Below, piece by piece: positions 1 through 64,000 of a stretch of DNA of 64,000 bases. The DNA lies in assembly GCA_963821325.1 (NCBI GenBank), contig CAWGDC010000004.1:15462-79461 (forward strand). The letters run 5' to 3'. Position numbers and translations under genes: made by a program. This stretch comes from an uncultured Actinomycetes bacterium (GTDB lineage Bacteria; Actinomycetota; Acidimicrobiia; IMCC26256; PALSA-555). How positions within the stretch are numbered: position 1 is the stretch's first letter; each line of letters opens with the position of its first letter. Below the pieces are notes generated by a model. That model did not search any database and was not told the DNA's origin. It saw nothing but the letters and a program-made list of their open reading frames with translations.

Positions 1-1466
1 ACGACGCGGGCGGCGTCTCCACCTACGCGCAGGCCGGTCAGCAGTACGGGACGACGCTGCTGTGGGTCATGCTGCTGCTCATCCCGGTGCTGATCATCAA
101 CCAGGAGATGGTCGTGCGCCTCGGCTCGGTCAGCGGCGTCGGGCACGCCCGCCTGATCCGGGAGCGGTTCGGGCGCTTCTGGGCCTGGTTCTCCGTCGGG
201 GACCTCTTCTTCTTGAACTTCCTCACGATCGTGACCGAGTTCATCGGCGTGAGCCTCGGGCTGAGCTACTTCGGGGTGCAGCCCACCCTCAGCGTCCCCT
301 TCGCGGGCGCGGCGCTCATCGCGTTCACCGTCACCGGCAGCTTCCGCCGCTGGGAGCGGTTCATGTTCGCGCTCGTCGCGGTGAGCTTCCTGTTCATCCC
401 GCTGATCGTGATGACGCACCCGCACGGCCCGGTCGAGATCCTCCGCCACACCTTCGTCCCCGGCGTGCAGGGCGGCTTCAACAGCGCCGCGATCCTGCTC
501 CTCGTGGCGATCATCGGGACGACCATCGCGCCGTGGCAGCTGTTCTTCCAGCAGTCGAACGTCATCGACAAGCGGATCACGCCCCGCTGGATCCGCTACG
601 AGCGGGCCGACACCATCATCGGCGCATTCATCACGAACATCGCGGGCGGCGGCTACATGATCTTCACCGCGTTCGCGGTCGCCGGGACGGCGTTCTTCGG
701 TCAATTCACCGATGCCGGTGGCGTCGCGAACGCCTTGCACCACACCGTCGGCTACTGGGCGGGCGCGTTCTTCGCGATCATCCTCATCGACGCGTCGATC
801 ATCGGTGCCTGCTGCGTGACCCTGTCATCGGCCTACGCCTTCGGGGACACGTTCAACCTCACGCACTCGCTGCACCGCAAGTTCACCGAGGCGAAGGGCT
901 TCTACAGCGCCTACGCGCTCCAGGTCGCGTTCGCCGCGGCGATCGTCCTCATCCCCAACGCGCCGCTCGGAACCCTCACCGAGTACGTGCAGGTCCTGGC
1001 CGGCGTGCTGCTGCCCAGCGCCACCCTGTTCCTCCTGCTGCTCTGCAACGACCAGGGTGTCCTCGGGCCGTGGGTGAACCGGCGGTGGCTCAACGTGGTC
1101 ACCGGGCTGATCATCGCCGTGCTCGTGGTGCTGTCGCTCATCCTGACGGTGAACGTGCTCTACCCCCACGTCGACGTGCCCACGATGACCGGCGGCTTGT
1201 TCGCGGGCATGGGCGTCGCCCTCGTCGTCGGCGGGGCGGTCGCCCTCGTGCGGCGTCGACGGCTGCGACGGGTCGGGCAGGCGGTCGACGCGCTGGCCGC
1301 CGTCCGGCACCTCGACCGCGACACGTGGCGAATGCCGCCGCTCGCGCTCGTGTCCCGGCCGGTCACGACGCGGTTCCGCACCCTCTGCCTCGTCACGCTG
1401 CGCGGGTACCTCGTGGTCGCCGTCGTCATGATCGCGATCAAGCTCGGCACCGCGGTCATCCACTAG
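1..1466 (+). CDS. NRAMP-family divalent metal transporter (5' end outside window)
   Basis: Frame open from position 3 (DAGGVSTYAQAG..., TM1 motif), GTTIAPWQLFFQQS TM6 motif, many hydrophobic helices. Confidence 0.9.
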   Translation, partial: DAGGVSTYAQAGQQYGTTLLWVMLLLIPVLIINQEMVVRLGSVSGVGHARLIRERFGRFWAWFSVGDLFFLNFLTIVTEFIGVSLGLSYFGVQPTLSVPFAGAALIAFTVTGSFRRWERFMFALVAVSFLFIPLIVMTHPHGPVEILRHTFVPGVQGGFNSAAILLLVAIIGTTIAPWQLFFQQSNVIDKRITPRWIRYERADTIIGAFITNIAGGGYMIFTAFAVAGTAFFGQFTDAGGVANALHHTVGYWAGAFFAIILIDASIIGACCVTLSSAYAFGDTFNLTHSLHRKFTEAKGFYSAYALQVAFAAAIVLIPNAPLGTLTEYVQVLAGVLLPSATLFLLLLCNDQGVLGPWVNRRWLNVVTGLIIAVLVVLSLILTVNVLYPHVDVPTMTGGLFAGMGVALVVGGAVALVRRRRLRRVGQAVDALAAVRHLDRDTWRMPPLALVSRPVTTRFRTLCLVTLRGYLVVAVVMIAIKLGTAVIH

Positions 1467-1539
1467 ACCGCCGGCCCTACAGGCCGGCGGGCTGGCGGTC
1501 GATCATCACCCCCATGCGTGACCGACCCCGCCGGTCGTC

Positions 1540-1944
1540 GTGAGTCCCGAGATCCTCGTCGGCGCGGCCGTCGCGATGGCCGCCGGGGCGACCCTCGTCG
1601 TCGCCGCCCAACCCGGCGCGGCCTGGCGGGACGCCGCCGAGCACACCCGGGCGTGCTGGCTCGGCTGGGCGCTCCTCGCCGCCGGGCTCGGCGCGGCCGG
1701 GCTGCTGCGGGCCGGGATCACCTGGGCGAGCGTGGCGTGGCTCGCCGCCTGGGTGGCCCTCGGATCTCGACCGCCCTCGATCGTCACCGACGTGCTCGAC
1801 ACCCGCCGGCTCGAGCGGCGCCGCCGGCTGCTCGCCCGTCGCCCCGCTGACCTCGGCCGGGTGCTGCCGCCGATCCGCTGGCACGCTGCCGACGCCCTCC
1901 CCGCCGGGCCGCGGGACCTCACGGCCCCGCGGCTCAGCGCCTGA
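1540..1944 (+). CDS. Hypothetical membrane protein
   Basis: 134-aa ORF with about 3 hydrophobic segments and GC3-rich codons. Confidence 0.55.
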   Translation: MSPEILVGAAVAMAAGATLVVAAQPGAAWRDAAEHTRACWLGWALLAAGLGAAGLLRAGITWASVAWLAAWVALGSRPPSIVTDVLDTRRLERRRRLLARRPADLGRVLPPIRWHAADALPAGPRDLTAPRLSA

Positions 1945-2017
1945 GCGGAGACCGCAAGCCTTTTCGCCCCGTCGTCCGTAGTGCTTTCGGTCAGCACGGA
2001 CCACGGGGAGGAACCAC

Positions 2018-2563
2018 GTGAGGAAAGGATTGGTAGCCGTCGGGCTGTTCGGCCTCGTCGGCGTGCTCACCGCCTGCGGCGGGGGCTCGGGCAGCGTCAC
2101 GGCGAAGCAGTCGAAGCCGCCCGCCGCGCCGCCCGCGACGGTGAAGACGGCGACCTCGTCGCTCGGCACGATCCTCGTCGACGCGAACGGCCGCACGCTG
2201 TACGCGTTCATGCCGGACACGGCGACGATGAGCGCCTGCACCGCGTCGTGCGCCATGCTCTGGCCGGCGGTGACCGTGACCGGCGCCCCGGTCGCCGGCA
2301 CCGGCGTCACCGCGTCGATGCTGACCACGATCACGGACGCCAACGGCACCCAGGTCGTGTACGGCGGCCACCCCCTGTACACGTTCGCGAACGACCACGC
2401 CGCGGGTGACGTGAACGGGCAGGGCTTCGCCAACGGGCTCTGGCACGTCGTCTCGCCGTCCGGGCAGATCGTCACCACGTCGACGCCCGCGACCACGCCG
2501 ACCACCCAGCCCACCAGCTCCGGCTCCGGGTCGGGCTCGTCGGGCGGCGGGTACGGGTACTGA
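2018..2563 (+). CDS. Secreted-repeat lipoprotein (COG4315, Yx(FWY)xxD type)
   Basis: Lipobox LTAC; GRTLYAF and GHPLYTFAND repeats; SD ggagg. Confidence 0.88.
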   Translation: MRKGLVAVGLFGLVGVLTACGGGSGSVTAKQSKPPAAPPATVKTATSSLGTILVDANGRTLYAFMPDTATMSACTASCAMLWPAVTVTGAPVAGTGVTASMLTTITDANGTQVVYGGHPLYTFANDHAAGDVNGQGFANGLWHVVSPSGQIVTTSTPATTPTTQPTSSGSGSGSSGGGYGY

Positions 2564-2749
2564 GCCGACCTGATCCGAGCGGCCGCCGGCGCGGCACCCC
2601 GCCCCGCCGCGACGGCGGGCCGCTCGGTGCGCACCCGACCGGGCGGGTCGGCGTCTGAGGGGACGCGATCTGGGCAACCCCTCGAGCCGGCGCCGCCCGG
2701 TGGGTGCGCACTACCGGCCGGTGCCGGGCCGTCGCGCTACGGTCCGCCC

Positions 2750-3724
2750 GTGTCGAGCCCGTCGTCGCGCCGCTGGCGCCGGTGGTGTGGCCGCGGTGTC
2801 GCGGTCGCCGGCGTCGGCGCGCTCCTCGCCACCGCGATGACGCTCAGCCCGGCCGCCGCGGCGAGCACGCACCCGACGTCCAGCGGGTGCACCCACCCCG
2901 GGCCCGCCGGCACCACCACGCAGTCCATCCCGTCCGGCTCCACCGTGCGCATGTACCGCCTCGCCGTCCCCGCGGGCACCGGGCCGTTCGGCCTCGTGCT
3001 GAACTTCCACGGCTTCGGCTCCAACGCCGTCGAGCAGGCCGTCTACAGCCAGCTCGAGCAGCGCGGCCCCGCGAGCGGCGACGTCGTGCTCACCCCCCAG
3101 GGCACCGGCGGCCAGGCCTTCTGGAACATCCTCCCGAACCTCGCCACGCCCGACGATGTCGCCTACACCGGGCAGCTCATCGACCAGACCGAGCGCACCG
3201 AGTGCATCGACCCGACCCGCGTGTACTCGACCGGGATCTCGAATGGTGCCGGGCTCACGACGCTGCTCGGCTGCAGGCTCACGAGCCGGCTGGCGGCCAT
3301 CGCGCCGGTGGCGGGCATCAACCTCGTCCCCGCCTGCCCGCGGGGGACCCCGATCCCGGTGCTCGCGTTCCACGGGACGGCAGACCCCGTCGTGCCGTAC
3401 ACCGGCGGGCAGCTGTCACCGGGCCTCGGCGGCCTGAAGACCACCCGCGTCCCGACCGCGGTGGCGTCGTGGGCGACGCGTGACGGCTGCCGGCCCACCC
3501 CGGTGCGGGTCACGGTGGGGTCCGAGGTCACCGAGACCCGCTACGCAGGCTGTCGCGCCGGCACGCAGGTGATCCTCTACAGCATCCTCGGCGGGGGCCA
3601 CACCTGGCCGGGCACGCCGTTCGACGTCCCGGGCCTCGGCGCCGTCACCCGCCAGATCAGCGCCACCGACCTGATGCTGCGCTTCTTCGCCCAGCACACC
3701 CGCCCGGGCGCGTCGAGCCGGTAG
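2750..3724 (+). CDS. Secreted PHB-depolymerase/LpqC-like alpha/beta hydrolase esterase
   Basis: Signal peptide; LNFHG, GISNG nucleophile elbow, FHGTADPVVPY, GGGHTWPG; start chosen 6 nt after TACGGT. Confidence 0.82.
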   Translation: MSSPSSRRWRRWCGRGVAVAGVGALLATAMTLSPAAAASTHPTSSGCTHPGPAGTTTQSIPSGSTVRMYRLAVPAGTGPFGLVLNFHGFGSNAVEQAVYSQLEQRGPASGDVVLTPQGTGGQAFWNILPNLATPDDVAYTGQLIDQTERTECIDPTRVYSTGISNGAGLTTLLGCRLTSRLAAIAPVAGINLVPACPRGTPIPVLAFHGTADPVVPYTGGQLSPGLGGLKTTRVPTAVASWATRDGCRPTPVRVTVGSEVTETRYAGCRAGTQVILYSILGGGHTWPGTPFDVPGLGAVTRQISATDLMLRFFAQHTRPGASSR

Positions 3725-3736
3725 GGGCGACCGGCG

Positions 3737-5119
3737 TCAGCCGGCGTCGCCGATCCAGACCGTCTTGACGTTGCAGAACTCGCGGATCCCGTGGGCCGAC
3801 AGCTCCCGGCCGTACCCCGAGTGCTTCACCCCGCCGAACGGCAGCTCGGGGAACGACGTCGTCATCCCGTTCACGAACACCGCGCCGGCCTCGAGGCCCT
3901 CGACGCAGCGGCGCTGCTCGTCCGGGTCGGTCGTCCAGACGTTCGAGCCCAGCCCGAAGTCGGTGTCGTTGGCGAGCGTGATCGCCGCGTCGAGGTCCTC
4001 GACGCGGTACAGCGCGGCGACCGGGCCGAACACCTCCTCGTGGTACATGCGCATCGTCGGCGTGACCCCGGTGATGACCGTCGGCGGGTAGTACCAGCCC
4101 GGCCCGTCGGGGCGCCGGCCGCCGCAGCGCACGACCGCGCCCTGCCGGGTGGCGTCCTCGACGAGCGCCTCGACGTCGGCGCGGCCCTGCTCGGTGGCGA
4201 GCGGCCCCACGTCGGTGGTCGGGTCCATCGGGTCGCCCACGGTGAGGGCGGCCATCGCGTCGACGAAGTGGGCTTCGAACGCGTCGGCGACGCGGTCCTC
4301 GACGATGAACCGCTTCGCGGAGATGCAGCTCTGCCCGTTGTTCTGGCAGCGCGACGTCGTCGCGACCGCCGCGGCCCGCTCGAGCGGCGCGGACGCCAGC
4401 ACCAGGAAGGCGTCGCTGCCGCCCAGCTCGAGCACGGTGGGCTTGATGACCGCTCCCGCCGCCGTCGCGACGGCGCGCCCCGCGGGCTCGCTGCCGGTCA
4501 GGGTGGCCGCCCGGACCCGCGGGTCGCGCAGCACCCCCTCGACCTGGTCGGAGCCGATCAGCAGTGTCTGGAACACGCCGGTGGGGAAGCCCGCCTCGGC
4601 GAACAGCCGCTCGAAGTACACGGCGGTGCGCGGCACGTTCGACGCGTGCTTCAACAGGCCCACGTTGCCGGCCATCAGCGCCGGGGCGGCGAAGCGCATG
4701 GCCTGCCACAACGGGAAGTTCCACGGCATCACCGCGAGCACCGGGCCGAGCGGCTCGTAGGTGGCGTACGCGCGGGTCGCGCCGACCGAGGCGGCGTCGA
4801 CCGGCTCGTCGGCCAGGAACGCCGCGGCGTGCTCGGCGTAGAAGCGGCACGCTCGCGCGCACTTCTCGACCTCGGCGCGTGCCGCGACGAGGGTCTTGCC
4901 CATCTCGGTCGTCATCATCGTGGCGACGTCGTCACGGTCGCGGTCGAGCAGGTCGGCGGCGGCGTGCAGCCAGCCGGCCCGCTCGTCGAGACGGGTGCGC
5001 CGGTAGTCGGCCGCGGCGCGGGCGGCGCGGGCCAGCCGCTCCTCGACGGCGGCGGGGGAGAGGGGCTCGATGGTCTCCTCGGTCTCGCCCGTCGCCGGGT
5101 TGATCACTGCGATCGGCAT
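3737..5119 (-). CDS. NADP-dependent succinate-semialdehyde dehydrogenase (GabD1/Sad-like ALDH)
   Basis: MPWNFP, LELGGSD, NNGQSCI catalytic Cys, EEVFGP, PFGGVKHSGYGREL. Confidence 0.9.
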   Translation of the reverse strand: MPIAVINPATGETEETIEPLSPAAVEERLARAARAAADYRRTRLDERAGWLHAAADLLDRDRDDVATMMTTEMGKTLVAARAEVEKCARACRFYAEHAAAFLADEPVDAASVGATRAYATYEPLGPVLAVMPWNFPLWQAMRFAAPALMAGNVGLLKHASNVPRTAVYFERLFAEAGFPTGVFQTLLIGSDQVEGVLRDPRVRAATLTGSEPAGRAVATAAGAVIKPTVLELGGSDAFLVLASAPLERAAAVATTSRCQNNGQSCISAKRFIVEDRVADAFEAHFVDAMAALTVGDPMDPTTDVGPLATEQGRADVEALVEDATRQGAVVRCGGRRPDGPGWYYPPTVITGVTPTMRMYHEEVFGPVAALYRVEDLDAAITLANDTDFGLGSNVWTTDPDEQRRCVEGLEAGAVFVNGMTTSFPELPFGGVKHSGYGRELSAHGIREFCNVKTVWIGDAG

Positions 5120-5183
5120 CGCCGCTCCTTGGCCTCTCGCACCACGCGTCGACGGCCGTCCCGCGGGCCGCGACGCGGGACGG

Positions 5184-6305
5184 CTACGGGGCGAACTGGT
5201 AGAGGCGCTGGGTGTTGCCGGCCAGGATGCGGTGCCGCTCGTCGGGGGGCACGCCGGCGAACGCCGCCTGGATGGTGCGCCACGACGACGGCCAGTCCGC
5301 GCTGATGTGGGGGTAGTCGCTCGACCACAGCAGCCGGTCGACGCCGACGTCCTCGCGGTGGTGGATCCCGAACGTGTCGGTCATGAAGCCGTAGTGGAAG
5401 TGCGCCTCGATGTACTCGCTCGGCGGCGCGGCGAGCCCGAAGCGGCTCACCGGGTCGAGGCGCCGGTAGTTGTTGTCGATCTGCTCCTTCGCGTACGGCA
5501 CCCAGCCGGCGTCGACCTCGGCGAAGACGACGTCGAGGTCGGGGAAGCGGTCGAAGACCCCCGAGAAGATGAGATCGATCATCCGGTTCGGGGCGTCGAA
5601 GAACCGGCCGTACCCGGGGAGCTTGGCGCTGTGCGCCGCCGGCATCTGCAGCGACAGGCTCACGTGGATGCCGAGCGGCACCCGCCGGCCCGCGAGGCAG
5701 GCCCACACCGCGTCGTCGCCCGGCTCCAGGCGCAACGTGCCGTTCGGGTAGCAGCCCATGACGACGCCGCGCATCCCGGGACGGTCGAGGACGCGCTCGA
5801 TCTCGGCGACGGCGGCGTCGGCGCCCCAGTTCGGGAGCATGGCCAGGCCCCCGAAGCGGTCGGGGGCGTGGGCGACGAACTCGGAGAGCCAGTCGTTGTA
5901 GGCCCGCATCATCTCGGCGCGGTAGGCCGGGTCCGGGTTCGCGACGATGGCCTGCGCCAGGCGCGGGGTGGGGTAGAGCATCTCGGCGTCGACGCCGTCG
6001 CGTGCCATCTCACGTACCCGCGCCGCCGGGTCGTGACCACCCGGTCGGATGTCCTCGAACCGCACCCAGGCGTGCATGGCCTCGGGGTCGAGGCCGGCGC
6101 AGGCGTTCATCCCGAAGTTGATCGGGTCCGTGACGCCCTCGATCACCCAGGCGTCACCGGCGTCGAAGCGCTCCATGCGCGGCGCGCGGTCGCGCATGGC
6201 CCGCGAGACGCGGGTGGTCCACAGGTCGGGGGGCTCGTTCACGTGGCTGTCGGCGGAGATCAGCCGGTAGCGCGGCGGCGCGGACAACGTCTGGGCCTCG
6301 GTCAC
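5184..6305 (-). CDS. Amidohydrolase_2 family protein
   Basis: ISADSHV, AYNDWL, WSSDYPH motifs. Confidence 0.9.
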   Translation of the reverse strand: MTEAQTLSAPPRYRLISADSHVNEPPDLWTTRVSRAMRDRAPRMERFDAGDAWVIEGVTDPINFGMNACAGLDPEAMHAWVRFEDIRPGGHDPAARVREMARDGVDAEMLYPTPRLAQAIVANPDPAYRAEMMRAYNDWLSEFVAHAPDRFGGLAMLPNWGADAAVAEIERVLDRPGMRGVVMGCYPNGTLRLEPGDDAVWACLAGRRVPLGIHVSLSLQMPAAHSAKLPGYGRFFDAPNRMIDLIFSGVFDRFPDLDVVFAEVDAGWVPYAKEQIDNNYRRLDPVSRFGLAAPPSEYIEAHFHYGFMTDTFGIHHREDVGVDRLLWSSDYPHISADWPSSWRTIQAAFAGVPPDERHRILAGNTQRLYQFAP

Positions 6306-6366
6306 GACGCGGCGATGTTAGGCGCTTCCTAGACTCCGGCTGCTCCCGGACACGGCAGGAGGGCCC

Positions 6367-7285
6367 GTGGGCGCGAGCCCCTACAGCACCTTCGTGGTGA
6401 GCATCACCCCGTTCCGGGCCGACGGGACACTCGACGAGGACGGGCTGCGTCACCACCTGGCGCGCCAACGCGACGCGGGGGTCGGCGTCTACCTCGCGGG
6501 CAGCGGCAGCGGCGAGGGGTACGCGCTCGACGAGGCCGAGACCCGCCGCGTCCTCGAGCTCGGCGTCGAGGAGCTCGCCGGGCACGTCCCGGTCCGGGCG
6601 ATGGGCGTCGAGCCGCGCACCGCCGACGAGGCGATCGGGCGCGCCCAGGTCGCCGCGGCCGCGGGCGTCGACGCGTTCCAGCTGTACTCCCTCGACCAGG
6701 GGCACGGGAACCGGCCCAGCCCGGCGGAGCTCGAGCGGTACGTGCGCACCGTGCTCGACGCCGTCGACCTCCCCGTGGTGCTGTCCACCCACCAGAGCGT
6801 CGGCTACCTCCTCCCCGTCGAGTTGGTCGCCTCCGTCCTCGACCGCGACGACCACGTCATCGGCGTGAACTGCTCCACCGCCGACGTCACCTACCTGCTC
6901 CGCGTCGTCGAGGCGGTCGACGGGCGGGCCGACGTGCACGTCGGCGGCCCGCTCCACGCGCTCACCGTGCTCGGCCTCGGCGGGCAGGGGTTCCTCAGCT
7001 CCGACGCCAACCTCGCGCCGCGGCTCTGCGCCCAGGTCATCGACCACGCCCACCACGGCGACCTGCCGGCGCTGCAGCACGCGTACCGGGAGCTCATGCG
7101 CCTCTACGCCGTCACCCGCGACCTCGGCGGGATCACCGCGACGAAAGCCGCGCTCGACCTGCTCGGCCTCCCCGGCGGGCCGCCGCGGCCACCCCGCGCT
7201 GGCCGCCGACGCGGCCACCCGCGCCGCCGTGCAGCGACGCCTCCTGGACGAGCTCGCCTGGCCTGCCGTCGAAGGGCTGCGGTGA
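6367..7285 (+). CDS. Dihydrodipicolinate synthase (DapA) family protein with divergent active site; frameshift near 7200
   Basis: ITPF..DGTLDE and GSGSGEG motifs; true stop inferred at TGA 7283-7285 overlapping the next GTG. Confidence 0.8.
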
Positions 7286-8848
7286 GCCCCCGCGACGCGC
7301 GGCGCTTCCCGCGCGTGGCGGTCGCGACGCCGCACCACCTCGCGTCCGCCACCGGGCTCGCGGTCCTCGCGGCAGGGGGGCAACGCGATGGACGCGGTCC
7401 TCGCCGCCAACCTGACCCTCGGCGTCGTCGCCCCCTACCTCTGCGGCTACGGCGGCGACCTCTTCGCCATCGTGTGGGACGGCCGCCTCACCGGCTACCT
7501 CGGCTCCGGACGCTCACCGGCCGCCGCGACCGTCGCGCAGGTCGCGGCGCGCAGCGGCGGCGAGCACATGCCGGTCCTCGGACCCGACACGGTGACCGTC
7601 CCCGGAGCCATCGCCGGCTGGTTCGACCTCCTCGCCGCGCTGGGGCACCCGCGACTTCGCGACGCTCGCCACGGACGCCATGACCTACGCGCGCGACGGG
7701 TTCGCCGTCAGCACGGCCGCGGCGCGCGCCTTCGACGACGGGCGGCGCATGTACCCCGCCGCCAACCCGTGGCATCACGCCTGGCACGACGTGTACGGCG
7801 ACGTGGCCGCCGGCACGTGGCTGCGCCAACCCGCGCTGGCCCGCACGATCGAGACGCTCGCGGCCGACGGGCCCGACGCCTACTACCGCGGGCCGATCGG
7901 CGACGGGATCGTCGCCACCCTCGGCGAGCACGGCGCCGCGATGGCCGCCGACGATCTCGCCGGCCACGCCGGGGAGTGGGTCGACCCGCTCCACGCCGCG
8001 TACCGCGACGTCGACGTCGTCGAGCTGCCCCCACCCACCCAGGGGTCACGCCCCTCGAGGCGCTGCGCCTCCTCGACGGGACGCCCCTCCCACCCGACGG
8101 GCCCGCGCGCCAGCACCTCCTCATCGAGGCGCTGAAGCTCGCCCTGTCCGACCGGGACCGCTGGGTGAGCGATCCGGCGGCCATGCCCCATCCGGCCGAC
8201 CGCCTCCTCGACGAGGCCTACGTCGCGTCGCGTCGCGCCGACCTGCGCGCCGACACCGCCGGGCGCCCCGCACCCGGCGTGCCCCAGCCCGGCGGCACCG
8301 CCTACCTGTGCGCCGCCGACCACGACGGGCTCCTCGTCAGCCTCATCCAGTCGAACTTCTTGCACTTCGGGGCCGGCGTCCACGTCCCCGCCTGGGGGGT
8401 CAACCTCAACAACCGCGGGTTCTCGTTCTCCCTCGACCCGACGCGCGTCAACGGCTTCGCGCCCGCCAAACGCCCCCTCCACACCCTCATCCCCGCGATG
8501 GCCCTCCGCGACGGACGCCCGAGCCTCGTCTTCGGGAGCATGGGCGGCGACGCGCAGCCCGGCGTGCACGTCCAGCTGCTCGCCCACCTCGTCGACGACC
8601 ACGCCGACCCCGCGGCCGCGCTCGCCGCACCCCGCTGGCGCGTCGACCCCGGCCGCTGGCGCGTCCACGCCGAGTCCCGGTTCGGGGCGCCGTTCGCCGA
8701 CGCGCTGCGCGCCCTCGGTCACCGCGTCGTCGACGCGCCCGCGTACGACCCCGACATGGGCCACGCGCACGTCATCCGCGTCGACCACGACGGCGGCTAC
8801 ACCGCCGCGGCCGATCCCCGCTCCGAAGGGCTGGCCCTCGGCCGGTGA
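7282..8848 (+). CDS. Gamma-glutamyltransferase family protein (split by indels)
   Basis: ATPHHLAS..G..VL..GGNAMDA, VTVPGA, GTAYL (Thr nucleophile), SLIQSN, KRPLHTLIP, ADPRSEG across frames. Confidence 0.88.
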
Positions 8849-8927
8849 CGCGGTCGCGGGCAGCGCCGCCCGCACCCGGCCCGCGGCCACGGTCAAGGGT
8901 GCACGGCGCCCCGGTTACGCTGCGAAC

Positions 8928-9817
8928 ATGAACGCCGACACGGTGCAGGACGTGCGCGACGACGTTGGCCGCACACGACTACCTCGCCGACACCGGGCTG
9001 GCCACCGCGGTGTTCCTCGCCGTCACCTTGCAACGACCCCTGCTCCTCGAAGGGGAGGCGGGCGTCGGGAAGACCGAGTTGGCGAAGGTGCTCGCCGACT
9101 GGACCGGCGGGGAGCTGGTGCGGCTGCAGTGCTACGAGGGCATCGACGCCGCGCAGGCCGTGTACGAGTGGGACTACTCCCGCCAGCTGCTGCACCTCCG
9201 CGCCCAAGAGGCACGCGGCGAGGCACCCCGCGAGGACGAGCTCTACTCCGAGCAGTTCCTCGTGCGACGGCCGCTGCTGCGCGCCATCGCCACGAACGGC
9301 ACGGTCCCGCCGGTGCTCCTCGTCGACGAGGTGGACCGGGCCGACGACGAGTTCGAGGCGTTCCTCCTCGAGATCCTCGCCGACTACACGATCACCGTCC
9401 CCGAGCTCGGCACCTTCCGAGCCGAACGGCCACCGATCGTGATCGTCACCTCGAACCGCACCCGGGACGTCCACGACGCGCTCGAAGCGCCGCTGCCTCT
9501 ACCACTGGATCGACCATCCGGACTTCGAGCGGGAGCTCGCCATCCTGCGGGTCCGCGGCCCCGAGGTCAGCGAGGCGCTCGCCCGACAGATCGCCGCGGC
9601 CGTCGCCGCGCTGCGCGACCTGGACCTGTACAAGCCGCCCGGGGTCGCCGAGACCATCGACTGGGCGCAGGCCGTCGCCGCGCTCGGCGCCGACACGCTC
9701 GACGAGGCGACGGTCGACGTCACGCTCGGCACCGTCGTGAAGTACCGGGAAGATCAGCAGCGGGTCCGCGCCCACGGCGTCGACGCGCTCGCCGCGGCCG
9801 GCGCCCGCGATGGCTGA
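8928..9817 (+). CDS. MoxR/CoxD-type AAA+ ATPase (indels)
   Basis: GEAGVGKT Walker A, LLVDEVDRAD Walker B, TSNRTRDVHDAL, KPPGVAETIDW. Confidence 0.88.
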
Positions 9818-10926
9818 CGACCCGGACCGTCTCGTCGTCGCGTTCGCCCGCCTGGCGCGACGCCTCGGCCTGGACGTCCCCGTCGGGCGCGACCGTGACG
9901 CTCGGGAAGGCCTGGGCCGCGGTGGGCCTCGGCTCCCGCGACGCCTGCTACTGGGCCGGCCGGGTCGTGCTGCTCCGCCGCCCTGAGGACGCCGCCCTCT
10001 ACGACCAGGCTTTCGACGCCTTCTGGGACGGGACCGGCGTGGCGCGCGCGCCCGTGCCGCCGGTCACGGTCAGCGTCGCGACGGACACCGACGTCGACCC
10101 CGACGCGGACCCCGACGCGGACCCCACCGGGGACGGCGACGACCTGGCGGTGCGCGTGCGGTGGAGCCCCGCCGAGCAGCTGCGCACCCGCGACTTCGCG
10201 GCCTGCAGCCCCGCCGAGCTCGACGAGGCGCACCGGCTCATCGCCGACCTGCGCCTGGTGGCCGCCCGGCGACGCTCGCGTCGGCGCCGCCCCACCCGCC
10301 GGGGCCGGGGCCGCCCCGACCTCCGGCGCACGGTGCGCCGATCCTTGCGAGCCGACGGTGAGCCGATCCGGCCGGGCGTTCACCGCGCCCAGCGACCGGC
10401 CGCGGCGCGTGGTGCTGCTCTGCGACGTGAGCGGCTCCATGGAGCCGTACGCCCGGGCGCTGGTCCGGTTCCTCCATGCCGCGGTGGTCGGCGGCGCCCG
10501 CGTCGAGGCGTTCGCGCTCGGCACGCGGCTCACCCGGCTCACCCGCGAGCTGTCCTCCCGCGACCCCGACGAGGCGCTCGCCGCCGCGGCGCGACGGGTG
10601 ACGGACTGGTCCGGCGGCACGCGGCTCGGGGAGGGGCTCCGCGCCTTCAACGACCGGTGGGGGGTCGCGCGGCCTGGCGCGGGGCGCGACGGTCGTGATC
10701 CTCTCCGACGGCTGGGACCGGGGCGACCCCGAGCTGCTCGACGCGGCAGATGCGGCGGCTGCGCCGGGTGGCGCACCGTGTCGTGTGGGTGAACCCGTTG
10801 AAGGCGACGGACGACTACGCGCCGCTCGCGCGGGGCATGGCGGCCGCGCTGCCCCACGTCGACGAGTTCGTCACCGGCCACTCCGTCGCCGCGCTCGACG
10901 ACCTCGTCACCGTCCTGGCCCGCTGA
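9810..10926 (+). CDS. CoxE-like VWA domain protein (indels)
   Basis: LCDVSGSM MIDAS, WSGGTRLG, ILSDGWDRGD, WVNPLK. Confidence 0.88.
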
Positions 10927-11243
10927 TGCGCGAGCTCCTCGACGTCATCGACGACTGGCGGCAGGCCGGGCGTCGCGTCGCGCTCGCCCGCGTCGTCGGG
11001 CTCGACGGGTCGGGGCCCCGCGACCCGGGCGCGGCCATGGCCGTGAGCGACGCGGGCGACGTCGCCGGTTCCGTGTCGGGCGGCTGCGTCGAGGGGGCCG
11101 TGGTGACCGAGGCGCTCGCCGTGCTCGCGGGGGAGCGGCCGCGGGGGGTCGTGACGTTCGGCTACTCCGACGACGACGCGTTCGCCGTGGGGCTCACCTG
11201 CGGTGGGACGATCCACGTGTACGTCGAGCCCCTGGACTGGTGA
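10926..11243 (+). CDS. XdhC/CoxI family N-terminal protein
   Basis: GSGPRDPGAAM, GSVSGGCVE, GLTCGGTI. Confidence 0.88.
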   Translation: MRELLDVIDDWRQAGRRVALARVVGLDGSGPRDPGAAMAVSDAGDVAGSVSGGCVEGAVVTEALAVLAGERPRGVVTFGYSDDDAFAVGLTCGGTIHVYVEPLDW

Positions 11244-12035
11244 GCAGCCCGACCCCCGTCTTCGACGTGCTGCGCGACGCGCTCCGGGCCGACCAGCCGG
11301 TCGCGCTCGCGACGGTCACCGACGGTCTCGGCGTCGGCGCCAAGCTCCTGGTCCGGCCCGACGGCGCGTCGGCGGGCACGCTCGGCACCGCCGACCTCGA
11401 CCGGGTGGTCGCGCCGCGACGCGCTCGGCGCCCTCGCCGCCGGCACCACCGTCACCCGCCACTACGGACCACACGGCGAGGCCCGCGAGTCCGACGTCAC
11501 CGTGTTCATCGAGGCGTTCGCGCCGCCACCCCGCATGATCATCTTCGGGGCCGTCGACTTCACGGCCGCGCTGGCCCGCACCGCGAAGCTGCTCGGTTAC
11601 CACGTCACCGTGTGCGACGCCCGCGCCGTGTTCGCCACCCGCGCGCGGTTCCCGATGGCCGACGAGGTGGTGTGCGCCTGGCCCGACCGCTTCCTGGCCG
11701 AGGACGCGGGGAGGCTCGGAGCCCGCGACGCGGTGTGCGTCCTGACCCACGACGCCAAGTTCGACGTCCCCGCCCTCGTCGCCGCGCTCGGCACCGACGT
11801 CGGCTACCTCGGCGCCATGGGCAGTCGCCGCACGCACGCCCAACGGGTCGCGCGGCTCCGGGACGCCGGCGTCGACGACGTCGGGCTCGCCCGGATCCAC
11901 GCGCCGATCGGCCTCGACCTCGGCGCGCGCAGCCCCGAGGAGACCGCGATCGCGATCTGCGCGGAGATCATCGCCCAGCGGACCGGCCGGGCCGCGCCGT
12001 CGCTGCGCGACGCCGACGGCCCCATCCACGGATGA
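11240..12035 (+). CDS. XdhC/CoxF family protein (indel near 11415)
   Basis: IFGAVDF, LTHDAKFD, YLGAMGSR, PIGLDLGARSPEETA. Confidence 0.88.
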
Positions 12036-12069
12036 CGTCCCGTCGGGTGGGCGTCGAGAGGAGCCGAGC

Positions 12070-12807
12070 ATGGACCTAGCCCTGGACGGCCGGCGCGCCG
12101 CGGTGGCCGCCGGGTCCCGCGGTCTCGGACGGGCCTGCGCGGCCGCGCTGGCCGCTGAGGGGGCGCGGGTCGCGATCTGCGGCCGGGACGCCGCGGCGGT
12201 CGAGGCCGCCGCCGCGGCCGACGGGCTCGTGCCGATCGTCGCCGACGTGTCGAGCCCCGAGGGTGCGACCGGGTTCGTCCGCGACGCCCGCGACGCGCTG
12301 GGTGGCGTCGACATCCTCGTCGCGAACGCCGGCGGGCCGCCCCCGGGCACGTTCGCGCAGATCACCGACCCCCAGCAGTACGTCGACGCGTTCGCGCTGA
12401 ACGCGCTCTCGACCATCGCGATGTGCCTCGGCACGGTGCCGGCCATGCAGGCCCAGCGCTGGGGTCGGGTCGTCGCCATCACCTCGATCGCCGTCCGCCA
12501 GCCCATCCCCACGCTGATCCTCTCCAACACCGCCCGGGCGGGCGTCACCGGCTTCCTGAAGACCCTGGCCCGCGAGGTCGCGGGCGACGGGGTCACGGTG
12601 AACTCGCTGCAACCCGGGCTGCACGACACCGACCGGATCCGGGCCCTCGGCGGCGGGGCCGACGTCGCCGCCGGGATCCCCGCCGGGCAGCTCGGCCAGC
12701 CCGCCGACTTCGGGGCGATCTGCGCGTTCCTGTGCTCACCGCACGCCGGGTTCCTCACCGGCGCGGCGATCCCGGTGGACGGCGGCGCCGACGCCGGGCT
12801 GCAGTAG
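12070..12807 (+). CDS. Short-chain dehydrogenase/reductase
   Basis: AAGSRGLG, DILVANAGGPP, SNTARAG, PVDGG. Confidence 0.9.
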   Translation: MDLALDGRRAAVAAGSRGLGRACAAALAAEGARVAICGRDAAAVEAAAAADGLVPIVADVSSPEGATGFVRDARDALGGVDILVANAGGPPPGTFAQITDPQQYVDAFALNALSTIAMCLGTVPAMQAQRWGRVVAITSIAVRQPIPTLILSNTARAGVTGFLKTLAREVAGDGVTVNSLQPGLHDTDRIRALGGGADVAAGIPAGQLGQPADFGAICAFLCSPHAGFLTGAAIPVDGGADAGLQ

Positions 12808-12811
12808 CGAC

Positions 12812-13108
12812 ATGCTCCGCCACGTCGTCTGCCTCACCTGGAACGAGCACGCCACCCCCGCCGCGGTCGACGCCGCGGCGCGGGCCCTCGCCGCGCTCCC
12901 CGCCCAGATCCCCGACCTGCGCGCCCTCCATGTCGGCCCCGACGTCGGCCTCGCCGCGGGGAACGCCGACTTCGCGATCGTCGCCGACTTCGACGACGCC
13001 GACGGCTGGCGTCGCTACCAGGAGCACCCGGCCCATCAGGCCGTCCTCGTCGAGGCGCTCCGACCGATCATCGCGGCGCGGGCCGCGGCGCAGTTCGAGT
13101 GGACCTGA
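12812..13108 (+). CDS. Dabb (stress-responsive A/B barrel) protein
   Basis: MLRHVV, YQEHPAH motifs. Confidence 0.88.
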   Translation: MLRHVVCLTWNEHATPAAVDAAARALAALPAQIPDLRALHVGPDVGLAAGNADFAIVADFDDADGWRRYQEHPAHQAVLVEALRPIIAARAAAQFEWT

Positions 13109-13133
13109 GAGGGCCGCGCGTACGCTGGGCGGG

Positions 13134-13731
13134 ATGCCCGGCCGGCGGGTGCTGACCCTCCCGAACCTCATCTCGGTGCTGCGCCTCGCGTGCGCGCCGC
13201 TGCTGTGCTGGCTGCTCCTCGGCCCCGACGACCGCGTCGCCGCGTTCGTGCTCCTCGCCGTGCTCGGCGCCACCGACTGGGTCGACGGGTGGATCGCCCG
13301 CCACTACGACCAGGGCAGCGACCTCGGCAAGATCCTCGACCCGACCGCCGACCGGGTCCTCCTGCTCACCGCCGGCGTCGCGCTGCTCCTCGAAGGCAGC
13401 CTCCCGGTCGGGGTCGGCGTCGCGGTGCTGGCCCGCGAGGTCCTCGTGGCGGGCGCCACGCTCGCGCTCGCCGCCGCCGGGGCCCGCCGCATCGACGTCC
13501 GCTGGGTCGGGAAGGCCGGGACGCTCGCCCTCATGTTCGCCCTCCCCGGCTTCCTCCTCGTCCACCTCGTCGACCCCGGCGCCGGCCGCACCGTCATCCT
13601 CTCCCTCACGTGGCTCGCCACGATCGGCGGGCTGCTCCTCGCCTACGCGCGCCACCGCCGCGTACGTCCCGGCCGCCCGGGTCGCGTTGCGGGAGGGCCG
13701 CACGGCGCGTGCCGAGCGGGTCGCGGCGTGA
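13134..13731 (+). CDS. CDP-alcohol phosphatidyltransferase (indel near 3' end)
   Basis: TLPNLIS..R and DWVDGWIAR...G..LDP.ADR signature. Confidence 0.9.
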
Positions 13732-16214
13732 AGGCCGTCATCCTCGCCGGCGGGGAAGGCACCCGGCTGCGGCCGCTCACCAGCAACCAGCCCAAGCCGA
13801 TGCTGCCGCTCGTCAACCGGCCGATGATGGAGCACATCGTCGCCCTGCTCGCCCAGCACGGCTTCGACGACGTCGTCGTCACCGTCGCGTACCTCGCCAA
13901 CCACATCCGCACCTACTTCGGGGACGGCTCCGACTTCGGGATCCGGATGCGCTACGCCACCGACGAGCAGCCGCTCGGCACCGCCGGGTCGGTGCGCAAC
14001 GCGGCCAGCGAGCTCGACGACACGTTCCTCGTCATCTCGGGTGACGTGCTCACCGACATCGACCTGACCGGGTTCGTGAAGGCCCACCGCGACAGCGGCG
14101 CGGTCGCGTCGATCGGGTTGAAGCGCGTCGACAACCCCCTCGAGTTCGGGATCGTCATCACCCGACCCGACGGGACCATCGAGCGGTTCCTCGAGAAGCC
14201 GTCCTGGGGGCAGGTGTTCTCCGACACGATCAACACCGGGATCTACGTCCTCGAGCCGCGGGTCTTCGACTTCATCCCCGACGGCGCGGTCGTCGACTTC
14301 TCCGGGGACGTGTTCCCCGCCATCCTCGACGAGGGGCTGACCCTCCACGGGCACGTCGCCGACGGCTACTGGGAGGACGTCGGCAGCATCGAGTCGTACC
14401 TGCAGGCCCACACCGACGTGCTCGACGGCCGGGTGCGCGTCGACATCGGCGGGTTCCAGGTCGCGGAGCGGGTCTGGCTCGGGGAGGGCGCCGACCTCGA
14501 CCCCGGCGCACGCGTCGACGGGCCGGTCGTGATCGGCGACAACTGCCGGGTCGAGGCCGGCGCGCACCTCGCCGAGTACACCGTGCTCGGCACCGACGTC
14601 GTCGTGCGCGGCGACGCGTCGGTCGTGCGGTCCGTGCTCCACGACCACGTGTACGTCGACCGGGGCGCCGAGCTGCGTGGCAGCGTCGTCGGCCGCTCGA
14701 GCGACGTCCGGGCCCACGCCCGGGTCGAGGAAGGCGCCGTCATCGGCGACGCGTGCTTCATCGGCCCGCACGCCGTCGTGAGCGCCGGCGTGAAGATCTA
14801 CCCGTTCAAGACGGTCGACGCCGACGCGGTCGTGAACTCGTCGATCATCTGGGAGACCCGCGGCGCCCGCACCCTCTTCGGACGGCAGGGCATCCGCGGG
14901 TTGGCGAACGTCGACGTCACCCCCGAGGTCGCGGTGCGGGTCGCGATGGCCTACGGCACCGCGCTGAAGCGCGGCTCGGTCGTCACCGCCAGCCGCGACA
15001 CCAGCCGCGTCGCGCGGGCGTTGAAGCGGGCGCTGATCGCCGGGCTGAACTTCGCCGGGGTCACGGTCGAGGACGTCGAGCTCGCCACCGTCCCCCTCAC
15101 CCGCTTCCAGGTGCGCAACAGCCACGCCCAGGGCGGCATCACCGTCCGGCTCGTCGGCGGCGACCCCGACAGCGTCGAGCTGCGCATCTTCGACGCCGAC
15201 GGCCGCGACCTCGACGCCGGCACGCAGCGGCGCATCGAGCGGCTCCTCTACCGGGAGGACTACCGGCGCGCCTTCGGCGGCGACGTCGGCGAGATCATCT
15301 ACCCGCCGCGTGCCATCGAGTTCTACGCCGCGGCGCTCGAGCGGTCCGTCGACGCCCAGCGGCTCAGCGACCGCCCGGCGAAGGTGGTCCTCGACTACTC
15401 GTTCGGCGCCGCGTCGGTCATCCTGCCCACCGTGCTCGGCAAGCTCGGCGCCGAGGTCCTCGCGGTGAACCCGTACGCCAGCACCGCGGCGGTCACCGCC
15501 GCCGAGCCCGACGTGCAGCGGGCCCGCATGGGCGAGCTCGTGCGCGCCTCGGCCAGCCAGCTCGGCTACATCGTGGAGCCGGCGGGGGAGACCGCCACGA
15601 TCGTCGACGACACCGGCCATGCCCTGAGCGACGACGAGGCGATGCTGCTGCTGCTCCGGCTGCTCGGCGAGACCAAGCCGGGCGCCCGCGTCGCGCTGCC
15701 CGTGTCCACCACCCAGGCGGCCGCGCGCGTCATGGCGGACGCCGGCGGCGAGGTCGTGTGGACCAAGCTCGACGACGCCGCGGTGATGGAGACCGCGTCG
15801 GCCGGCGGCATCGACTTCGCGGCGTCGAGCAGTGGCGGCTACATCTGGCCGGCGTTCCTCCCCGCCTACGACGCCATGGCCACCCTGGCGCAGCTCCTCG
15901 ACCTGCTCGCCGAGACCGGCTGGCGCGTGTCGGACATCGTCGCCGCCCTCCCGCCGGTGCACATCGTGCACGACACCGTGCCCACCGCGTGGGAGCGCAA
16001 GGGGGCCGTCATGCGGGAGCTCATCGAGCATCCCCCGCCCGGCGACCTCGTGCTGATCGACGGGGTCAAGGTGTCCGGGCCCGACGGATGGACGCTCGTG
16101 CTGCCCGACCCGGAGTACCCGGCGACGCACGTCTGGGCCGAGGCGGCCACCGAAGCCGACGCGACGCGCCTCGCCGCCGAGCGGACCCGCGCCGTCGCGG
16201 ACGCGCTCCGGTAG
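13728..16214 (+). CDS. Mannose-1-phosphate guanylyltransferase / LbH / phosphomannomutase-like multidomain protein
   Basis: KAVILAGGEGTRLRPLT, hexapeptide repeats, C-terminal PGM/PMM-like region (LFGRQGIRG ... IDGVKV). Confidence 0.9.
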   Translation: MKAVILAGGEGTRLRPLTSNQPKPMLPLVNRPMMEHIVALLAQHGFDDVVVTVAYLANHIRTYFGDGSDFGIRMRYATDEQPLGTAGSVRNAASELDDTFLVISGDVLTDIDLTGFVKAHRDSGAVASIGLKRVDNPLEFGIVITRPDGTIERFLEKPSWGQVFSDTINTGIYVLEPRVFDFIPDGAVVDFSGDVFPAILDEGLTLHGHVADGYWEDVGSIESYLQAHTDVLDGRVRVDIGGFQVAERVWLGEGADLDPGARVDGPVVIGDNCRVEAGAHLAEYTVLGTDVVVRGDASVVRSVLHDHVYVDRGAELRGSVVGRSSDVRAHARVEEGAVIGDACFIGPHAVVSAGVKIYPFKTVDADAVVNSSIIWETRGARTLFGRQGIRGLANVDVTPEVAVRVAMAYGTALKRGSVVTASRDTSRVARALKRALIAGLNFAGVTVEDVELATVPLTRFQVRNSHAQGGITVRLVGGDPDSVELRIFDADGRDLDAGTQRRIERLLYREDYRRAFGGDVGEIIYPPRAIEFYAAALERSVDAQRLSDRPAKVVLDYSFGAASVILPTVLGKLGAEVLAVNPYASTAAVTAAEPDVQRARMGELVRASASQLGYIVEPAGETATIVDDTGHALSDDEAMLLLLRLLGETKPGARVALPVSTTQAAARVMADAGGEVVWTKLDDAAVMETASAGGIDFAASSSGGYIWPAFLPAYDAMATLAQLLDLLAETGWRVSDIVAALPPVHIVHDTVPTAWERKGAVMRELIEHPPPGDLVLIDGVKVSGPDGWTLVLPDPEYPATHVWAEAATEADATRLAAERTRAVADALR

Positions 16215-16241
16215 CCTGCCCGGCCAGTCGAGGGAGGCCCG

Positions 16242-16625
16242 GTGGAGTACCCGTCCGACCGCAGGTACAGCGAGCAGCACGAGTGGGTCGCGGTCAGCGG
16301 CGACACGGCGACGGTCGGGATCACCGACTACGCGGAGGACGCGCTCGGCGACGTCGTCTTCGTCCAGGTCCCCGACGTCGGCCTCGAGGTCATCGCGGGC
16401 GCGTCGTGCGCCGAGGTGGAATCCACCAAGTCGGTGTCGGAGATCTACTCGCCGGTGTCCGGGGCGATCACCGCGGTGAACGAGACGCTCGCCGACGAGC
16501 CCGAGCGGCTGAACCGCGACCCGTACGGGGACGGCTGGATCTTCACCCTGACGATGGTCGACGCCGGCGAGCTCGACGCGCTCCTCGACGCCGCCGCGTA
16601 CCAGCACCTCGTGGAGCAGGCCTGA
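16242..16625 (+). CDS. gcvH: Glycine cleavage system H protein
   Basis: HEWV, GITDYA..LGDVVFV, VESTKS lipoyl-Lys, PYGDGW. Confidence 0.96.
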   Translation: MEYPSDRRYSEQHEWVAVSGDTATVGITDYAEDALGDVVFVQVPDVGLEVIAGASCAEVESTKSVSEIYSPVSGAITAVNETLADEPERLNRDPYGDGWIFTLTMVDAGELDALLDAAAYQHLVEQA

Positions 16626-16674
16626 CACCCGACGGTCGTTGAAGCCCCGCGCGGCCGTCGGTACCCTCGAGAGC

Positions 16675-17154
16675 ATGCGCTGCGCCCGCTGCGGCCACGA
16701 GAACGACCCGCCGGCCAACTTCTGCTCGTCGTGCGGCGCCGTCCTCAGCGACAGCGACGAGACCACGGCGTCCCTCGGGCTCCTCGAGAACCGCCAGGAG
16801 CTTGAAGCCCAGCTCGGGGACCTCCTGAGCGACCTGCCCGCCGACACCGGGCTGCTCGTCGTGCGGCGAGGACCCAACGCGGGCAGCACCTTCGCGCTCG
16901 ACACCGACACCACCAGCATCGGCCGCCACCCCGACTCCGACCTGTTCCTCGACGACGTCACCGTGTCCCGACGCCACGCCACCATGCGGCGCGGCGACGA
17001 CGGCTACGAGATCACCGATGTCGGGTCGCTGAACGGCACCTACGTCAACCGGGAGCGCATCGACACCGTCCCGATCAACGACATGGACGAGATCCAGATC
17101 GGCCGGTTCGTCCTCGTCTTCCTCCTCGGCGGGCGGTCCGAGGCGCGCGTGTGA
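16675..17154 (+). CDS. Zinc-ribbon + FHA domain protein (GarA/OdhI-like)
   Basis: CARC..FCSSCG, ETT motif, IGRHPDSDLFLDDVTVSRRH, GSLNGTYVN. Confidence 0.9.
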   Translation: MRCARCGHENDPPANFCSSCGAVLSDSDETTASLGLLENRQELEAQLGDLLSDLPADTGLLVVRRGPNAGSTFALDTDTTSIGRHPDSDLFLDDVTVSRRHATMRRGDDGYEITDVGSLNGTYVNRERIDTVPINDMDEIQIGRFVLVFLLGGRSEARV

Positions 17155-18020
17155 GCGCCCCCACCCGGGACCCCCAGCACCTCTCGATCGGGGAGGTGCT
17201 CAGCTCCCTCCACGACGAGTTCCCCGACGTCACCGTCTCGAAGATCCGCTTCCTCGAGAGCCAGGGGCTCATCGACCCCGAGCGCACCCCGTCGGGCTAC
17301 CGGCGCTTCTACGCCACCGACGTGGAGCGGCTCCGCTGGATCCTGGTCCAGCAGCGCGACCACTTCCTCCCGCTGCGGGTCATCAAGCAGCGCCTCGACC
17401 GCTACGGCCCGCAAGGCGCGCCGCCGCTCACGGCGAACGGCGACCAGCCCGCCGCGACACCCACGACGCGGCACGCCCCGACCCCATCGCCCACCCGGGC
17501 GACGTCGCCCCCGGCGCCGCGAGCAGCGCCGCGGCCGGCGCGTCGCTCGTCGTCGGAGCTCACCCTGCCGCTCGACGAGCTCGAAGAGCCCGAGGAGACC
17601 GACCTCGTCGCCGTGCCCGTCACCCCACCCGCCGCCGGTGCGGGGCACACACGCGAGGAGCTGTGCCGCGAGTCGGGGTTGGCGGCCGGTGCCCTCGAGG
17701 AGCTCGAGTCCTTCGGGCTCGTCGCGCCGACCGGCGGGGTGGGCGATGACGCCCGCTACGACGACGACGCCGTCGAGATCGCGCGCGTCGCGGCCGTGTT
17801 CTACCGTCACGCCGTCCGCGCCCGGCATCTGCGCATGTACCAGCACATCGCCGAGCGCGAAGCCGAGCTGTTCATCCAGGCGCTCATCCTCTACCGCCGG
17901 CAGCGCAACCCGGCGGCCCGGGCCCGCCTCGAAGCCGACCTGGTCCAGCTCGGGCAGGCCGGCGCCCGGCTGCGCGCGCTCATGCTGCGGCGGGTGCTGC
18001 GCGACGCCTGGCCCGAGTGA
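17151..18020 (+). CDS. MerR-family regulator (Rv1828/FtsR-like)
   Basis: LSIGEVL..EFPDVTVSKIRFLE..GL..P.RTPSGYR; conserved position after the FHA gene. Confidence 0.9.
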   Translation: MSAPTRDPQHLSIGEVLSSLHDEFPDVTVSKIRFLESQGLIDPERTPSGYRRFYATDVERLRWILVQQRDHFLPLRVIKQRLDRYGPQGAPPLTANGDQPAATPTTRHAPTPSPTRATSPPAPRAAPRPARRSSSELTLPLDELEEPEETDLVAVPVTPPAAGAGHTREELCRESGLAAGALEELESFGLVAPTGGVGDDARYDDDAVEIARVAAVFYRHAVRARHLRMYQHIAEREAELFIQALILYRRQRNPAARARLEADLVQLGQAGARLRALMLRRVLRDAWPE

Positions 18021-18667
18021 CCGTGCCGCTCCCGCCGCCGCGGGTGCTGCTCGACGAGGCGGCGCTGCGCCAGCGGGTGGCCGACCTCGCCGGGCGGATC
18101 GCGGCCGACCATCCCGACGGGGTGGTGCTCGTCGGGGTGCTGAAGGGGGCGCTGGTGTTCCTCGCCGACCTGGCCCGCGCCATCCGCGACGTCGACGTGG
18201 AGCTCGACTTCCTGGCGATCTCCCGGTACGCGCCCGACAGCGGCCGGGTGCGCATCCTCCAGGACCTCGTCCTCGACGTCACCGGGCGCGACGTCGTGCT
18301 CGTCGAGGACCTCATCGACACCGGCCTCACCCTCGCCTACCTGCTCGGGCATGTGCGGGAGCGGCGACCCCGCCGCGTCGAGGTGTGCGCGCTGCTCGAC
18401 CGCGCCGAGCGGCGCATCGTCCCCCTCGACGTGCGCTACGTCGGGATCGAGGTGCCCGGCGACGCGTTCCTCCTCGGCTACGGGCTGCACTACGCGGAGC
18501 GGTACCGCAACCTGCCGGTCGTCATCACGGTCGACCAGGCCACCGTCCTCGCCGATCCCGACGCCTACCTGGGCGTCTACGACGCGTCGTGGTCGGCGTC
18601 GAACGGCGACAGCACCCCGTCCCCCGTGGCGACATCGGCGGAAAGGATCCGAGAGCCCCGCTGCTAG
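18017..18667 (+). CDS. hpt: Hypoxanthine phosphoribosyltransferase
   Basis: VGVLKGA, VVLVEDLIDTGLTL PRPP motif, GYGL.Y.ERYRNLP. Confidence 0.85.
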   Translation: MTVPLPPPRVLLDEAALRQRVADLAGRIAADHPDGVVLVGVLKGALVFLADLARAIRDVDVELDFLAISRYAPDSGRVRILQDLVLDVTGRDVVLVEDLIDTGLTLAYLLGHVRERRPRRVEVCALLDRAERRIVPLDVRYVGIEVPGDAFLLGYGLHYAERYRNLPVVITVDQATVLADPDAYLGVYDASWSASNGDSTPSPVATSAERIREPRC

Positions 18668-18709
18668 GGTGACGCGTGGTCCCCGGGTGTTGGTTGAAAG
18701 GCGCCGCCA

Positions 18710-19195
18710 GTGATCCCGATGTCGCTGGTGGGGGTCCGAGTCGAGGTCCCCACGAACCAGCCCATCGTCTTGCTCCGCGAGGAGGACGGGCAGCGGTACC
18801 TCCCGATCTTCATCGGACCGCCCGAAGCGACCGCGATCGTGTACGCGCTCCAAGGCATGGACACCCCGCGGCCCATGACCCACGACCTGTTCAAGACCGT
18901 CCTCGACGAGATGGCCGTCCGCCTCCAGCGGGTCGTGATCACCGAGCTGCACGACGGCACCTTCTACGCCGAGATCGAGCTCGGCCAGAACGGCGACGTC
19001 CGCCGCATCTCCTCCCGCCCCTCCGACGCCCTCGCGCTCGCCGCCCGCTACCCCGAGCCGGTCCCGATCTACGCCGACGAGGCCGTCCTCGAGGAGGCCG
19101 GCGTCCTCTTCGACCAAGACGACGAGGAAGCCGAGATCGAGGAGTTCCGGGAGTTCCTCAACCAGGTCACCCCGGAGGACTTCGCACCCGAGTAG
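18710..19195 (+). CDS. Bifunctional nuclease family (DUF151)
   Basis: LPIFIG..EA.AI, RPMTHDL, SRPSDALALA. Confidence 0.92.
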   Translation: MIPMSLVGVRVEVPTNQPIVLLREEDGQRYLPIFIGPPEATAIVYALQGMDTPRPMTHDLFKTVLDEMAVRLQRVVITELHDGTFYAEIELGQNGDVRRISSRPSDALALAARYPEPVPIYADEAVLEEAGVLFDQDDEEAEIEEFREFLNQVTPEDFAPE

Positions 19196-19343
19196 CGCCG
19201 CCGACACCCCGACCCGCCGGCGGCGCGCTCCCGGGGTGTCGCCGCACGCGAGCACCCGGGTGATCCGGGCGCGTCCCCGCGTCGAATGCTCGGGTGATGC
19301 CGGGGACCGGCGTCACCGGGGCACGGCGGGGGAGGGGAGCGCC

Positions 19344-19747
19344 ATGAGCGCCGACACCAACACCAAGACCATCCAGACCATGTACGAGGCGTTCGGTCGC
19401 GGGGACGTGGACGCGATCCTGGGGAACCTGACCGACGTCGTCGACTGGGCCGCGGACGGGCCGCCGGTGCGGCCCCGTGGTACGGGAGCTGCACCAGCCA
19501 CGACGAGGTCCGCCAGTTCTTCGTCGCCTTCGGGTCGACCGTCGAGGTGAGCGAGTTCACGCCGGTGAGCCTCGCCGCCACCGACACCGAGGTCTTCGCG
19601 CTCATCACGTTCACCGGCACCGTCCGGGCGACGGGGAAGCCGCTGTCGATGCACCTGCACCACTACTTCCGGTTCCGCGACGGCCGGGTCGAGTGCTACC
19701 GCGGCTCCGAGGACAGCGCCCAGACCGTCGCCGCCCTCGCCGGCTGA
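19344..19747 (+). CDS. SnoaL/NTF2-like protein (indel near 19470)
   Basis: YEAFGRGDVDAIL ... HYFRFRDGRV..YRGSEDSA across two frames. Confidence 0.8.
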
Positions 19748-19839
19748 GCACCGGCGCCCCGGCCGGGCCGGCCGAGACCCCCGGGCTGGGGGCGGGCCCC
19801 CGGGGGACCGGGCGGGCCGATCGGGGCCGCCACGGTGCG

Positions 19840-19896
19840 TTGACGGCCCTCTGGCGGCCCACTACGGTCACAGCGGCGTAACTACGCCGATGTGAC
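19840..19896 (+). promoter_or_regulatory. Sigma-A-type promoter with overlapping inverted repeat upstream of MerR gene
   Basis: TTGACG-N17-TACGGT; palindrome gtcaca-gc-ggcgta-ac-tacgcc-ga-tgtgac at 19867-19896. Confidence 0.6.
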
Positions 19897-19911
19897 TCCG
19901 GGGAGGGCAGC

Positions 19912-20412
19912 GTGGGGTCCCAACGAGACGACAGCGTCGCGGCAGGCGGGGCGGAGACCGGCTTCGGGGGACCGCAGGTCTGCGCGATCGTCGGCATCTC
20001 GTACCGTCAGCTCGACTACTGGGCGCGCACCGACCTCGTGCGCCCGTCCCTCGCCGACGCGTGGGGCAGCGGCACGCAGCGGCGCTACTCGTACCGCGAC
20101 CTCGTGCGGCTGAAGGTCATCAAGAGCCTGCTCGACGCCGGCGTGAAGCTCCAGACGGCCCGCCGCGCCATCGAGTACCTGCGGGAGGACACGACGCGGT
20201 GGGAGAGCGCGAGCCTCGTCCTCGACGGGACCGACTCGGTGCTCGCCCGCGACGGCGACCACCTCGTCGACCTCGTCCGGCGCGGCCAGGGCGTGCTGAA
20301 CATCGTGCCGCTCGGTCACGTCGTCGAGGAGCTCGACGCGCGCATCAAGACGCTCGAACCAGCCGAGGCGGCGCCGGTGTCACCGCCGGCCCGCCGCGCC
20401 GCCGGGGGCTGA
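19912..20412 (+). CDS. MerR-family regulator (Rv1830-like)
   Basis: GISYRQLDYWART.LV.PS..A.GSGTQRRYSYRDL. Confidence 0.92.
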   Translation: MGSQRDDSVAAGGAETGFGGPQVCAIVGISYRQLDYWARTDLVRPSLADAWGSGTQRRYSYRDLVRLKVIKSLLDAGVKLQTARRAIEYLREDTTRWESASLVLDGTDSVLARDGDHLVDLVRRGQGVLNIVPLGHVVEELDARIKTLEPAEAAPVSPPARRAAGG

Positions 20413-20845
20413 CCATTCCCGACGCGCTCCCGCACGAGCACACCCGCTTCGCGCACAACTCCGAGCGCCAGTTCGCCAAGCTCCTCGACTTCTACGGGAT
20501 CGTCTGGGAGTACGAGCCGCGGACCTTCACCCTCGACGAGGACCGCGAGGGCCACACCGTCCAGGCCTTCACCCCCGACTTCTACCTGCCGGCCTACGAC
20601 CTCTACATCGAGATCACGACGCTGAACCAGAAGCTGGTCACGAAGAAGAACCGCAAGGCCCGGCGGCTGCGCGACCGCTACCCCGGCACGAACATCAAGG
20701 TGCTGTACCAGCGCGACTACCTGCACCTGCTCGTGAAGTACGGGCTCGAGCCACCGTCCCAGCTCGGGGCGCGCCCCTCGAGCCCACGGCGCGCCTCGAC
20801 CTGTCGCCCGACCGGGACGCGGACGAGCAGGCCGAGACCGCCTGA
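20409..20845 (+). CDS. Conserved PD-(D/E)XK-like nuclease-fold protein; start and 3' end uncertain
   Basis: FAHNSERQFAKLLDFY.I.WEYEP..F ... FTPDFYLP..DLYIEITT; host-like codon usage; probable indel near 20775. Confidence 0.7.
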
Positions 20846-20868
20846 GCCGGGCGTAGGCTCCGGCGCCG

Positions 20869-21953
20869 ATGGCCGAGGCGCTGCGGCGCAGCCCGCTCGA
20901 CGCCGCGCACCGTGCCGCCGGCGCGCGGATGGCGGCGTTCGGTGGCTGGGAGATGCCCATCCAGTTCACCGGGGTCCTCGAGGAGCACCGCGCGTGTCGC
21001 GGCGACGCCGTCGTGTTCGACGTGTCGCACCTCGGGTCGGTGCTCGTCGACGGGCCCGGCGCGTTCACCGCGCTGCAATGGGCGCTCAGCAACGACCTGC
21101 GCCGCGTCGAGCCGGGCCGCACCCAGTACACCCATCTCCTCGACCCCGACGACGGGCACGTCGTCGACGACATCATCGCCTGGTGGGTCGCCCCCGACCG
21201 GTTCCTCGTCATGCCGAACGCGTCGAACACCCGCGGGGTCACCACCGCGATCGCCGACGCGGTGGCGCACACCGACGGGCCGCTCGAGCACCGCGACGTC
21301 ACCGCGTCCCGTGCCGTGCTCGCCGTCCAGGGGCCAACGCGCGGGAGCGGCTCACCGGCGTCGTCGACGACGCCGTCGCGGTGCCGCGCCTGCACGTGCA
21401 GGCCGTCGCCGACCCCTTCGACGGGTACGTCGCGGGGACCGGGTACACCGGCGAGGACGGCGTCGAGCTGCACGTCCCCGCCGACGACGCGCCCGCCGTG
21501 TGGGCCCGGCTCCTCGACGCGGGGATCCGCCCGGCCGGGCTCGGCGCGCGCGACACGCTGCGCCTCGAGGCCGGCTACCCGCTCCACGGCCACGAGCTCG
21601 GCCCCGGCATCACCCCGGCGCAGGCCGGGCTCGGCTGGGTGGCCCGCTTCGACAAGGGCGACTTCCGGGGCCGCGCGCCGCTGCTCGCCGAGCGGGAGCG
21701 GGGCGTCACGCGGCGGCTCCGCGGCCTGCTCGGCGCCGACCGTCAGATCCCCCGGGCAGGCTGCACTGTGTCCCGCGACGGCCAGCCGGTCGGCGAGGTG
21801 ACGAGCGGCAACTTCTCACCCACCCTCGAGCGGGGCATCGCGCTCGCCTTCTTGCCCCCCGACCTCCCCGACGCGACCGACGTGACGATCGACGTCCGCG
21901 GCCGGACCGTCGCCGCGCGGGTGGTCCGCCCACCGTTCGTGCCCACCGTCTGA
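20869..21953 (+). CDS. gcvT: Glycine cleavage system T protein (indel near 21335)
   Basis: FGGWEMP, FDVSHLG, GTGYTGEDGVEL, GLGARDTLRLEAG. Confidence 0.94.
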
Positions 21954-22050
21954 GCCGACGCGAGCGAGTCGCGGTTTCCCCGCAGCGCATCGCTCGGCCT
22001 CGCCGGCTCACCCGGGCCGCGTCGCGACGGCTGACCTAGCATCACCGGCG

Positions 22051-22413
22051 GTGATCCGCACCCACGGTCTGACCCACGTGCATCTCCTCGTCGACGACCT
22101 CGACCGATCGCTGCGCTTCTATACGCAGGTGTTCGGGATGCAGGAGCGGTTCCGGGACGGGCCACGCATGGTGTTCCTCACCACACCCGGCTCCGCCGAC
22201 TCCATCACCCTCAACGAACAGCCCGGCGATCCCCGCATCGGCGCGGGTGGCATCGACCACCTCGGGTTCCGGTTGGTCGACCCGGCCGACCTCGAGGAGG
22301 CCATCCGCCAGGTCGAAGCGGCGGGCGGCCAGCTCGTTGAGCACGGGGAGCACGCCCCGGGCTCGCCCTACGCGTACGTCACCGACCCGGACGGTTACCG
22401 AATCGAGCTGTGA
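22051..22413 (+). CDS. VOC/glyoxalase family protein
   Basis: [28 protein letters not shown]. Confidence 0.9.
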
Positions 22414-22467
22414 CCTCGCCACGGGCATCAAGGCGTCGTGCCCGGGCTAGGCTGCGGCGACAGCCGT

Positions 22468-22645
22468 CGACCCCGGTCGGGAGAGTCCTCGCTGCGGCGA
22501 GGCGCCGAAGGAGCAAACCCTCCCGGAACCTCTCAGGCCACCGAACCGCCGGGCGAGGCCACGCTGGAGAGCAGGCGGCGAGCCGCCTCACCGAAGGGGA
22601 AAGCCGGTCCGCCGGCGAAACTCTCAGGTCCACCGACAGCGCGGG
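22468..22645 (+). ncRNA. Tandem glycine riboswitch
   Basis: Two aptamers, each GGAGAG...CCGAAGG..AA...CTCTCAGG (22480/22531 and 22566/22621), directly upstream of gcvP; -10 TAGGCT at 22448. Confidence 0.95.
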
Positions 22646-22698
22646 AGCGACGGGTCACACCGGTGACCCGGGCAGCGCACGCGACCGTCGGAGCGACC

Positions 22699-25557
22699 AT
22701 GACCCTGCGAGACCTCGAGCCCACCCGCTTCGTCCGACGCCACATCGGCCCCGACGACGCCGAGCAGGCGGCCATGCTCGCGACGCTCGGGCTGTCGTCG
22801 CTCGACGAGCTCGCCCGCGCCACCGTGCCCGCCGGCATCCGCGACGACGGGCCGCTCGCGATCCCCGACGCGGCCGACGAGGCGGCCGTCGCCGACGAGC
22901 TCGCGGCGCTCGCGGCGCGCAACACCGTGCTCGTCTCGCTGCTCGGCACCGGGTACGCCGACACCGTCACGCCGCCCGTGATCCAGCGCAACGTGCTCGA
23001 GAACCCCGCCTGGTACACGGCGTACACCCCGTACCAGCCCGAGATCGCCCAAGGGCGCCTCGAGGCGCTCCTGAACTTCCAGACGATGGTCGCCGACCTC
23101 ACCGGGATGGGGCTCGCGAACGCGTCGCTGCTCGACGAGTCCACCGCCGCCGCCGAGGCGATGGCGCTGTGCCACCGGGTCAACCAGCAGGCCGGCACCA
23201 CGTTCGTCGTCGACCCCGGCGCCCATCCGCAGACGATCGGCGTCGTGCAGACCCGCGCCGCGGCGCTCGGCCTCGACGTCCACGTCGCGCGACCCCGACG
23301 ACGGCCTGCCCGACGGCGTGTTCGCGGCGTTGCTCCAAGAGCCGGGCACCACCGGCCAGGTCCGCGACCGGCGCGCGACGATCGACGCGCTGCACGCCCG
23401 CGGGGCGCTCGTCGCCGTCGCGGCCGACCTCCTCGCCTGCACGCTGCTCGTCCCGCCGGGGGAGCAGGGCGCCGACGTCGTCGTCGGCTCGGCGCAGCGC
23501 TTCGGGGTGCCACTCGGCTTCGGGGGACCCCACGCCGGGTTCCTCGCCACCCGCGACGAGTACCAGCGCAGCGTCCCCGGCCGGCTCGTCGGCGTGTCCG
23601 TCGACACCGCCGGCCGCCCCGCGCTCCGCCTCGCCCTCCAGACCCGCGAGCAGCACATCCGCCGCGAGCGCGCCACCAGCAACATCTGCACCGCGCAGGT
23701 GCTCCTCGCGGTCATCGCCGGGCTCTACGCCGTGTACCACGGTCCCGAGGGGCTCGCCCGGATCGCGGGGCGCGTCCACCGGCTCGCCGTCGTGCTCGCC
23801 GCCGGGCTGCGCGCCGGCACGGTCGACGTGCTCCACGACGTCGTCTTCGACACGGTCGCCGCCCGGGTGCCGGGCCGCGCCGGCGCGGTCGCGGCGGCCG
23901 CCCGGGCCGACGGCGTCAACCTGCGGGTCGTCGACCCCGACACGGTGGTCATCGCGCTCGACGAGACGACCACACCGACGATCGTCGAGACCGTCTGGCG
24001 GGCCTTCGGCTGCGCCGCGACCGTCGACGAGCTCGACGGACGCGTCGACGACCGCGCTGCCGGCGTCGCTGACCCGCACCTCCCCGTACCTCACGCACCC
24101 GGTGTTCCACCGCTACCAGTCCGAGACCGAGCTGCTGCGCTACCTCCGCCGCCTCGCCGACCGCGACCTCGCGTTGGACCGCACGATGATCCCGCTCGGG
24201 TCGTGCACCATGAAGCTGAACGGCACCACCGAGATGGTGCCGATCACCTGGCCCGAGTTCGCCCGGCTGCACCCGTTCGCGCCCCTCGAGCAGGCCGGCG
24301 GGTACCGGCAGCTGTTCGCCGACCTGGAGGCCTGGCTGGCCGAGATCACCGGCTACGACGCCGTGTCCCTGCAGCCCAACGCCGGATCGCAAGGCGAGTT
24401 CGCCGGGCTGCTCGCCATCCGCGCCTACCACCGTGACCGGGGTGAGCCCGACCGCGACGTGTGCCTGATCCCGGCGTCGGCGCACGGGACGAACGCGGCG
24501 AGCGCCTCGATGGCCGGGCTGCGGGTCGTCGTCGTGGCCTGCGACGACGACGGCAACGTCGACGTCGACGACCTGAAGCGCAAGGCCCACGAGCACGCCG
24601 AGCGGCTCAGCGCGCTCATGGTCACGTACCCGTCGACGCACGGCGTGTTCGAGGGGACCATCCGGGACGTGTGCGCCGTCGTCCACGACGCCGGCGGCCA
24701 GGTGTACCTCGACGGCGCCAACCTCAACGCGCTCGTCGGGCTCGCCAAGCCCGGCGCGTTCGGGGCCGACGTGTCGCACCTGAACCTGCACAAGACCTTC
24801 TGCATCCCCCACGGGGGCGGCGGGCCCGGCGTCGGGCCGGTCGCGGTGCGCGCCCACCTCGCGCCGTACCTGCCGAACCACCCGCTCGTCCCCGAGGCCG
24901 GTCCGGCGACCGGGGTCGGGCCGATCAGCGAGGCGCCGTGGGGCTCGGCGGGGATCCTCCCGATCTCGTGGGCGTACCTGCGGCTCATGGGCCCGGACGG
25001 GCTGCGACAGGCGTCGCTCGTCGCGATCCTCAACGCCAACTACGTCGCCCGGCGCCTCGCCGAGCACTACCCGGTCCTCTACACCGGTCCGGACGGGTTC
25101 GTCGCGCACGAGTGCATCCTCGACCTGCGGCCGCTCACCGCCACGACCGGCGTGAGCGCCGAGGACGTCGCCAAGCGGCTCATCGACCACGGGTTCCACG
25201 CCCCGACGATGTCGTTCCCCGTCGCCGGGACGCTCATGGTCGAGCCCACCGAATCCGAATCGCCAGCGCGAGCTCGACCGCTTCTGCGACGCGATGATCG
25301 CCATCCGGGCCGAGATCGCCGCGGTCGAGCGGGGGGAGTGGTCCCTCGACGACAGCCCGCTGCGGCACGCGCCGCACCCGGCCGCCGACCTGCTCACCGA
25401 CCAGTGGGACCGCCCCTACACGCGCGCGCAGGCCGCGTACCCGGGCGAGCGGCCCGACGACAAGTACTGGCCGCCCGTCGGGCGCCTCGACGCCGTGTAC
25501 GGCGACCGCCACGTCGTGTGCTCCTGCCCGCCGCTCGAGACGTACGCCGACGAGTGA
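22699..25557 (+). CDS. gcvP: Glycine dehydrogenase, P protein (about 3 indels)
   Basis: [47 protein letters not shown]-Lys, CSCPP. Confidence 0.96.
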
Positions 25558-25612
25558 CCGGCGCGGGGAGATGCGCCGCGGGGCAGACCGCGGGTCGTAG
25601 GCTCACGTCCCG

Positions 25613-26266
25613 ATGAGCCGATGGGACGACGACGAGGGCCGCTTCGGCGACGCGCCCACCGAGCGCGCCCCGGTGCCCTCGGGCGGGTCCGGCGGCTACG
25701 ACCCGACCGTCCCGGCCGGCGACAGCACGCAGTACCTGCCGCCACCCCGCGGGCCGGGCGGCGGTCCTCCCGGCCCCGGCGGGCCCGAGGACTCGGGACG
25801 GCAGCGGACGATCCTCTTCGTCATCGCCGGGATCCTCGTCGTCGTGATCGTGGTGCTGCTCGTCATCCTGCTGACCAGCTCGGGGAGCTCGAACACGACC
25901 AGCCCGTCGACCTCCACGTCGGTGTCGTCGACGACGACGACGACGGCCACGACCGCCCCCGCGCAGGTCGCGATCCAGTCGTTCAACGTCCCAAGCACCG
26001 TGACCTGCTCGAGCCCGACGACGATCTCGGTGTCGTGGTCGGCCACGAACGCGACGCAGGTCGTCCTCTCCATCGACGGGGCCGGCGCCTACAAGACCTA
26101 CTCGGGTCCGACCGGCGCCGACTCCGTGCCGTTCGCGTGCGACGGGCACACCCACACGTACACGATCACCGCCAAGAACGCCACGTCGCAGCAGAGCCGG
26201 TCGTCGACCGTCACCCAGATCTCGCCGCCGACGACGACGCCGACCACGACACCGCCGACCACCTGA
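25613..26266 (+). CDS. Single-pass membrane protein with Thr/Ser-rich linker and beta-rich extracellular domain
   Basis: Pro/Gly-rich N-terminus, [23 protein letters not shown], Thr-rich repeats, Cys pair. Confidence 0.75.
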
Positions 26267-26268
26267 GC

Positions 26269-26913
26269 GTGGGTGCGCCGGCGCCGCGCGACTGGGTCGC
26301 GTGGCACCAGGCCTACGACGCGCCCGGATCGCCGCTCGCCCGCCGGCTGGTCCTCGTCCAGGCGCAGCTGCGCCACGCGCTCGACCGTGCCCCGGCCGGG
26401 CCGCTGCGACTCGTGAGCCTCTGCGCCGGGCAGGGACGCGACGCGCTCGGGGTGCTCGCCGCCCATCCCCGCCGAGCCGACGTGCAGGCCCGCCTCGTCG
26501 AGCTCAACCCGGCGCTGGCCGACGCGGCCCGCACCGAGGCCCACGCCCAGGACCTCGCGGTCGAGATCGTCACCGGCGACGCCGGGCTCACCGACGCCTA
26601 CGTCGGGGCCGTGCCCGCCCACGTGGTGCTGGCCTGCGGCGTGTTCGGCAACGTCAGCGACGCGGACATCGAGACCACGATCCGCGCCTTCCCGCAGCTG
26701 TGCGCGCCCGGCGCGTCCGTGCTCTGGACCCGGCACCGCCGGCCCCCCGACCTCACCCCGACGGTCCGGCGGTGGTTCGCGGACGCCGGCTTCGACGAGC
26801 TGGCCTTCGAGGTCCTCGCCGACGACGACTACGTGAGCGTCGGCCACCACTGCTTCGTCGGCCAGCCTGCACCGTTGCCGACTGGCCGACGCCTCTTCAC
26901 CTTCGTTGGGTAG
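26269..26913 (+). CDS. Class I SAM-dependent methyltransferase
   Basis: DW..WH..YD, VSLCAGQGRD, ACGVFGN. Confidence 0.85.
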   Translation: MGAPAPRDWVAWHQAYDAPGSPLARRLVLVQAQLRHALDRAPAGPLRLVSLCAGQGRDALGVLAAHPRRADVQARLVELNPALADAARTEAHAQDLAVEIVTGDAGLTDAYVGAVPAHVVLACGVFGNVSDADIETTIRAFPQLCAPGASVLWTRHRRPPDLTPTVRRWFADAGFDELAFEVLADDDYVSVGHHCFVGQPAPLPTGRRLFTFVG

Positions 26914-27246
26914 GGATCCGAGCGACGTGAGGATGCGCAGGTCCTGACCGGACACGGTCGTCGGGTGGCTCGACGTCCGCGGTGCCCCGTGCACGTCGAC
27001 GACGCGGTTCACGATCGACGAGCTCGACACGAGCTCGTCGTCGAAGGTGATCGCCCACGACCCCGTCGTGAACGCCAACGGCGTCGGTTCTCGGTGCCGC
27101 CCCGGCGCTGGCCATGCCGACGGCCCCGACGGCCCCGCTCAGCAGCGCCGCGCCGGGCGTCCGAACAATTCCGGGCCCCGTCCTCATGGGGACCACGATT
27201 GGCCCAGGCGAAGCAAACCGGAGGGCTCTCCACCAGCGGGGGTGTC

Positions 27247-27825
27247 ATGCGCCAGGTCGTGTGGTCGATGTCGGTGTCGCTCGACGGCTTCATGGAGGGG
27301 CCCAACCGCGAGATCGACTGGCATCGCGTCGACGACGAGCTGCTCCAGCACTTCAACGACGAGTTCCGCGGGGCCGGCGCCTTCCTCGAGGGGCGGGTCA
27401 CCTACGAGCTGATGGCCGAGTTCTGGCCCACCGCCGACGCCGACCCGGCGACCCCGGCACCGGTCGCCGAGTTCGCTCGCATCTGGCGGGGCGTGCCCAA
27501 GATCGTCTACTCCCGCACCCTCGAGCACGCCGACGGGAACGCGACGATCGTCCGCGACGTCATCCCCGAGGAGGTCCGGGCGCTCCAGGCGCCGCCCGGC
27601 GGGGACCTCGTCGTCGGCGGCGCCAACCTAGCAGCCACGTTCCTCGAGCACGACCTGATCGACGAGATCCGCGTGTACGTCCACCCGGTCGTCCTCGGGC
27701 GCGGCAAGCCCATGTTCCGGCGCGCCGACACCAGCCGTGCGCTCCACCTCGAGGCGACCCGCACGTTCGGGAACGGCGTCGTGATGCTCCGCTACGCCGT
27801 CTCACACGGCTCGGCGGCGGGTTAG
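27247..27825 (+). CDS. Dihydrofolate reductase-like (RibD_C) protein
   Basis: SVSLDGF, GRVTYE, PKIVYSRTL, GGANLA, HPVVLGRGKP. Confidence 0.9.
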   Translation: MRQVVWSMSVSLDGFMEGPNREIDWHRVDDELLQHFNDEFRGAGAFLEGRVTYELMAEFWPTADADPATPAPVAEFARIWRGVPKIVYSRTLEHADGNATIVRDVIPEEVRALQAPPGGDLVVGGANLAATFLEHDLIDEIRVYVHPVVLGRGKPMFRRADTSRALHLEATRTFGNGVVMLRYAVSHGSAAG

Positions 27826-28464
27826 CTAAGCGGCGGCCGCGGCGCCAGCCCCCCGACGGAGCAGCACGATCGAGGTGACCAGCACCCAGAGCGGCACCAG
27901 CAGGAGCGGGAAGAAGATGACGGCCGCGAGCTGGAGCACCGCGACGACGTAGCCGGCGATCGTGAGCCACCCCGGCAGGACGCCGCCCCGGCGGGCCAGG
28001 TACGACGCGAGCGCGACGAACACGCCGGCCGCCAACGCCCCGGGGACCACGAGGATCCCCGCGGCGAGGCCGCTGAGCTGCTGGGAGAGCGCACCGGAGG
28101 GAACCGGCGCGCTGGTGAAGGCCTTGTTGCCGGCGATCGCCGTACCGACCAGCGCGAACAGCATCCCCATCGCGGCGAACACCGAGCCGAACGTGAGCAT
28201 CATGCCGGCACCGTCGCCCAGCGCGCTGCGGAGCTTCGACGCGAACCAGATGAACGCCAACAGACCGAACACCACGAGGTAAGCGCCCAGGATCTGCTTC
28301 GTGCGGTTGCTGCTGCTGTTCCACAGCACCGCCCATTGCGTGGCGTTCTTGCTGTCCTTGGGCGACGGTTGGATGAACGTCCCCACCACGAAGAGCACGG
28401 AGAAGGCGATGCCCATCCACGCGCCGACGCGTCCGACGCCCGCGCTCGAACCTGTCGCTGCCAT
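27826..28464 (-). CDS. Hypothetical integral membrane protein
   Basis: About 6 hydrophobic helices. Confidence 0.75.
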   Translation of the reverse strand: MAATGSSAGVGRVGAWMGIAFSVLFVVGTFIQPSPKDSKNATQWAVLWNSSSNRTKQILGAYLVVFGLLAFIWFASKLRSALGDGAGMMLTFGSVFAAMGMLFALVGTAIAGNKAFTSAPVPSGALSQQLSGLAAGILVVPGALAAGVFVALASYLARRGGVLPGWLTIAGYVVAVLQLAAVIFFPLLLVPLWVLVTSIVLLRRGAGAAAAA

Positions 28465-28637
28465 CCGAACGACCCCCCAGTGCTCGAGAAACCTGCCGGT
28501 GCGCCGACCCGCCCTCCGGCCCGGGCGAGTCTGACGGACATGCGACCGCCGGTCAATTGCTGAACACGAACACGTCCGGACCTGCGCTGCGCGTGACAAC
28601 GCTCGGGTTCCCTGCTCGCCGCGCTCGAGGTGTCCGC

Positions 28638-29000
28638 ATGGCCAGCCTCGTTGCCCGATCCTGCACGCCGAATCCGCGGATCGACATCCTCGCCACCGCA
28701 CCCGACACCGGCGCGACGCTGCGCTCGACGACCTGCCGCGGGCTGCTCGACGTCAGCGTCGACACCAACAAGGGACCGGCCATGACGGAAGGGACGCTCG
28801 ACGTGACCCTGCCGGACTACCCGCCGTATCAGGCGTCACCGGCGTCCGCGGGGAGCTCAGCGGCGTGCGCCGTCGCCCCGGACGGTGAGCCTGCCCAGGA
28901 TGTCGCCGCAGCCCTGCCGGAGCGCGGCGCGGGCGGCGGGGGAGAGGGCGGGGGAGAGGGAGGCGGGCGAGCCACGATCGCGCTCGCCCGCCTCCCGCAC
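28638..29000 (+). pseudogene. Possible gene fragment, function unknown
   Basis: SD gaggt + ATG; GC3-like codons to about 28850, then low-complexity sequence with ggcgggggagag x2; 3' boundary approximate. Confidence 0.25.
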
Positions 29001-29037
29001 GCCGTTGCCCTCGCCGGGGCATGGGCGGCGCCGCGGA

Positions 29038-29640
29038 TCAGCCGCTGGCCGCCGTCGACGCCGTTGACGACGCACCGACTGCGCCGCCCCCGAGCAACTG
29101 CTCCTCGGATGGTGTCCGACGACCATGCCAGATGCCCACCACGACGAGCACGGCCATCAGCGCCGCAAGCACGAACGCGGCGATGCCCGCCCAGAAGGCG
29201 ATCTGGCCGAAAGTCCAAAAGCCGTACGCCTCGAGCAGCAAGCCTCGGAGCGTCGTCCCCTGGAACGACGTCTGCTCGAGCGCCTTGAGCTTCGCGTTCG
29301 CCGGATGCGCCAGCGCCTGCGCGCTGATCGTCGCGTACACGCCGCCGAACGGCATCTCCGACAGATGCACCCCGATGAAGTGGTTCGCGTACGCCTCGGC
29401 CTGCGGCCCGGTCAGCACCTGCTGCCCCGCGTACTGGTTCAGGTACGGGCCGATCTTCGGGCTTGCCAGCGCCGAGCTGCCCGCCTTCGGGAAGAAGATC
29501 TGCTGCTGCGCCAGCTGGTCGTGGACCGAGCCGTTGGCGAACGTGTAACCCCACATCAAGAGGCCACCCGCGACCAGCAACACCACCACCACCAGCGCCC
29601 CGCCGGCACTCGCCAAGAAGTCGAACACTCGCCGTCGCAT
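29038..29640 (-). CDS. Conserved actinobacterial two-TM membrane protein
   Basis: TM, V.DQL.QQ.I.FP, GPQAEAYANHFI, F.G.TLRGLLL.AY.F, TM; SD gaggag. Confidence 0.85.
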   Translation of the reverse strand: MRRRVFDFLASAGGALVVVVLLVAGGLLMWGYTFANGSVHDQLAQQQIFFPKAGSSALASPKIGPYLNQYAGQQVLTGPQAEAYANHFIGVHLSEMPFGGVYATISAQALAHPANAKLKALEQTSFQGTTLRGLLLEAYGFWTFGQIAFWAGIAAFVLAALMAVLVVVGIWHGRRTPSEEQLLGGGAVGASSTASTAASG

Positions 29641-29839
29641 ACTTCGCCTCTCCTCGGTGTCCTGTGCTCCTGCACGCCAGCGTCACGGAAGGGGAGGGGA
29701 CCCGATAGGGCCAGAGGGCCTAATCCCTCAGCCCGTCGGCCCGCTGTCCCCGCTCGATCGCGTGGCCGAGGCGTCCAGCCCGCGCCTCGCCGAGGCCCGT
29801 GCGCAGCCCACCGACGACCCTGAGAGCACCCGACGATCT

Positions 29840-29867
29840 ACTTGACATAACGAGGATTATCGGCACT
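29840..29867 (-). other. dif site (XerC/XerD chromosome dimer resolution site)
   Basis: Minus strand AGTGCCGATAA-TCCTCG-TTATGTCAAGT: 11-6-11 layout like E. coli dif (GGTGCGCATAA-N6-TTATGTTAAAT), with the actinobacterial-type TTATGTCAAGT arm; intergenic; dominant gene strand switches nearby. Confidence 0.88.
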
Positions 29868-29918
29868 CACGCACACGGGTGAGGGGCGTCGTCCCATCAG
29901 GCCATATCCCGGGGCCGG

Positions 29919-29947
29919 CTCAAGCCCGAAAAGGGATCCACCGATGC
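29919..29947 (+). promoter_or_regulatory. Putative sigma-28 (FliA/WhiG)-type promoter for the exosortase operon
   Basis: CTCAAG-N15-ACCGATGC. Confidence 0.5.
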
Positions 29948-30030
29948 TCCTAAGAGGGTTGGGAGGCGGACCGGGTGGTCCGCGTTCCGGCCTGTCAGCC
30001 GCTGCGGTGCCGAGAGGGGTCCTGAGGGGC

Positions 30031-30510
30031 ATGAGAACTGGCCGTCGAACCAAGTGCCTCGCGCTCGGAATGCTCGCGGGCGCGGCGGTCGCCTTCGTGG
30101 CCACATCCGGGACGGCGTCGGCGGCACCGTCGTCGGTGCAGCCGATCGTCGTCTGCAGCGTGACCCGACACGGGTCGACGCACTCGATCTTCGGGTACGC
30201 CAACACCGGACCGAACCTGACGCTCGGCGTCGGGAGCAGCAACAGCTTCTCCCCCGGCCCGGCCGACCGCGGCCAGCCCACGACCTTTCAGTCCGGCACG
30301 AAGATCAACGTCTTCGCCATCGATGCCCCCGGGCCGGTGACGTGGACGCTCGACGGCGTGCGCGTGCGCACGCCCGGCCAGGCCTGCCAGGCGACGCCGG
30401 TGAGCAGCCCGGTGGCCGACTGGGGTCCCGTCGTGGCCATCGTCGGCGTCACCGCGCTGCTCGGCCTCCTGCTGTTCTGGCGCACGTTTCGCCTTCGGAC
30501 CCGCTCGTGA
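30031..30510 (+). CDS. Secreted protein with C-terminal sorting-signal-like tail (candidate exosortase substrate)
   Basis: Signal peptide ending ASA; Cys pair; C-terminal PVADWG + TM helix + WRTFRLRTRS basic tail. Confidence 0.8.
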   Translation: MRTGRRTKCLALGMLAGAAVAFVATSGTASAAPSSVQPIVVCSVTRHGSTHSIFGYANTGPNLTLGVGSSNSFSPGPADRGQPTTFQSGTKINVFAIDAPGPVTWTLDGVRVRTPGQACQATPVSSPVADWGPVVAIVGVTALLGLLLFWRTFRLRTRS

Positions 30511-31916
30511 CCCTGCTGACCGAGCGCGCCCGTCCGGTCAGCGCGCCCGTACCGCCCGCCCCCGTCGCGGCCGCGGCCCCGCACACCGGGCCCGCCGGCG
30601 CGCCGTGGACGCTGCTGTTCCTCGCCGGATTTGGGATGCTGCTCTTCGGATTGCTCGGCACCACCGGCGCCAGCCTCGCCGTCGTGGTGTTCCTCACGGT
30701 GCTGTTCCTCGTGTTCTTGCTCCGCCATCTGGCCTTCGCCGTGGCCGCGCTCTCCTCCGCGCCGCGGGACATGCGCACCACCGGGTTCGACTGGGGCTAT
30801 CACCCGTTCGTCACCGTGATGGTCCCCTGTCGCAACGAGGCGCTCGTCATCGAGGGGCTCGCGAGCACGCTGCTGGCGCTCGACTATCCCGACGACCGCC
30901 ACGAGATCATCATCGTCGACGACGGGTCAGACGACGACACTCCGGCGATCCTCGACGAGCTCACACGTCGTCACCCGGTGCTGCACTGCATCCACCGGCC
31001 TCCGAACTCGGGCGGCGGGAAGTCGGGTGCGCTGAACAGCGCGTTGGCGATCGCCCGCGGCGAGATCGTCGTCGTCTTCGACGCTGACCACAAGCCACGC
31101 GCCGACGTGCTGCGGCGCCTGGTGCGCCACTTCGCCGACCCCAGCGTCGGCGCCGTCCAGGGTCGCTGCATCGTCCGGAACTCGAACGAGACGCGCCTCG
31201 CACGCAGCATCGCGGTCGACTACTACTGCGGCTACCTCGTCAACGAGTACGGCCGCCAGACGCTCTTCGAGCTGCCCGCGTACGGCGGCTCGAACTGCGC
31301 CGCACGCGTCAGCTGGCTTCGAGGCTTCGGCGGCTGGAACGAGAACACCGTCACCGAGGACACCGACCTCACGCTGCGGATGGTCCTCGTCGGCCGGCGG
31401 GTGCGCTTCGACGTCACCGCGATCGACACAGAGGAGAGCGTCCCGACCTTCCGGCGGTTCTGGCGCCAGCGCTACCGCTGGGCCCGCGGGCACCAGCAGG
31501 CCTGGCGTGAGTACCGGGTCGCCATGTGGCGGTCGAAGAACCTGAGCTTCGCCCGCCGGGTCGAATCGATCATGTTCCTGCTCGTGTACCACGTCCCGGT
31601 GTTCTGCATGCTCGGGCTCGTCTTCGTCACCCTCCGTGCCGCGGGCGTGCTCACGTGGGGCAACGGGCTCGATCTCACCCCGGTGGCGACGCTGCTGTTC
31701 CTCGGGCCGCTGATCGAGCTCGCCTCCGGGCTCATCGTCAGCCGCGCGCCCCGTCAGGCCGCGAGCGGCATCCTGCTGTTCCTCCCGACGTTCGTGCTCT
31801 TCACGGTGGTGTGCACCAAGTCGTGGTTCGACGGGATCCTGGGCCGCCCCTACACCTGGGTCAAGACGCCCCGCTCCGGGGTCGGCCAGGACCCCACCGT
31901 GGCGGTGCCGTCGTGA
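30507..31916 (+). CDS. Processive GT2 glycosyltransferase (CesA/PgaC-like)
   Basis: VDDGS, GKSGALN, FDAD, TED, QRYRW motifs with flanking TMs. Confidence 0.92.
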   Translation: MTLLTERARPVSAPVPPAPVAAAAPHTGPAGAPWTLLFLAGFGMLLFGLLGTTGASLAVVVFLTVLFLVFLLRHLAFAVAALSSAPRDMRTTGFDWGYHPFVTVMVPCRNEALVIEGLASTLLALDYPDDRHEIIIVDDGSDDDTPAILDELTRRHPVLHCIHRPPNSGGGKSGALNSALAIARGEIVVVFDADHKPRADVLRRLVRHFADPSVGAVQGRCIVRNSNETRLARSIAVDYYCGYLVNEYGRQTLFELPAYGGSNCAARVSWLRGFGGWNENTVTEDTDLTLRMVLVGRRVRFDVTAIDTEESVPTFRRFWRQRYRWARGHQQAWREYRVAMWRSKNLSFARRVESIMFLLVYHVPVFCMLGLVFVTLRAAGVLTWGNGLDLTPVATLLFLGPLIELASGLIVSRAPRQAASGILLFLPTFVLFTVVCTKSWFDGILGRPYTWVKTPRSGVGQDPTVAVPS

Positions 31917-32443
31917 ACCGCGCCGTGCTCAACGTGGTCCTCCGCCTGGCGTTGGCGTTCGGCGCGACGGTCGGCGTGTTCTGGCTGCTCATCACGCCGT
32001 GGCGTGACGTCGAGGCGCTGGTCCTCGCCCACGCCTTCCAGGCGATGGGCGTCCCGCGGGCCAGCCAGGTGTACGGCAACCAGATCCTGGTGCTCCCGGC
32101 CCACGCCGCGCCGTTCCTCGCGACGATCAGCCCGTCGTGCTCCGCGCTCGCCGCGATCCTCGGGTTCCTGGCGATCAGCCTGTTCATCGTCCGCGGGCCG
32201 CTGCAGCGCCGCATGCTCGCGTTCGCGGCCGCCGCTCTCGTCGTGCTGGCGTGCAACTTCTTGCGGATCGGCCTCTCGACCTACATCGGGGTGCGGACGA
32301 GCGCCCAAGGGATGACGGTGTTCCACGACTGGGTCGGGACCGCCTTCGGCCTCTTGTATGTGCTCGCCGGGTTCACCCTCTACCTCTGGGTGCTGCTGCC
32401 GAGCAACCGGACACTCGTGAAGGAGTACGCGAATGCCGCATGA
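31913..32443 (+). CDS. Exosortase/archaeosortase family protein
   Basis: Multi-TM with Cys-Arg-His triad: ISPSCSAL, NFLRI, FHDWVG. Confidence 0.88.
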   Translation: MNRAVLNVVLRLALAFGATVGVFWLLITPWRDVEALVLAHAFQAMGVPRASQVYGNQILVLPAHAAPFLATISPSCSALAAILGFLAISLFIVRGPLQRRMLAFAAAALVVLACNFLRIGLSTYIGVRTSAQGMTVFHDWVGTAFGLLYVLAGFTLYLWVLLPSNRTLVKEYANAA

Positions 32444-32993
32444 CGTCCAGCTGTACCTCATCGTGGGCGGCGCCTCGGCCATCGTGCTGGCCGGCGTGTG
32501 GCGGTTCGCGTTCCGTCACCATCAGATCTCCAGCCTGAAGCGGCGGCTGCGACAGGCCACGGAGCCCGTCGACCGTGCCCGAGCCGGCAACGAGCTCATC
32601 GAGCTCGGGTTGCGGCGCGCCGCTCACGTGGTGCTCCGGGTCATGCCCGACGAGACCGACGACCGGGTCCGCTTGTCCCTCGCGCTCGCCGTCGCCCGCC
32701 GGCAATGGGAGCCCACGGGCGCCCGGCGCGTCGTCGAGCTGCGCCGCTGGGCCGCCGAGCAGGTCGCCACCACCGGTCAGGTCACCGAGTTCGGACCGGC
32801 CGTGACCCGACTGTCCGACATGGGCGGACCCCGCCTCCCCCCCCGGGAGCCCGCCCCCAACGGGGTCGGCACCCCCAACGGGCCGCGCCAGCCGAACGGG
32901 CAGGGCCCGCCGACCGAGCCGTCCGTCCCGTCGGTCGTCGGCGCCGACCAGGGCGTCCAGTGGAGCGCACCCACCGACCACCGGTCGACATGA
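32433..32993 (+). CDS. Membrane-anchored hypothetical protein (helical-repeat-like)
   Basis: N-terminal TM, helical core, Pro-rich tail; overlaps both neighbours. Confidence 0.7.
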   Translation: MPHDVQLYLIVGGASAIVLAGVWRFAFRHHQISSLKRRLRQATEPVDRARAGNELIELGLRRAAHVVLRVMPDETDDRVRLSLALAVARRQWEPTGARRVVELRRWAAEQVATTGQVTEFGPAVTRLSDMGGPRLPPREPAPNGVGTPNGPRQPNGQGPPTEPSVPSVVGADQGVQWSAPTDHRST

Positions 32994-33926
32994 CCACCGT
33001 CGCTGTCACGGGCGCGGGCGGGCCAGCCGGCGTCGCCGTGCTGCGCGCGCTCGCCGCCGCGGACTACCGCACGGTGGCCGTCGACGCCGACCCGACCGCC
33101 GCTGGGCTGCGCCTCGCGGACAGCGGCTGGCGTCGTGCCCGTCGCCGACGGACCCGGCGTTCGCGTCGGCGATGCTCGACCTGGTCGACCGGACCCAGCC
33201 CGCGCGTGCTCGTCTCGACCGTCGCCGAGGAGGTTGGTGCCCTCCACGACCTGGGACGCGACCTCGCGGCGTACGGCGTGGCCACCTGGCTCCCGGCTCC
33301 CGACGCGGTGGCGTTGTGCCTCGACAAGTGGAAGTTCTTCAGCGTGCTGCGCGACGCCGCCGTCCCCACGCCCGACACCGGGCTCGGTGCTGCCACGGGC
33401 GTGCCCGGCCCCTGGATCGTCAAGCCGCGCTTCGGGCGCGGCTCTCGCGGCGTCACCGCCGTCGACGACCCCCAGAACCTGTCCGCGATCTGTCGACAGA
33501 CCCCCGAACCGATCGTGCAGACCCGGCTGGCCGGACGCGAGTTCACCGCGGACGTCCTCGTCGACCGCGACGGTCACGTCGCCGCCTGCGTGCCGCGCTG
33601 GCGCGACGAGACGAAGGCGGGGATCAGCACCAAGGGCGAGACGTTCGCCGACCCGGCCGTCGACGCCGTGGTCGCCCGCACGGTCTCCGTCGTGGGCCTG
33701 GACGGCGTGTGCAACCTCCAAGGCTTCGTCGACGGGCCGACGCGTGACCGTCGTCGAGATCAACCCGCGCTTCTCCGGTGGGCTGCCGCTGACCCTCGCC
33801 GCCGGTGCCGACCTCGTCGGCGAATTTGTCCGCGGCACACTGGGCACACCCCTCTCCCCCGCGGCCCTGACGTACCGGCCGGGGGTCCGCATGATCCGCT
33901 ACCTCACCGAGATCTTCGAGTCCTGA
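32990..33926 (+). CDS. ATP-grasp (carbamoyl-phosphate-synthase-like) protein (indels)
   Basis: VAVTGAGGPAG, CLDKW, IVKPRFGRGSRGV, EINPRFSGG. Confidence 0.88.
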
Positions 33927-33928
33927 CC

Positions 33929-35074
33929 GTGCGGCTCCTCGTCCCGTTCGGCACCCGCCCCGAGATCGTGAAGCTGGCGCCCGTCGTCGTCGCGCTCCGC
34001 CGCGCCGGGCACGACGTCCACGCGCTCGCGACCGGCCAGCACGACGACCCGCGTCTCGCCGACCAGTTCTTCGAGGACCTCGAGCTCACCCCGGACGAGC
34101 GCTGGACGCTCCCCGACGGCGAGGCGGCCCGCGTCGGCGCGATCCTCGAGCACGCCTACGAGACCGTCGCGGCGCGCCGACCGGACGCCGTGGTGCTGCT
34201 CGGGGACACGAGCACCGTCCCGCTGTTCGGGTTGGCCGCCCGCCGCCACCAGGTGCCGGTCGTGCACCTCGAGGCCGGGCTGCGCTCGTTCAACGAACGC
34301 TCGCTCGAGGAGGTGAACCGGCGTGCCGTCGCGGCCATGACGTCGCTGCACCTCGCCCCGACGCCGCTCGCCGCCCAGTTCCTCGCCGACGAGGGGGTCC
34401 CGTCGGCCCGGGTCCGCACCGTCGGCAACCCGATCACGGACACCCTGCGCCGCTTCGGGCCCGACCGCGTCCCACCCGGCGCCCGCCGCGGCGTCGTCGT
34501 CACCGCGCACCGCGCCACGAACGTTGACGACCCGGAGCGCCTGGCCCGACTCGTCGAGACGATCAGCGACCTCGCCCGCACCGCGGGACCCGTGCGCTTC
34601 CCGGTGCACCCCCGCACCCACCAGCGGCTCGTCGACGCCAACCTGCTCGACCGGCTCGCCGGCCTGCCCGGCGTCGAGCTGACGCCCCCGCTCCCCTACC
34701 GCGCCATGCTCGACGCCGTCGCGGGCGCGCGGGTCGTCGTCACCGACTCCGGCGGGCTCCAGGAGGAAGCCGCCTGGCTCGGCGTGCCCTGCGTCGTGCT
34801 GCGCACCTCGACGCCCCGCTGGGAGGGCGTCTACGCCGGCATCGCGACGCTCACCGGCCTCGATCCCGCTCGAGCCGTCGCGGCCGTGGCCGCCTTCCGG
34901 GCACCCGACGCGCAGGCCCGCGTCGCCACCCTGCCCTGCCCCTACGGCGACGGGCACGTCGCACCACGCGTGGCGCACCTCCTCGACGACCCCGAAGTGC
35001 AGGACCTCCTCACCCTCGACGAACCCCGGCTCGACGCCCACAGCGTCCCCGTCGACGCCTGGCGGTCCGCGTGA
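33929..35074 (+). CDS. wecB: UDP-N-acetylglucosamine 2-epimerase (non-hydrolysing)
   Basis: FGTRPEIVKLAP, TGQH, LGDT, HLEAGLRS, TDSGGLQEEA, PYGDG. Confidence 0.93.
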   Translation: MRLLVPFGTRPEIVKLAPVVVALRRAGHDVHALATGQHDDPRLADQFFEDLELTPDERWTLPDGEAARVGAILEHAYETVAARRPDAVVLLGDTSTVPLFGLAARRHQVPVVHLEAGLRSFNERSLEEVNRRAVAAMTSLHLAPTPLAAQFLADEGVPSARVRTVGNPITDTLRRFGPDRVPPGARRGVVVTAHRATNVDDPERLARLVETISDLARTAGPVRFPVHPRTHQRLVDANLLDRLAGLPGVELTPPLPYRAMLDAVAGARVVVTDSGGLQEEAAWLGVPCVVLRTSTPRWEGVYAGIATLTGLDPARAVAAVAAFRAPDAQARVATLPCPYGDGHVAPRVAHLLDDPEVQDLLTLDEPRLDAHSVPVDAWRSA

Positions 35075-35766
35075 TCCTCGACGCCGTCCTCTTCGACCTC
35101 GACGACACCCTCTACGAGCAGCGCCAGTGGCTCGACGGCGCCTGGCAGGCCGTCGCCGACCGCGCCGCGCGCTGGGGTGTCGATCCCGCCGCGCTCGACC
35201 GCACCCTCCAACACGTCGCGGCCCTCGGCAGCGACCGCGGTGGCGTCATCGACACCGCCCTCCACCTCGTCGGACGCGACGACGTCCCCGTCCCCCCGCT
35301 CCTCGAGTCCTTCCGCGGGCACACCCCGGCGCACCTCGAGCCATACCCCGGCGTCCGTCAGCTCCTCGAGCAACTCGCCGCCCAGGTGCCACTCGGCCTC
35401 GTCTCCGACGGCGAGCCCGCCGGCCAGCAGGCCAAGCTCGACGCGCTCGACTTGGCGTCCTCCTTCACCACCGTCGTGCTCAGCGACACCCTCGGCCGCG
35501 AGCACCGCAAGCCGGACCCCCTCCCCTTCCAGGTCGCGGTGCGCAACCTCGACGTGATCCCAACCCGGGCGATCTACATCGGTGACCGACCCAGCAAAGA
35601 CGTCGCGGGCGCCGTCGCCGCCGGCCTCGCCGCGGTGCGCGTCCGCACCGGCGAGTGGCGACAGGAACCCGACGATCCACGGGCCGTGGCGTCGGTCCCG
35701 ACCCTCGAGGACGCCGTGCAGTTCGTCAGCCGCTCCCTCCGGTCGCACGTCTCCGTCGCGGGCTGA
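35071..35766 (+). CDS. HAD-family hydrolase
   Basis: FDLDDTLY, KPDP, YIGD..KDV. Confidence 0.92.
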   Translation: MILDAVLFDLDDTLYEQRQWLDGAWQAVADRAARWGVDPAALDRTLQHVAALGSDRGGVIDTALHLVGRDDVPVPPLLESFRGHTPAHLEPYPGVRQLLEQLAAQVPLGLVSDGEPAGQQAKLDALDLASSFTTVVLSDTLGREHRKPDPLPFQVAVRNLDVIPTRAIYIGDRPSKDVAGAVAAGLAAVRVRTGEWRQEPDDPRAVASVPTLEDAVQFVSRSLRSHVSVAG

Positions 35767-35866
35767 CCCGTTCATCGCGTGCCGGCGGCACCGCGGGCGT
35801 CACGTCTTCGCGAACCTCGCAGCGCGCCGACCGGCGGCACCAGCCAGGTCCTCGCCTGCGTGTTGC

Positions 35867-36268
35867 TCAGCCGTCGAGCGCGCCGGCGTCCTGGAGGAAG
35901 TCGTAGAGCCCGTCCACGGTGCGGCGCTCACCAACTTCGGAGACCGGCACCCACGCGGCCTCAGCCGCGTCGTCGCCGGCGCGCAACGACACGTCGGGGT
36001 CGAGGACGGTGACCCGGAAGTCGAGGATGACGTAGTGCACGTCGTCATCGAAGCGCTCGACCCAGCCGAGCAGCTCGTCGACGACGACCCGGAGGCCGGT
36101 CTCCTCCGCCACTTCCCGGACCACGGCCGCTTCGACGGGCTCGCCAGCCTCGACGCGCCCGCCGGGCACGGACCACTCCCCCGCGGCCGGGCCGTGCCCG
36201 CGGCGGATGAGCAAGAGTCGGTCGTCGACGACCGCGACGGCGCCGACGGCCAGGACCGGTGACGTCAT
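35867..36268 (-). CDS. NUDIX hydrolase
   Basis: PGGRVEAGE....AVVREVAEETGL Nudix box. Confidence 0.92.
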   Translation of the reverse strand: MTSPVLAVGAVAVVDDRLLLIRRGHGPAAGEWSVPGGRVEAGEPVEAAVVREVAEETGLRVVVDELLGWVERFDDDVHYVILDFRVTVLDPDVSLRAGDDAAEAAWVPVSEVGERRTVDGLYDFLQDAGALDG

Positions 36269-36741
36269 GTGTCGGGGTGCAGCGACCGGTACATGACGAG
36301 CATCCGCGCGGTGAACCCCTGCTCCTCGAAGAAGTTCTTCGTGGCGCGGTGGCCGGGCAAGGCGAGGGCGTCGACGCCGATGCAGTCGTGGTCGGCGGCG
36401 AAGCGGAGCAGCTCGTCGGCGATCCCCTCCCCGACGCCGATGGCGCGAGCGGGGGGCTCGACGAACAGGTCGGTGATCCGGCCGAGCCGTTCACCGGTCG
36501 AGAGCGTCTCGAGGACCAGGACGCCGAACCCGACGATGACCTCGTCGATCAGTCCGACGCGGACGTCGACGTCCGGATCGGCCAGGAGCGTGGCGTAGGT
36601 GTCCTCGAGGGGCTCGGGTCGGGCGTCGCGGGCGGACCACACCTCCCCGCCGCGCAGCGCGGTGAGCTCGCCGTGGAGCTCGCGGGCCAGACCCGCGATG
36701 CGTGTCAGGTCCCGCGGCTCGGCGGGCCGGCAGCTGTCCAT
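36265..36741 (-). CDS. GNAT acetyltransferase
   Basis: LFVEP.AR.IGVG acetyl-CoA motif, KNFFE.GF. Confidence 0.88.
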   Translation of the reverse strand: MDSCRPAEPRDLTRIAGLARELHGELTALRGGEVWSARDARPEPLEDTYATLLADPDVDVRVGLIDEVIVGFGVLVLETLSTGERLGRITDLFVEPPARAIGVGEGIADELLRFAADHDCIGVDALALPGHRATKNFFEEQGFTARMLVMYRSLHPDT

Positions 36742-36747
36742 CGGCGC

Positions 36748-37308
36748 TCAGCCGACCGGACGCTGCAGCTGCTCGATCTTGCCCAGGACCGTGTTCCGGG
36801 CCCGGTGGCCGGCTTCGTAGGCTCGGATGGCGTCGAGGTCGGCGTCCGGGAGGCCCTCGAGGCGCTCGACGACCTGCGAGGCCGACAGCTCGTCGTAGTC
36901 CCGGATCGCCAGCTGCGGACGCTCGCGGGTCGACACGGTCGAGAAGCTCGCCGGGGGCGACGACGGCGCGCCCGGCGCGGCCGGTGGCGCCGGGGGCTCG
37001 GTGCTGCCCGAGAGGCCCGCGAGGAGCTCGAGGGCCTCCTCGGTGCGGGCCCGGACGGTGGCGAGGGCCTCGGCGAGGACGCGGCGCACATGGGGAGCGC
37101 CCTGGACGCTGGCGAACTCGCCGACCACGCGAGCGTTTCCGAGCTGGCCCTCGACCGACTTGCGTTGCTCGTCGAGGATGGCGCGGCCGCGGGACACGAA
37201 GAGTCGCAGGAACGACGGTGCGGTGTCGCGCAGGTACGCGGCGAGGCCGATCGGGCCGAACACCAGGAGTTCCATGGCGCGGTCGGTGCCGCTCGGCTCG
37301 TCAGGCAC
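36748..37308 (-). CDS. Hypothetical protein with C-terminal LAI.DYD.L ... YE..HR.R.TVL domain
   Basis: Recognisable conserved actinobacterial C-terminal motif; start approximate. Confidence 0.7.
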   Translation of the reverse strand: MPDEPSGTDRAMELLVFGPIGLAAYLRDTAPSFLRLFVSRGRAILDEQRKSVEGQLGNARVVGEFASVQGAPHVRRVLAEALATVRARTEEALELLAGLSGSTEPPAPPAAPGAPSSPPASFSTVSTRERPQLAIRDYDELSASQVVERLEGLPDADLDAIRAYEAGHRARNTVLGKIEQLQRPVG

Positions 37309-37343
37309 GCGGTGCTCCGGCTCGGGGGTCGTGGATCGCGAGT

Positions 37344-38816
37344 CTATGGGCGGGCCCGACGCAGCTCGCGTCCGGCGATGAACCCGGCGGCGAGGAGAAG
37401 GGTGAGCGCGGCGGCGGCGAGCACCCATTCGCCGAAGCGGACGTAGGGGGTCTCACCGGTCGTGGTGGTGACGGTGCCGGTGACGAGCGCCTTGGTGAAC
37501 AGCTGCGTGTGCTGGAGGACGCGGCCGCTGCTGTCGATGACGGCGGTCTCCCCGGAGATCGCGGCGTGGAGCACAGGCCGCCCGGTCTCGGCGGCGCGCA
37601 GCTGCCCGGTGGCGACGTGGGTGGCGGGGATCCCGGAGCGGCCGTAGGAGCGGTCGCTGGTGCTGACCACGATCGCTTGGGCGCCGTCGCGCGCGAAGTC
37701 GGACACCAGCGGCGCGTACGCGGACTCGTAGCAGATGACGCTGCCCAGCTGGTGGCCCGAGACGGAGAAGAGGACGCGGCGGTCGCCCGCGGTGAAGTCG
37801 TAGGGGATCTGGCGGAGGTCGCTGACGAAGGTCAGCTCGCTGCGGAACGGGACGTACTCGCCGAACGGGACGAGGTGCTGCTTGGCGTAGACGGCGAGGA
37901 GCCGGCCGTCGGGCCCGTAGGCGAGGTCGGCGTTGTAGAGCAGCCCGGTGGCGCCCCGGTAGCGGGCGTTCACCAGGACCACGGCGTCGTGGACGCGGGC
38001 GAGCGCGACGATGCGCGCCCGGAGTGGCGGGTACTCCTCGGGGTCGAAGGCGAGCGCCGATTCGGGGAACACGATGAGGTCGTAGCGGCCGTGGAGCTGC
38101 GCGGCGAGCGCGAAGTGGGCGTCGGTGAGCACCTGGTTGGAGAAGTCGGTGGTGAGCTCCCCGGCGAAGGTGTCGCCCTGCAGCAGCGCGAAGTGCAGCC
38201 GCCCGGTCGGGCGGGTCTCGTAGCGGGTGACGTCGGCGACCGCGGACACGACGATGAGGGCGGCGAGACCGCCCACGGCGAGGACGACGGGCCGAGGCCG
38301 CCGCCGCGGCGCCGCGAGCACGGCGTCGAGGAGCAAGGCGTTGGCGGCGACGATCAACAACGTCAGGAGGTACACGCCACCGAAGCCGGCGAGCGCTCGG
38401 GCGAACTCGAGGTTGTGGAGGGTGATGCCGAGCTCGCCCCACGCGAGGCCGCCGAGGGGCCAGCGGTCGCGCAGCGCCTCGAAGAACACCCAGACGGCGG
38501 CGGTGAGGAACGGGCTGCGCAGCCCGTGGCGGGCGAACACGGCGGTGAGCGCGCCGGTGGCCGCGTAGTAGCACGCGGCGGCGACGATGAGCGAGACGGT
38601 GCCCGTGTAGCCGGTGTGGGTGAGCCCGGCCATGAGGATCGCGAGGAACGTGAGGGCGAACACGAAGCCGTCGCGGGCCGCCGACCAGGGCGACGCGTCC
38701 CGCCAGGCCCACAGCAGCGGGACGAGGGCGACGAACGCGAGGGGCCCGAGATCGGCGGGTGGGAACGCGAGGGCGAGGAGGGCGCCCGAGAGCACCGCGG
38801 CGAGGACCCGCCGCAC
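37344..38816 (-). CDS. lnt: Apolipoprotein N-acyltransferase
   Basis: LAFPP, FPES, KQHLVPFGEYVP, ICYES (Glu-Lys-Cys triad), RAAETGR. Confidence 0.94.
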   Translation of the reverse strand: MRRVLAAVLSGALLALAFPPADLGPLAFVALVPLLWAWRDASPWSAARDGFVFALTFLAILMAGLTHTGYTGTVSLIVAAACYYAATGALTAVFARHGLRSPFLTAAVWVFFEALRDRWPLGGLAWGELGITLHNLEFARALAGFGGVYLLTLLIVAANALLLDAVLAAPRRRPRPVVLAVGGLAALIVVSAVADVTRYETRPTGRLHFALLQGDTFAGELTTDFSNQVLTDAHFALAAQLHGRYDLIVFPESALAFDPEEYPPLRARIVALARVHDAVVLVNARYRGATGLLYNADLAYGPDGRLLAVYAKQHLVPFGEYVPFRSELTFVSDLRQIPYDFTAGDRRVLFSVSGHQLGSVICYESAYAPLVSDFARDGAQAIVVSTSDRSYGRSGIPATHVATGQLRAAETGRPVLHAAISGETAVIDSSGRVLQHTQLFTKALVTGTVTTTTGETPYVRFGEWVLAAAALTLLLAAGFIAGRELRRARP

Positions 38817-38848
38817 GGTCCGCCCTCGGGGGGGACGCAGCGACCAGA

Positions 38849-39340
38849 TCAGGCGCAGTCCCGGCAGAGCATGCGCTTCTCGTCGGCGAGCTGGTTGCGG
38901 GGCAGCACGAGGAAGCAGGAGGAGCAGAGGAACTCGCCGGGCCGGCGGGGCACGATCTTGGTCGGGACCTCGCCGCGCTCGTCGACCTCGGCTTCTTCTT
39001 CCTCGACCTCCTCTTCCTCGTCCTCGAGCGTGGCGCTGGCCGTGCGCTCCTGCAGGAGGGCGTCGAGGGGGGCCTCGACGTCGTCGGGGTGCAGCTCCTC
39101 GTCCAGGTCGAGGACGTCCTCGTCCTCCTCGTCGGGCTCCCGGACGGCTTTGTCGGCCGGGACAGGGGTCTCGATCGGCGCCGCGGGGGTCTCGAGGTCG
39201 ACGCCGTCCTCGAGGTCGATCTCCACCGCGTCATCGAGCGCGACGTCGTCGTCCAGCGCGTCGTCTTCCTCGAGGACTTCCTCGTCGAGGGCGTCTTCGT
39301 CGAGCTCGACGTCGTCGTCTTCGAACTCGTCGTCGCTCAT
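38849..39340 (-). CDS. DUF4193 family acidic protein
   Basis: Asp/Glu-rich; C-terminal P....EFLCSSCFLV..R.QL......CRDC; SD aggag. Confidence 0.85.
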   Translation of the reverse strand: MSDDEFEDDDVELDEDALDEEVLEEDDALDDDVALDDAVEIDLEDGVDLETPAAPIETPVPADKAVREPDEEDEDVLDLDEELHPDDVEAPLDALLQERTASATLEDEEEEVEEEEAEVDERGEVPTKIVPRRPGEFLCSSCFLVLPRNQLADEKRMLCRDCA

Positions 39341-39752
39341 GATCGCTCCTGCGCCGGCCCGGCGGCCTGGCGCACGCCCGCTGGCCGGCCCATCAGGGGC
39401 CGGAGCATAGGCCTGGCCCCGTTGTCGCTCACGGAACCGGCGGGGCGGCGCGTCCATTCCCACGGACGGCGCGGGAGGTGAGCGGTGGTGGAGGGCCCAG
39501 GAAACCGTTGGGGCCACTGTTTGGCCCAGCCTGCCCAGCAGACGGGTTATTCCAGCGTTCTCTACTGGGTTTCCGGGGCCCCCCGGCCCCCGTGATGTCC
39601 CGTTCGTGGACGTCGACCTCCGGAGGGCCGACCCGCGCCCGGTGACAGGGACGCCTGCTAGTACGCCCGAACCGGGGTGCGCCTGTCAAGGCGAACACGG
39701 GCGCCCTGACCTGGGCACTTGTGCGTCACGGCAGGTCAGCGGCTCGCGGAAT

Positions 39753-41353
39753 TCAGCGGCGGGCGGCGCGGCGCTCCTCGGCGGCCCGTTCGGAGCCGAG
39801 CCGCTCGAGGTCGTAGGTCTCGTGGTCGACGTGGCGCATCGCGGCGGCGATGGCGCGGTGCCCGGCCTGCTCGCCGATGAGGCGGTGCATCTCCTGCGCG
39901 ACGCGCCGGTACGCGGGGTGGCCTTGCGGGGAGGAGCGCAGCTCGAGGACGTGCATCGCCTCCCGCGCGTTCATGTCGAGCACGAAGCGGACCCGGTAGG
40001 CGAGCGCGACCGCGTACGGCGCGTCGTCCGGGAAGCGCGGCGCGAGCGCGGCGGCGAGGTCCGCGGCGCGTCCCATCGCCTCGTCGAAGCGGTCGGTGAG
40101 ACCCGCCTCGGCGATCGCGTCCGGGGTCTCGTAGCCGTGCTGCGCGGTGAGGGGCTGCCAGTCGATGGTGAGGAGCCGGTGACGCTGCAGGTCCCGGAAT
40201 GCGCCGTAGTCGGCGAGGACGTCGAAGCGGTACTGGGTGCGCTCGAACGCCCGGCCCGGCTTGTGGCGTCGGTTGTCCCGGGTCCCCACGTATGCCGCGA
40301 GCAGCTCGTCGCGCTCGTCCGCGCCGAGGCGCCGCACGCGTGAGAGCAGCTGGTCGTCGGGCAGGCTGCTGTGCGGGTAGCAGATCGCGGCGAGGACCTT
40401 GTCCTCGCCGTCGGGGTCGAAGTCGGTGAGCACCACCGACGGGCGCGGCTCGGGGTCCTCGTCGGCGAGGATCCGCTGCACCGCAGCCGCCGTCGCGGTG
40501 CGCGTCTCGGCGAGGTACGCGCTCCACGCGCCCCCGCTCGGGGCGGTCGACGCGGGTGAGGAACGACGGGATGACCTTGCGCAGCTCCTCGAGCATCATC
40601 GCGGCGTACGCGCGCGCCTCGAAGAGCGGGTGGGCGCGCATGCGCAGGAGCAGCGCCTCGAACGACTGCCCGGTGCCGTAGATCCCGACGTTGGAGAGCG
40701 TCGCCGAGGGCAGGATGCCTCGCGCCGCGTCGAACGCCTTCGCCTTCAATGACTGCTGGTAGACGAAGTCGGAATCGCCCGGCTGCTTCGGGTAGCGGCC
40801 CCGTGCCCAGTCGAGCAGGACGGGGAGGCACGTCGCGTAGTCGTCGAACGCGGCGTCGAGGTCGGCGATGTAGCGAAGCCCGAGCGTCGACTCGAGCACC
40901 TCCGGTGGCCGGTAGTAGCGGTACCGGCCGGCGAGACGCGCCGTGTAGGGGATGTAGCGGGTCGACTGCTCGAGGTACGCCATGAGCCGGCCGCGTTCGA
41001 GCACCTTCGTCAGCAGGTTCGAGGCCTGCTCGCAGGCCAGGTGCACGCCGCCGAGCTGCGCGACGGAGTCGTCGCCGTACTCGAGGAACACCCGGTTGTA
41101 GAGCTCCTCGGCGCGGGCGAGCCCGACGCTGGCGTCGACGGTGAGGTCGCCGGTCAGGTCGAGGTCGCCGACGAACTCATCGAGGAAGAGGCGACGCAGG
41201 CTCTTGGAGCTGCGCGAGTAGCGGGCGAACAGCGCGCCCTTCACCACCTCGGGCAGGTTGACGAGCGCGAACACGGGCCGGTCGAGATTCGTGACGTAGG
41301 GCCGCAGCGCCGCTGCTTCCTCGGCCGGTGAACTGCTCCGGCACGTGCTGCAT
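39753..41353 (-). CDS. thyX: Flavin-dependent thymidylate synthase, tandem-domain type (indels)
   Basis: GALFARYSRS, YGDDSVAQL, EQSTRY, RDLQRHR, ELRS..QGH..YR. Confidence 0.88.
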
Positions 41354-41454
41354 CCTGCTCCCGGCCGTCGTCCCGTTGGGGAGGGTGATGGTACCGACGG
41401 CCTCCCGAACCCCCGCGGATGACCCGGTTCGCGGCGTTCGCGCCGATTCGGGGG

Positions 41455-42102
41455 TTAGACGAGGAGCCGGTAGGCGTCCGGTCGGACGGTCACGTCGAGG
41501 ACCGCCCGGGCCGGGAGGGGCCGGCCGTCGGCCTCGAGGGGGGCGGGACGCCGCCAGGTCACGCGGACCTGCGGGCCGGCGGCGGTCACGATCGCCGGGT
41601 GCGGGAGATGCGAGCCGGTCGCGAGCCGGTCGCGGAGGGCCCGTCGCTCCCCCGCCGGGACGGCGTAGACCTGCACCTCGAGGCGCCCGTCGCCGGGGTG
41701 CCCGCGCGGGACGAGGTCCCGGCCGTGGCGGAACTGGCCGTTGGCGACGACGACGCCCAGCGCCCGGCCGGCGAACACCGTCCGCGCGCCGATCTCGACG
41801 GTCACCGGTCGGCGGCGCCGCCAGGCGGTCTGCTGGTCGGGTGGCTGACCACTGACCACGAGGTTCACGGCCAGGCCCGCGTCGCCCAGGTCGAGCGCGT
41901 CGAGCGGCAGCTCGACGCCGCCGATCTGCGGGTCGCCGAGCCCGACGGCGCGCGCCAGGTCACAGCTCGGGTCGGGTCGGAAGGCGAGGCGGGCGCCGGG
42001 GTGGTCGCCGACCAGCGCGGCGAGGTCGGCGTCACCGCCCGTGCCGGTGACCGTCGGTGGTCCGGACGCCGGGACACCCCACGGCTCACCGGGACGGATC
42101 AC
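41455..42102 (-). CDS. Diacylglycerol/lipid kinase (YegS-like) family protein, divergent
   Basis: GGDADLA, VVANGQF, PRGHPGDG.LEV, EADG. Confidence 0.75.
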   Translation of the reverse strand: MIRPGEPWGVPASGPPTVTGTGGDADLAALVGDHPGARLAFRPDPSCDLARAVGLGDPQIGGVELPLDALDLGDAGLAVNLVVSGQPPDQQTAWRRRRPVTVEIGARTVFAGRALGVVVANGQFRHGRDLVPRGHPGDGRLEVQVYAVPAGERRALRDRLATGSHLPHPAIVTAAGPQVRVTWRRPAPLEADGRPLPARAVLDVTVRPDAYRLLV

Positions 42103-44724
42103 GGCGCGGCGCTCGCGGCCGCGACGACGCCGCGGAAGCACGCGTCGGCGGCCGCGCTGGCCGTCGCGCGGGTCGTCGGGTCGGGGGCGACGACCGCCAT
42201 CTGGCGCAGCAGGTCGATGCACTGCTTGACGTGGCGGACGAAGTCGCCGCCGGCGAGCTCGTCGTCCTCGAGGATGTCGGTGAGGGACTCGCCGGCGACC
42301 CACTCGGCGATGTAGGCGGTGAACCCCGGATCCGGGGCGCGGGTTCCGGGGAGACCGGCGTCGTCCTCGGCGGCGGCGAGGGTCCGCCAGCGGGCTTCGA
42401 CGTGACCGGCCCGGTCGGCGACACGGCGGGTCGGCCAGCGCGGCGGCGGCGCGGCGACGTCGTCCCCGCGTCGCTCGTAGGTGAAGCACGACACCATCGC
42501 GGCGATCTCGGCCGCGGTGAGCCCGTCGAGCAGCCCCTCCCGCAGCGACTCGGCGACGAGCAGGTCGGTCTCGGTGTAGAGGCGGGCGAGGATCTCGCCC
42601 GCGTCGGTCAACGCCCAGCCGTCGAGGTAGCCCCACGCGGTGAGGACGTCGAGCACCCGGTCGAAGCGGCGGGCCAGGCTCTCGCTGCGACCGTGCGCTC
42701 GCCGCTCCAGGCGGGCGACCTCGCGGGCGAGCCGCTCGGTGCTCACCGCGGCGCGCACCCGCGCGTCGCGGGCGGGGTCGCGGCTCACCGGGTGCTCGGC
42801 GACCGCCGCCTCGAGCGCCGCCACCTGGTCGGAGGCGGCGCTCCGGTCACCGTCGTCCACGTCGACGCGGCGGAGCCGCAGCGCGGTCTCCCGCCGGAAG
42901 TTCGGGTTGCGCGGGGCGTACGGCTCGGGGAGGTCGACCCGGGCGATGGCGTGCGGCGCGGCACGGAAGTCGTCGGCGTCGAGGCGCACGAGGCCCCGCC
43001 CGACGGTGACGGCGAGCAGCCGGGGCCGTCCGCCGCGTCGCCGCTCGTGGGCCAGCACGGCGACGCGTCCGCCGCGTGCCGGGACGGACAGCACGTCGCC
43101 GGGCCGGAGCCGTTCGAGCGCCGCGGCGACGCGGGTGGTGGCGCCGCGGCCGCGGCGGGCCTCGTCGAGGCGGGCCAGCAGGTCGCGGTACTCGTCGATG
43201 TCGCCGTGCTCGCTGCGGGCCCGGTCGCGTTGGCGGTCGAGCTGCTCTCGGGCGCGCTCGAGCTGGCGCTCGAGGACGACGACGTCGCGGTCGGCTCGGT
43301 ACTGGGCGAACGACAGGTTCACCAGATGGTGCGCGTCGTCGGGCGAGTAGCGGCGCACCAGGTTGACCGCCATGTTGTAGGTGGGTCGGAACGACGAGCG
43401 GAGCGCGTCGGTGCGCCTCGACGCGAGGCCGGCGACCTGATCGAACGTGACCCACGGGCTCCAGCACACGACGGCGTAGCCGACGGCGTCGATGCCGCGC
43501 CGGCCGGCCCGGCCGGTCAGCTGCGTGTACTCGCCCGGCGTGAGGAACTCGTGGCGCTCGCCGGTGAACTTCGTGAGCCGCTCGATGACCACGGAGCGGG
43601 CCGGCATGTTGATGCCGAGCGCGAGCGTCTCGGTGGCGTACACGACCTTCACCAGCCCGGCGGCGAACGCCTCCTCGACCGCCTCCTTCATCGGCGGGAC
43701 CAGGCCGGCGTGATGGGCGGCGAGCCCGGCGGCGAGCCCCTCGCGCCACGCGGGCACGCCGAGCACCGCGAGGTCGGCGTCGGAGAGGTCCTCGAGGTGG
43801 GCGTCGGCGATGCGGCGGATCTCGGCCTGCTCCTCGCGGGTCGGTGAGCCGCGCGCCGGCCGCGTGCGCCTGCGCGACCGCCTGGTCGCAGCCGGCCCGG
43901 CTGAACACGAACACGATGGCGGGCAGCAGCCGCTCGCTCGGCGAGCAGGTCGACGACCTCGACCCGGTCGGGGGGACGGAGGCGGCGCTGCGCCCGGCCG
44001 GCCCCGCCGCGGGGCCCGCGTCGGCTGCTACGGCGGTCGAGCGCGCTCCGCCTCGGGGTTGGGACGCAGGTCGTCGCCGTCGCCGACGAAGGTCGGGCAG
44101 GAGGTGCAGCGCAGCGGCGCCCCGCTCGCCCGCCAGGTACAGGTGGTGCAGCGCGACCGGGCGGCGCTCCTCGATCACCGCCGTCGTCGCGCCCCGCACC
44201 GTCGCGATCCAGTCAGCGACCTCCTCGGCGTTCGAGACCGTCGCCGAGAGGCACACCAGGTCCACCGTCGGCGCGAGATGGACGATGACCTCCTCCCACA
44301 CCGCACCCCGGTAGCGGTCCTGCAGGTAGTGGACCTCGTCGAGCACGACGTAGCGCAGTCCCGCGAGCGCCGGCGCCGCGCCGTAGATCATGTTGCGCAG
44401 CACCTCGGTGGTCATGACCACCACCGGGGCGTCGCCGTTGACCGCGTTGTCACCCGTGAGCAGCCCGACCTGCTCGGCGCCGTGCAGGCGGCGCAGGTCG
44501 GCGAACTTCTGGTTCGACAGCGCCTTCAGCGGCGTCGTGTAGAAGACCTTCGCGCCCGCCGCCAGGGCACGGGCGACGGCGTACTCGGCGACGACGGTCT
44601 TGCCGGACCCGGTCGGTGCGGCGACGAGCACCGAGCGGCCCTCGTCGAGGGCGTCGAGGGCTCGGCGCTGGAAGTCGTCGAGAGCGAACCCGAGCGCGTC
44701 CTCGAACCGCGAGCGGGCGCTCAA
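42099..44724 (-). CDS. helY: Ski2-like DEAD/DEAH RNA helicase HelY (indels)
   Basis: APTGSGKT, TTPLKALSNQK, DEVH, LSAT, ATETLALGINMPA, GRAGRRG, GDFVR; TTG start overlaps upstream stop. Confidence 0.9.
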
Positions 44725-44957
44725 CTGCTGGGCGGGCTGCTCGGGGTGCTCGAGGCCGGGGCGGACGCCGACGGCCCGGTCGTCGAGACCGACGGCGGGA
44801 CGGTCCGCGTCGGGGTCGACGGGGCGGCGCTCGGGTGCGGGCCGAGCACCCACACCATCACGACGGTGAACGCCGTGAGCCCGACGGAGGCGGCGACGGC
44901 GATGATCACCTCGCGGCACGGGCGCGGGGGGTGGTACGTGGCGCGGCGGGGGCTCAT
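44721..44957 (-). CDS. Small single-TM hypothetical protein
   Basis: 78 aa, one TM, Pro/Thr/Ser tail; overlaps tatC stop and helY start. Confidence 0.6.
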   Translation of the reverse strand: MSPRRATYHPPRPCREVIIAVAASVGLTAFTVVMVWVLGPHPSAAPSTPTRTVPPSVSTTGPSASAPASSTPSSPPSS

Positions 44958-45706
44958 CGTTTCAGGATCCGGCCGATGATGATGCAGCCCTCATAGAAGA
45001 GGCACATGGGGATGGCCATGAAGAACAGAGAATAGGGGTCCTGGCTCGGGGTGATGATCGCCGCGAAGGCGAAGATCCCGACGATCGCCCAGCGGCGGCG
45101 CTTGCGCAGCCCTTTCGTGGTGATCACGTCCGCGAGGAGCAGGAACATGATCACGACGGGGAACTCGAACGCCAGCCCGAAGGCGACGATCATCAGCGCG
45201 ACGAGGGTCAGGTACTTGTCGGCGGTGAGCAGCGGCTGCAGCTCGGAGCCGCCCGCGTGCAGCAGCCAGCTGAGGGCCTTGGGCAGGATCAGCATCGCCA
45301 GCGTCCCACCGGCGGCGAAGAGGGCCAGCGAGCTGATGATGAACGGGACGGCGTAGCGCTTCTCGCGGGGGTTCAGTCCCGGGGTGATGAACCGCCACAG
45401 CTCCCAGAGCCAGATCGGGGTCGAGCCGATGAAGCCGGCGTAGGTCGCGACCTTCAGGCGGGTGACGAACCCGTCGATCGGGCCGGTGAAGATGAAGTGG
45501 TTCTCTTTCCCGTGGGTGACGTCCTTGTAGTAGTGGAGGAAGAAGCGGATGATGTCGGGCGCGAACCAGTAGGCGAGCGCCGCGGCGAACATGAACCCGA
45601 CCATCGAGATGATGATCCGGCGTCGCAGCTCGCTCAGATGCTCGATGACCGTCATCCGGCCCTCGTGGCGGCCGGCCTTCGGGTCGTCCTTCGTTTCGAG
45701 CGCCAC
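44954..45706 (-). CDS. tatC: Twin-arginine translocase subunit TatC
   Basis: EHL.ELRRR, W.FITPGL...EK, FEFP, AAIITP..DP. Confidence 0.96.
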   Translation of the reverse strand: MALETKDDPKAGRHEGRMTVIEHLSELRRRIIISMVGFMFAAALAYWFAPDIIRFFLHYYKDVTHGKENHFIFTGPIDGFVTRLKVATYAGFIGSTPIWLWELWRFITPGLNPREKRYAVPFIISSLALFAAGGTLAMLILPKALSWLLHAGGSELQPLLTADKYLTLVALMIVAFGLAFEFPVVIMFLLLADVITTKGLRKRRRWAIVGIFAFAAIITPSQDPYSLFFMAIPMCLFYEGCIIIGRILKR

Positions 45707-45713
45707 GGCTAGG

Positions 45714-45806
45714 TCAGGTGTCGCGTCCGTCGAGGCTCGGCTGGCGTCGGCGGGACCCGCACGGCGTCATGAGCACGTGAGGGGTCTCGGCTGAGCCGAG
45801 CGGCAC
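45714..45806 (-). pseudogene. 30-codon ORF with strong SD; possible tatA/tatB remnant or leader peptide
   Basis: GAAAGGAG 6 nt before GTG; MPLGSAETPHVLM...; stops 7 nt before tatC. Confidence 0.3.
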
Positions 45807-45910
45807 GACACGCTCCTTTCGCGCGGAGCCGAAATCGTACCGCCGGGGTCTGTCGGTCGGCTGGTCGGCCGTAGGGCAGGCGGTGTCGCCGTTGCACCGG
45901 TCCCACTGCG

Positions 45911-46036
45911 CTACGGGTCGTCGGGGCGCATGCCCTCCCGCCACGCCTGGCGCGTCTTCAGCGCGACGCGGCCGAGCAGTCCGACGATGGCGAAGAACAC
46001 CACGGCGACGATGATCACCTTCACCAGGGCGCCCAC
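45911..46036 (-). CDS. Small membrane protein (41 aa)
   Basis: MGALVKVIIVAVVFFAIVGLLGRV...; TACCCT -10 just upstream. Confidence 0.55.
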   Translation of the reverse strand: MGALVKVIIVAVVFFAIVGLLGRVALKTRQAWREGMRPDDP

Positions 46037-46112
46037 GGGGTGAGGGTATCCCGCGGGTCGCTCGGCGTCGGAGGTCCCGAGGACCCGATCGACCGGTCCG
46101 GCGAGGGTGTGG

Positions 46113-46463
46113 TCAGCGGGCGCGGCGATCGACGCCGGCCACGAGACCGTCGAGCTCGTCGTGCCAGGCGTCGCCGCGCAGGAGAAGATGGAAGTCGAGC
46201 AGGTCGTCGGTGGTGAAGGAGGGCCCGCTGCGGTGCTCGGCGAGCTCGCCGGGCCAGGTCCACTCGATGTGCCGACAGCCGGCCCGGATGAGCAGCTCGT
46301 AGACGTCGGGGCGCGCCGGGTGGTTGACCGCCATCCCGCAGCCGGCGCAGTGGAACGAGTAGGCACCGGATCCGTCGTCGGCGCACACCCGGACCGTGAC
46401 GTCTCCGGTCCCCAGGCGCACGACCCCGCACTCTGGACAATCTGCCTTAATGACTACCGCCAC
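46113..46463 (-). CDS. Conserved actinobacterial Zn-binding hypothetical protein
   Basis: IKADCPECG ... YSFHCAGC ... T.DDLLDFH.LL. Confidence 0.8.
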   Translation of the reverse strand: MAVVIKADCPECGVVRLGTGDVTVRVCADDGSGAYSFHCAGCGMAVNHPARPDVYELLIRAGCRHIEWTWPGELAEHRSGPSFTTDDLLDFHLLLRGDAWHDELDGLVAGVDRRAR

Positions 46464-46470
46464 ATTCCTG

Positions 46471-46499
46471 TTGTCGGCCCCCCGGGGGGGCCACTTGAG
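46471..46499 (-). promoter_or_regulatory. Putative sigma-28 (FliA/WhiG)-type promoter, leaderless
   Basis: CTCAAG-N15-GCCGACAA-N7-GTG. Confidence 0.6.
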
Positions 46500-46524
46500 G
46501 CTCGGCTTGGGCCAGGATTCGGCG

Positions 46525-47235
46525 GTGGCGCCGATCACGTTCGCGCACCGGGGGGCCCGGCTGCTCCACCCCGAGAACACCCTGCCGGCCTTCCGGGCCG
46601 GCCTGGAGCAGGGCGCCCGGGGCCTCGAGAGCGACGCCTGGCTCAGCGTCGACGGGGAGGTCGTGCTGACCCACGACGCCGGCGTCCGCGGTCCCCTGTA
46701 CGGCTGGTGGCGGCTGCAGGTCCACGACTCGAGCGCGGCGCGGCTCGCCCGCCACGGCGTCCCCCGCCTCCGGGACCTGTACACCGAGCTCGGCCACGAC
46801 TTCGACCTGTCGATCGACGTGAAGGACCCCGCCGCGGCGCGGCCGCTCATCGAGATCGCCCGCGACGTCGGGGTGCCGTCCCGCACGTGGCTGTGCTCCC
46901 CCGACCTCGAGGCGCTCCACGCGCTGCGTCCCGAGGCGCCCGACGTGCGCCTGGTGCACTCGACGCGGCGGCGGCGGCTCCCCCACTCGCTCGAGCGTCA
47001 CGCCGCGGACCTCGCCGACGCGGGGATCGACACGATGAACCTGCATCACAGCGAGTGGACGAAGGGTCTCGTCGCCCTCTATCACCGGTTCGGGGTCCGA
47101 GCGTTCGCGTGGGATGTCCAGGAGGTCCGGTACCTGCACGCGATGCTCGGCTACGGCATCGACGCCGTCTACTGCGACGACGTCCACCGCATGGTCGCGG
47201 TCGTCGCCGAATGGGGCGTCCCCGAACCGGACTGA
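46525..47235 (+). CDS. Glycerophosphodiester phosphodiesterase
   Basis: FAHRGA....ENT..AF, ESD...DG.VVL.HD. Confidence 0.9.
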   Translation: MAPITFAHRGARLLHPENTLPAFRAGLEQGARGLESDAWLSVDGEVVLTHDAGVRGPLYGWWRLQVHDSSAARLARHGVPRLRDLYTELGHDFDLSIDVKDPAAARPLIEIARDVGVPSRTWLCSPDLEALHALRPEAPDVRLVHSTRRRRLPHSLERHAADLADAGIDTMNLHHSEWTKGLVALYHRFGVRAFAWDVQEVRYLHAMLGYGIDAVYCDDVHRMVAVVAEWGVPEPD

Positions 47236-47248
47236 GCCGACCGCGCTG

Positions 47249-47962
47249 CTACATGAACGAGAGGCGGCCAAGCGGCCAGATGCGGATGAAGACGCGGCCG
47301 ACGACCGACGACTCGGGGATCGAGCCGAAGAACCGGGCGTCCTTCGATTCGGTGCGGTTGTCGCCGAGCACGAACAGCCGTCCCGGCGGCACGACGCAGC
47401 CGAAGTTGCCGTCCGCGGGACGGCCGCAGAACGGTGGGTCGCTCGTGAACGTCGTCGGGGTGTCCTTCGGCAGGTAGGGCTCGCTCAGGCGACGGCCGTT
47501 GATGTACACGTCGCCGTCGGGTCGGCCGGTGACCGTGTCGCCCGGCAGGCCGACGACCCGCTTCACGAGGTCCGAGATGCCGCCGCTCTGCGCGCTCTTC
47601 GGGGCGACGAACACGACGATGTCGCCGCGGTGCACGTCGTGGAAGTCGTAGCTCAGCTTGTTGACCAGCACCCGGTCACCGATCATCAGCGTCGGCTCCA
47701 TCGACCCGGACGGGATGTAGAACGCCTGGAAGAGGAACGTCTTGATGAGGAAGGCGATCGCCAGCGCCGCGGCGATCAGCACCACCCACTCGAGGAGCAT
47801 CCGCTTCGTGCGGCTCCCCCGCGACGGGACCGGACCCTCGGCAGCGCGCGGCGTGTCGGTCGGGGTCGTCGGCGGCTCGCCGCCCGACGAGGCAGGCCAG
47901 GTGTCCGTGGCGTCGTGGAGGGTCGGGGCCTCAGCATCCGACCCGGGCGGGCGGGTCGTCAC
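47249..47962 (-). CDS. lepB: Signal peptidase I
   Basis: IPSGSMEPTL, VKRVVGLPGD, LGDNR.ES.DAR. Confidence 0.95.
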   Translation of the reverse strand: MTTRPPGSDAEAPTLHDATDTWPASSGGEPPTTPTDTPRAAEGPVPSRGSRTKRMLLEWVVLIAAALAIAFLIKTFLFQAFYIPSGSMEPTLMIGDRVLVNKLSYDFHDVHRGDIVVFVAPKSAQSGGISDLVKRVVGLPGDTVTGRPDGDVYINGRRLSEPYLPKDTPTTFTSDPPFCGRPADGNFGCVVPPGRLFVLGDNRTESKDARFFGSIPESSVVGRVFIRIWPLGRLSFM

Positions 47963-48156
47963 GGACGCGGCTCCACCGCTTCATCCTTCCACGCCCACCC
48001 TCGCAGCCACGACGCGGGTCAGCAGGCCCGCGGGCGCATGGGGCGGCGCGTGCCGGCACCGAGGTGCCACGACGACACCGCGAGACCGGCGCGGGACGCC
48101 ACGAGCGTGCGACGCGCTCGCCGGTGACACCCGGGCGACCATCCGGGCGGTTGGGG

Positions 48157-49107
48157 TCAGGCGCGGGGCGCCTCGTAGCGGGCGAGGACGCGGCGGGCGA
48201 CGTCGGCTCGGGTCGCGGCGCCGTCGGGCGGGTCGAGGACCTGGGCGGAGGGTCCGAGCTGGAGGAGCAGCCGCTCGAGGAACGCCGGGCCGCTGACGGC
48301 CAGCACGACGTCCCAGCCACCGTCGTCGCGAGGGTGGGCTTCCTCGGTGGGAACGGTCTCGGCGACCCAGGCGGCGTCAGCGTCGAGACGCAGGCGGACC
48401 CGCGGGTCGCTCGGCGCGGGCCGGAACACGAGGTCGGCGAGGTCGTCGTCGTCCACCGGGCGCGGGTCGGCCCGTTCGCCGGTCGGGCGGGCGTCCTGGA
48501 TGCGGTCGACGCGGAACAGCCGGTCGGCACCCGCGCGGTGGCAGTACGCCGCGAGATACCAGGCGCCGACGGCGTGGAACGCCCGGATCGGGTCGACGAC
48601 CCGCGTCGTGAGCTCGTCGCGGGCGGCGGAGTAGTAGTCGAGCTCCAGCTGCTCGCCGTCGCGGGCCGCCGCGGTGAGCCGCTCGAGACGGTCGGTGCCG
48701 CCCACGTCGACGGTGAGGGCGCCGTGGGCGCCGAGCGCCTGCTCGAGCTTGGTGAGGGCGGTGGCGAGCGGGCCGGCGTCGTCGGAGCCGGGGACGGCGA
48801 GCAGCGTCCGTCCCGCGGCGAGGAGCGCGACCGCCTCCGACGAGGTCAGGCGCAGCGGACGCTCGAAGTACTCGGCGAGGCGGATGTCGACGGCGCCGTC
48901 GTCGCCGACGATGACGTCGATGAGCCGGTCGGCGCTGTACGGCGGGAGGCCGCACATCGGGAGCAGCTCGAGGTCGGCTTCGAGCTCCGTCTCGGGAACC
49001 TGGAAGCGCTGCGCGAGCTCGCCGATGGTCGTGCCGGGGTGGGCGAGGATCCACGGCACCAGGGCGAGCATGCGCCGCAGCCGCGACGCGGCGACGGGCG
49101 GGCTCAC
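48157..49107 (-). CDS. pafC: WYL-domain transcriptional activator PafC
   Basis: RL.RMLALVPWI, MCGLPPY, R.VDP, WYL, FRVDRI; downstream of pafA/pafB. Confidence 0.88.
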   Translation of the reverse strand: MSPPVAASRLRRMLALVPWILAHPGTTIGELAQRFQVPETELEADLELLPMCGLPPYSADRLIDVIVGDDGAVDIRLAEYFERPLRLTSSEAVALLAAGRTLLAVPGSDDAGPLATALTKLEQALGAHGALTVDVGGTDRLERLTAAARDGEQLELDYYSAARDELTTRVVDPIRAFHAVGAWYLAAYCHRAGADRLFRVDRIQDARPTGERADPRPVDDDDLADLVFRPAPSDPRVRLRLDADAAWVAETVPTEEAHPRDDGGWDVVLAVSGPAFLERLLLQLGPSAQVLDPPDGAATRADVARRVLARYEAPRA

Positions 49108-50033
49108 GGTGCGGCGACGATGGCGTGCAGCCAGTCGACGATGTCGTCGCGCAACGCCGGCGGGCCGACGACCTCGGCGTGGTCGAGCAGCCCGAGCACA
49201 AAGGAGCGGAACGCGGGCCGGTTCACGACGGCCAGCTCGACGACGACGCTGCCGTCGTCGTGACGCTCGGCCACCGCGGTCTCGCCGAGCTCGTCGACGA
49301 CGACCGCGGCGTGCGACGCCGTCGATCCAGCACCCGAGCGGTGACCGGCTCGTCGTCGCCGTAGGTGAGCGGGTCGGAGCGCAGCGCGCCCGCGGCGTCG
49401 AACCCGGCGGGCGGCTCGAACCCGTCCGGTGCCTCGAGGTGGGGTGGGCCGTCGAGGCGGTCCACGCGGAACGAGCGGACGGCGTCCTTGTCGCGGTCGC
49501 GGCCGACGACGTACCAGTGGCCGAGGCGGTGCAGCACCCCGTACGGGTCGAGGGCGCGTCGCTCGCCGCGGTAGTCGAAGGTCGATGGGGCGTCGTCGGG
49601 CGACGGCGTCGAAGAGCTCGGCGACGCCCTGCGTGGTCCCCAGCGCGGCGAGCGCGGTGGTCGGCGCGCCGTCGAAGCCGCCGAGCTTGCGCAGGCCCTC
49701 GCGGGCGTCGCCGCCCTCGAAGCGCACCGCGGTGACCGCCACCTGGAGCGCGGCGCGCTCCTCGGCGGTGAGCCCGGGGTCGGGCAGGTAGTAGTCCTCG
49801 GGGCGGATCCGGTAGCCGAGCTCGTTCGTCAGGGCGTCGACGGGCAGGGTGAGGACGGGCACGCCGAGGTTCAGCAGCGTCTCCTTGTCGCGCTGGAACG
49901 CGCGGCGGCGGGCCACCTTGTCGTCCGGGTAGGACGGCTCGAGCCGCTCGGCGAGCGCCTCGAGGGTCAACGGGCGTCGGGTGTCGAGCAGCGTCGCGGT
50001 GAGGTTCACGAGCCGCTCGAGCCGGTCGCTCAC
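49104..50033 (-). CDS. pafB: WYL-domain transcriptional activator PafB (indels)
   Basis: RLERLVNL..LL, RRAFQRDK, WYVVG.DRD, RSFRVDR. Confidence 0.88.
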   Translation of the reverse strand: MSDRLERLVNLTATLLDTRRPLTLEALAERLEPSYPDDKVARRRAFQRDKETLLNLGVPVLTLPVDALTNELGYRIRPEDYYLPDPGLTAEERAALQVAVTAVRFEGGDAREGLRKLGGFDGAPTTALAALGTTQGVAELFDAVARRRPIDLRLPRRATRPRPVRGAAPPRPLVRRRPRPRQGRRPLVPRGPPRRPTPPRGTGRVRAARRVRRRGRAALRPAHLRRRRAGHRSGAGSTASHAAVVVDELGETAVAERHDDGSVVVELAVVNRPAFRSFVLGLLDHAEVVGPPALRDDIVDWLHAIVAAP

Positions 50034-50069
50034 CGCCCCGCCCCGAGATCGCGCGTCGGCGGGGCGCCA

Positions 50070-51430
50070 CTACAGGGAGGCGATGAGACGCTCGACGCGC
50101 TCGTCGCGCGCCTTGAACGGGTCCTTGCACAGCACGGTGCGCTGCGCCTGGTCGTTCAGCTTCAGGTGGACCCAGTCGACGGTGTAGTCGCGCTTGCGTT
50201 CCTTCGCCCGCTTGATGAACGAGCCGCGCAGCCGGGCCCGCGTGGTCTGGGGTGGGGTCGACACCGCGGTGTCGATCGCCTCGTCGGTCGCGGTGCGGTC
50301 GACCTGCCCGCGCCGCTCGAGGAGGTAGTAGAGGGACCGGGAGCGGGTGACGTCGTGGTACGCGAGGTCGACGAGCGCGACGGTGGGGTGGGTGAGCGGC
50401 ACCTCGTGGCGCTCCCGGTACGCCTCGATGAGGTGGTACTTCACCACCCAGTCGATCTCGCTGGCGCAGCTTCAGCGGGTCGCTCTCGAGGTGGGTCATG
50501 ACGTGCTCCCACATCTCGAGGGCCTGCGCCTCGAGCGGGCTGAGCCCGCGCTTCTTCGCGAAGCGTTGCGCCCGGTTCAGGTACTCGGCCTGCACCTCGA
50601 CGGCGGACAGCTCCCGGCCGTTCGCGAGTCGGACCCGGCGGCGACACGTCATGTCGTGGCTGATCTCGCGGATGGCCCGGATCGGGTTCTCGAGGGTGAG
50701 GTCACGCCAGGGGCTCGGGTCTTCCTCGAGCATGCGCAGCAGGATCGAGCGTGGTGCCGACCTTCAGGAAGGTCGTGTACTCGCTCATGTTCGAGTCGCC
50801 GACGATGACGTGGAGGCGCCGGAAGCGCTCGGCGTCGGCGTGGGGCTCGTCGCGGGTGTTGATGATCGGCCGGGAGCGGGTGGTGGCGCTCGAGACGCCC
50901 TCCCAGATGTGCTCGGCCCGCTGGCTGATGCAGTACATCGCGCCCCGGGCGGTCTGGAGGACCTTCCCGGCCCCGGCGTAGACCTGGCGGGTCACGAGGA
51001 ACGGGATGAGCACGTCGGTGAACTTCGTGAAGTCGCCGTCACGCTCGACGAGGTAGTTCTCGTGGCAGCCGTACGAGTTGCCCGCCGAGTCGGTGTTGTT
51101 CTTGAAGAGGAAGACCTCGCCGCGGATGCCCTCCTCCCGGAGGCGCTGCTCGGCGCTGCGCACCAGCCCTTCGAGGATGCGCTCCCCCGCCTTGTCGTGC
51201 ACGACGAGGTCGGCGATCGAATCGCACTCAGGGGTGGCGTACTCGGGGTGGCTGCCGACGTCGAGGTAGAGGCGGGCGCCGTTCTCGAGGAACACGTTGC
51301 TGGAGCGGCCCCACGACACGACCCGGCGAAAGAGGTAGCGGGCGACCTCGTCGGGGCTCAGGCGCCGCTGGCCTCGCAGGGTGCAGGTGACGCCGTACTC
51401 GTTCTCCAGGCCGAAGATGCGGCGCTCCAC
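50070..51430 (-). CDS. pafA: Pup--protein ligase (indels)
   Basis: [45 protein letters not shown]. Confidence 0.96.
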
Positions 51431-51478
51431 CCGGCGAGCGTACCGGCCCCGGCCGGGCGGCTGGTCCCCTTGAACGGC

Positions 51479-52019
51479 CTAGCCGAACACGGTGACGACG
51501 GACTTGCAGGTCTTCTCCTTCTGGAAGGCCGTGAGCAGGTCCTGGTCGGTCACCTTGCTGAACGGGTCGCTGATCTTCGTCGACAGCGTCTCGATCGCCA
51601 CCATGAAGAGCGTGGGTGAGGCCGGGTTGCTCGGCTGGAGCTGCGCGCAGCGCGCCGGTGAGCGCCTGGTCGATCTCGGTGGCGTTCGTGACGAGCAGCC
51701 CCCCGATCTTCTTGCCGTTGTTGACGTCCGGGTACACGTTCTGCAGCGTCGTCTCGTCGGCCTTCACGGTCGTGAGCAGCGGGTTCGTGAGCGCCGTCGC
51801 CTGCGTGGCGTAGCCCGCCGGGTCGCTCGTGTCGAGGGCCGCGATGGAGCCCGCGTAGGTCGTGAGCTGGTTCTCCAGCTGGGAGTACACGCCGCACACC
51901 GTCTTGGCGTACTTGGCGGTGGACTGCTTGCGCGGCTTGGCCGACGCGGCTCCCGCCGTGCCGGCGACGAGCCCCGCCACCATGCCAACCACGATGATCC
52001 AACGCCCGATCCGATTCAT
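51479..52019 (-). CDS. Secreted hypothetical protein (indel near 51645)
   Basis: Signal peptide, Cys pair (KTVC ... KTCK); SD gggag. Confidence 0.7.
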
Positions 52020-52073
52020 GAACGCTCCCTCTCGGTGAACCCCCGTTGTACGGCATGGGGATCGTTGCCGGCT

Positions 52074-52090
52074 TGAGTAGCCGCTACTCA
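52074..52090. promoter_or_regulatory. Perfect palindrome between divergent genes (putative operator)
   Basis: TGAGTAGC-C-GCTACTCA. Confidence 0.45.
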
Positions 52091-52138
52091 GCCGGGGGCC
52101 GGGCGGCGGTGGGGCACGGCGTCCGGTCGTAGGATTCG

Positions 52139-52489
52139 GTGGCAGTGATCCAGATGACCCGCCTCACCTCGGTGAGCGGCTCGTTCTCGGCCCACCTCGT
52201 GGCCGCCCGGCTCCAGTCGGAGGGGATCGACGTCCAGCTGCGCGGCGCGGTCGACGGCCCCTACAGCCTCACCGTCGGGGACATGGCCCGGGTGGACGTG
52301 TTCGTCCTCGACGATCAGCTCGACGACGCGCGGCTGGTGATGCTCGCCACCGAGGTCGACCAGGTCCTCGCCGCACCCCGCGAATGGGCCGGTCCCCGCC
52401 GCCCGGCGCGACGCTGGCTGCTGTGGGTGGCGCTGACGCTGCTCGTGATGGCCGCGGTGACGCCCGTGCTGCGCTTCGTCGCGGGGTAG
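52139..52489 (+). CDS. DUF2007-like putative signal-transducing membrane protein
   Basis: A.LV.ARL.SEGI motif plus C-terminal TM. Confidence 0.75.
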   Translation: MAVIQMTRLTSVSGSFSAHLVAARLQSEGIDVQLRGAVDGPYSLTVGDMARVDVFVLDDQLDDARLVMLATEVDQVLAAPREWAGPRRPARRWLLWVALTLLVMAAVTPVLRFVAG

Positions 52490-52505
52490 GCGGCGCGTCG
52501 GGTCG

Positions 52506-53192
52506 TCAGGTCGCGGCGAGTAGCCCGCTCAGCTCGTCGCTCTTGATCCGGCGGAACGCGCGGCGGGGGCGATGTCGGTCCAGGATCGCGACCTCGAGCT
52601 GCTCCGCGGGGAGGGACGCGCCGTCGGCGCCGGCGAGCACCGACGCGCCGAGGCGCAGCGCGGCGCCGAGGTCCAGGCCGGGCTGGTAGCGCTCCTCGAG
52701 CACGGTGGCGACCGCGTCGGCCTGGCCGCCGAGGACGGTAAATCCCGCCTTGTCCATCACGACGCCGTCGTAGAGGATGACGAACATCTCGTCGTCGTCG
52801 GCGTCGGCGCCGACCTGCGCGACGAGGATCTCCACCTCGTAGGGCTTCAGCTCGTGGGTGAACACCTGCCCGAGGGTCTGCGCGTACGCGTTGGCGAGGG
52901 ATCGGGCGTTCACGTCCTCGCGGGCGAACGAGTAGCCCTTCACGTCGGCCTGGCGGACCCCGGCGATGCGCAGCATCTCGAACTCGTTGTACTTCCCGAC
53001 GCCCGCGAACGCGATGCGGTCGTAGATCTCGCTGATCTTGTACAGGGTGCGGGACTGGTTCTCGGCGACCATCACGATCCCGTCGGCGGCGCTCATCGCG
53101 ACGAGGCTGCGACCCCGGGCGATGCCCTTGCGGGCGTAGTCCGCCCGGTCCTTCATCACCTGCTCGGGCGGGACGTAGAACGGCATCGTCAT
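52506..53192 (-). CDS. prcA: 20S proteasome alpha subunit
   Basis: MPFYV.PEQ.MKDRADYARKGIARG, KISEIYDRI, KPYEVE. Confidence 0.96.
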   Translation of the reverse strand: MTMPFYVPPEQVMKDRADYARKGIARGRSLVAMSAADGIVMVAENQSRTLYKISEIYDRIAFAGVGKYNEFEMLRIAGVRQADVKGYSFAREDVNARSLANAYAQTLGQVFTHELKPYEVEILVAQVGADADDDEMFVILYDGVVMDKAGFTVLGGQADAVATVLEERYQPGLDLGAALRLGASVLAGADGASLPAEQLEVAILDRHRPRRAFRRIKSDELSGLLAAT

Positions 53193-54001
53193 CAGTCGCC
53201 GCCCTCCTCGCGTCCCCCGATCAGCGCGTCGGCGCGGCGGGCGATCTCGTCGTCGTCGACGGGGGTGAAGCCGTCCGCGTCGATGACCGCGATCGTGGGG
53301 AAGATGCGCCGCACCAGGTCGGGGCCGCCGGTCGCCGCGTCCTCGTCGGCGGCGGCGAACAGGGCCCGCAGCGCGAGGTCGAGGGTGTCGGCCTGGCTGA
53401 GGTCCTCCCGCCACTGCGCCTTGATCCAGTTGCGGGCGTGGACCCCGCCGGAGCCGTTGGCCTGGAAGTCGAGCTCCTCGTACTTGCCGCCCGTCACGTC
53501 GAAGCTGAACACCCGGCCGCGGCGGCGACGCTCGTCGAAGCCGGCGAAGAGCGGCACGACCACGAAGCCCTGCATCGCCGCCGGCAGGTTGGCGCGCACC
53601 AGCTGGCCAAGCTGGTTCGCCTTCCCTTCGAGGGACAGCATCTCGCCTTCGATCTTCTCGTAGTGCTCGAGCTGGGTCTGGAAGAGCCGCACCAGCTCGA
53701 CGGCCGGGCCGGCGGTGCCGGCGATCGCCACGCCGGAGGTGTCGTCGGCGGGGAACACCTTCTCGATGCGGCGGCTCGCGATCGTGTACCCGGAGGTGGC
53801 GCGCCGGTCCCCGGCCATCACGACGCCGTCGGCGTGGCGGATCGCGAGGACGGTCGTGGCGGTCGGCGCGTCGAGCGTCCTCGCGTCACCGACGGGGGTC
53901 GTGTGGTCCGCGGGGGTGCCAACGCGTCGGAGCAGATCGGCGAACGACGGGCCCGGGTCGCGGCCGGCGGGGAACGTCGGTAACGGCGACTCACCGAGCA
54001 C
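53192..54001 (-). CDS. prcB: 20S proteasome beta subunit
   Basis: Propeptide then TTVLA (Thr1), AGDRRAT, LEHYEK.EG, GSG, ATGGPD; own -10 TAGGCT 6 nt before GTG. Confidence 0.96.
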   Translation of the reverse strand: MLGESPLPTFPAGRDPGPSFADLLRRVGTPADHTTPVGDARTLDAPTATTVLAIRHADGVVMAGDRRATSGYTIASRRIEKVFPADDTSGVAIAGTAGPAVELVRLFQTQLEHYEKIEGEMLSLEGKANQLGQLVRANLPAAMQGFVVVPLFAGFDERRRRGRVFSFDVTGGKYEELDFQANGSGGVHARNWIKAQWREDLSQADTLDLALRALFAAADEDAATGGPDLVRRIFPTIAVIDADGFTPVDDDEIARRADALIGGREEGGD

Positions 54002-54027
54002 CGAGCGAGCCTACACGGCACCCCTCA

Positions 54028-54050
54028 GCCGGCCACTGGCGGTGGCCGGC
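54028..54050 (-). terminator. GC-rich hairpin after the relic pup stop codon
   Basis: gccggccac-tggcg-gtggccggc perfect 9-bp stem; no U-tract. Confidence 0.4.
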
Positions 54051-54059
54051 GCGTGCCGC

Positions 54060-54092
54060 CTACCCGCCGCCCTTGTGTAGATACGACTTCAC
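54060..54092 (-). repeat. Decayed duplicate of the pup 3' end
   Basis: gtg aag tcg tat cta cac aag ggc ggc ggg tag = VKSYLHKGGG* versus pup VKSYVQKGGE*. Confidence 0.8.
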
Positions 54093-54147
54093 GAGAATGA
54101 CTCGCCGAGCACCACGCGCCGACACAAGCGGTTCTCTCCAAACCCGG

Positions 54148-54694
54148 TCAGCGAGGTTCAGACTCCTGCGTCTGCTCGCGTTCCCGGCGGACGATGTCCA
54201 GCCGGGCGAAGCCGCCAAGCGTGACATACTCCGCGGCTCGCAGCATGAGCTCCGGGTCGTCCTTCAGCTGCCCGATGGCGTTGTTGCACCGGACACAGAG
54301 AACTCCACGGACGGACTCCGCGACGTGGTCGACATGCATCGACCGGCCGTCTGCTGGCTGCTCGCCACAGATCGCGCAACCACCGTCCTGGGCGGCGAGG
54401 ATGTCGTTGTAGTCCTCAAACGTCATCCCGAACGTGCGGCGCAGGTGGAGGCGACGCATCTGGAGAGCGCGGCCCTCTCGGTTCTTGAGCCGGTACTGGC
54501 GCAAGCGGTCTGGATTATCTCTGTTCCAACGCTTGATATACGCCAGGCGCGCCTCACGGTTTCGGGCGTACCAGCCCTTCGCCGCGGGCTTTGAAGCAGC
54601 TCTTGCAATCGCCACGCAGACCGTCTTTGCAGCCCGCCGCCGCGTAGAACCCGCTCTCAGGCTTCAGCTCACCGCACTTCGTGCATCGCTTCAT
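54148..54694 (-). CDS. Endonuclease VII domain protein (putative homing endonuclease; 1-nt indel near 54590)
   Basis: N-terminal MKRCTKC...CKSC zinc finger; C-terminal Y..IL..Q.G.CAIC...HVDH..VRGVLC..CN.AIG...DD; less GC-rich than flanks. Confidence 0.88.
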
Positions 54695-54701
54695 GCGTGC
54701 A

Positions 54702-54723
54702 CATATACCGGTGGTGTGTGACA
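54702..54723 (-). promoter_or_regulatory. PafBC/RecA-NDp-like promoter (near match), leaderless
   Basis: TGTCAC-N10-TATATG-N7-ATG. Confidence 0.45.
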
Positions 54724-54755
54724 TTGACCGTCGCCACCGCGATGGTCAATGCACA
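54717..54755. terminator. Long hairpin immediately after pup stop
   Basis: tgtg-a-cattgacc-g-tcgc-cacc-gcga-t-ggtcaatg-caca. Confidence 0.5.
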
Positions 54756-54760
54756 AAATC

Positions 54761-54955
54761 CTATTCTCCGCCCTTCTGGACGTAGCTTTTTACAAAGTCC
54801 TCGGCGTTCACCTCGAGCACCTCGTCGATCTCGTCGAGGAGGTCGTCGAGCTCACCCTTGAGCTTCTCGCCGCGCTCGGATGGCGCTGGGAGCTCTTCGG
54901 TCTCCTCGACTCGCTCGGGGGGTGCGGGCCGCTGACGGCGCTGCTGTTCAGGCAT
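54761..54955 (-). CDS. pup: Prokaryotic ubiquitin-like protein Pup (GGE type, 64 aa)
   Basis: DDLLDEIDEVLEVNAEDFVKSYVQKGGE*; SD ggagg; follows dop. Confidence 0.97.
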   Translation of the reverse strand: MPEQQRRQRPAPPERVEETEELPAPSERGEKLKGELDDLLDEIDEVLEVNAEDFVKSYVQKGGE

Positions 54956-54975
54956 GGTGTCCTCCGGCGCCCAGG

Positions 54976-56481
54976 TTAGGACGAGAGCCGGGCGACGAGC
55001 GCCGCGGGCGTGTCGACGCTGGCGAACAGGGGCTCGACGTGGGCGCGGGTGCCGCGGAGCGGCTCCATCATGGGGATCCGCTTCAACGGGTCGCCGCCGA
55101 CGTCGAGGATGAGGCTGTCCCAGTTGGCGGCGACGACCGCCTCGGGCCAGCGGGCCAGGCACGTGCCGCGGAAGTAGGCGCGGGTCGACCCGGGCGGTTC
55201 GGTGATCGCGGCGAGCACGTCCGCCTCGTCGACGAGCCGCTCGACCGTGCCGGCGCGCACGAGCCGCTCGTAGAGCGAACGGTCGGGGCGCACGTCGTGG
55301 TACTGGAGGTCCAAGAGGGCGAGCTTCGGGTCGTTCCATTCGAGGCCGTCCCGGTCGACGTAGGCCTGGAGGAGGGTGCGCTTCGTCACCCAGTCGAGCT
55401 GGCCATCGAGGGCCTGCGGGTCGTGCTCGAGCGCGCCGAGGACGGCCTCCCAGCGGTCGAGCACCTGCGGGCCAACGGTCTCGCCGCCGCACGCGTCGAG
55501 GCCGGTCTCGTCGGCGTACTTGCGGGCCAGGCGCAGGAACTCCCACTGCAGCTCGACGGCGGTGACCCGGCTGCCGTCGGCGAGCTCGACGGTGGCGCGG
55601 CAGGTCGGGTCGTGCGAGACGATCCGCATCGCCGGGACGGGCCCGGCGAGGGACCACTCGCGGCGTGACCCGGCGCCCCCGTCGAGGAAGTCGTCCTCGA
55701 TCATGGCGAGCACGATCGCCGTCGTCCCGATCTTGAGGAACGTGGCGACCTCGCACAGGTTGGCGTCGCCGGCGATGACGTGGAGCCGCCGGTAGAGCTG
55801 CGGGTCGGCGTGCGGCTCGTCGCGGGTGTTCACGATCGGGCGCTTCAGTGTCGTCTCGAGGCCGACCTCCTCCTCGAAGAAGTCGGCGCGCGAGCTCAGC
55901 TGGTAGTCGACCGGCGCGGCGCCGTTCTCGGAGCCGACCTTCCCTGCGCCGGTGAACACCTGGCGGGTGGCGAACCAGGGCAGGAGGTAGCGGACCAGGC
56001 TCGAGAAGGGCACGGCGCGGTCCACGAGGTAGTTCTCGTGGCAGCCGTACGAGTTGCCTTTCCCATCGGAGTTGTTCTTGTAGACGACGATCGACTGGCC
56101 GGCGTCGAGGAGCCGGCCGGCGGCCTGCATGGACCGGGCCAGGACCCGCTCGCCGGCCTTGTCGGCGAGGACGAGCTCGAGCGCGTCGGCGCACTCGGGG
56201 GTCGAGTACTCGGGGTGGGCGTGGTCGACGTAGTAGCGGGCCCCGTTGGTGAGCACGGTGTTGACCAGGTGGGTCTCGATCTCGGAGGCCTGGCCGCCGT
56301 CCCGGCCCGACCCGCGGGCGTCGCGTCCGGGGCTCTCGTCCTCGAAGTCCCAGCCGACCTTGCGCTGCTCGACGTAGCTGTTGATGAGCACCGACGACGC
56401 GAGGACCGGGTTGGGGTCGGGGGTGCCGCGCAGCACGACGCCGTACTCGGTCTCGGTGCCGCACACCTTGGGGACTGCCAC
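54976..56481 (-). CDS. dop: Depupylase/deamidase Dop
   Basis: [58 protein letters not shown]. Confidence 0.96.
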   Translation of the reverse strand: MAVPKVCGTETEYGVVLRGTPDPNPVLASSVLINSYVEQRKVGWDFEDESPGRDARGSGRDGGQASEIETHLVNTVLTNGARYYVDHAHPEYSTPECADALELVLADKAGERVLARSMQAAGRLLDAGQSIVVYKNNSDGKGNSYGCHENYLVDRAVPFSSLVRYLLPWFATRQVFTGAGKVGSENGAAPVDYQLSSRADFFEEEVGLETTLKRPIVNTRDEPHADPQLYRRLHVIAGDANLCEVATFLKIGTTAIVLAMIEDDFLDGGAGSRREWSLAGPVPAMRIVSHDPTCRATVELADGSRVTAVELQWEFLRLARKYADETGLDACGGETVGPQVLDRWEAVLGALEHDPQALDGQLDWVTKRTLLQAYVDRDGLEWNDPKLALLDLQYHDVRPDRSLYERLVRAGTVERLVDEADVLAAITEPPGSTRAYFRGTCLARWPEAVVAANWDSLILDVGGDPLKRIPMMEPLRGTRAHVEPLFASVDTPAALVARLSS

Positions 56482-56518
56482 CGGTCCAGCCTACCGACGA
56501 CGCCCGACGGTCCTGGTG

Positions 56519-58273
56519 CTACAGGTACTGGCCGGTGGTGACCCGCTCGATCTGGCGGCCGCCGGTGGACTCGTCACCTTCGGCGAGGAGGGTGCGGACG
56601 AACACGATGCGCTCACCCTTCTTGCCGGAGATCTTCGCCCAGTCGTCGGGGTTCGTGGTGTTCGGCAAGTCCTCGTGCTCCCGGAACTCCTGGCGGATCG
56701 AGGCGAGGAGGTCGTCGGTGCAGATGCCGCGCGCGCCGCCTTCGATCTGGCGTTTGATCGACAGCTTCTTGGCCCGCCGCACGATGTTCTCGATCATGGC
56801 GCCCGACGCGAAGTCCTTGAAGTAGAGGATCTCCTTGTCGCCGTTCTGGTAGGTGACCTCAAGGAACTGGTTGTCGTCGTCCTCGCTGTACATCTGCTCG
56901 ACGGACGCGCCGATCATGGCGCTGACCGCCTCGGCGGCGGTCCCGTGCCCGGCGGTCTCGGCCTCGGCGATCGGGAGGCTGGCCGTGAGGTACTGGGAGA
57001 AGATCTGGCGGGCGCTGGCCTCGTCGGGCCGCTCGATCTTGATCTTCACGTCGAGGCGGCCCGGGCGCAGGATCGCCGGGTCGATGAGGTCCTCGCGGTT
57101 CGACGCGCCGATGACGATCACGTTCTTCAGGCTCTCCACGCCGTCGATCTCGGCGAGGAGCTGCGGCACGATCGTGCTCTCAATGTCGGACGAGATGCCG
57201 GTCCCGCGGGTGCGGAACAGCGAGTCCATCTCGTCGAAGAACACGATGACCGGGACACCCTCCTCGGACTTCTCGCGGGCGCGTTGGAAGATGAGACGGA
57301 TCTGGCGCTCGGTCTCCCCGACGTACTTGTTCAACAGCTCGGGGCCCTTGATGTTCAAGAAGTAGGAGCGCGACGACGCGTCGCCGGTCTTCTCGGCGAC
57401 CCGCTTCGCGAGCGAGTTCGCGACGGCCTTGGCGATGAGGGTCTTGCCGCAGCCGGGTGGCCCGTAGAGCAGGATGCCCTTCGGGGGCTGGAGCTGGTGC
57501 TCGTGGAACAGCTCGGCGTGCAGGTACGGCAACTCGACCGCGTCGCGGATCTGCTCGATCTGGTCGTCGAGACCACCGACGTCGGCGTAGGAGACGTCGG
57601 GGACCTCTTCGAGGACGAGCTCCTCGACCTCGGGGCGGGGCAGCCGCTCAACGACGAGGCCAGAGCGGAGGTCATAGAGCAGGTGGTCGCCGGCTCGCAG
57701 CTTCTGGCCCACCATCGCGCCGGCGAGCTCGCAGACGCGCTCCTCGTCGGCGCGGCCGACGACGAGGACCCGCTGCGGGTCGGCGAGCATCTCCTTGAGG
57801 ACCACGACCTCGCCGGCCACCTCGAGGCCCCGGGCGAGGACCACGTTCAGCGACTCGTTGAGCGCGACCTCCTGGCCCCGCTCGAGGGACTCGACGTCGA
57901 CCTCGGGGTGCACCGAGACGCGCATCTTGCGCCCGGCGGTGAAGATGTCGACGGTGCCGTCGTCGTTGGCGCCGAGGAACGCCCCGTACGCCGAGGGCGG
58001 CATCGTGAGCTTCTCGACCTCCTCGCGCAGCGCCGCGATGTGCTCGCGGGCCTCGCGGAGGGTGGCGGAGAGCCGCTCGTTCTGGGAGACGGCCTGGGCG
58101 AGCTGGCCCTTCGTCTCGAGGAGCCGCTCCTCGAGGGTCCGCACCCGCTTCGGGGCGTCCTGGAGGCGCCGGCGGAGGATGACGATCTCCTCCTCGAGGG
58201 CCTTGAGCTGGGATTGCAGCTCGCCCACCTGCCGCTCATACTCGGCGAGGCGTCGCTCGTGCTCTGGGGCCAC
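56519..58273 (-). CDS. arc: Proteasome AAA ATPase ARC/Mpa
   Basis: Coiled coil, [24 protein letters not shown]-terminal GQYL HbYX motif. Confidence 0.97.
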
Positions 58274-58465
58274 GTGCCACCTCCTCCCGATGCTCGAAGC
58301 AGTCCGGGACTCGGCCGGACCTTACACGGCTGATTCCAGCGCACTGGGGCATCACCGCACCACGAAATTTACCCCGTCTACGCTTGAGAAATCGGCGGCG
58401 AATCGGGTACGCTCGATCCGTAGCTCCCAGAAGGAGCCGAAGCACCAAGCGAGGAGCCCCACGCG

Positions 58466-58702
58466 ATGAAGGTCTGGATCGATCAGGACCTCTGCACCGG
58501 CGACGGTCTCTGCGAGGAGATCGCCCCCGACGTGTTCACGCTGCTCGACGACGGTCTCGCCTACGTCAAAGAGGCCGGGAAGGTCTTCAGCGACCCGGGT
58601 GGCGCTGAAGGGCTGGCCGCCGTGCCGGGTGGGCTCGACGAAGCGGTGATCGAAGCCGCTGAGGAGTGCCCCGGCGAGTGCATCTTCATCGAAGTCGACT
58701 GA
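58466..58702 (+). CDS. Ferredoxin
   Basis: CTGDGLC ... CPGECI; SD aggag. Confidence 0.93.
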   Translation: MKVWIDQDLCTGDGLCEEIAPDVFTLLDDGLAYVKEAGKVFSDPGGAEGLAAVPGGLDEAVIEAAEECPGECIFIEVD

Positions 58703-58757
58703 CCCGTTTCCCGCGGTTGGTTGCTCGGCGCGGGCGTGACGCCCGGGCGATGTCGCG

Positions 58758-59933
58758 TCACCCGTCGAGACAGGTGCCGGTGTTCACCGGCGCGGTCGTC
58801 CCGCTCGTCAGCACCGGTCGCAGCACCGCGTTGACCTCGTCGGTGGCCAGCGCGTAGGCGGTCGACGCCGCGCCCGGGTCGATGGCGAACGCGAGCCCGG
58901 CGACCTGGCCCCGGTCGTTCACGAGTGGGCTCCCCGAGTTGCCGGGCACCAGCTTCGCGGCGAGGACGAGCACGTCGCGTTGCGTCGGGGCCTGGTGGTA
59001 GATGTCGCTGCCCTGCGCCTCGATGCGCTCTGCGACGCGCGCGGGGGCCTCGCCCTCGGCGCCGCCCCCCGGATAGCCGAACACACCGCCGAGGTCGCCG
59101 ACCTGCGCGTCGGCGATGACGAGCGGCGCGACGGGGATGCTCGGAATGCGCAGGATCGCCACGTCGCGGTTCGGGTCGAACGCGACGACCGTCGCGTTCA
59201 GCCGGCCGATGTTCGGGACGAGCACGGTGGTGGCGCTCTCCCCCGCCACGACGTGGGCGTTCGTGACGATGACACCCCGGGCCACGAGGACGCCGCTGCC
59301 GTCCTGGATCACGTCGCAGGCCTGCCCCTCGACCTTCACGACCGCGTTCGCGACTGGGGTGACGAGGGGCGCGGGGATGCCCTGCCCGGGGGGTGCGCCG
59401 ACGTCGGAGGACGTGAGGCTGCGGAACACCTCGGGGAACGGCGCGGCGCCGACCAGGCGCCCGAGCGCCGACAGCGTCGACGGGGGCGACGGCGCGACCC
59501 GATCGATCTCGCGCACGATCGCCGAGCCGCGCACCGCGCGGGCCGGCCAGCCGGGCGCGTTCGAGAGCCCGGGGATGAGGAGCCAGACGACCACGAGGAC
59601 GCCGAGCACGCCCGCGACCCCACCCGCGACCCGGTCGGCGAGGCGCAGCCCGCCGACGCGCGGGATGTGGCGGCGCAGCACGGACCCAAGCGCGATCCCG
59701 AGGCTCTGCCCGGCGATCGCGACGAGCAGCAAGAAGGCGAGCGACGCCAGCAGCTTCGTGCGGGGCGTCGAGCCGTGCAGGGTGCGCGCCACGCTGTCGA
59801 CGAACTCGCCGCCGACGACGAGGCCGAGCACCAGCCCGACCCACGACAGGGCCCGCGCCGCGAGCCCGAACCGGTACCCGCTGTAGGCGGCGAGGAGCAG
59901 CGCGGCGGCGAGGAACAGGTCGAGGAGGTTCAC
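58758..59933 (-). CDS. MarP-family membrane serine protease (CvpA + trypsin domain)
   Basis: N-terminal TMs, TNAHVV, DVAIL, PGNSGSPL. Confidence 0.9.
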   Translation of the reverse strand: MNLLDLFLAAALLLAAYSGYRFGLAARALSWVGLVLGLVVGGEFVDSVARTLHGSTPRTKLLASLAFLLLVAIAGQSLGIALGSVLRRHIPRVGGLRLADRVAGGVAGVLGVLVVVWLLIPGLSNAPGWPARAVRGSAIVREIDRVAPSPPSTLSALGRLVGAAPFPEVFRSLTSSDVGAPPGQGIPAPLVTPVANAVVKVEGQACDVIQDGSGVLVARGVIVTNAHVVAGESATTVLVPNIGRLNATVVAFDPNRDVAILRIPSIPVAPLVIADAQVGDLGGVFGYPGGGAEGEAPARVAERIEAQGSDIYHQAPTQRDVLVLAAKLVPGNSGSPLVNDRGQVAGLAFAIDPGAASTAYALATDEVNAVLRPVLTSGTTAPVNTGTCLDG

Positions 59934-60712
59934 GCCGTCGCCGCGAGCAGCCGGGCGCAGGTGAGGAACCCGGTGTGGGCGACCATGCGGTGGTCGGGGC
60001 GCACCGACTGCCCGTCGATGTGCCAGCCGCGCTGCAGCACCTCGAGCGTCTGGGCCATGCCGAACGCTGAGCGGGCGAGCTCCTCGCGCAGCCGGGCGAC
60101 CTGCCCGATGGTCGGCAGGTACGCGAGGACGATGCCGCCGGGGCGCATCGCCGCCTCGGCGTGCGCGACGAGCTGCCACGGCTCGGGGAGGTCCAGCACG
60201 ATCCGGTCGAGGCCGGTCTCGTCGATCCCCTCGTAGGCGTCGCGCACCTCGATCCGGAGGGGCAGGTCCGCGCCGAGGAGCGCCTCGACGTTGCGGCGGG
60301 CGCGGGTCGCGAAGTCCTCGCGCAACTCGTAGCCCGTGACGTACCCGCCCGGGCCGACGGCGCGCAGCAGCGTCATGGTGAGCGCGCCCGAGCCGACACC
60401 GGACTCGAGGACGCGTGCGCCGGGGAAGATGTCGGCGAGGAGGAGGATCGGGCCGAGGTCCTTCGGGTAGATCACCTGCGCGCCCCGTGGCATCTCGAGG
60501 ACGTACTCGCCGAGCGTCGGGCGGACGGCGACGAGCCGCGCGCCGAGGGTGGTGAGGACGGTCACGCCCTCCTCGCGGCCGAGCACGTCGGCGTGGCGGA
60601 GCACCCCGGCGTGGGAGTGGAACTCCCCGCCGGGCTCGAGGGTGACGAGATGCCGTCGCCGCTTGGTGTCGAGGAGCAGCACCAGGTCGCCCGGCGCGAA
60701 CGGTCGGGTCAC
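59930..60712 (-). CDS. trmI: tRNA (adenine58-N1)-methyltransferase
   Basis: MPRGAQVIYPKD, VLESGVGSGALT, LDLPEPW, VRP.HRMVAHTGFL. Confidence 0.94.
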   Translation of the reverse strand: MTRPFAPGDLVLLLDTKRRRHLVTLEPGGEFHSHAGVLRHADVLGREEGVTVLTTLGARLVAVRPTLGEYVLEMPRGAQVIYPKDLGPILLLADIFPGARVLESGVGSGALTMTLLRAVGPGGYVTGYELREDFATRARRNVEALLGADLPLRIEVRDAYEGIDETGLDRIVLDLPEPWQLVAHAEAAMRPGGIVLAYLPTIGQVARLREELARSAFGMAQTLEVLQRGWHIDGQSVRPDHRMVAHTGFLTCARLLAATA

Positions 60713-61611
60713 GGCCGCTCGGCGACGCGGACCCGGAGGCGGCAGAAGGCGCACACCTCGCCGGGGGTCGGGGCGCCGCACGTCGCGCACGGCTGCAGCG
60801 GCGTCGCCGTGTCGTCCCCGGTGAAACGCGTCTGGCCCCGGGCGAAGAACCCGTGCACGAACGCGGCCTTCGTGCCCGGCGACCGGTGCTCGAGCCCGTT
60901 CAGCACCTCCTTGTAGGCGAGGTGGCGGTTCCCGGACGCGAGGGGGCACTCCTCGACCTGATAGTCGATCCTGCGGATCACGCAGTAGGCGGCCAGCTCG
61001 CGCTCCCCCAGCCGGACCAGGGGCTTGACCTTGCGGGCGAAGCCCGGGCCGGCGGGCAGCACCGGCTGCTGGCGGCCGAGGTAGCCGGTCTCCCAGCGCA
61101 ACACGTTGCCGAGCAGCACCGCCGCCTCGTCGTCGAGGTTGTGACCGGTGGCGACAACGTCGTAGCCGTGCTCGACCGCGTACCGGTTGAACAGGTGCCG
61201 CTTCGAGAGCCCGCACGCGCTGCAGGGCACCCGGTGCGTCGCCGCCGCCGCGTCGGGGATGGTGAAGCCGAGGTCGGCGTCGAGGTCCACCTCGTGCAGC
61301 GTCGCGCCCCGCGCCGACGTGTACGTGCGGGCGGCGCGGGTCGACTCGGTGGAGTAGTCGCCGATGCCGAGCCGGAGGTGGAGGCCGTCGGCGGGGACGT
61401 CGAGGCCGGCGAGCAGGTCCCAGAGGGCGAGCGAGTCCTTGCCGCCGGACACGGCGACGAGCACCCGGTCGTCAGGGCTGAGCATGTCATGCTCGGTGAT
61501 CGCCCGGCGGACCTGGTCGCGGCAGTGCACCGTGAAGTGATCGGGGCAGAACGCCGCGTTGTGGCGCCGCACGTCGATGACGGCCGGCCCGCGACAGACG
61601 GTGCACTTCAC
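60709..61611 (-). CDS. ttuA: TtuA/Ncs6-type tRNA 2-thiolation protein
   Basis: N-terminal CxxC..C..H zinc finger, SGGKDS PP-loop, CSACG, TGHNLDD, ECP, C-terminal CxxC..CxxC. Confidence 0.82.
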   Translation of the reverse strand: MKCTVCRGPAVIDVRRHNAAFCPDHFTVHCRDQVRRAITEHDMLSPDDRVLVAVSGGKDSLALWDLLAGLDVPADGLHLRLGIGDYSTESTRAARTYTSARGATLHEVDLDADLGFTIPDAAAATHRVPCSACGLSKRHLFNRYAVEHGYDVVATGHNLDDEAAVLLGNVLRWETGYLGRQQPVLPAGPGFARKVKPLVRLGERELAAYCVIRRIDYQVEECPLASGNRHLAYKEVLNGLEHRSPGTKAAFVHGFFARGQTRFTGDDTATPLQPCATCGAPTPGEVCAFCRLRVRVAERP

Positions 61612-61814
61612 CGGGTGGGCGCTCCCCCGGACGTGACCGGGCGGATCTCGACGGTGGCGGCGTCGTCGAGGCGGGCGTCGCGGGCGACGAGCTCGTCGCC
61701 GGCGATGACGAGCACCGCCTCGGGGCTGAGCTCGAGGCGTTGGAGCAGCGCGGTGACGGTGATCGGCCCGGCGACGTCGAGCTCGCGGCGCGGGTTGCGG
61801 AGCAGGACCTTCAT
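61608..61814 (-). CDS. MoaD/ThiS/TtuB-like sulfur carrier with extension after GG
   Basis: Beta-grasp pattern ending VEIRPVTSGG-APTR*; coupled to ttuA. Confidence 0.85.
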   Translation of the reverse strand: MKVLLRNPRRELDVAGPITVTALLQRLELSPEAVLVIAGDELVARDARLDDAATVEIRPVTSGGAPTR

Positions 61815-61851
61815 CGGGGCATCCAGGGTACCGGTGCCCGTGTTCGGCGGG

Positions 61852-62055
61852 TCAGCGGCCGGGCGGGTCGACGACGCGCACCTCGAGGGCGTCGCCGCTG
61901 CGCAGCTCGACGCTGGCCCGCACCTCACGCTCGCGGAGCAGGCGCGCCGCGACGCGCAGCGTGGTGATCCCGACGGCGACGGTGAGCCACCCCGTGGACC
62001 CCTCGCGGAGGCCGCGCCGCCAGCCCGTCCGCGCGAGCCGGCTCAGCAGGCTCAT
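61852..62055 (-). CDS. Small hypothetical protein
   Basis: 67 aa; start overlaps upstream stop. Confidence 0.6.
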   Translation of the reverse strand: MSLLSRLARTGWRRGLREGSTGWLTVAVGITTLRVAARLLREREVRASVELRSGDALEVRVVDPPGR

Positions 62056-62273
62056 CAGAGGCGGCGGATCTCGACGACGGTGCGCCGCTTGCGGCCCCGG
62101 CGCCGGCCGAGCAGGTAGGCGACGACCACGAGCCCGGCGGCGACGGCCACCCCAGCGGCGAGGCCGGCACCGCGGGCCGCCTCCGCGCCGGCGTCGGTGC
62201 CGCGCTGCAGCTGGCGCAGCTTCGCCTCGATGTCGTCGCGGGTGATGGGCCGGGTCGCGTCGACGTTCGGCAT
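62055..62273 (-). CDS. Small membrane-anchored hypothetical protein
   Basis: ITRDDIEAKL..., TM, basic tail; SD gaggag. Confidence 0.7.
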   Translation of the reverse strand: MPNVDATRPITRDDIEAKLRQLQRGTDAGAEAARGAGLAAGVAVAAGLVVVAYLLGRRRGRKRRTVVEIRRL

Positions 62274-62281
62274 GGTCCTCC

Positions 62282-62623
62282 TCAGTCTCGGGCCTTGCGG
62301 GCGCCGCGGGCCATCCAGGTCAACGCGCCGCCGGCGCCGAGCGCGACGACGACGATCCCGTACGGCGCCCACGACCAGTCGCCCCGGAAGGTGCTGCCCG
62401 TCTCCGCTTGGAGTACCCGCAGGGCGCCGACGCCGAGCAGCACCACCCCGAACCCGAGCAGCAGCGCCCCGGCCAGCCCCATGAGGATGTAGCGCCCGAG
62501 GCTCTTCAGCGGGACGACCGTCTCCTGGCGGACGTACGCGATGACGAGGTCGCGCAACTCGAGCACGAGCTGCGGGAGCGAGCCGGGGCCGGCGTCGGCC
62601 GGCGTGTCCGTGGGTGCCGTCAT
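62282..62623 (-). CDS. Actinobacterial holin-like (DUF1469-type) membrane protein
   Basis: L.DLV.AYVRQET..PLK.LGR followed by two TMs. Confidence 0.7.
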   Translation of the reverse strand: MTAPTDTPADAGPGSLPQLVLELRDLVIAYVRQETVVPLKSLGRYILMGLAGALLLGFGVVLLGVGALRVLQAETGSTFRGDWSWAPYGIVVVALGAGGALTWMARGARKARD

Positions 62624-62674
62624 CGGCGCGGAGTCTACGGTCGCGCCGCGCCGAACCCGCTAGTGGGTAGTGGG

Positions 62675-63859
62675 TCAGTTTCGACCCTGCGCAGCGTGGT
62701 GCTGCTGGGCCCTACCGGCCCGGAGGATGTTGCGGGCCGCGTTGGTGTCGGCATGGGCTTGATGCCCGCAGGCCTGGCACTCGAACACGGCGCCGCGCCG
62801 GTTCCCACCCGAGACGTGCCCACACGCGGCGCACGTTCGGCTGGTGTTGCGGGGATCCACCGCGATGACGACTCGACCGGCGCTTTCAGCCTTGTACGAG
62901 ATCATCGCGAGGAGCTGTCCCCACCCGGCATCGTGGATACAACGGTTCAAGCCTTGCTTCGCGGTGGCGCCGTTGTGCTCGTAGCCGCCGGCCCCGTCGG
63001 GTCGGGGCGCGGGACGACGCAACAGGTTCGGGATCGCGAGCTGTTCGTGCACGATGACGTCGTAGTCGTTCACCAGGCGTCTCGAGAGCTGATGGGCGAA
63101 ATCCTTGCGACAGTCCCGGATGTAGCGGTGCGCGGCACCGACTCGTTCCCGGGCCCGGCGTCGATGCTGGGAGCCGCGCTGGGTGCTAGCCAGGGCCCGC
63201 TGCGCCTGGGCCAGGCGCTGGGCGCCCCGGTGGCCGTGGCGGGGGTTGGTGTGCAGGGCCCCGGCGCTGGTGGCGACCAGGACCCCCACGCCGAGGTCGA
63301 TGCCGACCTGGCGGCCCGTCGACGCCCGCGGCTCGGCGGGAACCTCGACGCAGCGGATGCTCACCCACCAACGTCGACCTTCTCGACGCACGGTGATCGC
63401 CTAGGGCGTGCCGCGAACCGGGCGATGCAACCGAACCCTGATGTGCCCGATGCCGTGCAGGCACAACCGCCGACACGACCCGTCCAGCCGCCAGCCGGAC
63501 CGGTCCTCATACTGCAAGGAGTCCCAGCGGCTCCGGGAACGAAAACGCGGGAACCCTGGGCGCTGCCCCGCCCGACAGCGACGAAAGAACCCGGCGAACG
63601 CCCAATCGAGGCGCTTGAGCGTCCCCCGACACACCGTCACGCCACACGCCAGCACCTCGGGACGCGACCCACGCAACTGCGTCAAGGTGCGGCACTGCTC
63701 GACGTAGGAGACCGAGCGCTGCTCCCACCGCCACGCCCCCCGACGCTCCTCCAACGCCGCGTTGTACAGCTCGCACTGCAAACCCACCAAGTGCTCCAAC
63801 GCGGCACGCTGGCGCACCGTCGGGCTCAACAAGAACCGAAACGTCCGACACCGACACAT
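62675..63859 (-). pseudogene. tnpB: TnpB RNA-guided nuclease with one in-frame TAG at 63401-63403
   Basis: FRFLL.PT..Q, LYNAALEER, GFPRFR, RuvC-I GIDLG, RuvC-II VHEQL, CAAC/CQAC zinc finger, RuvC-III ADTNAARNI; frame continues across GTP*AITVRREG. Confidence 0.92.
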
Positions 63860-63866
63860 CACCAAG

Positions 63867-63888
63867 AACCTAAACACCACCTATGACA
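63867..63888 (-). promoter_or_regulatory. PafBC/RecA-NDp-like promoter of tnpB, leaderless
   Basis: TGTCAT-N10-TAGGTT-N7-ATG. Confidence 0.55.
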
Positions 63889-63918
63889 CCACGAACACCC
63901 AAACTGACCAACTACCCG

Positions 63919-64000
63919 CTAGTGCGTCGGCGTCGCCGGTGACGGCACCAGCGTCGACGGCGCCGGCGCGTTGGGGAACGTGGCGAGGATGCCGGCGAAG
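63919..64000 (-). CDS. 3' end of an upstream gene (partial)
   Basis: ...FAGILATFPNAPAPSTLVPSPATPTH* with GC3-rich codons; its TAG is part of the CTAG target. Confidence 0.55.
   Translation of the reverse strand, partial: FAGILATFPNAPAPSTLVPSPATPTH

What the first reader, a model, noticed from the sequence alone, without database searches (positions are those of the whole stretch)
54060..54800. Endonuclease-VII cassette apparently inserted into pup, supplying a recoded 3' end and displacing the old one
Seen: the working pup ends ttt gta aaa agc tac gtc cag aag ggc gga gaa tag, using A/T-ending codons unusual for this GC3-rich genome. After it come a hairpin, a promoter-like motif and a zinc-finger + EndoVII (His-Me) nuclease gene. 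Then, at 54060-54092, a second decayed pup tail appears: gtg aag tcg tat cta cac aag ggc ggc ggg tag (VKSYLHKGGG* vs VKSYVQKGGE*, 7/10 aa identical, five of them with different synonymous codons and mostly host-like). Known: free-standing homing endonucleases and integrative elements often restore the target gene with a replacement 3' end that also destroys their own recognition site. Inference: this is a roughly 700-bp intron-less homing element targeting the conserved C-terminus of pup. It could also swap GGE/GGQ Pup types between lineages. From memory, EndoVII-domain genes are annotated between pup and prcB in some Streptomyces (unverified); if so, this would explain a widespread association. 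The nuclease may be decaying: it has a 1-nt indel, and HVDHV lacks the second His of the T4 DHDH motif.
Basis: partly seen in the sequence, partly recalled or inferred. Interest (0 to 1): 0.82.

Follow-up and report, generated by a model that had tools for sequence, protein, structure and literature searches.

The report
Homing-type nuclease cassette at pup
A small DNA-cutting-enzyme gene sits between the pup and proteasome genes of this soil actinobacterium; it brought a re-spelled end for pup and left the old end behind as a fossil, so it looks like a selfish mobile gene rather than a working part of the proteasome system.

Summary
On the minus strand lie dop, pup (54761-54955), an EndoVII/His-Me nuclease gene (54148-54694), a decayed second pup tail (54060-54092) and prcB. 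The relic is the only other tail-like site in the 3.69-Mb genome, and only 1 of 201 pup loci scanned has one. New here: the 55 nt before the relic are a decayed copy of the prcB promoter and first five codons, of the kind seen in nuclease-bearing relatives. An occupied-allele segment was therefore joined imprecisely onto an empty allele at the Phe|Val codons. Relatives carry the nuclease only at this site (77 of 80 loci). Its distribution is patchy. Empty sites have host-like GC-rich tails; occupied ones have AT-shifted tails, with a gradient. Nuclease and host trees disagree, including one cross-class case. The "decay" claim fails. The 1-nt indel is absent from a near-identical public contig, the assembly has many frameshifts, and HVDH is clade-wide. 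Best reading: a free-standing homing-type nuclease, probably damage-induced. Cleavage is untested. The gene neighbourhood was already published; the homing reading was not found in print.

The parts
54761..54955 (-). pup (64 codons plus TAG), ends ...FVKSYVQKGGE*
   Evidence: Pfam Pup E 2.2e-21; sequence
54761..54796 (-). re-spelled pup tail (TTT GTA AAA AGC TAC GTC CAG AAG GGC GGA GAA TAG): the left end of the imported segment
   Evidence: GC3 0.58 against 0.97 in dop. Occupied alleles of the genus share T..A..A at the F-V-K codons; empty ones have TTC GTG AAG
54717..54755 (-). RNA hairpin just after the pup stop
   Evidence: -24.1 kcal/mol, z -4.8
54702..54723 (-). TGTCACAC-N8-TATATG promoter-like motif, 7 nt before the nuclease ATG
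   Evidence: Conserved as TGTCACAC-N8-TAnnnT before nucleases of the family. The same architecture stands before recA and a PD-(D/E)XK nuclease gene in this genome
54148..54694 (-). nuclease gene: Zn-ribbon, helical region and C-terminal EndoVII (His-Me) motif; about 181 codons once one extra base at 54582/54583 is discounted
   Evidence: PF02945 E 1.4e-18. The read-through aligns over its full length to intact homologues. The extra base is absent from the X1 contig. phrog_2633 'endonuclease VII' E 4.8e-32 for homologue L003
54099..54128 (-). decayed copy of the prcB promoter (-10 TAGGCT region) and prcB codons 1-5, of the occupied-allele type
   Evidence: 24 of 29 columns identical to the real copy; 2 of 2000 shuffles score as high. 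It shares CTTGTGT and T-GGTG with L004, L005 and L012
54093..54098 (-). junction (ATTCTC) between the imported segment and the old allele; TTC may be the old Phe codon plus 2 filler bases
   Evidence: read; inference
54060..54092 (-). relic of the original pup tail (VKSYLHKGGG*)
54012..54059 (-). original pup-prcB spacer with a hairpin, then the real prcB -10-like TAGGCT (54008-54013)
   Evidence: -35.5 kcal/mol, z -3.6. It matches the empty allele L025 (CCGTGTAGGCTCGCTCGGTG)
53192..54001 (-). prcB (proteasome beta subunit)
   Evidence: Pfam Proteasome E 4.2e-38
54976..56481 (-). dop (depupylase), the upstream neighbour
   Evidence: ORF; 95% identical to the Dop of G002. The name comes from homology to the Dop/PafA family (for pafA)

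Best explanation
The gene between pup and prcB encodes a free-standing, site-specific nuclease of the EndoVII-motif (His-Me, 'DHHRN') kind, and it behaves as an intron-less homing element. Its home is the pup-prcB junction. Its likely target is the nucleotide sequence that encodes the invariant Pup C-terminus (F-V-K/R-x-Y-V-Q-K-G-G-Q/E), which is nearly invariant in high-GC Actinomycetota. The proposed mechanism is inferred, not shown. When an occupied allele meets an empty one in the same cell, the nuclease cuts or nicks the empty allele in the tail. Repair then copies the nuclease gene and nearby flanks from the occupied allele. Occupied alleles are protected by synonymous, mostly A/T-ending codons in the tail. 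In this genome the repair was imprecise. Copying ran from pup through the new tail, the nuclease and the donor's prcB promoter plus five prcB codons. It was then end-joined to the broken end at the Phe|Val codons. The result is occupied segment + old tail + old spacer + real prcB. This structure is shown by the sequence; the repair route is inferred. Expression is probably tied to DNA damage. The window's family has a promoter motif shared with recA P2. A sister lineage has a LexA SOS box built like the recA P1 promoter of this genome.
For: Site specificity: all 20 loci from relatives have the nuclease next to pup or prcB (pup upstream in 19 of 20, prcB downstream in 17 of 20; the rest are cut by contig ends or have prcB beyond the locus). 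So do 77 of the 80 best loci from the species-representative genomes, spanning Acidimicrobiia, Streptomyces, Micromonospora, Nonomuraea, Catellatospora and Actinomadura. The window's genome has one copy only.

Patchiness: the nuclease was found in 29 of 61 relatives, 6 of 11 in the same genus, and in 10 of 97 readable pup loci of a phylum sample. Empty sites were verified in G004, G007, G008 and G009. The host tree needs at least 5 gains or losses, 3 of them forced by starred branches; empty L025 is sister to occupied L004.

Footprint: the relic tail and the occupied-type pseudo copy of the prcB start.

Re-spelled tails: AT-ending codons average 4.58 (n=73) with the nuclease and 1.24 (n=74) without. 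AT3 rises from background before codon -27 to 0.4-0.58 in the last 12 codons. The tail (GC3 0.33-0.67 in most) is more AT-rich than the nuclease gene itself (0.72-0.84). Two loci with only nuclease remnants have GC-rich tails again (L113; L030).

Non-vertical history: AU tests reject host-congruent nuclease clades (p 0.009, 0.016, 0.042). The L021 nuclease sits in an Acidimicrobiia host whose Dop is 90-92% identical to its kin. It is 42-43% identical to their nucleases but 55-62% identical to those of Micromonosporaceae, and it falls in a starred clade with them (97/93). Nuclease dS is 0.88 against 0.22-0.25 in the flanks for L003/L005.

Life-cycle signs: copies with stops, frameshifts or only remnants occur in L016, L017, L019, L020, L030, L113 and L139.

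Family: full-length homologues, annotated 'endonuclease VII' in the 11 listed rows that carry an annotation, occur in 807 phage records. F-CphI shows that this motif can make a free-standing homing endonuclease with the motif at the C-terminus, as here (sections read). T4 MobE shows donor immunity through target polymorphisms, and co-conversion that falls off with distance (passages).
Against: No cleavage, nicking or over-transmission has been shown.

The window's clade lacks the second His of DHDH, and H43T inactivates T4 EndoVII.

At large scale nuclease identity tracks Dop identity. In Streptomyces and Micromonospora the gene looks resident and selected: omega median 0.21, and dS only about 1.9 times the flanks. 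In the phylum sample, 4 of 5 loci of genus code g76 had a strong nuclease hit and 1 only a remnant. A purely selfish gene that is fixed should decay.

The higher dS may partly reflect weaker codon bias (GC3 0.72-0.84 against above 0.9).

The tail-nuclease association is not corrected for phylogeny. Only 2 independent pairs lie on starred branches, too few for a test.

Two nuclease-bearing loci have GC-rich tails (L011 and L013, 2 AT-ending codons each). One empty locus, L025, has 4.

The relic is unique (1 of 201 loci), so it documents one event.

The AU groups were named after the tree was seen.

Damage-type promoters fit a host repair role equally well.

Run X1 may be the sample the window was assembled from.
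Confidence: 0.6

Rival explanations
1. It is a resident host gene: a DNA-damage-induced structure- or sequence-specific nuclease that works in repair or with the Pup-proteasome system. It is inherited mostly vertically, lost repeatedly, and now and then replaced by ordinary homologous recombination. The AT-rich tail would be a regulatory or RNA-structural feature needed when the gene is present.
For: Jablonska et al. 2017 proposed a role in the Pup-proteasome system from the same neighbourhood (passage read). Purifying selection holds everywhere tested (omega 0.16-0.31; median 0.21). The gene is near-universal in the Streptomyces loci sampled. Nuclease identity tracks host identity at large scale. 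The promoters match those of recA in this genome (SOS-box type in L047, L049, L052, L055 and L100; TGTCACAC type in the window's family). PafBC, the damage regulator, is encoded in the same locus (review passages).
Against: It does not explain the relic tail together with the occupied-type pseudo copy of the prcB start. It does not explain clean empty sites with GC-rich tails inside a nuclease-bearing genus, or the cross-class nuclease at the same site with local flanks. The AT shift lies roughly 70-210 nt upstream of the window's -10-like hexamer (from the coordinates), which is too far for an UP element. No Pfam or NCBIfam family links the protein to pupylation.
Confidence: 0.25
2. The cassette moves, but passively. 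It is carried by recombination or phage-mediated exchange, and the nuclease has another target (for example phage DNA or branched DNA). The tail re-spelling would be leftover composition of a lower-GC donor.
For: Close full-length homologues are common in phages (807 records). Nuclease GC3 is below that of the host.
Against: The tail is more AT-rich than the nuclease gene itself and shows a gradient toward it. The site is the same in two classes, which passive cargo would not keep. Only one copy occurs per genome where it was checked.
Confidence: 0.1
3. The relic and the pseudo copy are an assembly artefact or a chance resemblance.
For: The assembly is error-prone: at least 7 frameshifts in conserved genes within about 25 kb, and 82.5% completeness in 6 contigs.
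Against: Indel errors do not create diverged duplicates. The relic is the only second site in the genome. The pseudo copy scores above 1998 of 2000 shuffles. A public contig matches 54079-54268 without a difference, though it covers only 14 nt of the relic.
Confidence: 0.03

Closest known systems
F-CphI of cyanophage S-PM2 and the 'DHHRN' EndoVII-motif homing endonuclease family (Fang et al. 2018, PMC6083498; abstract and sections 7-9 read)
   Same: Both are free-standing genes next to their target gene, with the EndoVII catalytic motif (CxxC, DH, R, CxxC-N) in the C-terminal half of a protein of about 180 residues. Relatives of the pup-locus nuclease are widespread in phages.
   Different: This one is chromosomal, in cellular Actinomycetota, and not in a phage. 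No intron is involved. The window's clade lacks the second His. The target (pup tail) is inferred, not shown.
Intron-less homing by the T4 free-standing endonucleases SegF, SegG and MobE (Wilson and Edgell 2009, PMC2790892, passages read; SegF and SegG seen only in its reference list)
   Same: The nuclease gene lies between two conserved genes. The cut is in the neighbouring gene of genomes that lack it. The donor is protected by nucleotide polymorphisms, and co-conversion of flanks falls off with distance.
   Different: Those act in phage co-infections and these sit in bacterial chromosomes, so the meeting of alleles needs conjugation, transformation or transduction (inferred). A damage-type promoter is present here.
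Illegitimate double-strand-break repair during homing with one-sided homology (Parker, Belisle and Belfort 1999; seen only as a reference) and fungal mitochondrial HEG insertions that duplicate or replace a gene's 3' end (Allomyces atp6, Ophiostoma rps3; recalled, not read; search listing)
   Same: The imported piece restores the reading frame with its own 3' end, and the displaced 3' end remains downstream.
   Different: This is a bacterial chromosome with an EndoVII-type enzyme. Here the imported piece also duplicates the start of the downstream gene.
T4 endonuclease VII (Holliday-junction resolvase) and Hpy99I (restriction enzyme)
   Same: These are the best solved-structure matches by sequence (Hpy99I 1e-8, T4 EndoVII 1.3e-8) and the top Foldseek rows (E about 0.06).
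   Different: T4 EndoVII has the motif at its N-terminus followed by a dimerisation domain. Hpy99I has a partner methylase (from, not tested here). No methylase gene is seen in the pup-prcB spacer.
Published note on the neighbourhood: Jablonska et al. 2017, His-Me finger classification, group 13 (PMC5714182; passage read)
   Same: It describes the same genes: actinobacterial Endonuclease_7 proteins downstream of pup and upstream of prcB.
   Different: They infer a role in the Pup-proteasome system. Mobility, re-spelled tails and relics are not mentioned in the passage read; their Supplementary Figure S4 could not be seen.

Membership tests
Endonuclease_7 / EndoVII-motif His-Me finger ('DHHRN') | Sequence match to the family profile | tested here: met
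   PF02945 E 1.4e-18, 67 bits against a cut-off of 23.6; phrog_2633 E 4.8e-32 for L003; T4 EndoVII and Hpy99I by profile
Endonuclease_7 / EndoVII-motif His-Me finger ('DHHRN') | Zinc site: CX2-4C before and CX2C after the catalytic loop | tested here: met
   CAIC and CVRC are invariant in alignment A1
Endonuclease_7 / EndoVII-motif His-Me finger ('DHHRN') | Equivalents of D40 and H41, R54 and N62 | tested here: met
   HVDH...VRG...CNN in the window; H, R and N are invariant across A1, while the D column is >=90% conserved and differs in L018 and L021 as aligned; residue roles
Endonuclease_7 / EndoVII-motif His-Me finger ('DHHRN') | Second histidine (H43 of T4 EndoVII) | tested here: not met
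   The window reads HVDHVAES. The whole short-loop clade lacks it (L003-L011). L013, L018 and L021 keep D/N-H-x-H, and L015-L017 keep H-x-D-H-D/N-H. H43T is inactive in T4 EndoVII
Endonuclease_7 / EndoVII-motif His-Me finger ('DHHRN') | beta-beta-alpha-metal fold | tested here: inconclusive
   AF2 model pLDDT 90.6 with two strands (120-132) and a helix (134-139) at the motif. The top Foldseek rows are T4 EndoVII and Hpy99I, but at E 0.06-0.08
Free-standing homing endonuclease gene (intron-less homing) | One conserved genomic site, next to a conserved target gene | tested here: met
   77 of 80 loci and 20 of 20 loci
Free-standing homing endonuclease gene (intron-less homing) | Presence/absence polymorphism with intact empty sites among close relatives | tested here: met
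Free-standing homing endonuclease gene (intron-less homing) | Flank co-conversion or protective polymorphisms in occupied alleles | tested here: met
   (an association, not corrected for phylogeny)
Free-standing homing endonuclease gene (intron-less homing) | Horizontal history that differs from the host's | tested here: met
Free-standing homing endonuclease gene (intron-less homing) | Enzyme cuts the empty allele and spares its own; super-Mendelian inheritance | not testable with these tools
   needs biochemistry and genetics
Holliday-junction resolvase of the T4 EndoVII type | N-terminal catalytic domain followed by a dimerisation domain; full-length likeness to T4 EndoVII | tested here: not met
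   The motif lies at residues about 100-150 of 180. Only 66 profile positions align to T4 EndoVII residues 10-86. Fang et al. place C-terminal-motif proteins in their 'endonuclease clade'
LexA (SOS) regulon | CGAAC-N4-GTTCG box within the promoter | tested here: not met
   The window's nuclease upstream has none: the 16 genome sites listed do not include it. The box is present before the nucleases of L047, L049, L052, L055 and L100 and before recA and lexA of this genome
PafBC / RecA-NDp-type damage promoter | Non-palindromic upstream motif at a fixed distance from the -10, shared with recA | tested here: inconclusive
   GTCACAC-N8-TAnnnn occurs at 8 sites in the genome against 2 in the control. 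They include recA, a PD-(D/E)XK nuclease gene and this gene. The mycobacterial consensus is recalled and was not found in the texts read
Pup | Pfam Pup match and a C-terminal GGE or GGQ | tested here: met
   GGE

The most novel reading that the evidence does not exclude
A lineage of EndoVII-motif homing endonucleases has colonised the chromosomes of Actinomycetota by targeting the DNA that encodes the invariant C-terminus of Pup. Its expression is wired to the DNA-damage response (LexA box or recA-P2-type motif), so it would fire when incoming single-stranded DNA and RecA are present. Its presence forces synonymous re-spelling of the pup tail across the phylum. The 'conserved nuclease of the Pup-proteasome locus' would then be a selfish parasite of that locus, not a component of it.
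Probability: 0.45. Interest if true: 0.82.

Novelty: new variant of a known kind. Interest (0 to 1): 0.72.

Why it matters
The gene is one of the most conserved neighbours of pup and the proteasome genes in Streptomyces, Micromonospora and many uncultured Acidimicrobiia, and it has been read as a possible part of the Pup-proteasome system. If it is instead a homing nuclease, several things follow.

1. Gene-neighbourhood inference for this locus has to be revised.
2. The odd rare-codon tail of pup in these high-GC organisms has an explanation.
3. It would be a clear case of intron-less homing in cellular chromosomes rather than in phages or organelles. This window preserves the footprint of one imprecise event, which points to a break site at the Phe|Val codons.
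4. The family would offer compact enzymes of about 180 residues with a long, GC-rich, conserved recognition site, and natural resistant variants of that site.
5. Coupling a selfish nuclease to SOS- or PafBC-type promoters would be a testable idea about how homing can work between bacterial cells.

Tried and rejected
The nuclease as a decaying pseudogene was rejected. A near-identical contig of run X1 lacks the extra base at 54582. The sister genome G002 shows at least 7 frameshifts in conserved genes of the window (pafA twice, a pafB-like gene twice, three others). The read-through aligns over its full length.

A regulon search with strict TGTCACAC-N7-9-TAnnnT found 0 sites, because the window's own -10 is TATATG. 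A relaxed pattern gave 10 sites against 17 in the control. Only the later GTCACAC-N8-TA pattern was informative.

The generic sigma-70 and terminator scan found no promoter and one likely chance terminator inside the nuclease gene.

The phylogenetically independent test of tail against nuclease had too few pairs: 2 on starred branches.

Expression: the RNA runs X3 and X5 cover only the conserved part of pup, from other organisms. The small-share runs X2-X12 say nothing about habitat. X1 gave no cover of 53950-54051.

GGE/GGQ swapping showed no clear signal.

The fold search gave only weak rows. NCBIfam has no family for the nuclease.

Extra ORFs between the nuclease and prcB in some lineages: one is PLD-like, and 9 of 10 have no Pfam family.

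Literature: four searches found no paper that treats this gene as mobile. Iyer et al. 2008 has no 'endonuclease' in its main text. Jablonska Supplementary Figure S4 and the Fang et al. tables may list these genes.

Full report
WHAT IS THERE. On the minus strand the window carries the Pup-proteasome locus: mpa/arc (56519-58273), dop (54976-56481), pup (54761-54955), a nuclease gene (54148-54694), prcB (53192-54001), prcA and pafA. pup ends TTT GTA AAA AGC TAC GTC CAG AAG GGC GGA GAA TAG. The nuclease has an N-terminal CxxC...CxxC ribbon, a helical middle and a C-terminal Endonuclease_7 motif (PF02945, E 1.4e-18). It is read in two frames because of one extra base. At 54060-54092 lies GTG AAG TCG TAT CTA CAC AAG GGC GGC GGG TAG (VKSYLHKGGG*).

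IS IT MORE THAN CHANCE. The genome has 3.69 Mb and 71.9% G+C. Only two places lie within 8 mismatches of the 33-nt tail of an empty relative: the working tail and the relic. In 201 pup loci from relatives and from a sample of the phylum, only the window has a second tail.

A SECOND DUPLICATE SHOWS HOW IT AROSE. The 55 nt between the nuclease stop and the relic contain a decayed copy of the prcB promoter region and prcB codons 1-5 (GTGTCGGCGCGTGGTGCTCGGCGAGTC against GTGTAGGCTCGCTCGGTGCTCGGTGAGTC). It matches at 24 of 29 columns, and 2 of 2000 shuffles score as high. The copy shares CTTGTGT and T-GGTG with the nuclease-bearing alleles of L004, L005 and L012. In those alleles the real prcB promoter stands about 20-35 nt after the nuclease stop. 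The window's real prcB upstream instead matches the empty allele of L025.

The order is therefore: pup 5' part, then [new tail - nuclease - occupied-type prcB start], then [old tail - old spacer with hairpin - real prcB]. A segment of an occupied allele was copied from within pup to the fifth codon of prcB, and was then joined without homology to the old allele at TTC(TC)|GTG AAG. This is the product expected from one-sided repair of a break at the Phe|Val codons. The structure is shown; the route is inferred. A public contig of run X1 matches 54079-54268 without a difference. X1 may be the window's own sample.

COMPARATIVE EVIDENCE. The window's genome has one Endonuclease_7 gene. Homologues were found in 29 of 61 related genomes, 6 of 11 in the same genus. 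In the 20 loci returned, pup lies just upstream in 19 and prcB downstream in 17; the rest are cut by contig ends or have prcB beyond the locus. A scan of one genome per species gave 513 relatives. Of the best 80 loci, 77 are in the pup or prcB context: Acidimicrobiia MAGs, Streptomyces, Micromonospora, Nonomuraea, Catellatospora, Winogradskya and Actinomadura.

In a phylum sample, Pup was found in 189 of 401 genomes. I fetched 100 pup loci and could read 97 tails. Ten had a nuclease hit downstream, two of them only remnants. Genomes of the same genus without the gene have pup followed directly by prcB, 40-150 nt apart, with no remnant. L030 keeps only a piece of the Zn-ribbon. On a Dop+PrcB tree of 29 rows, presence needs at least 5 changes, 3 of them forced by well-supported branches. 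Empty L025 is sister to occupied L004.

THE TAIL. Empty alleles read TTC GTG/GTC AAG TCS TAC GTC CAG AAG GGC GGC GAG/CAG. Occupied alleles of the family mostly read TTT GTA AAA AGY TAY GTN CAR AAR. Among loci whose pup has GC3 of at least 0.8, the last 11 codons hold on average 4.58 AT-ending codons with the nuclease (n=73, median 4) and 1.24 without (n=74, median 1). The Mann-Whitney p of 2e-20 is not corrected for relatedness. The excess forms a gradient: background up to codon -27, 0.2-0.3 from -26 to -14, and 0.4-0.58 in the last 12 codons. The tail is more AT-rich than the nuclease gene, so donor composition alone does not explain it. A test on independent pairs had too few pairs. There are exceptions: L011 and L013 are occupied with GC-rich tails, and L025 is empty with four AT-ending codons.

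HISTORY OF THE NUCLEASE. The five nucleases nearest the window's form a clade (99/99). Two other genomes of the same genus (L015, L017) carry a different subtype with HVDHNH. L011 and L014 are host sisters but not nuclease sisters. AU tests reject host-congruent groupings (p 0.009, 0.016, 0.042; the groups were chosen after the tree was seen).

L021 lies in a host whose Dop is 90-92% identical to L007, L035 and L036. Its nuclease is 42-43% identical to theirs but 55-62% identical to those of Micromonosporaceae, and it falls with them in a supported clade (97/93). The Streptomyces nucleases stand on the Acidimicrobiia side of the tree.

Synonymous divergence of the nuclease is 0.88 against 0.22 (dop) and 0.25 (prcB) between L003 and L005, and 1.19 against 0.37-0.50 between L007 and L010. 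In Streptomyces and Micromonospora the median ratio is about 1.9; part of that may be weaker codon bias. Omega is 0.16-0.31 throughout, so the protein is kept by selection. At large scale nuclease identity follows Dop identity. Transfers are therefore mostly between relatives, or the gene is long-resident in some genera.

THE ENZYME. The profile matches Hpy99I (1e-8) and T4 EndoVII (1.3e-8) among solved structures. The whole length matches PHROG 'endonuclease VII' families (4.8e-32) and proteins in 807 phage records at 35-38% identity. The AF2 model is confident (pLDDT 90.6). Foldseek ranks T4 EndoVII and Hpy99I first, but weakly.

Fang et al. 2018 showed that F-CphI, a free-standing homing endonuclease, uses this motif. 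They also found that proteins with the motif at the C-terminus group with homing and restriction enzymes rather than resolvases. The window's clade keeps the zinc cysteines, D, H, R and N, but lacks the second His, whose change inactivates T4 EndoVII. This is clade-wide and under selection, so it is a variant and not decay. It does leave activity open.

IS THE GENE BROKEN? The extra base is one G in CGC G[G]C GAA. A contig of run X1 covering 54467-54960 lacks exactly one base at 54582. Against the sister genome G002 the window shows at least 7 frameshifts in conserved genes within about 25 kb, two of them in pafA. The genome is in 6 contigs and only 82.5% complete. The indel is best read as an assembly error or a polymorphism.

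REGULATION (inferred). Nucleases of the window's family are preceded by TGTCACAC-N8-TAnnnT about 7 nt before the start; the window's -10 is TATATG. In this genome GTCACAC-N8-TA occurs 8 times (control 2), including before recA, a PD-(D/E)XK nuclease gene and this gene. recA also has a TTGAAA-CGAACgcctGTTCG-TACGCT promoter, and lexA has two such boxes. Another Acidimicrobiales lineage (L047, L049, L052, L055, L100) has this SOS-box architecture before its nuclease. Regulation of recA through both LexA and PafBC is known from mycobacteria (review passages). The RecA-NDp consensus itself is recalled, not read.

WHAT IS KNOWN. Jablonska et al. 2017 noted that actinobacterial Endonuclease_7 genes lie downstream of pup or upstream of prcB, and suggested a role in the Pup-proteasome system. 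I found no paper that treats the gene as mobile. Intron-less homing, donor protection by polymorphisms and distance-dependent co-conversion are established for T4 (passages). Restoration of a displaced 3' end is known from fungal mitochondria (recalled).

VERDICT. It is sharpened by the pseudo copy of the prcB start, the tail gradient, the cross-class nuclease and the damage-type promoters. It is corrected on decay and on the idea of a fixed-end element. Cleavage of the empty allele is the missing proof. A resident, host-useful damage nuclease remains the main rival, and the two readings are not exclusive.

Noticed in passing
window 50070-51454 (pafA), 49107-50042, 39792-41397, 42129-44880, 38852-39546: Conserved genes that are intact in sister genome G002 are split across frames here: pafA by 2 frameshifts, with flanking pieces 96-100% identical. 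The assembly appears to carry about one indel error per 3-4 kb, so any frameshift in this window needs independent reads.
   Followed up: yes
own genome G000:C1:479348-481222 (L214, L215): The RecA family match is split (profile 1-198 and 194-262) by about 1.07 kb inside one open frame of 1037 codons. That is probably an intein in RecA, a second homing-type element in this genome.
   Followed up: no
L047, L049, L052, L055, L100 (also L042, L048), 30-70 nt before the nuclease start: TTGAMA-(A)CGAAC-N4-GTTCG-TAnAAT: an SOS-box promoter almost identical in layout to the recA promoter of the window's genome.
   Followed up: partly
Streptomyces loci such as L063, L072, L079, L094, L115, just after the pup stop: A conserved hairpin CCTTCGAATCGAAGG with compensatory variants (CCTTCAAGATGAAGG in L116, loop change in L086). 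It is probably a structured RNA element between pup and the nuclease gene.
   Followed up: no
3-12 nt after the pup stop in many occupied loci (for example L008, L009, L011, L015, L060, L087, L154; reverse orientation in Micromonospora L061-L093): A conserved word ATGTCCGWTT (or TTNYGTACAAG in other lineages) that resembles the TAY GTC CAG part of the pup tail and occurs in both orientations. Its meaning is unknown: a nuclease or regulator binding site, or an older tail remnant.
   Followed up: no
L038, L047, L052, L055, L082, L100, L104, between the nuclease and prcB: There are 1-1.8 kb of extra DNA with long ORFs. One is PLD-like (L038); the others have no Pfam family. The site may collect further cargo.
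   Followed up: partly
L006/L008, L007/L010, L019/L020 (host sister pairs, all occupied): The last Pup residue differs (Q against E) in 3 of 6 occupied sister pairs read. Overall counts show no clear link with the nuclease.
   Followed up: partly
window 54008-54013 and the same place in relatives: GTAGGCTCG with TAGGCT 6 nt before the prcB start codon is conserved in occupied and empty loci alike. It suggests a leaderless or near-leaderless prcB transcript with its own promoter.
   Followed up: no
own genome G000:C1:608648 (L218): A PD-(D/E)XK nuclease gene (PF12705, E 8.5e-36) carries CGTCACAC-N8-TACCCT 9 nt before its start. This is the same motif as before recA P2 and the pup-locus nuclease.
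   Followed up: partly

Follow-up and report, generated by a model that had tools for sequence, protein, structure and literature searches.

A tnpB-only mobile element with IS1-type ends and a presumed omegaRNA that reaches into its terminal repeat

Carriers of TnpB in described transposons

By the accepted view, TnpB restores elements of the IS200/IS605 and IS607 families once these have been excised without a scar, and in both families the fixed target motif of the transposase doubles as the TAM of the nuclease. As summarized in a 2026 review, IS200/IS605 elements have neither terminal inverted repeats (TIRs) nor target-site duplications (TSDs) and insert beside a fixed motif of 4–5 nt, and IS607 elements, with a serine recombinase TnpA, likewise have no TIRs or TSDs and end in GG (PMC13565253). 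The review further argues that such a nuclease is of little benefit to DDE transposons and describes the pairing as rare in prokaryotes; as partners in DDE-TnpB associations it lists ISL2, IS630, and IS1031.

DDE-linked TnpBs with inverted repeats have already been published. The main text of Altae-Tran (2023, PNAS, PMC10691335) describes the branches DDE-1 to DDE-6, which have inverted terminal repeats and a tnpB 3' end at most 250 bp from the transposon end. It also describes solo TnpBs whose flanking ends almost match those of elements with a transposase, from which movement in trans was inferred. The sole transposon family named there is IS630 (DDE-6). In the literature searched, including the main text of that article, we found no report of the IS1 family as a TnpB partner.

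There are precedents for the adaptation of a guide-RNA scaffold to another transposase. In the IS607 element ISXfa1, the right-flanking nucleotide is built into the scaffold of the TnpB guide RNA (Yoon 2023, NAR, PMC10711439). According to the same article, Fanzors in TIR/TSD transposons have the TSD built into the scaffold, and bases recognized by the transposase lie within the RNA.

We analyzed a window of 64,000 nucleotides of DNA from an uncultured acidimicrobial bacterium, in which a preliminary description had noted a tnpB gene packaged between inverted repeats. In our assessment, the gene is likely the cargo of a non-autonomous IS1-type element that has an omegaRNA-like 3' end and is moved in trans.

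The tnpB gene and the boundaries of its element

The tnpB gene lies on the minus strand at 62675–63880 and comprises 401 codons when counted from a GTG at 63880; comparison with relatives points to the ATG at 63859 as the start. Its reading frame contains one TAG (63401–63403), as described before, and the window copy is therefore a pseudogene. The orthologous copy L159 (96.3% nucleotide identity) has AAG, encoding Lys, at this codon, Lys is also present in locus L043, and both loci have open tnpB frames of 400 aa. The motifs GIDLG, VHE, and HADTNA and four Cys residues were recognized in the window translation, and D194, E278, D377, C349, C352, C367, and C370 were invariant in 10/10 intact relatives. 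We take the D-E-D positions to be the RuvC catalytic triad and the four Cys to be a CxxC..CxxC zinc finger. Pfam matches were obtained for OrfB_IS605 (71.6 bits), Cas12f1-like_TNB (85.8 bits), and HTH_OrfB, and the NCBIfam model guided_TnpB scored 242.8 bits (cut-off 100). The orthologue matched the solved ISDra2 TnpB chains (PDB) over its full length (E ~5e-40, residues 9–387). Judged by these matches, the protein belongs to the canonical, ISDra2-like TnpBs.

The preliminary description had bounded the gene with 18-nt arms at 62664–62681 and 63901–63918, which indeed match in 16/18 positions, and had taken the CTAG that borders them at 62660–62663 and 63919–63922 for a target duplication. The discrete, TIR-bounded unit stands. 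Its ends, as judged by empty sites, paralogues, and orthologues inserted elsewhere, are 62666 and 63916, however, rather than 62664 and 63918, which gives a unit of 1251 bp. The actual inverted repeat measures 16 bp, with 15/16 positions identical between the arms. In tnpB orientation, the right end (RE) repeat, GGTAGTGGGTCAGTTT when read inward, occupies 62666–62681 on the minus strand and contains the tnpB stop codon (TGA, 62675–62677), as the earlier description had it. The left end (LE) repeat, with the reverse complement GGTAGTTGGTCAGTTT, occupies 63901–63916 on the plus strand, separated from the tnpB start by a gap of only ~36–57 nt. The outer 2 bp of the 18-nt arms belong to the target duplication, which is not CTAG but the 8-bp sequence CGCTAGTG, made up of these 2 bp, CTAG, and 2 bp beyond. 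Its left copy (62658–62665) adjoins RE and is identical to the right copy (63917–63924), which holds the TAG stop codon (63919–63921, minus strand) of a PBP4/DacB-like neighbor gene. The only long ORF of known function in the unit is tnpB. An own transposase is absent, and the window element is thus a non-autonomous derivative and not an insertion sequence in the strict sense.

The preliminary description had named the boundaries of homologous copies and the state of empty sites as the points on which its element could fail; both uphold it. In three copies from the own genome, similarity stops exactly at RE, and copies at other loci of G001, G002, and G009 match locus L001 over 1566–2817, that is, from repeat to repeat. 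The 17-mer repeat, searched with up to three mismatches, occurred 23 times in the genome versus four times for a reversed control. Empty sites were found in the same-genus genomes G001 and G002, where the flanks are joined with one GCTAGTG, and in peat metagenome contigs (runs X2, X3, and X5), where 62663 is joined to 63922/63924. They contain one copy of the duplicated bases and nothing repeat-like beyond the target. Thus, the element is real and mobile.

Both ends and readable flanks were available for 46 related elements. The 8-bp duplication was perfect (8/8) in 16 of them and matched in at least 7/8 positions in 19; an offset control, using the 8-mer 30 nt further out, never exceeded 4/8. 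The 19 independent insertions of related tnpB elements all have different duplication sequences, and CTAG occurs in that of the window only. Because the duplication is 8 bp long and differs at every insertion, CTAG is no target, and IS5/IS701 elements are the wrong comparison. A CTAG-targeting IS5- or IS701-like DDE transposase that recognizes an 18-bp inverted repeat and makes a 4-bp duplication, as CTAG beside the 18-nt arms had suggested, is therefore highly improbable. The base preceding GGTAG at LE is variable and always equals the eighth duplicated base, and the partner transposase described below scores as IS1, not IS5 or IS701; the 4-bp CTAG-like duplication of those elements is not found here.

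The preliminary description had offered, as an alternative, an att-like site for a site-specific recombinase, IS607-type serine recombinases included, on the grounds of an 11-bp direct repeat and a 40-bp palindrome formed by the joined ends. The repeat, ACCCGCTAGTG, is present at both junctions, but it resolves into the 8-bp duplication plus ACC, which is the repeat terminus at the right junction and flank at the left junction; the three extra bases are shared by chance. Flanks at other insertions share 8 bp only, the duplications there are non-palindromic and vary from site to site, and the empty sites described above carry only the target. IS607 elements have no inverted repeats or duplications (PMC13565253), whereas the window element has both. 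We give this recombinase site hardly any credence.

The close comparison set consisted of 32 of 80 genome-contig tnpB loci, the window, and two own paralogues. The remaining 48 loci, from Nonomuraea, Microbispora, cyanobacteria, and other sources with no more than 56% identity, were covered by a generic inverted-repeat scan only, in which the GGTAG repeat was not seen. The RE motif was found in 26/35 and 54/80 related loci (missed in 9/35 and 26/80) and the LE motif in 19/35 and 45/80 (missed in 16/35 and 35/80). Some of the missed motifs fall at contig ends and some in decayed copies; locus L084, 78% identical, has neither end. The repeat variants change jointly at both ends, as with GGCCTAG in L211 and L098 and GGCTCA in L179.

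IS1-type partner elements and MITEs

The same repeats and 8-bp duplications also bound elements with an IS1-family DDE transposase and MITEs of ~150 bp. A candidate for the autonomous partner with the same ends that the preliminary description had called for was thus found, although it belongs to the IS1 family and not to the IS5/IS701-like source first proposed. In G000, the genome of the window (C5:142806–144757), the repeat is present at both ends together with a perfect 8-bp duplication, GACGGGTG, and the IS1-like transposase gene in between is frameshifted. The transposase, decayed in G000, is intact in relatives: G007, G016, and others encode transposases of 283–291 aa between the same repeats, again with 8-bp duplications. 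When both ends were sought in 28 such loci, eight had both; four of the elements (L239, L250, L252, and L260) have perfect 8-bp duplications, and L258 has 7/8. The Pfam model DDE_Tnp_IS1 matched L062:1473–2348 with 36 bits (cut-off 24.1). The NCBIfam model transpos_IS1 reached 59 bits, which is under its cut-off of 100, and the partner is therefore assigned to a distant IS1 branch. Its close homologues carry the name "IS1 family transposase" in the JGI and NCBI databases.

According to the table in PMC10425158, the IS1 family is listed with ends GGnnnTG, direct repeats of 8–9 bp, a size of 740–1180 bp, and a copy-and-paste/cointegrate mode of transposition. Element ends that begin with GGTAGTG and the 8-bp duplication fit this row. 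As in the IS1 family and its MITEs, the elements described here share a DDE_Tnp_IS1 transposase, such ends, and such duplications, and the non-autonomous derivatives share the ends of the autonomous ones. The differences are that the window element has tnpB where the transposase would be and that the autonomous relatives, which encode the transposase in a single ORF along with additional passenger ORFs, are 1.9–2.7 kb long and thus exceed the listed size.

Since the ends are of the IS1 type and the footprint is 8 bases, a separate IS1-type enzyme is probably the mover. The tnpB-only, non-autonomous element mobilized in trans by a DDE transposase, already proposed in the preliminary description, thus remains the most likely arrangement, given that transposase-bearing elements share its ends. 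The unit at 62666–63916 would be a derivative of an IS1-family insertion sequence with tnpB as its sole gene, whose insertion would have hit the stop codon of the PBP4-like gene and duplicated the 8 bp there. An IS1-family transposase from elsewhere would recognize the shared terminal inverted repeat of 16–18 bp, GGTAGTGGGTCAGTTTG, and act in trans, and the same enzyme would move the ~150-bp MITEs. In this genome the system is decaying, with a nonsense codon in tnpB and a frameshift in the sole IS1-type transposase gene with these ends.

The transposase is much less common than the tnpB elements, with matches in 23/264 genomes of the order (E ≤ 1e-20, a tally that includes G241) and in 3/12 genomes of the genus, intact in one. 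Many genomes with tnpB elements show no partner; the completeness of the MAGs ranges from 54 to 100%. A tblastn search with an intact DDE query matched in DDE loci alone, and no element with both an IS1 transposase and tnpB was found (0/80 genome-contig tnpB loci, each with 2.5-kb flanks). With the DDE-associated TnpBs of Altae-Tran (2023), the window element shares the inverted repeats, the position of the tnpB 3' end, and the solo TnpB between the ends of a transposase element, as far as the main text describes them; it differs in that transposase and tnpB do not occur together in one element. Its clade may be among the DDE branches of that study.

MITEs with these ends also allow for a nested arrangement, in which a classical tnpB element sits inside an IS1-type MITE and the IS1 ends form an outer shell unrelated to TnpB function. 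We found no conserved second, inner pair of ends, however, and the LE repeat lies within a few dozen nucleotides of the tnpB start. Moreover, the tnpB stop codon and the last RNA hairpin are inside the repeat, and this hairpin covaries with the repeat variants (see below). Nesting is accordingly an unlikely account, and even if the origin had been nested, the tnpB and IS1 parts are now fused.

On the sequence evidence, a canonical ISDra2-like TnpB has long been carried by an IS1-type element, because dozens of diverged copies are spread across Acidimicrobiia MAGs and 19 insertions are independent. The pairing is unusual for a gene of an RNA-guided DNA cutter, and the carrier produces 8-bp duplications of variable sequence and is of a type listed as copy-and-paste, a mode with no obvious need for a homing nuclease. 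Genes of this tnpB-only kind should not automatically be annotated as IS200/IS605.

The 3' hairpins and the insertion-site motif

The last ~70 nt before RE can form three covarying hairpins, the last of which uses the repeat. The predicted omegaRNA-like scaffold spans 62666–62721 on the minus strand, with hairpin 1 at 62707–62721 (GGGCC-GGUAG-GGCCC), hairpin 2 at 62691–62705, and hairpin 3, built from the repeat, at 62672–62687 (GGGUC..GACCC). Across 70 distinct sequences, 93.4% of the cells were paired, versus 28–46% with slid partners, and the covariation of 0.234 compared with 0.093 in shuffles and was reached by 0/500 of them. RNAalifold recovered the cores of hairpins 1 and 2, and hairpin 3 covaried with the repeat variants. 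The terminal CUACC (62666–62670) is the complement of the hairpin-1 loop; this pairing was present in 98.3% of the cells, with one compensatory change only. Sequence variation in hairpin 1 and in the loop-to-end pairing is minimal; both are thus conserved rather than proven. About 27 G-U cells (sum of pair types) occur on the tnpB-sense strand only, which fits RNA. In several relatives, the tnpB stop codon is located a few codons earlier, and the nucleotides are still conserved. Folded as single sequences, the 255-nt 3' region (z = −1.42) was not unusual, and the MITE core gave z = −0.39; taken by itself, neither value is informative. Rfam yielded no match at E ≤ 1 for 62500–64000 or for a MITE.

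A conserved RNA structure is thus predicted from the tnpB 3' end to the transposon end, as is expected of an omegaRNA, and the hairpins presumably represent its scaffold. The preliminary description had placed an omegaRNA across the tnpB 3' end and the TIR. The predicted structure does overlap both, and the flank would accordingly supply the guide, but the guide start proposed there has to move inward by 2 nt: given the revised end, it falls on the duplication, on the minus strand from 62665 downward. Based on TnpB biology and the position of the scaffold, we predict that the guide-encoding flank comprises 62646–62665 (minus strand), that is, the duplication and the next 12 nt, transcribed onward from RE. 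The RE repeat would double as the last hairpin and 3' tail of the presumed omegaRNA, which would lie inside and just past the tnpB 3' end, and the guide would be read from the flank with the duplicated bases first. For this system we infer transcription of the RNA, its use as a guide, and nuclease activity. The RE flank of L159 diverges from that of the window a few bases past RE, possibly through a rearrangement or an assembly join at the repeat.

A protein of the canonical ISDra2-like type and hairpins near RE would also be expected of an ordinary IS200/IS605 (IS1341-type) element, in which a Y1 TnpA moves single-stranded DNA, the RE hairpins serve as TnpA sites, and the IS1-like ends are coincidental. 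The likeness to the IS1341 group and ISDra2 TnpB covers the full-length protein and the expectation of a guide RNA at the gene 3' end and RE; the NCBIfam model IS200_TnpB scored 191 bits, but this is under its cut-off of 425. Several observations make such an element very unlikely. Inverted ends and 8-bp duplications contrast with a family described as having no TIRs or TSDs (PMC13565253), and the fixed 4–5-nt motif of that family is absent. LE is an inverted copy of RE and has no matching hairpin on the same strand, and the confinement of the G-U pairs to the sense strand fits RNA. Finally, Y1_Tnp (PF01797) was found in 0/12 genomes of the host genus, G000 (82.5% complete) included, in searches in which the positive controls matched; among relatives, it was present in 3/41.

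The insertion sites share a short motif. In tnpB orientation, the base 5' of the LE-side duplication (−1) was G in 50/55 unique LE flanks and in 18/19 duplication-verified insertions, the base before it (−2) was C in 30/55 flanks, and the first duplicated base (+1) was always C. G(−1) and C(+1) are the only constant target bases. In the window, the CG lies at 63925–63926 (minus strand). The G|C motif is orientation-specific and located where a TAM would lie. The MITEs, from which tnpB is absent, have an RE-type end, a hairpin with a GGUAG loop, and the same site motif as the tnpB elements.

These features could also be explained at the level of DNA, with the hairpins acting as transposase or host-factor sites, or as a tnpB terminator, and the G|C motif reflecting a target preference of the transposase. 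Hairpin 3 overlaps a repeat that the transposase would have to bind, and the tnpB-less MITEs show the same motif. However, the DDE-only elements have LE-type sequence at both ends and do not contain the RE-specific hairpin sequence; they also show no strict motif, with G|C in 3/10 end-orientations (five verified elements, counted by eye). The strand specificity of the G-U pairs again favors RNA, and position and size of the structure match TnpB guide RNAs as described, at most 250 bp from the end (PMC10691335). On balance, we consider a purely DNA-level function rather unlikely.

TnpB and its guide RNA may be functionally wired to a duplication-making, IS1-type DDE transposon, with the terminal repeat as part of the omegaRNA and the MITEs as guide-RNA genes; we put this forward tentatively, as somewhat short of an even chance. 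The GGUAG loop of hairpin 1 would then pair with the outermost CUACC, the C that invariably opens the duplication would be a right-flank nucleotide of the scaffold, and the G (often CG) 5' of the LE-side duplication would be the TAM. An RNA made from RE would match the empty site exactly in TAM, duplication, and flank, and the occupied site would be spared, since ..ACC precedes the same bases there. The ~150-bp MITEs, which have no tnpB, would be genes for guide RNAs that rely on TnpB supplied in trans. The constant C after RE and the repeat-based hairpin look analogous to ISXfa1 and the Fanzors (PMC10711439). The flanks described for those systems are constant (GG, TA), whereas here the first base of an 8-bp duplication is alone constant, and they belong to serine recombinase or eukaryotic elements, whereas the present element is bacterial with a DDE partner. 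Functional wiring of this kind would make the locus a bacterial counterpart of a Fanzor in a TIR/TSD transposon, with a near-minimal TAM.

The family offers a natural test of how a guide-RNA scaffold is rebuilt around the ends of another transposase, of whether a TAM not supplied by the transposase can shrink to one or two bases, and of the existence of guide-RNA-only MITEs. Should the intact orthologues be active, they would be compact nucleases (~400 aa) from a high-GC host, possibly with a very relaxed TAM, and of practical interest.

Boundaries of the tnpB element and its duplications

The tnpB element spans positions 62666 to 63916 of the window (1251 bp), as placed by paralogues, copies at other loci, and empty sites. 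Its terminal inverted repeat is GGTAGTGGGTCAGTTT, with 15 of 16 positions agreeing between the arms, and the 8-bp direct duplication CGCTAGTG borders it at 62658-62665 and 63917-63924. The window's own genome (G000) contains two further full-length copies (79% and 72% identity) as well as fragments. A three-way alignment of the own-genome copies revealed that similarity ends abruptly 3′ of tnpB, at ...GACCCACTACC, and that the outer flanks are unrelated. Copies at other loci in the related genomes G001, G002, and G009 align with positions 1566-2817 of L001 (the element with its surroundings), that is, from repeat to repeat, with identities of 89%, 88%, and 76%, respectively. G001 and G002 also carry the window's two flanks joined, with one GCTAGTG only, and so hold the single-copy empty site that the preliminary description had envisaged. 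Peat metagenome contigs from runs X2, X3, and X5 (two studies) likewise link 62663 to 63922/63924, and contigs from run X1 span both occupied junctions with no difference from the window. Thus, the repeat-to-repeat matches, the break in similarity at the right end, and the single-copy empty sites define the element as 62666-63916.

The preliminary description of tnpB in a repeat-bounded element with a target duplication was thereby partly confirmed: the inverted repeat and the flanking CTAGs are both present, but the ends sit 2 bp further in on each side. CTAG itself, taken for the target duplication, is merely the centre of the 8-bp duplication. An 11-bp direct repeat, described as a separate feature, is this duplication plus ACC; as the duplications, moreover, vary between insertions, the alternative of an att-like recombination site was rejected.

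Relatives of an intact TnpB orthologue were gathered from species-representative genomes (80 loci) and from metagenomes (80 loci). The scan of the ends covered all 80 metagenome loci and 35 rows, namely the window, its two paralogues in G000, and 32 loci of the genome set. In tnpB orientation, the right-end (RE) motif was present in 26 rows and 54 metagenome loci, the left-end (LE) motif in 19 rows and 45 loci, and the pair in 18 rows and 30 loci; loci without a detected end motif include contig ends and decayed copies. The duplication was perfect (8/8) in 16 of 46 evaluable elements and at least 7/8 in 19, compared with a best match of 4/8 when the control 8-mers lay 30 nt farther from the ends of the same elements. 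With duplicates removed, the duplicated sequences of these 19 verified insertions were all different. We conclude that the insertions are independent events without a CTAG target, which rules out a CTAG-targeting duplication. The closest tnpB loci belong to MAGs of the Acidimicrobiia/Acidimicrobiales. A generic inverted-repeat scan found the repeat in none of the other 48 genome loci (≤56% identity; Nonomuraea, Microbispora, cyanobacteria, proteobacteria). Repeat variants shift at both ends jointly (GGCCTAG in L211 and L098, GGCTCA in L179, all tnpB loci), as expected if one protein reads both ends.

A probable IS1-type partner and the state of the window's copy

A genome-wide search of G000 with the repeat gave 23 matches versus 4 with a reversed control. 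In addition to the tnpB copies, these matches brought to light an IS1-type element, short MITEs, and two head-to-head repeat palindromes. A partner with the same ends, as sought in the preliminary description, was found at G000:C5:142806-144757: a 1.95-kb IS1-type element that is bounded on either side by this repeat and flanked by an 8-bp duplication, GACGGGTG, without mismatch. Its gene scores as an IS1 transposase, is multiply frameshifted, and is the sole one of its kind in the G000 assembly (82.5% complete). In relatives, the transposase frame is open (283-291 aa) and lies between the same repeats with 8-bp duplications (G007, GGCTCAAA; loci L250, L260, and L258). The relatives' transposase reached 36 bits with Pfam DDE_Tnp_IS1, above the cut-off of 24.1, and 59 bits with NCBIfam transpos_IS1, under the cut-off of 100; its close homologues carry the JGI and NCBI name 'IS1 family transposase'. 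The GGTAGTG ends and the 8-bp duplication of the element agree with the IS1 row of a table reproducing the ISfinder family characters, which gives ends GGnnnTG, direct repeats of 8-9 bp, a DDE transposase, and copy-and-paste/cointegrate transposition (PMC10425158).

Of the order's 264 genomes, 23 had the transposase at E ≤ 1e-20; the tally includes the unpublished G241, from which no loci were taken into the analysis. The autonomous IS1-type elements contain additional ORFs, none of which is tnpB, and a DDE transposase query had no match in the 80 genome-derived tnpB loci, each taken with 2.5-kb flanks. None of the genus's 12 genomes yielded a Y1 TnpA (PF01797), and 3 of 41 relatives did; positive controls gave matches. 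The shared ends, the 8-bp duplications, and the IS1-type transposase argue strongly that the window's unit is IS1-type and non-autonomous, carries tnpB as cargo, and would be moved in trans. The earlier reading of a repeat-bounded, non-autonomous tnpB element mobilised in trans is therefore supported in substance. The autonomous elements of G007 (L062:1464-3567) and G016 (L063:46-2718), 2.1-2.7 kb in size, carry 2-3 passenger ORFs of unknown function beside the transposase; in one of these, a weak match to DUF6941 (E = 0.0015) fails the cut-off.

Altae-Tran et al. (2023; PMC10691335) distinguished six TnpB branches that are associated with DDE transposases and have inverted terminal repeats, and inferred that solo TnpBs with the same ends are moved in trans. 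Thus, the general idea is not new. The main text of that study names IS630, and a 2026 review lists ISL2, IS630, and IS1031 and considers such pairings rare in prokaryotes (PMC13565253). Unlike these branches named in print, the partner here belongs to the IS1 family. As no IS1 partner for TnpB was found in the published literature searched, we provisionally regard our case as a variant on the known DDE-TnpB theme. It is distinguished by the variable 8-bp duplication, a putative guide-RNA scaffold on the transposase's repeat, an orientation-specific site motif and, perhaps, companion MITEs as guide-RNA genes.

The tnpB gene runs from 63880 to 62675 on the minus strand and comprises 401 codons with a single in-frame TAG at 63401-63403. 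Its product matches Pfam OrfB_IS605, Cas12f1-like_TNB and, weakly, HTH_OrfB, and scores 242.8 bits with NCBIfam guided_TnpB (cut-off 100). Residues 9-387 of an intact orthologue align with solved ISDra2 TnpB chains (E about 5e-40). The metagenome contig L159, which shares 96.3% identity across 2718 nt with the element and its LE flank in the window, has an open 400-aa frame with Lys (AAG) at the TAG codon, and the tnpB relative L043 has Lys there too, so that the window's nonsense codon is a recent, strain-level lesion. Since the transposase is also decayed, the element family looks inactive in G000. L159:1-2718 represents the same insertion as the window (62660-64000 and beyond) with tnpB intact; a few bases past RE it is unlike the window's flank, which may mean that the DNA was rearranged or that the assembly joined unrelated sequences at the repeat.

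The duplication at 63917-63924 includes the TAG stop of a neighbouring PBP4/DacB-like gene (L001:2820-4247, minus strand, 475 aa, STEK motif; the family name is our reading). The stop is regenerated by the duplication, and the gene therefore stays whole. The next downstream gene (62282-62623, minus) is now parted from it by the element. Between G000 and G001/G002, the element is 88-89% identical, at different loci, and the flanking chromosomal genes 80-84%. This excess hints at transfer or movement after speciation, or at stronger constraint on the element.

The 3′ hairpins, the insertion-site motif, and the MITEs

An alignment of the last 170 nt to RE (A3, 70 distinct copies) revealed that conservation over the last ~70 nt goes far beyond the protein requirement; the tnpB frame of several relatives stops a few codons sooner, and the downstream nucleotides are still conserved. 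Three hairpins can be drawn, with 93.4% of 1050 cells paired versus 28-46% when the partners were slid by 1-3 columns, and a covariation score of 0.234 versus 0.093 in shuffles (reached by 0 of 500). In hairpin 2, C-G is replaced by G-C in roughly every second sequence (33 to 32), and A-U by G-C or U-A in 15. In hairpin 3, GGGUC pairs with GACCC of the terminal repeat itself and tracks the repeat variants. RNAalifold independently recovered the cores of hairpins 1 and 2, and the G-U pairs fall on the tnpB-sense strand (about 27 cells, summed by us). The predicted structured RNA overlapping the tnpB 3′ end and the repeat is thus supported by three covarying hairpins, the last one built from the repeat. 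The repeat's terminal CUACC complements the GGUAG loop of hairpin 1, which is invariant, and 98.3% of cells pair; with just one compensatory change, we put this pairing forward as a proposal. The layout resembles descriptions of TnpB guide RNAs located close to the right end (PMC10691335) and of scaffolds absorbing transposase-recognised bases, right-flank nucleotides or target-site duplications (PMC10711439), and the region may be a guide-RNA scaffold on the transposase's repeat.

Read in tnpB orientation, 50 of 55 unique LE flanks, and 18 of the 19 verified insertions, have a G immediately 5′ of the LE-side duplication. The duplication itself opens with C in 50 of 55 LE flanks and 69 of 72 unique RE flanks, and C stands at −2 in 30 of 55 LE flanks. 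This G|C motif occupies the exact position expected of a transposon-adjacent motif (TAM). An RE-derived RNA would carry the duplication and flank, and at the empty site the motif would stand before that sequence; at the occupied site, the same bases follow ..ACC instead. A role as TAM/right-flank nucleotide is possible, and we suggest it with reserve. Alternatively, the motif could reflect a choice of target dictated by the RE-type end, or filtering by survival. No mirrored preference was seen at position 8 of the duplication or at +9 in the same set of unique flanks. MITEs that have an RE-type end share this pattern: in 20 of 21, the base after the RE-like end is C, and the eight with a duplication of at least 6/8 all have G(−1) and C(+1). 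DDE-only elements, whose two ends are both LE-type in sequence, have a C after only about 13 of 31 ends and show G|C in 3 of 10 end-orientations of five verified elements (both counted by eye in a small sample).

The MITEs of G000, ~150 bp long with the same ends and 8-bp duplications, are represented by G000:C6:178160-178315 (L269:1501-1656) and occur at six other places. Among 41 genomes searched, the 42 matches were confined to the window's genus (9 of 12 genomes). Their RE-proximal ~95 nt are almost invariant (alignment A4) and form the hairpins CCCUC-GGUAG-GAGGG, whose loop is that of tnpB hairpin 1, GCC-UUCG-GGC, and the repeat hairpin; an Rfam search gave no match. The MITEs may be guide-RNA genes lacking tnpB. 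Head-to-head repeat palindromes of 14+3+14 nt lie at G000:C2:725813-725843, where the match is perfect, and at G000:C6:85655-85681, neither with a matching 8-bp duplication. Each may represent a minimal element, what is left after a deletion, or the trace of a former junction. The C2 palindrome lies directly upstream of a tRNA-like sequence.
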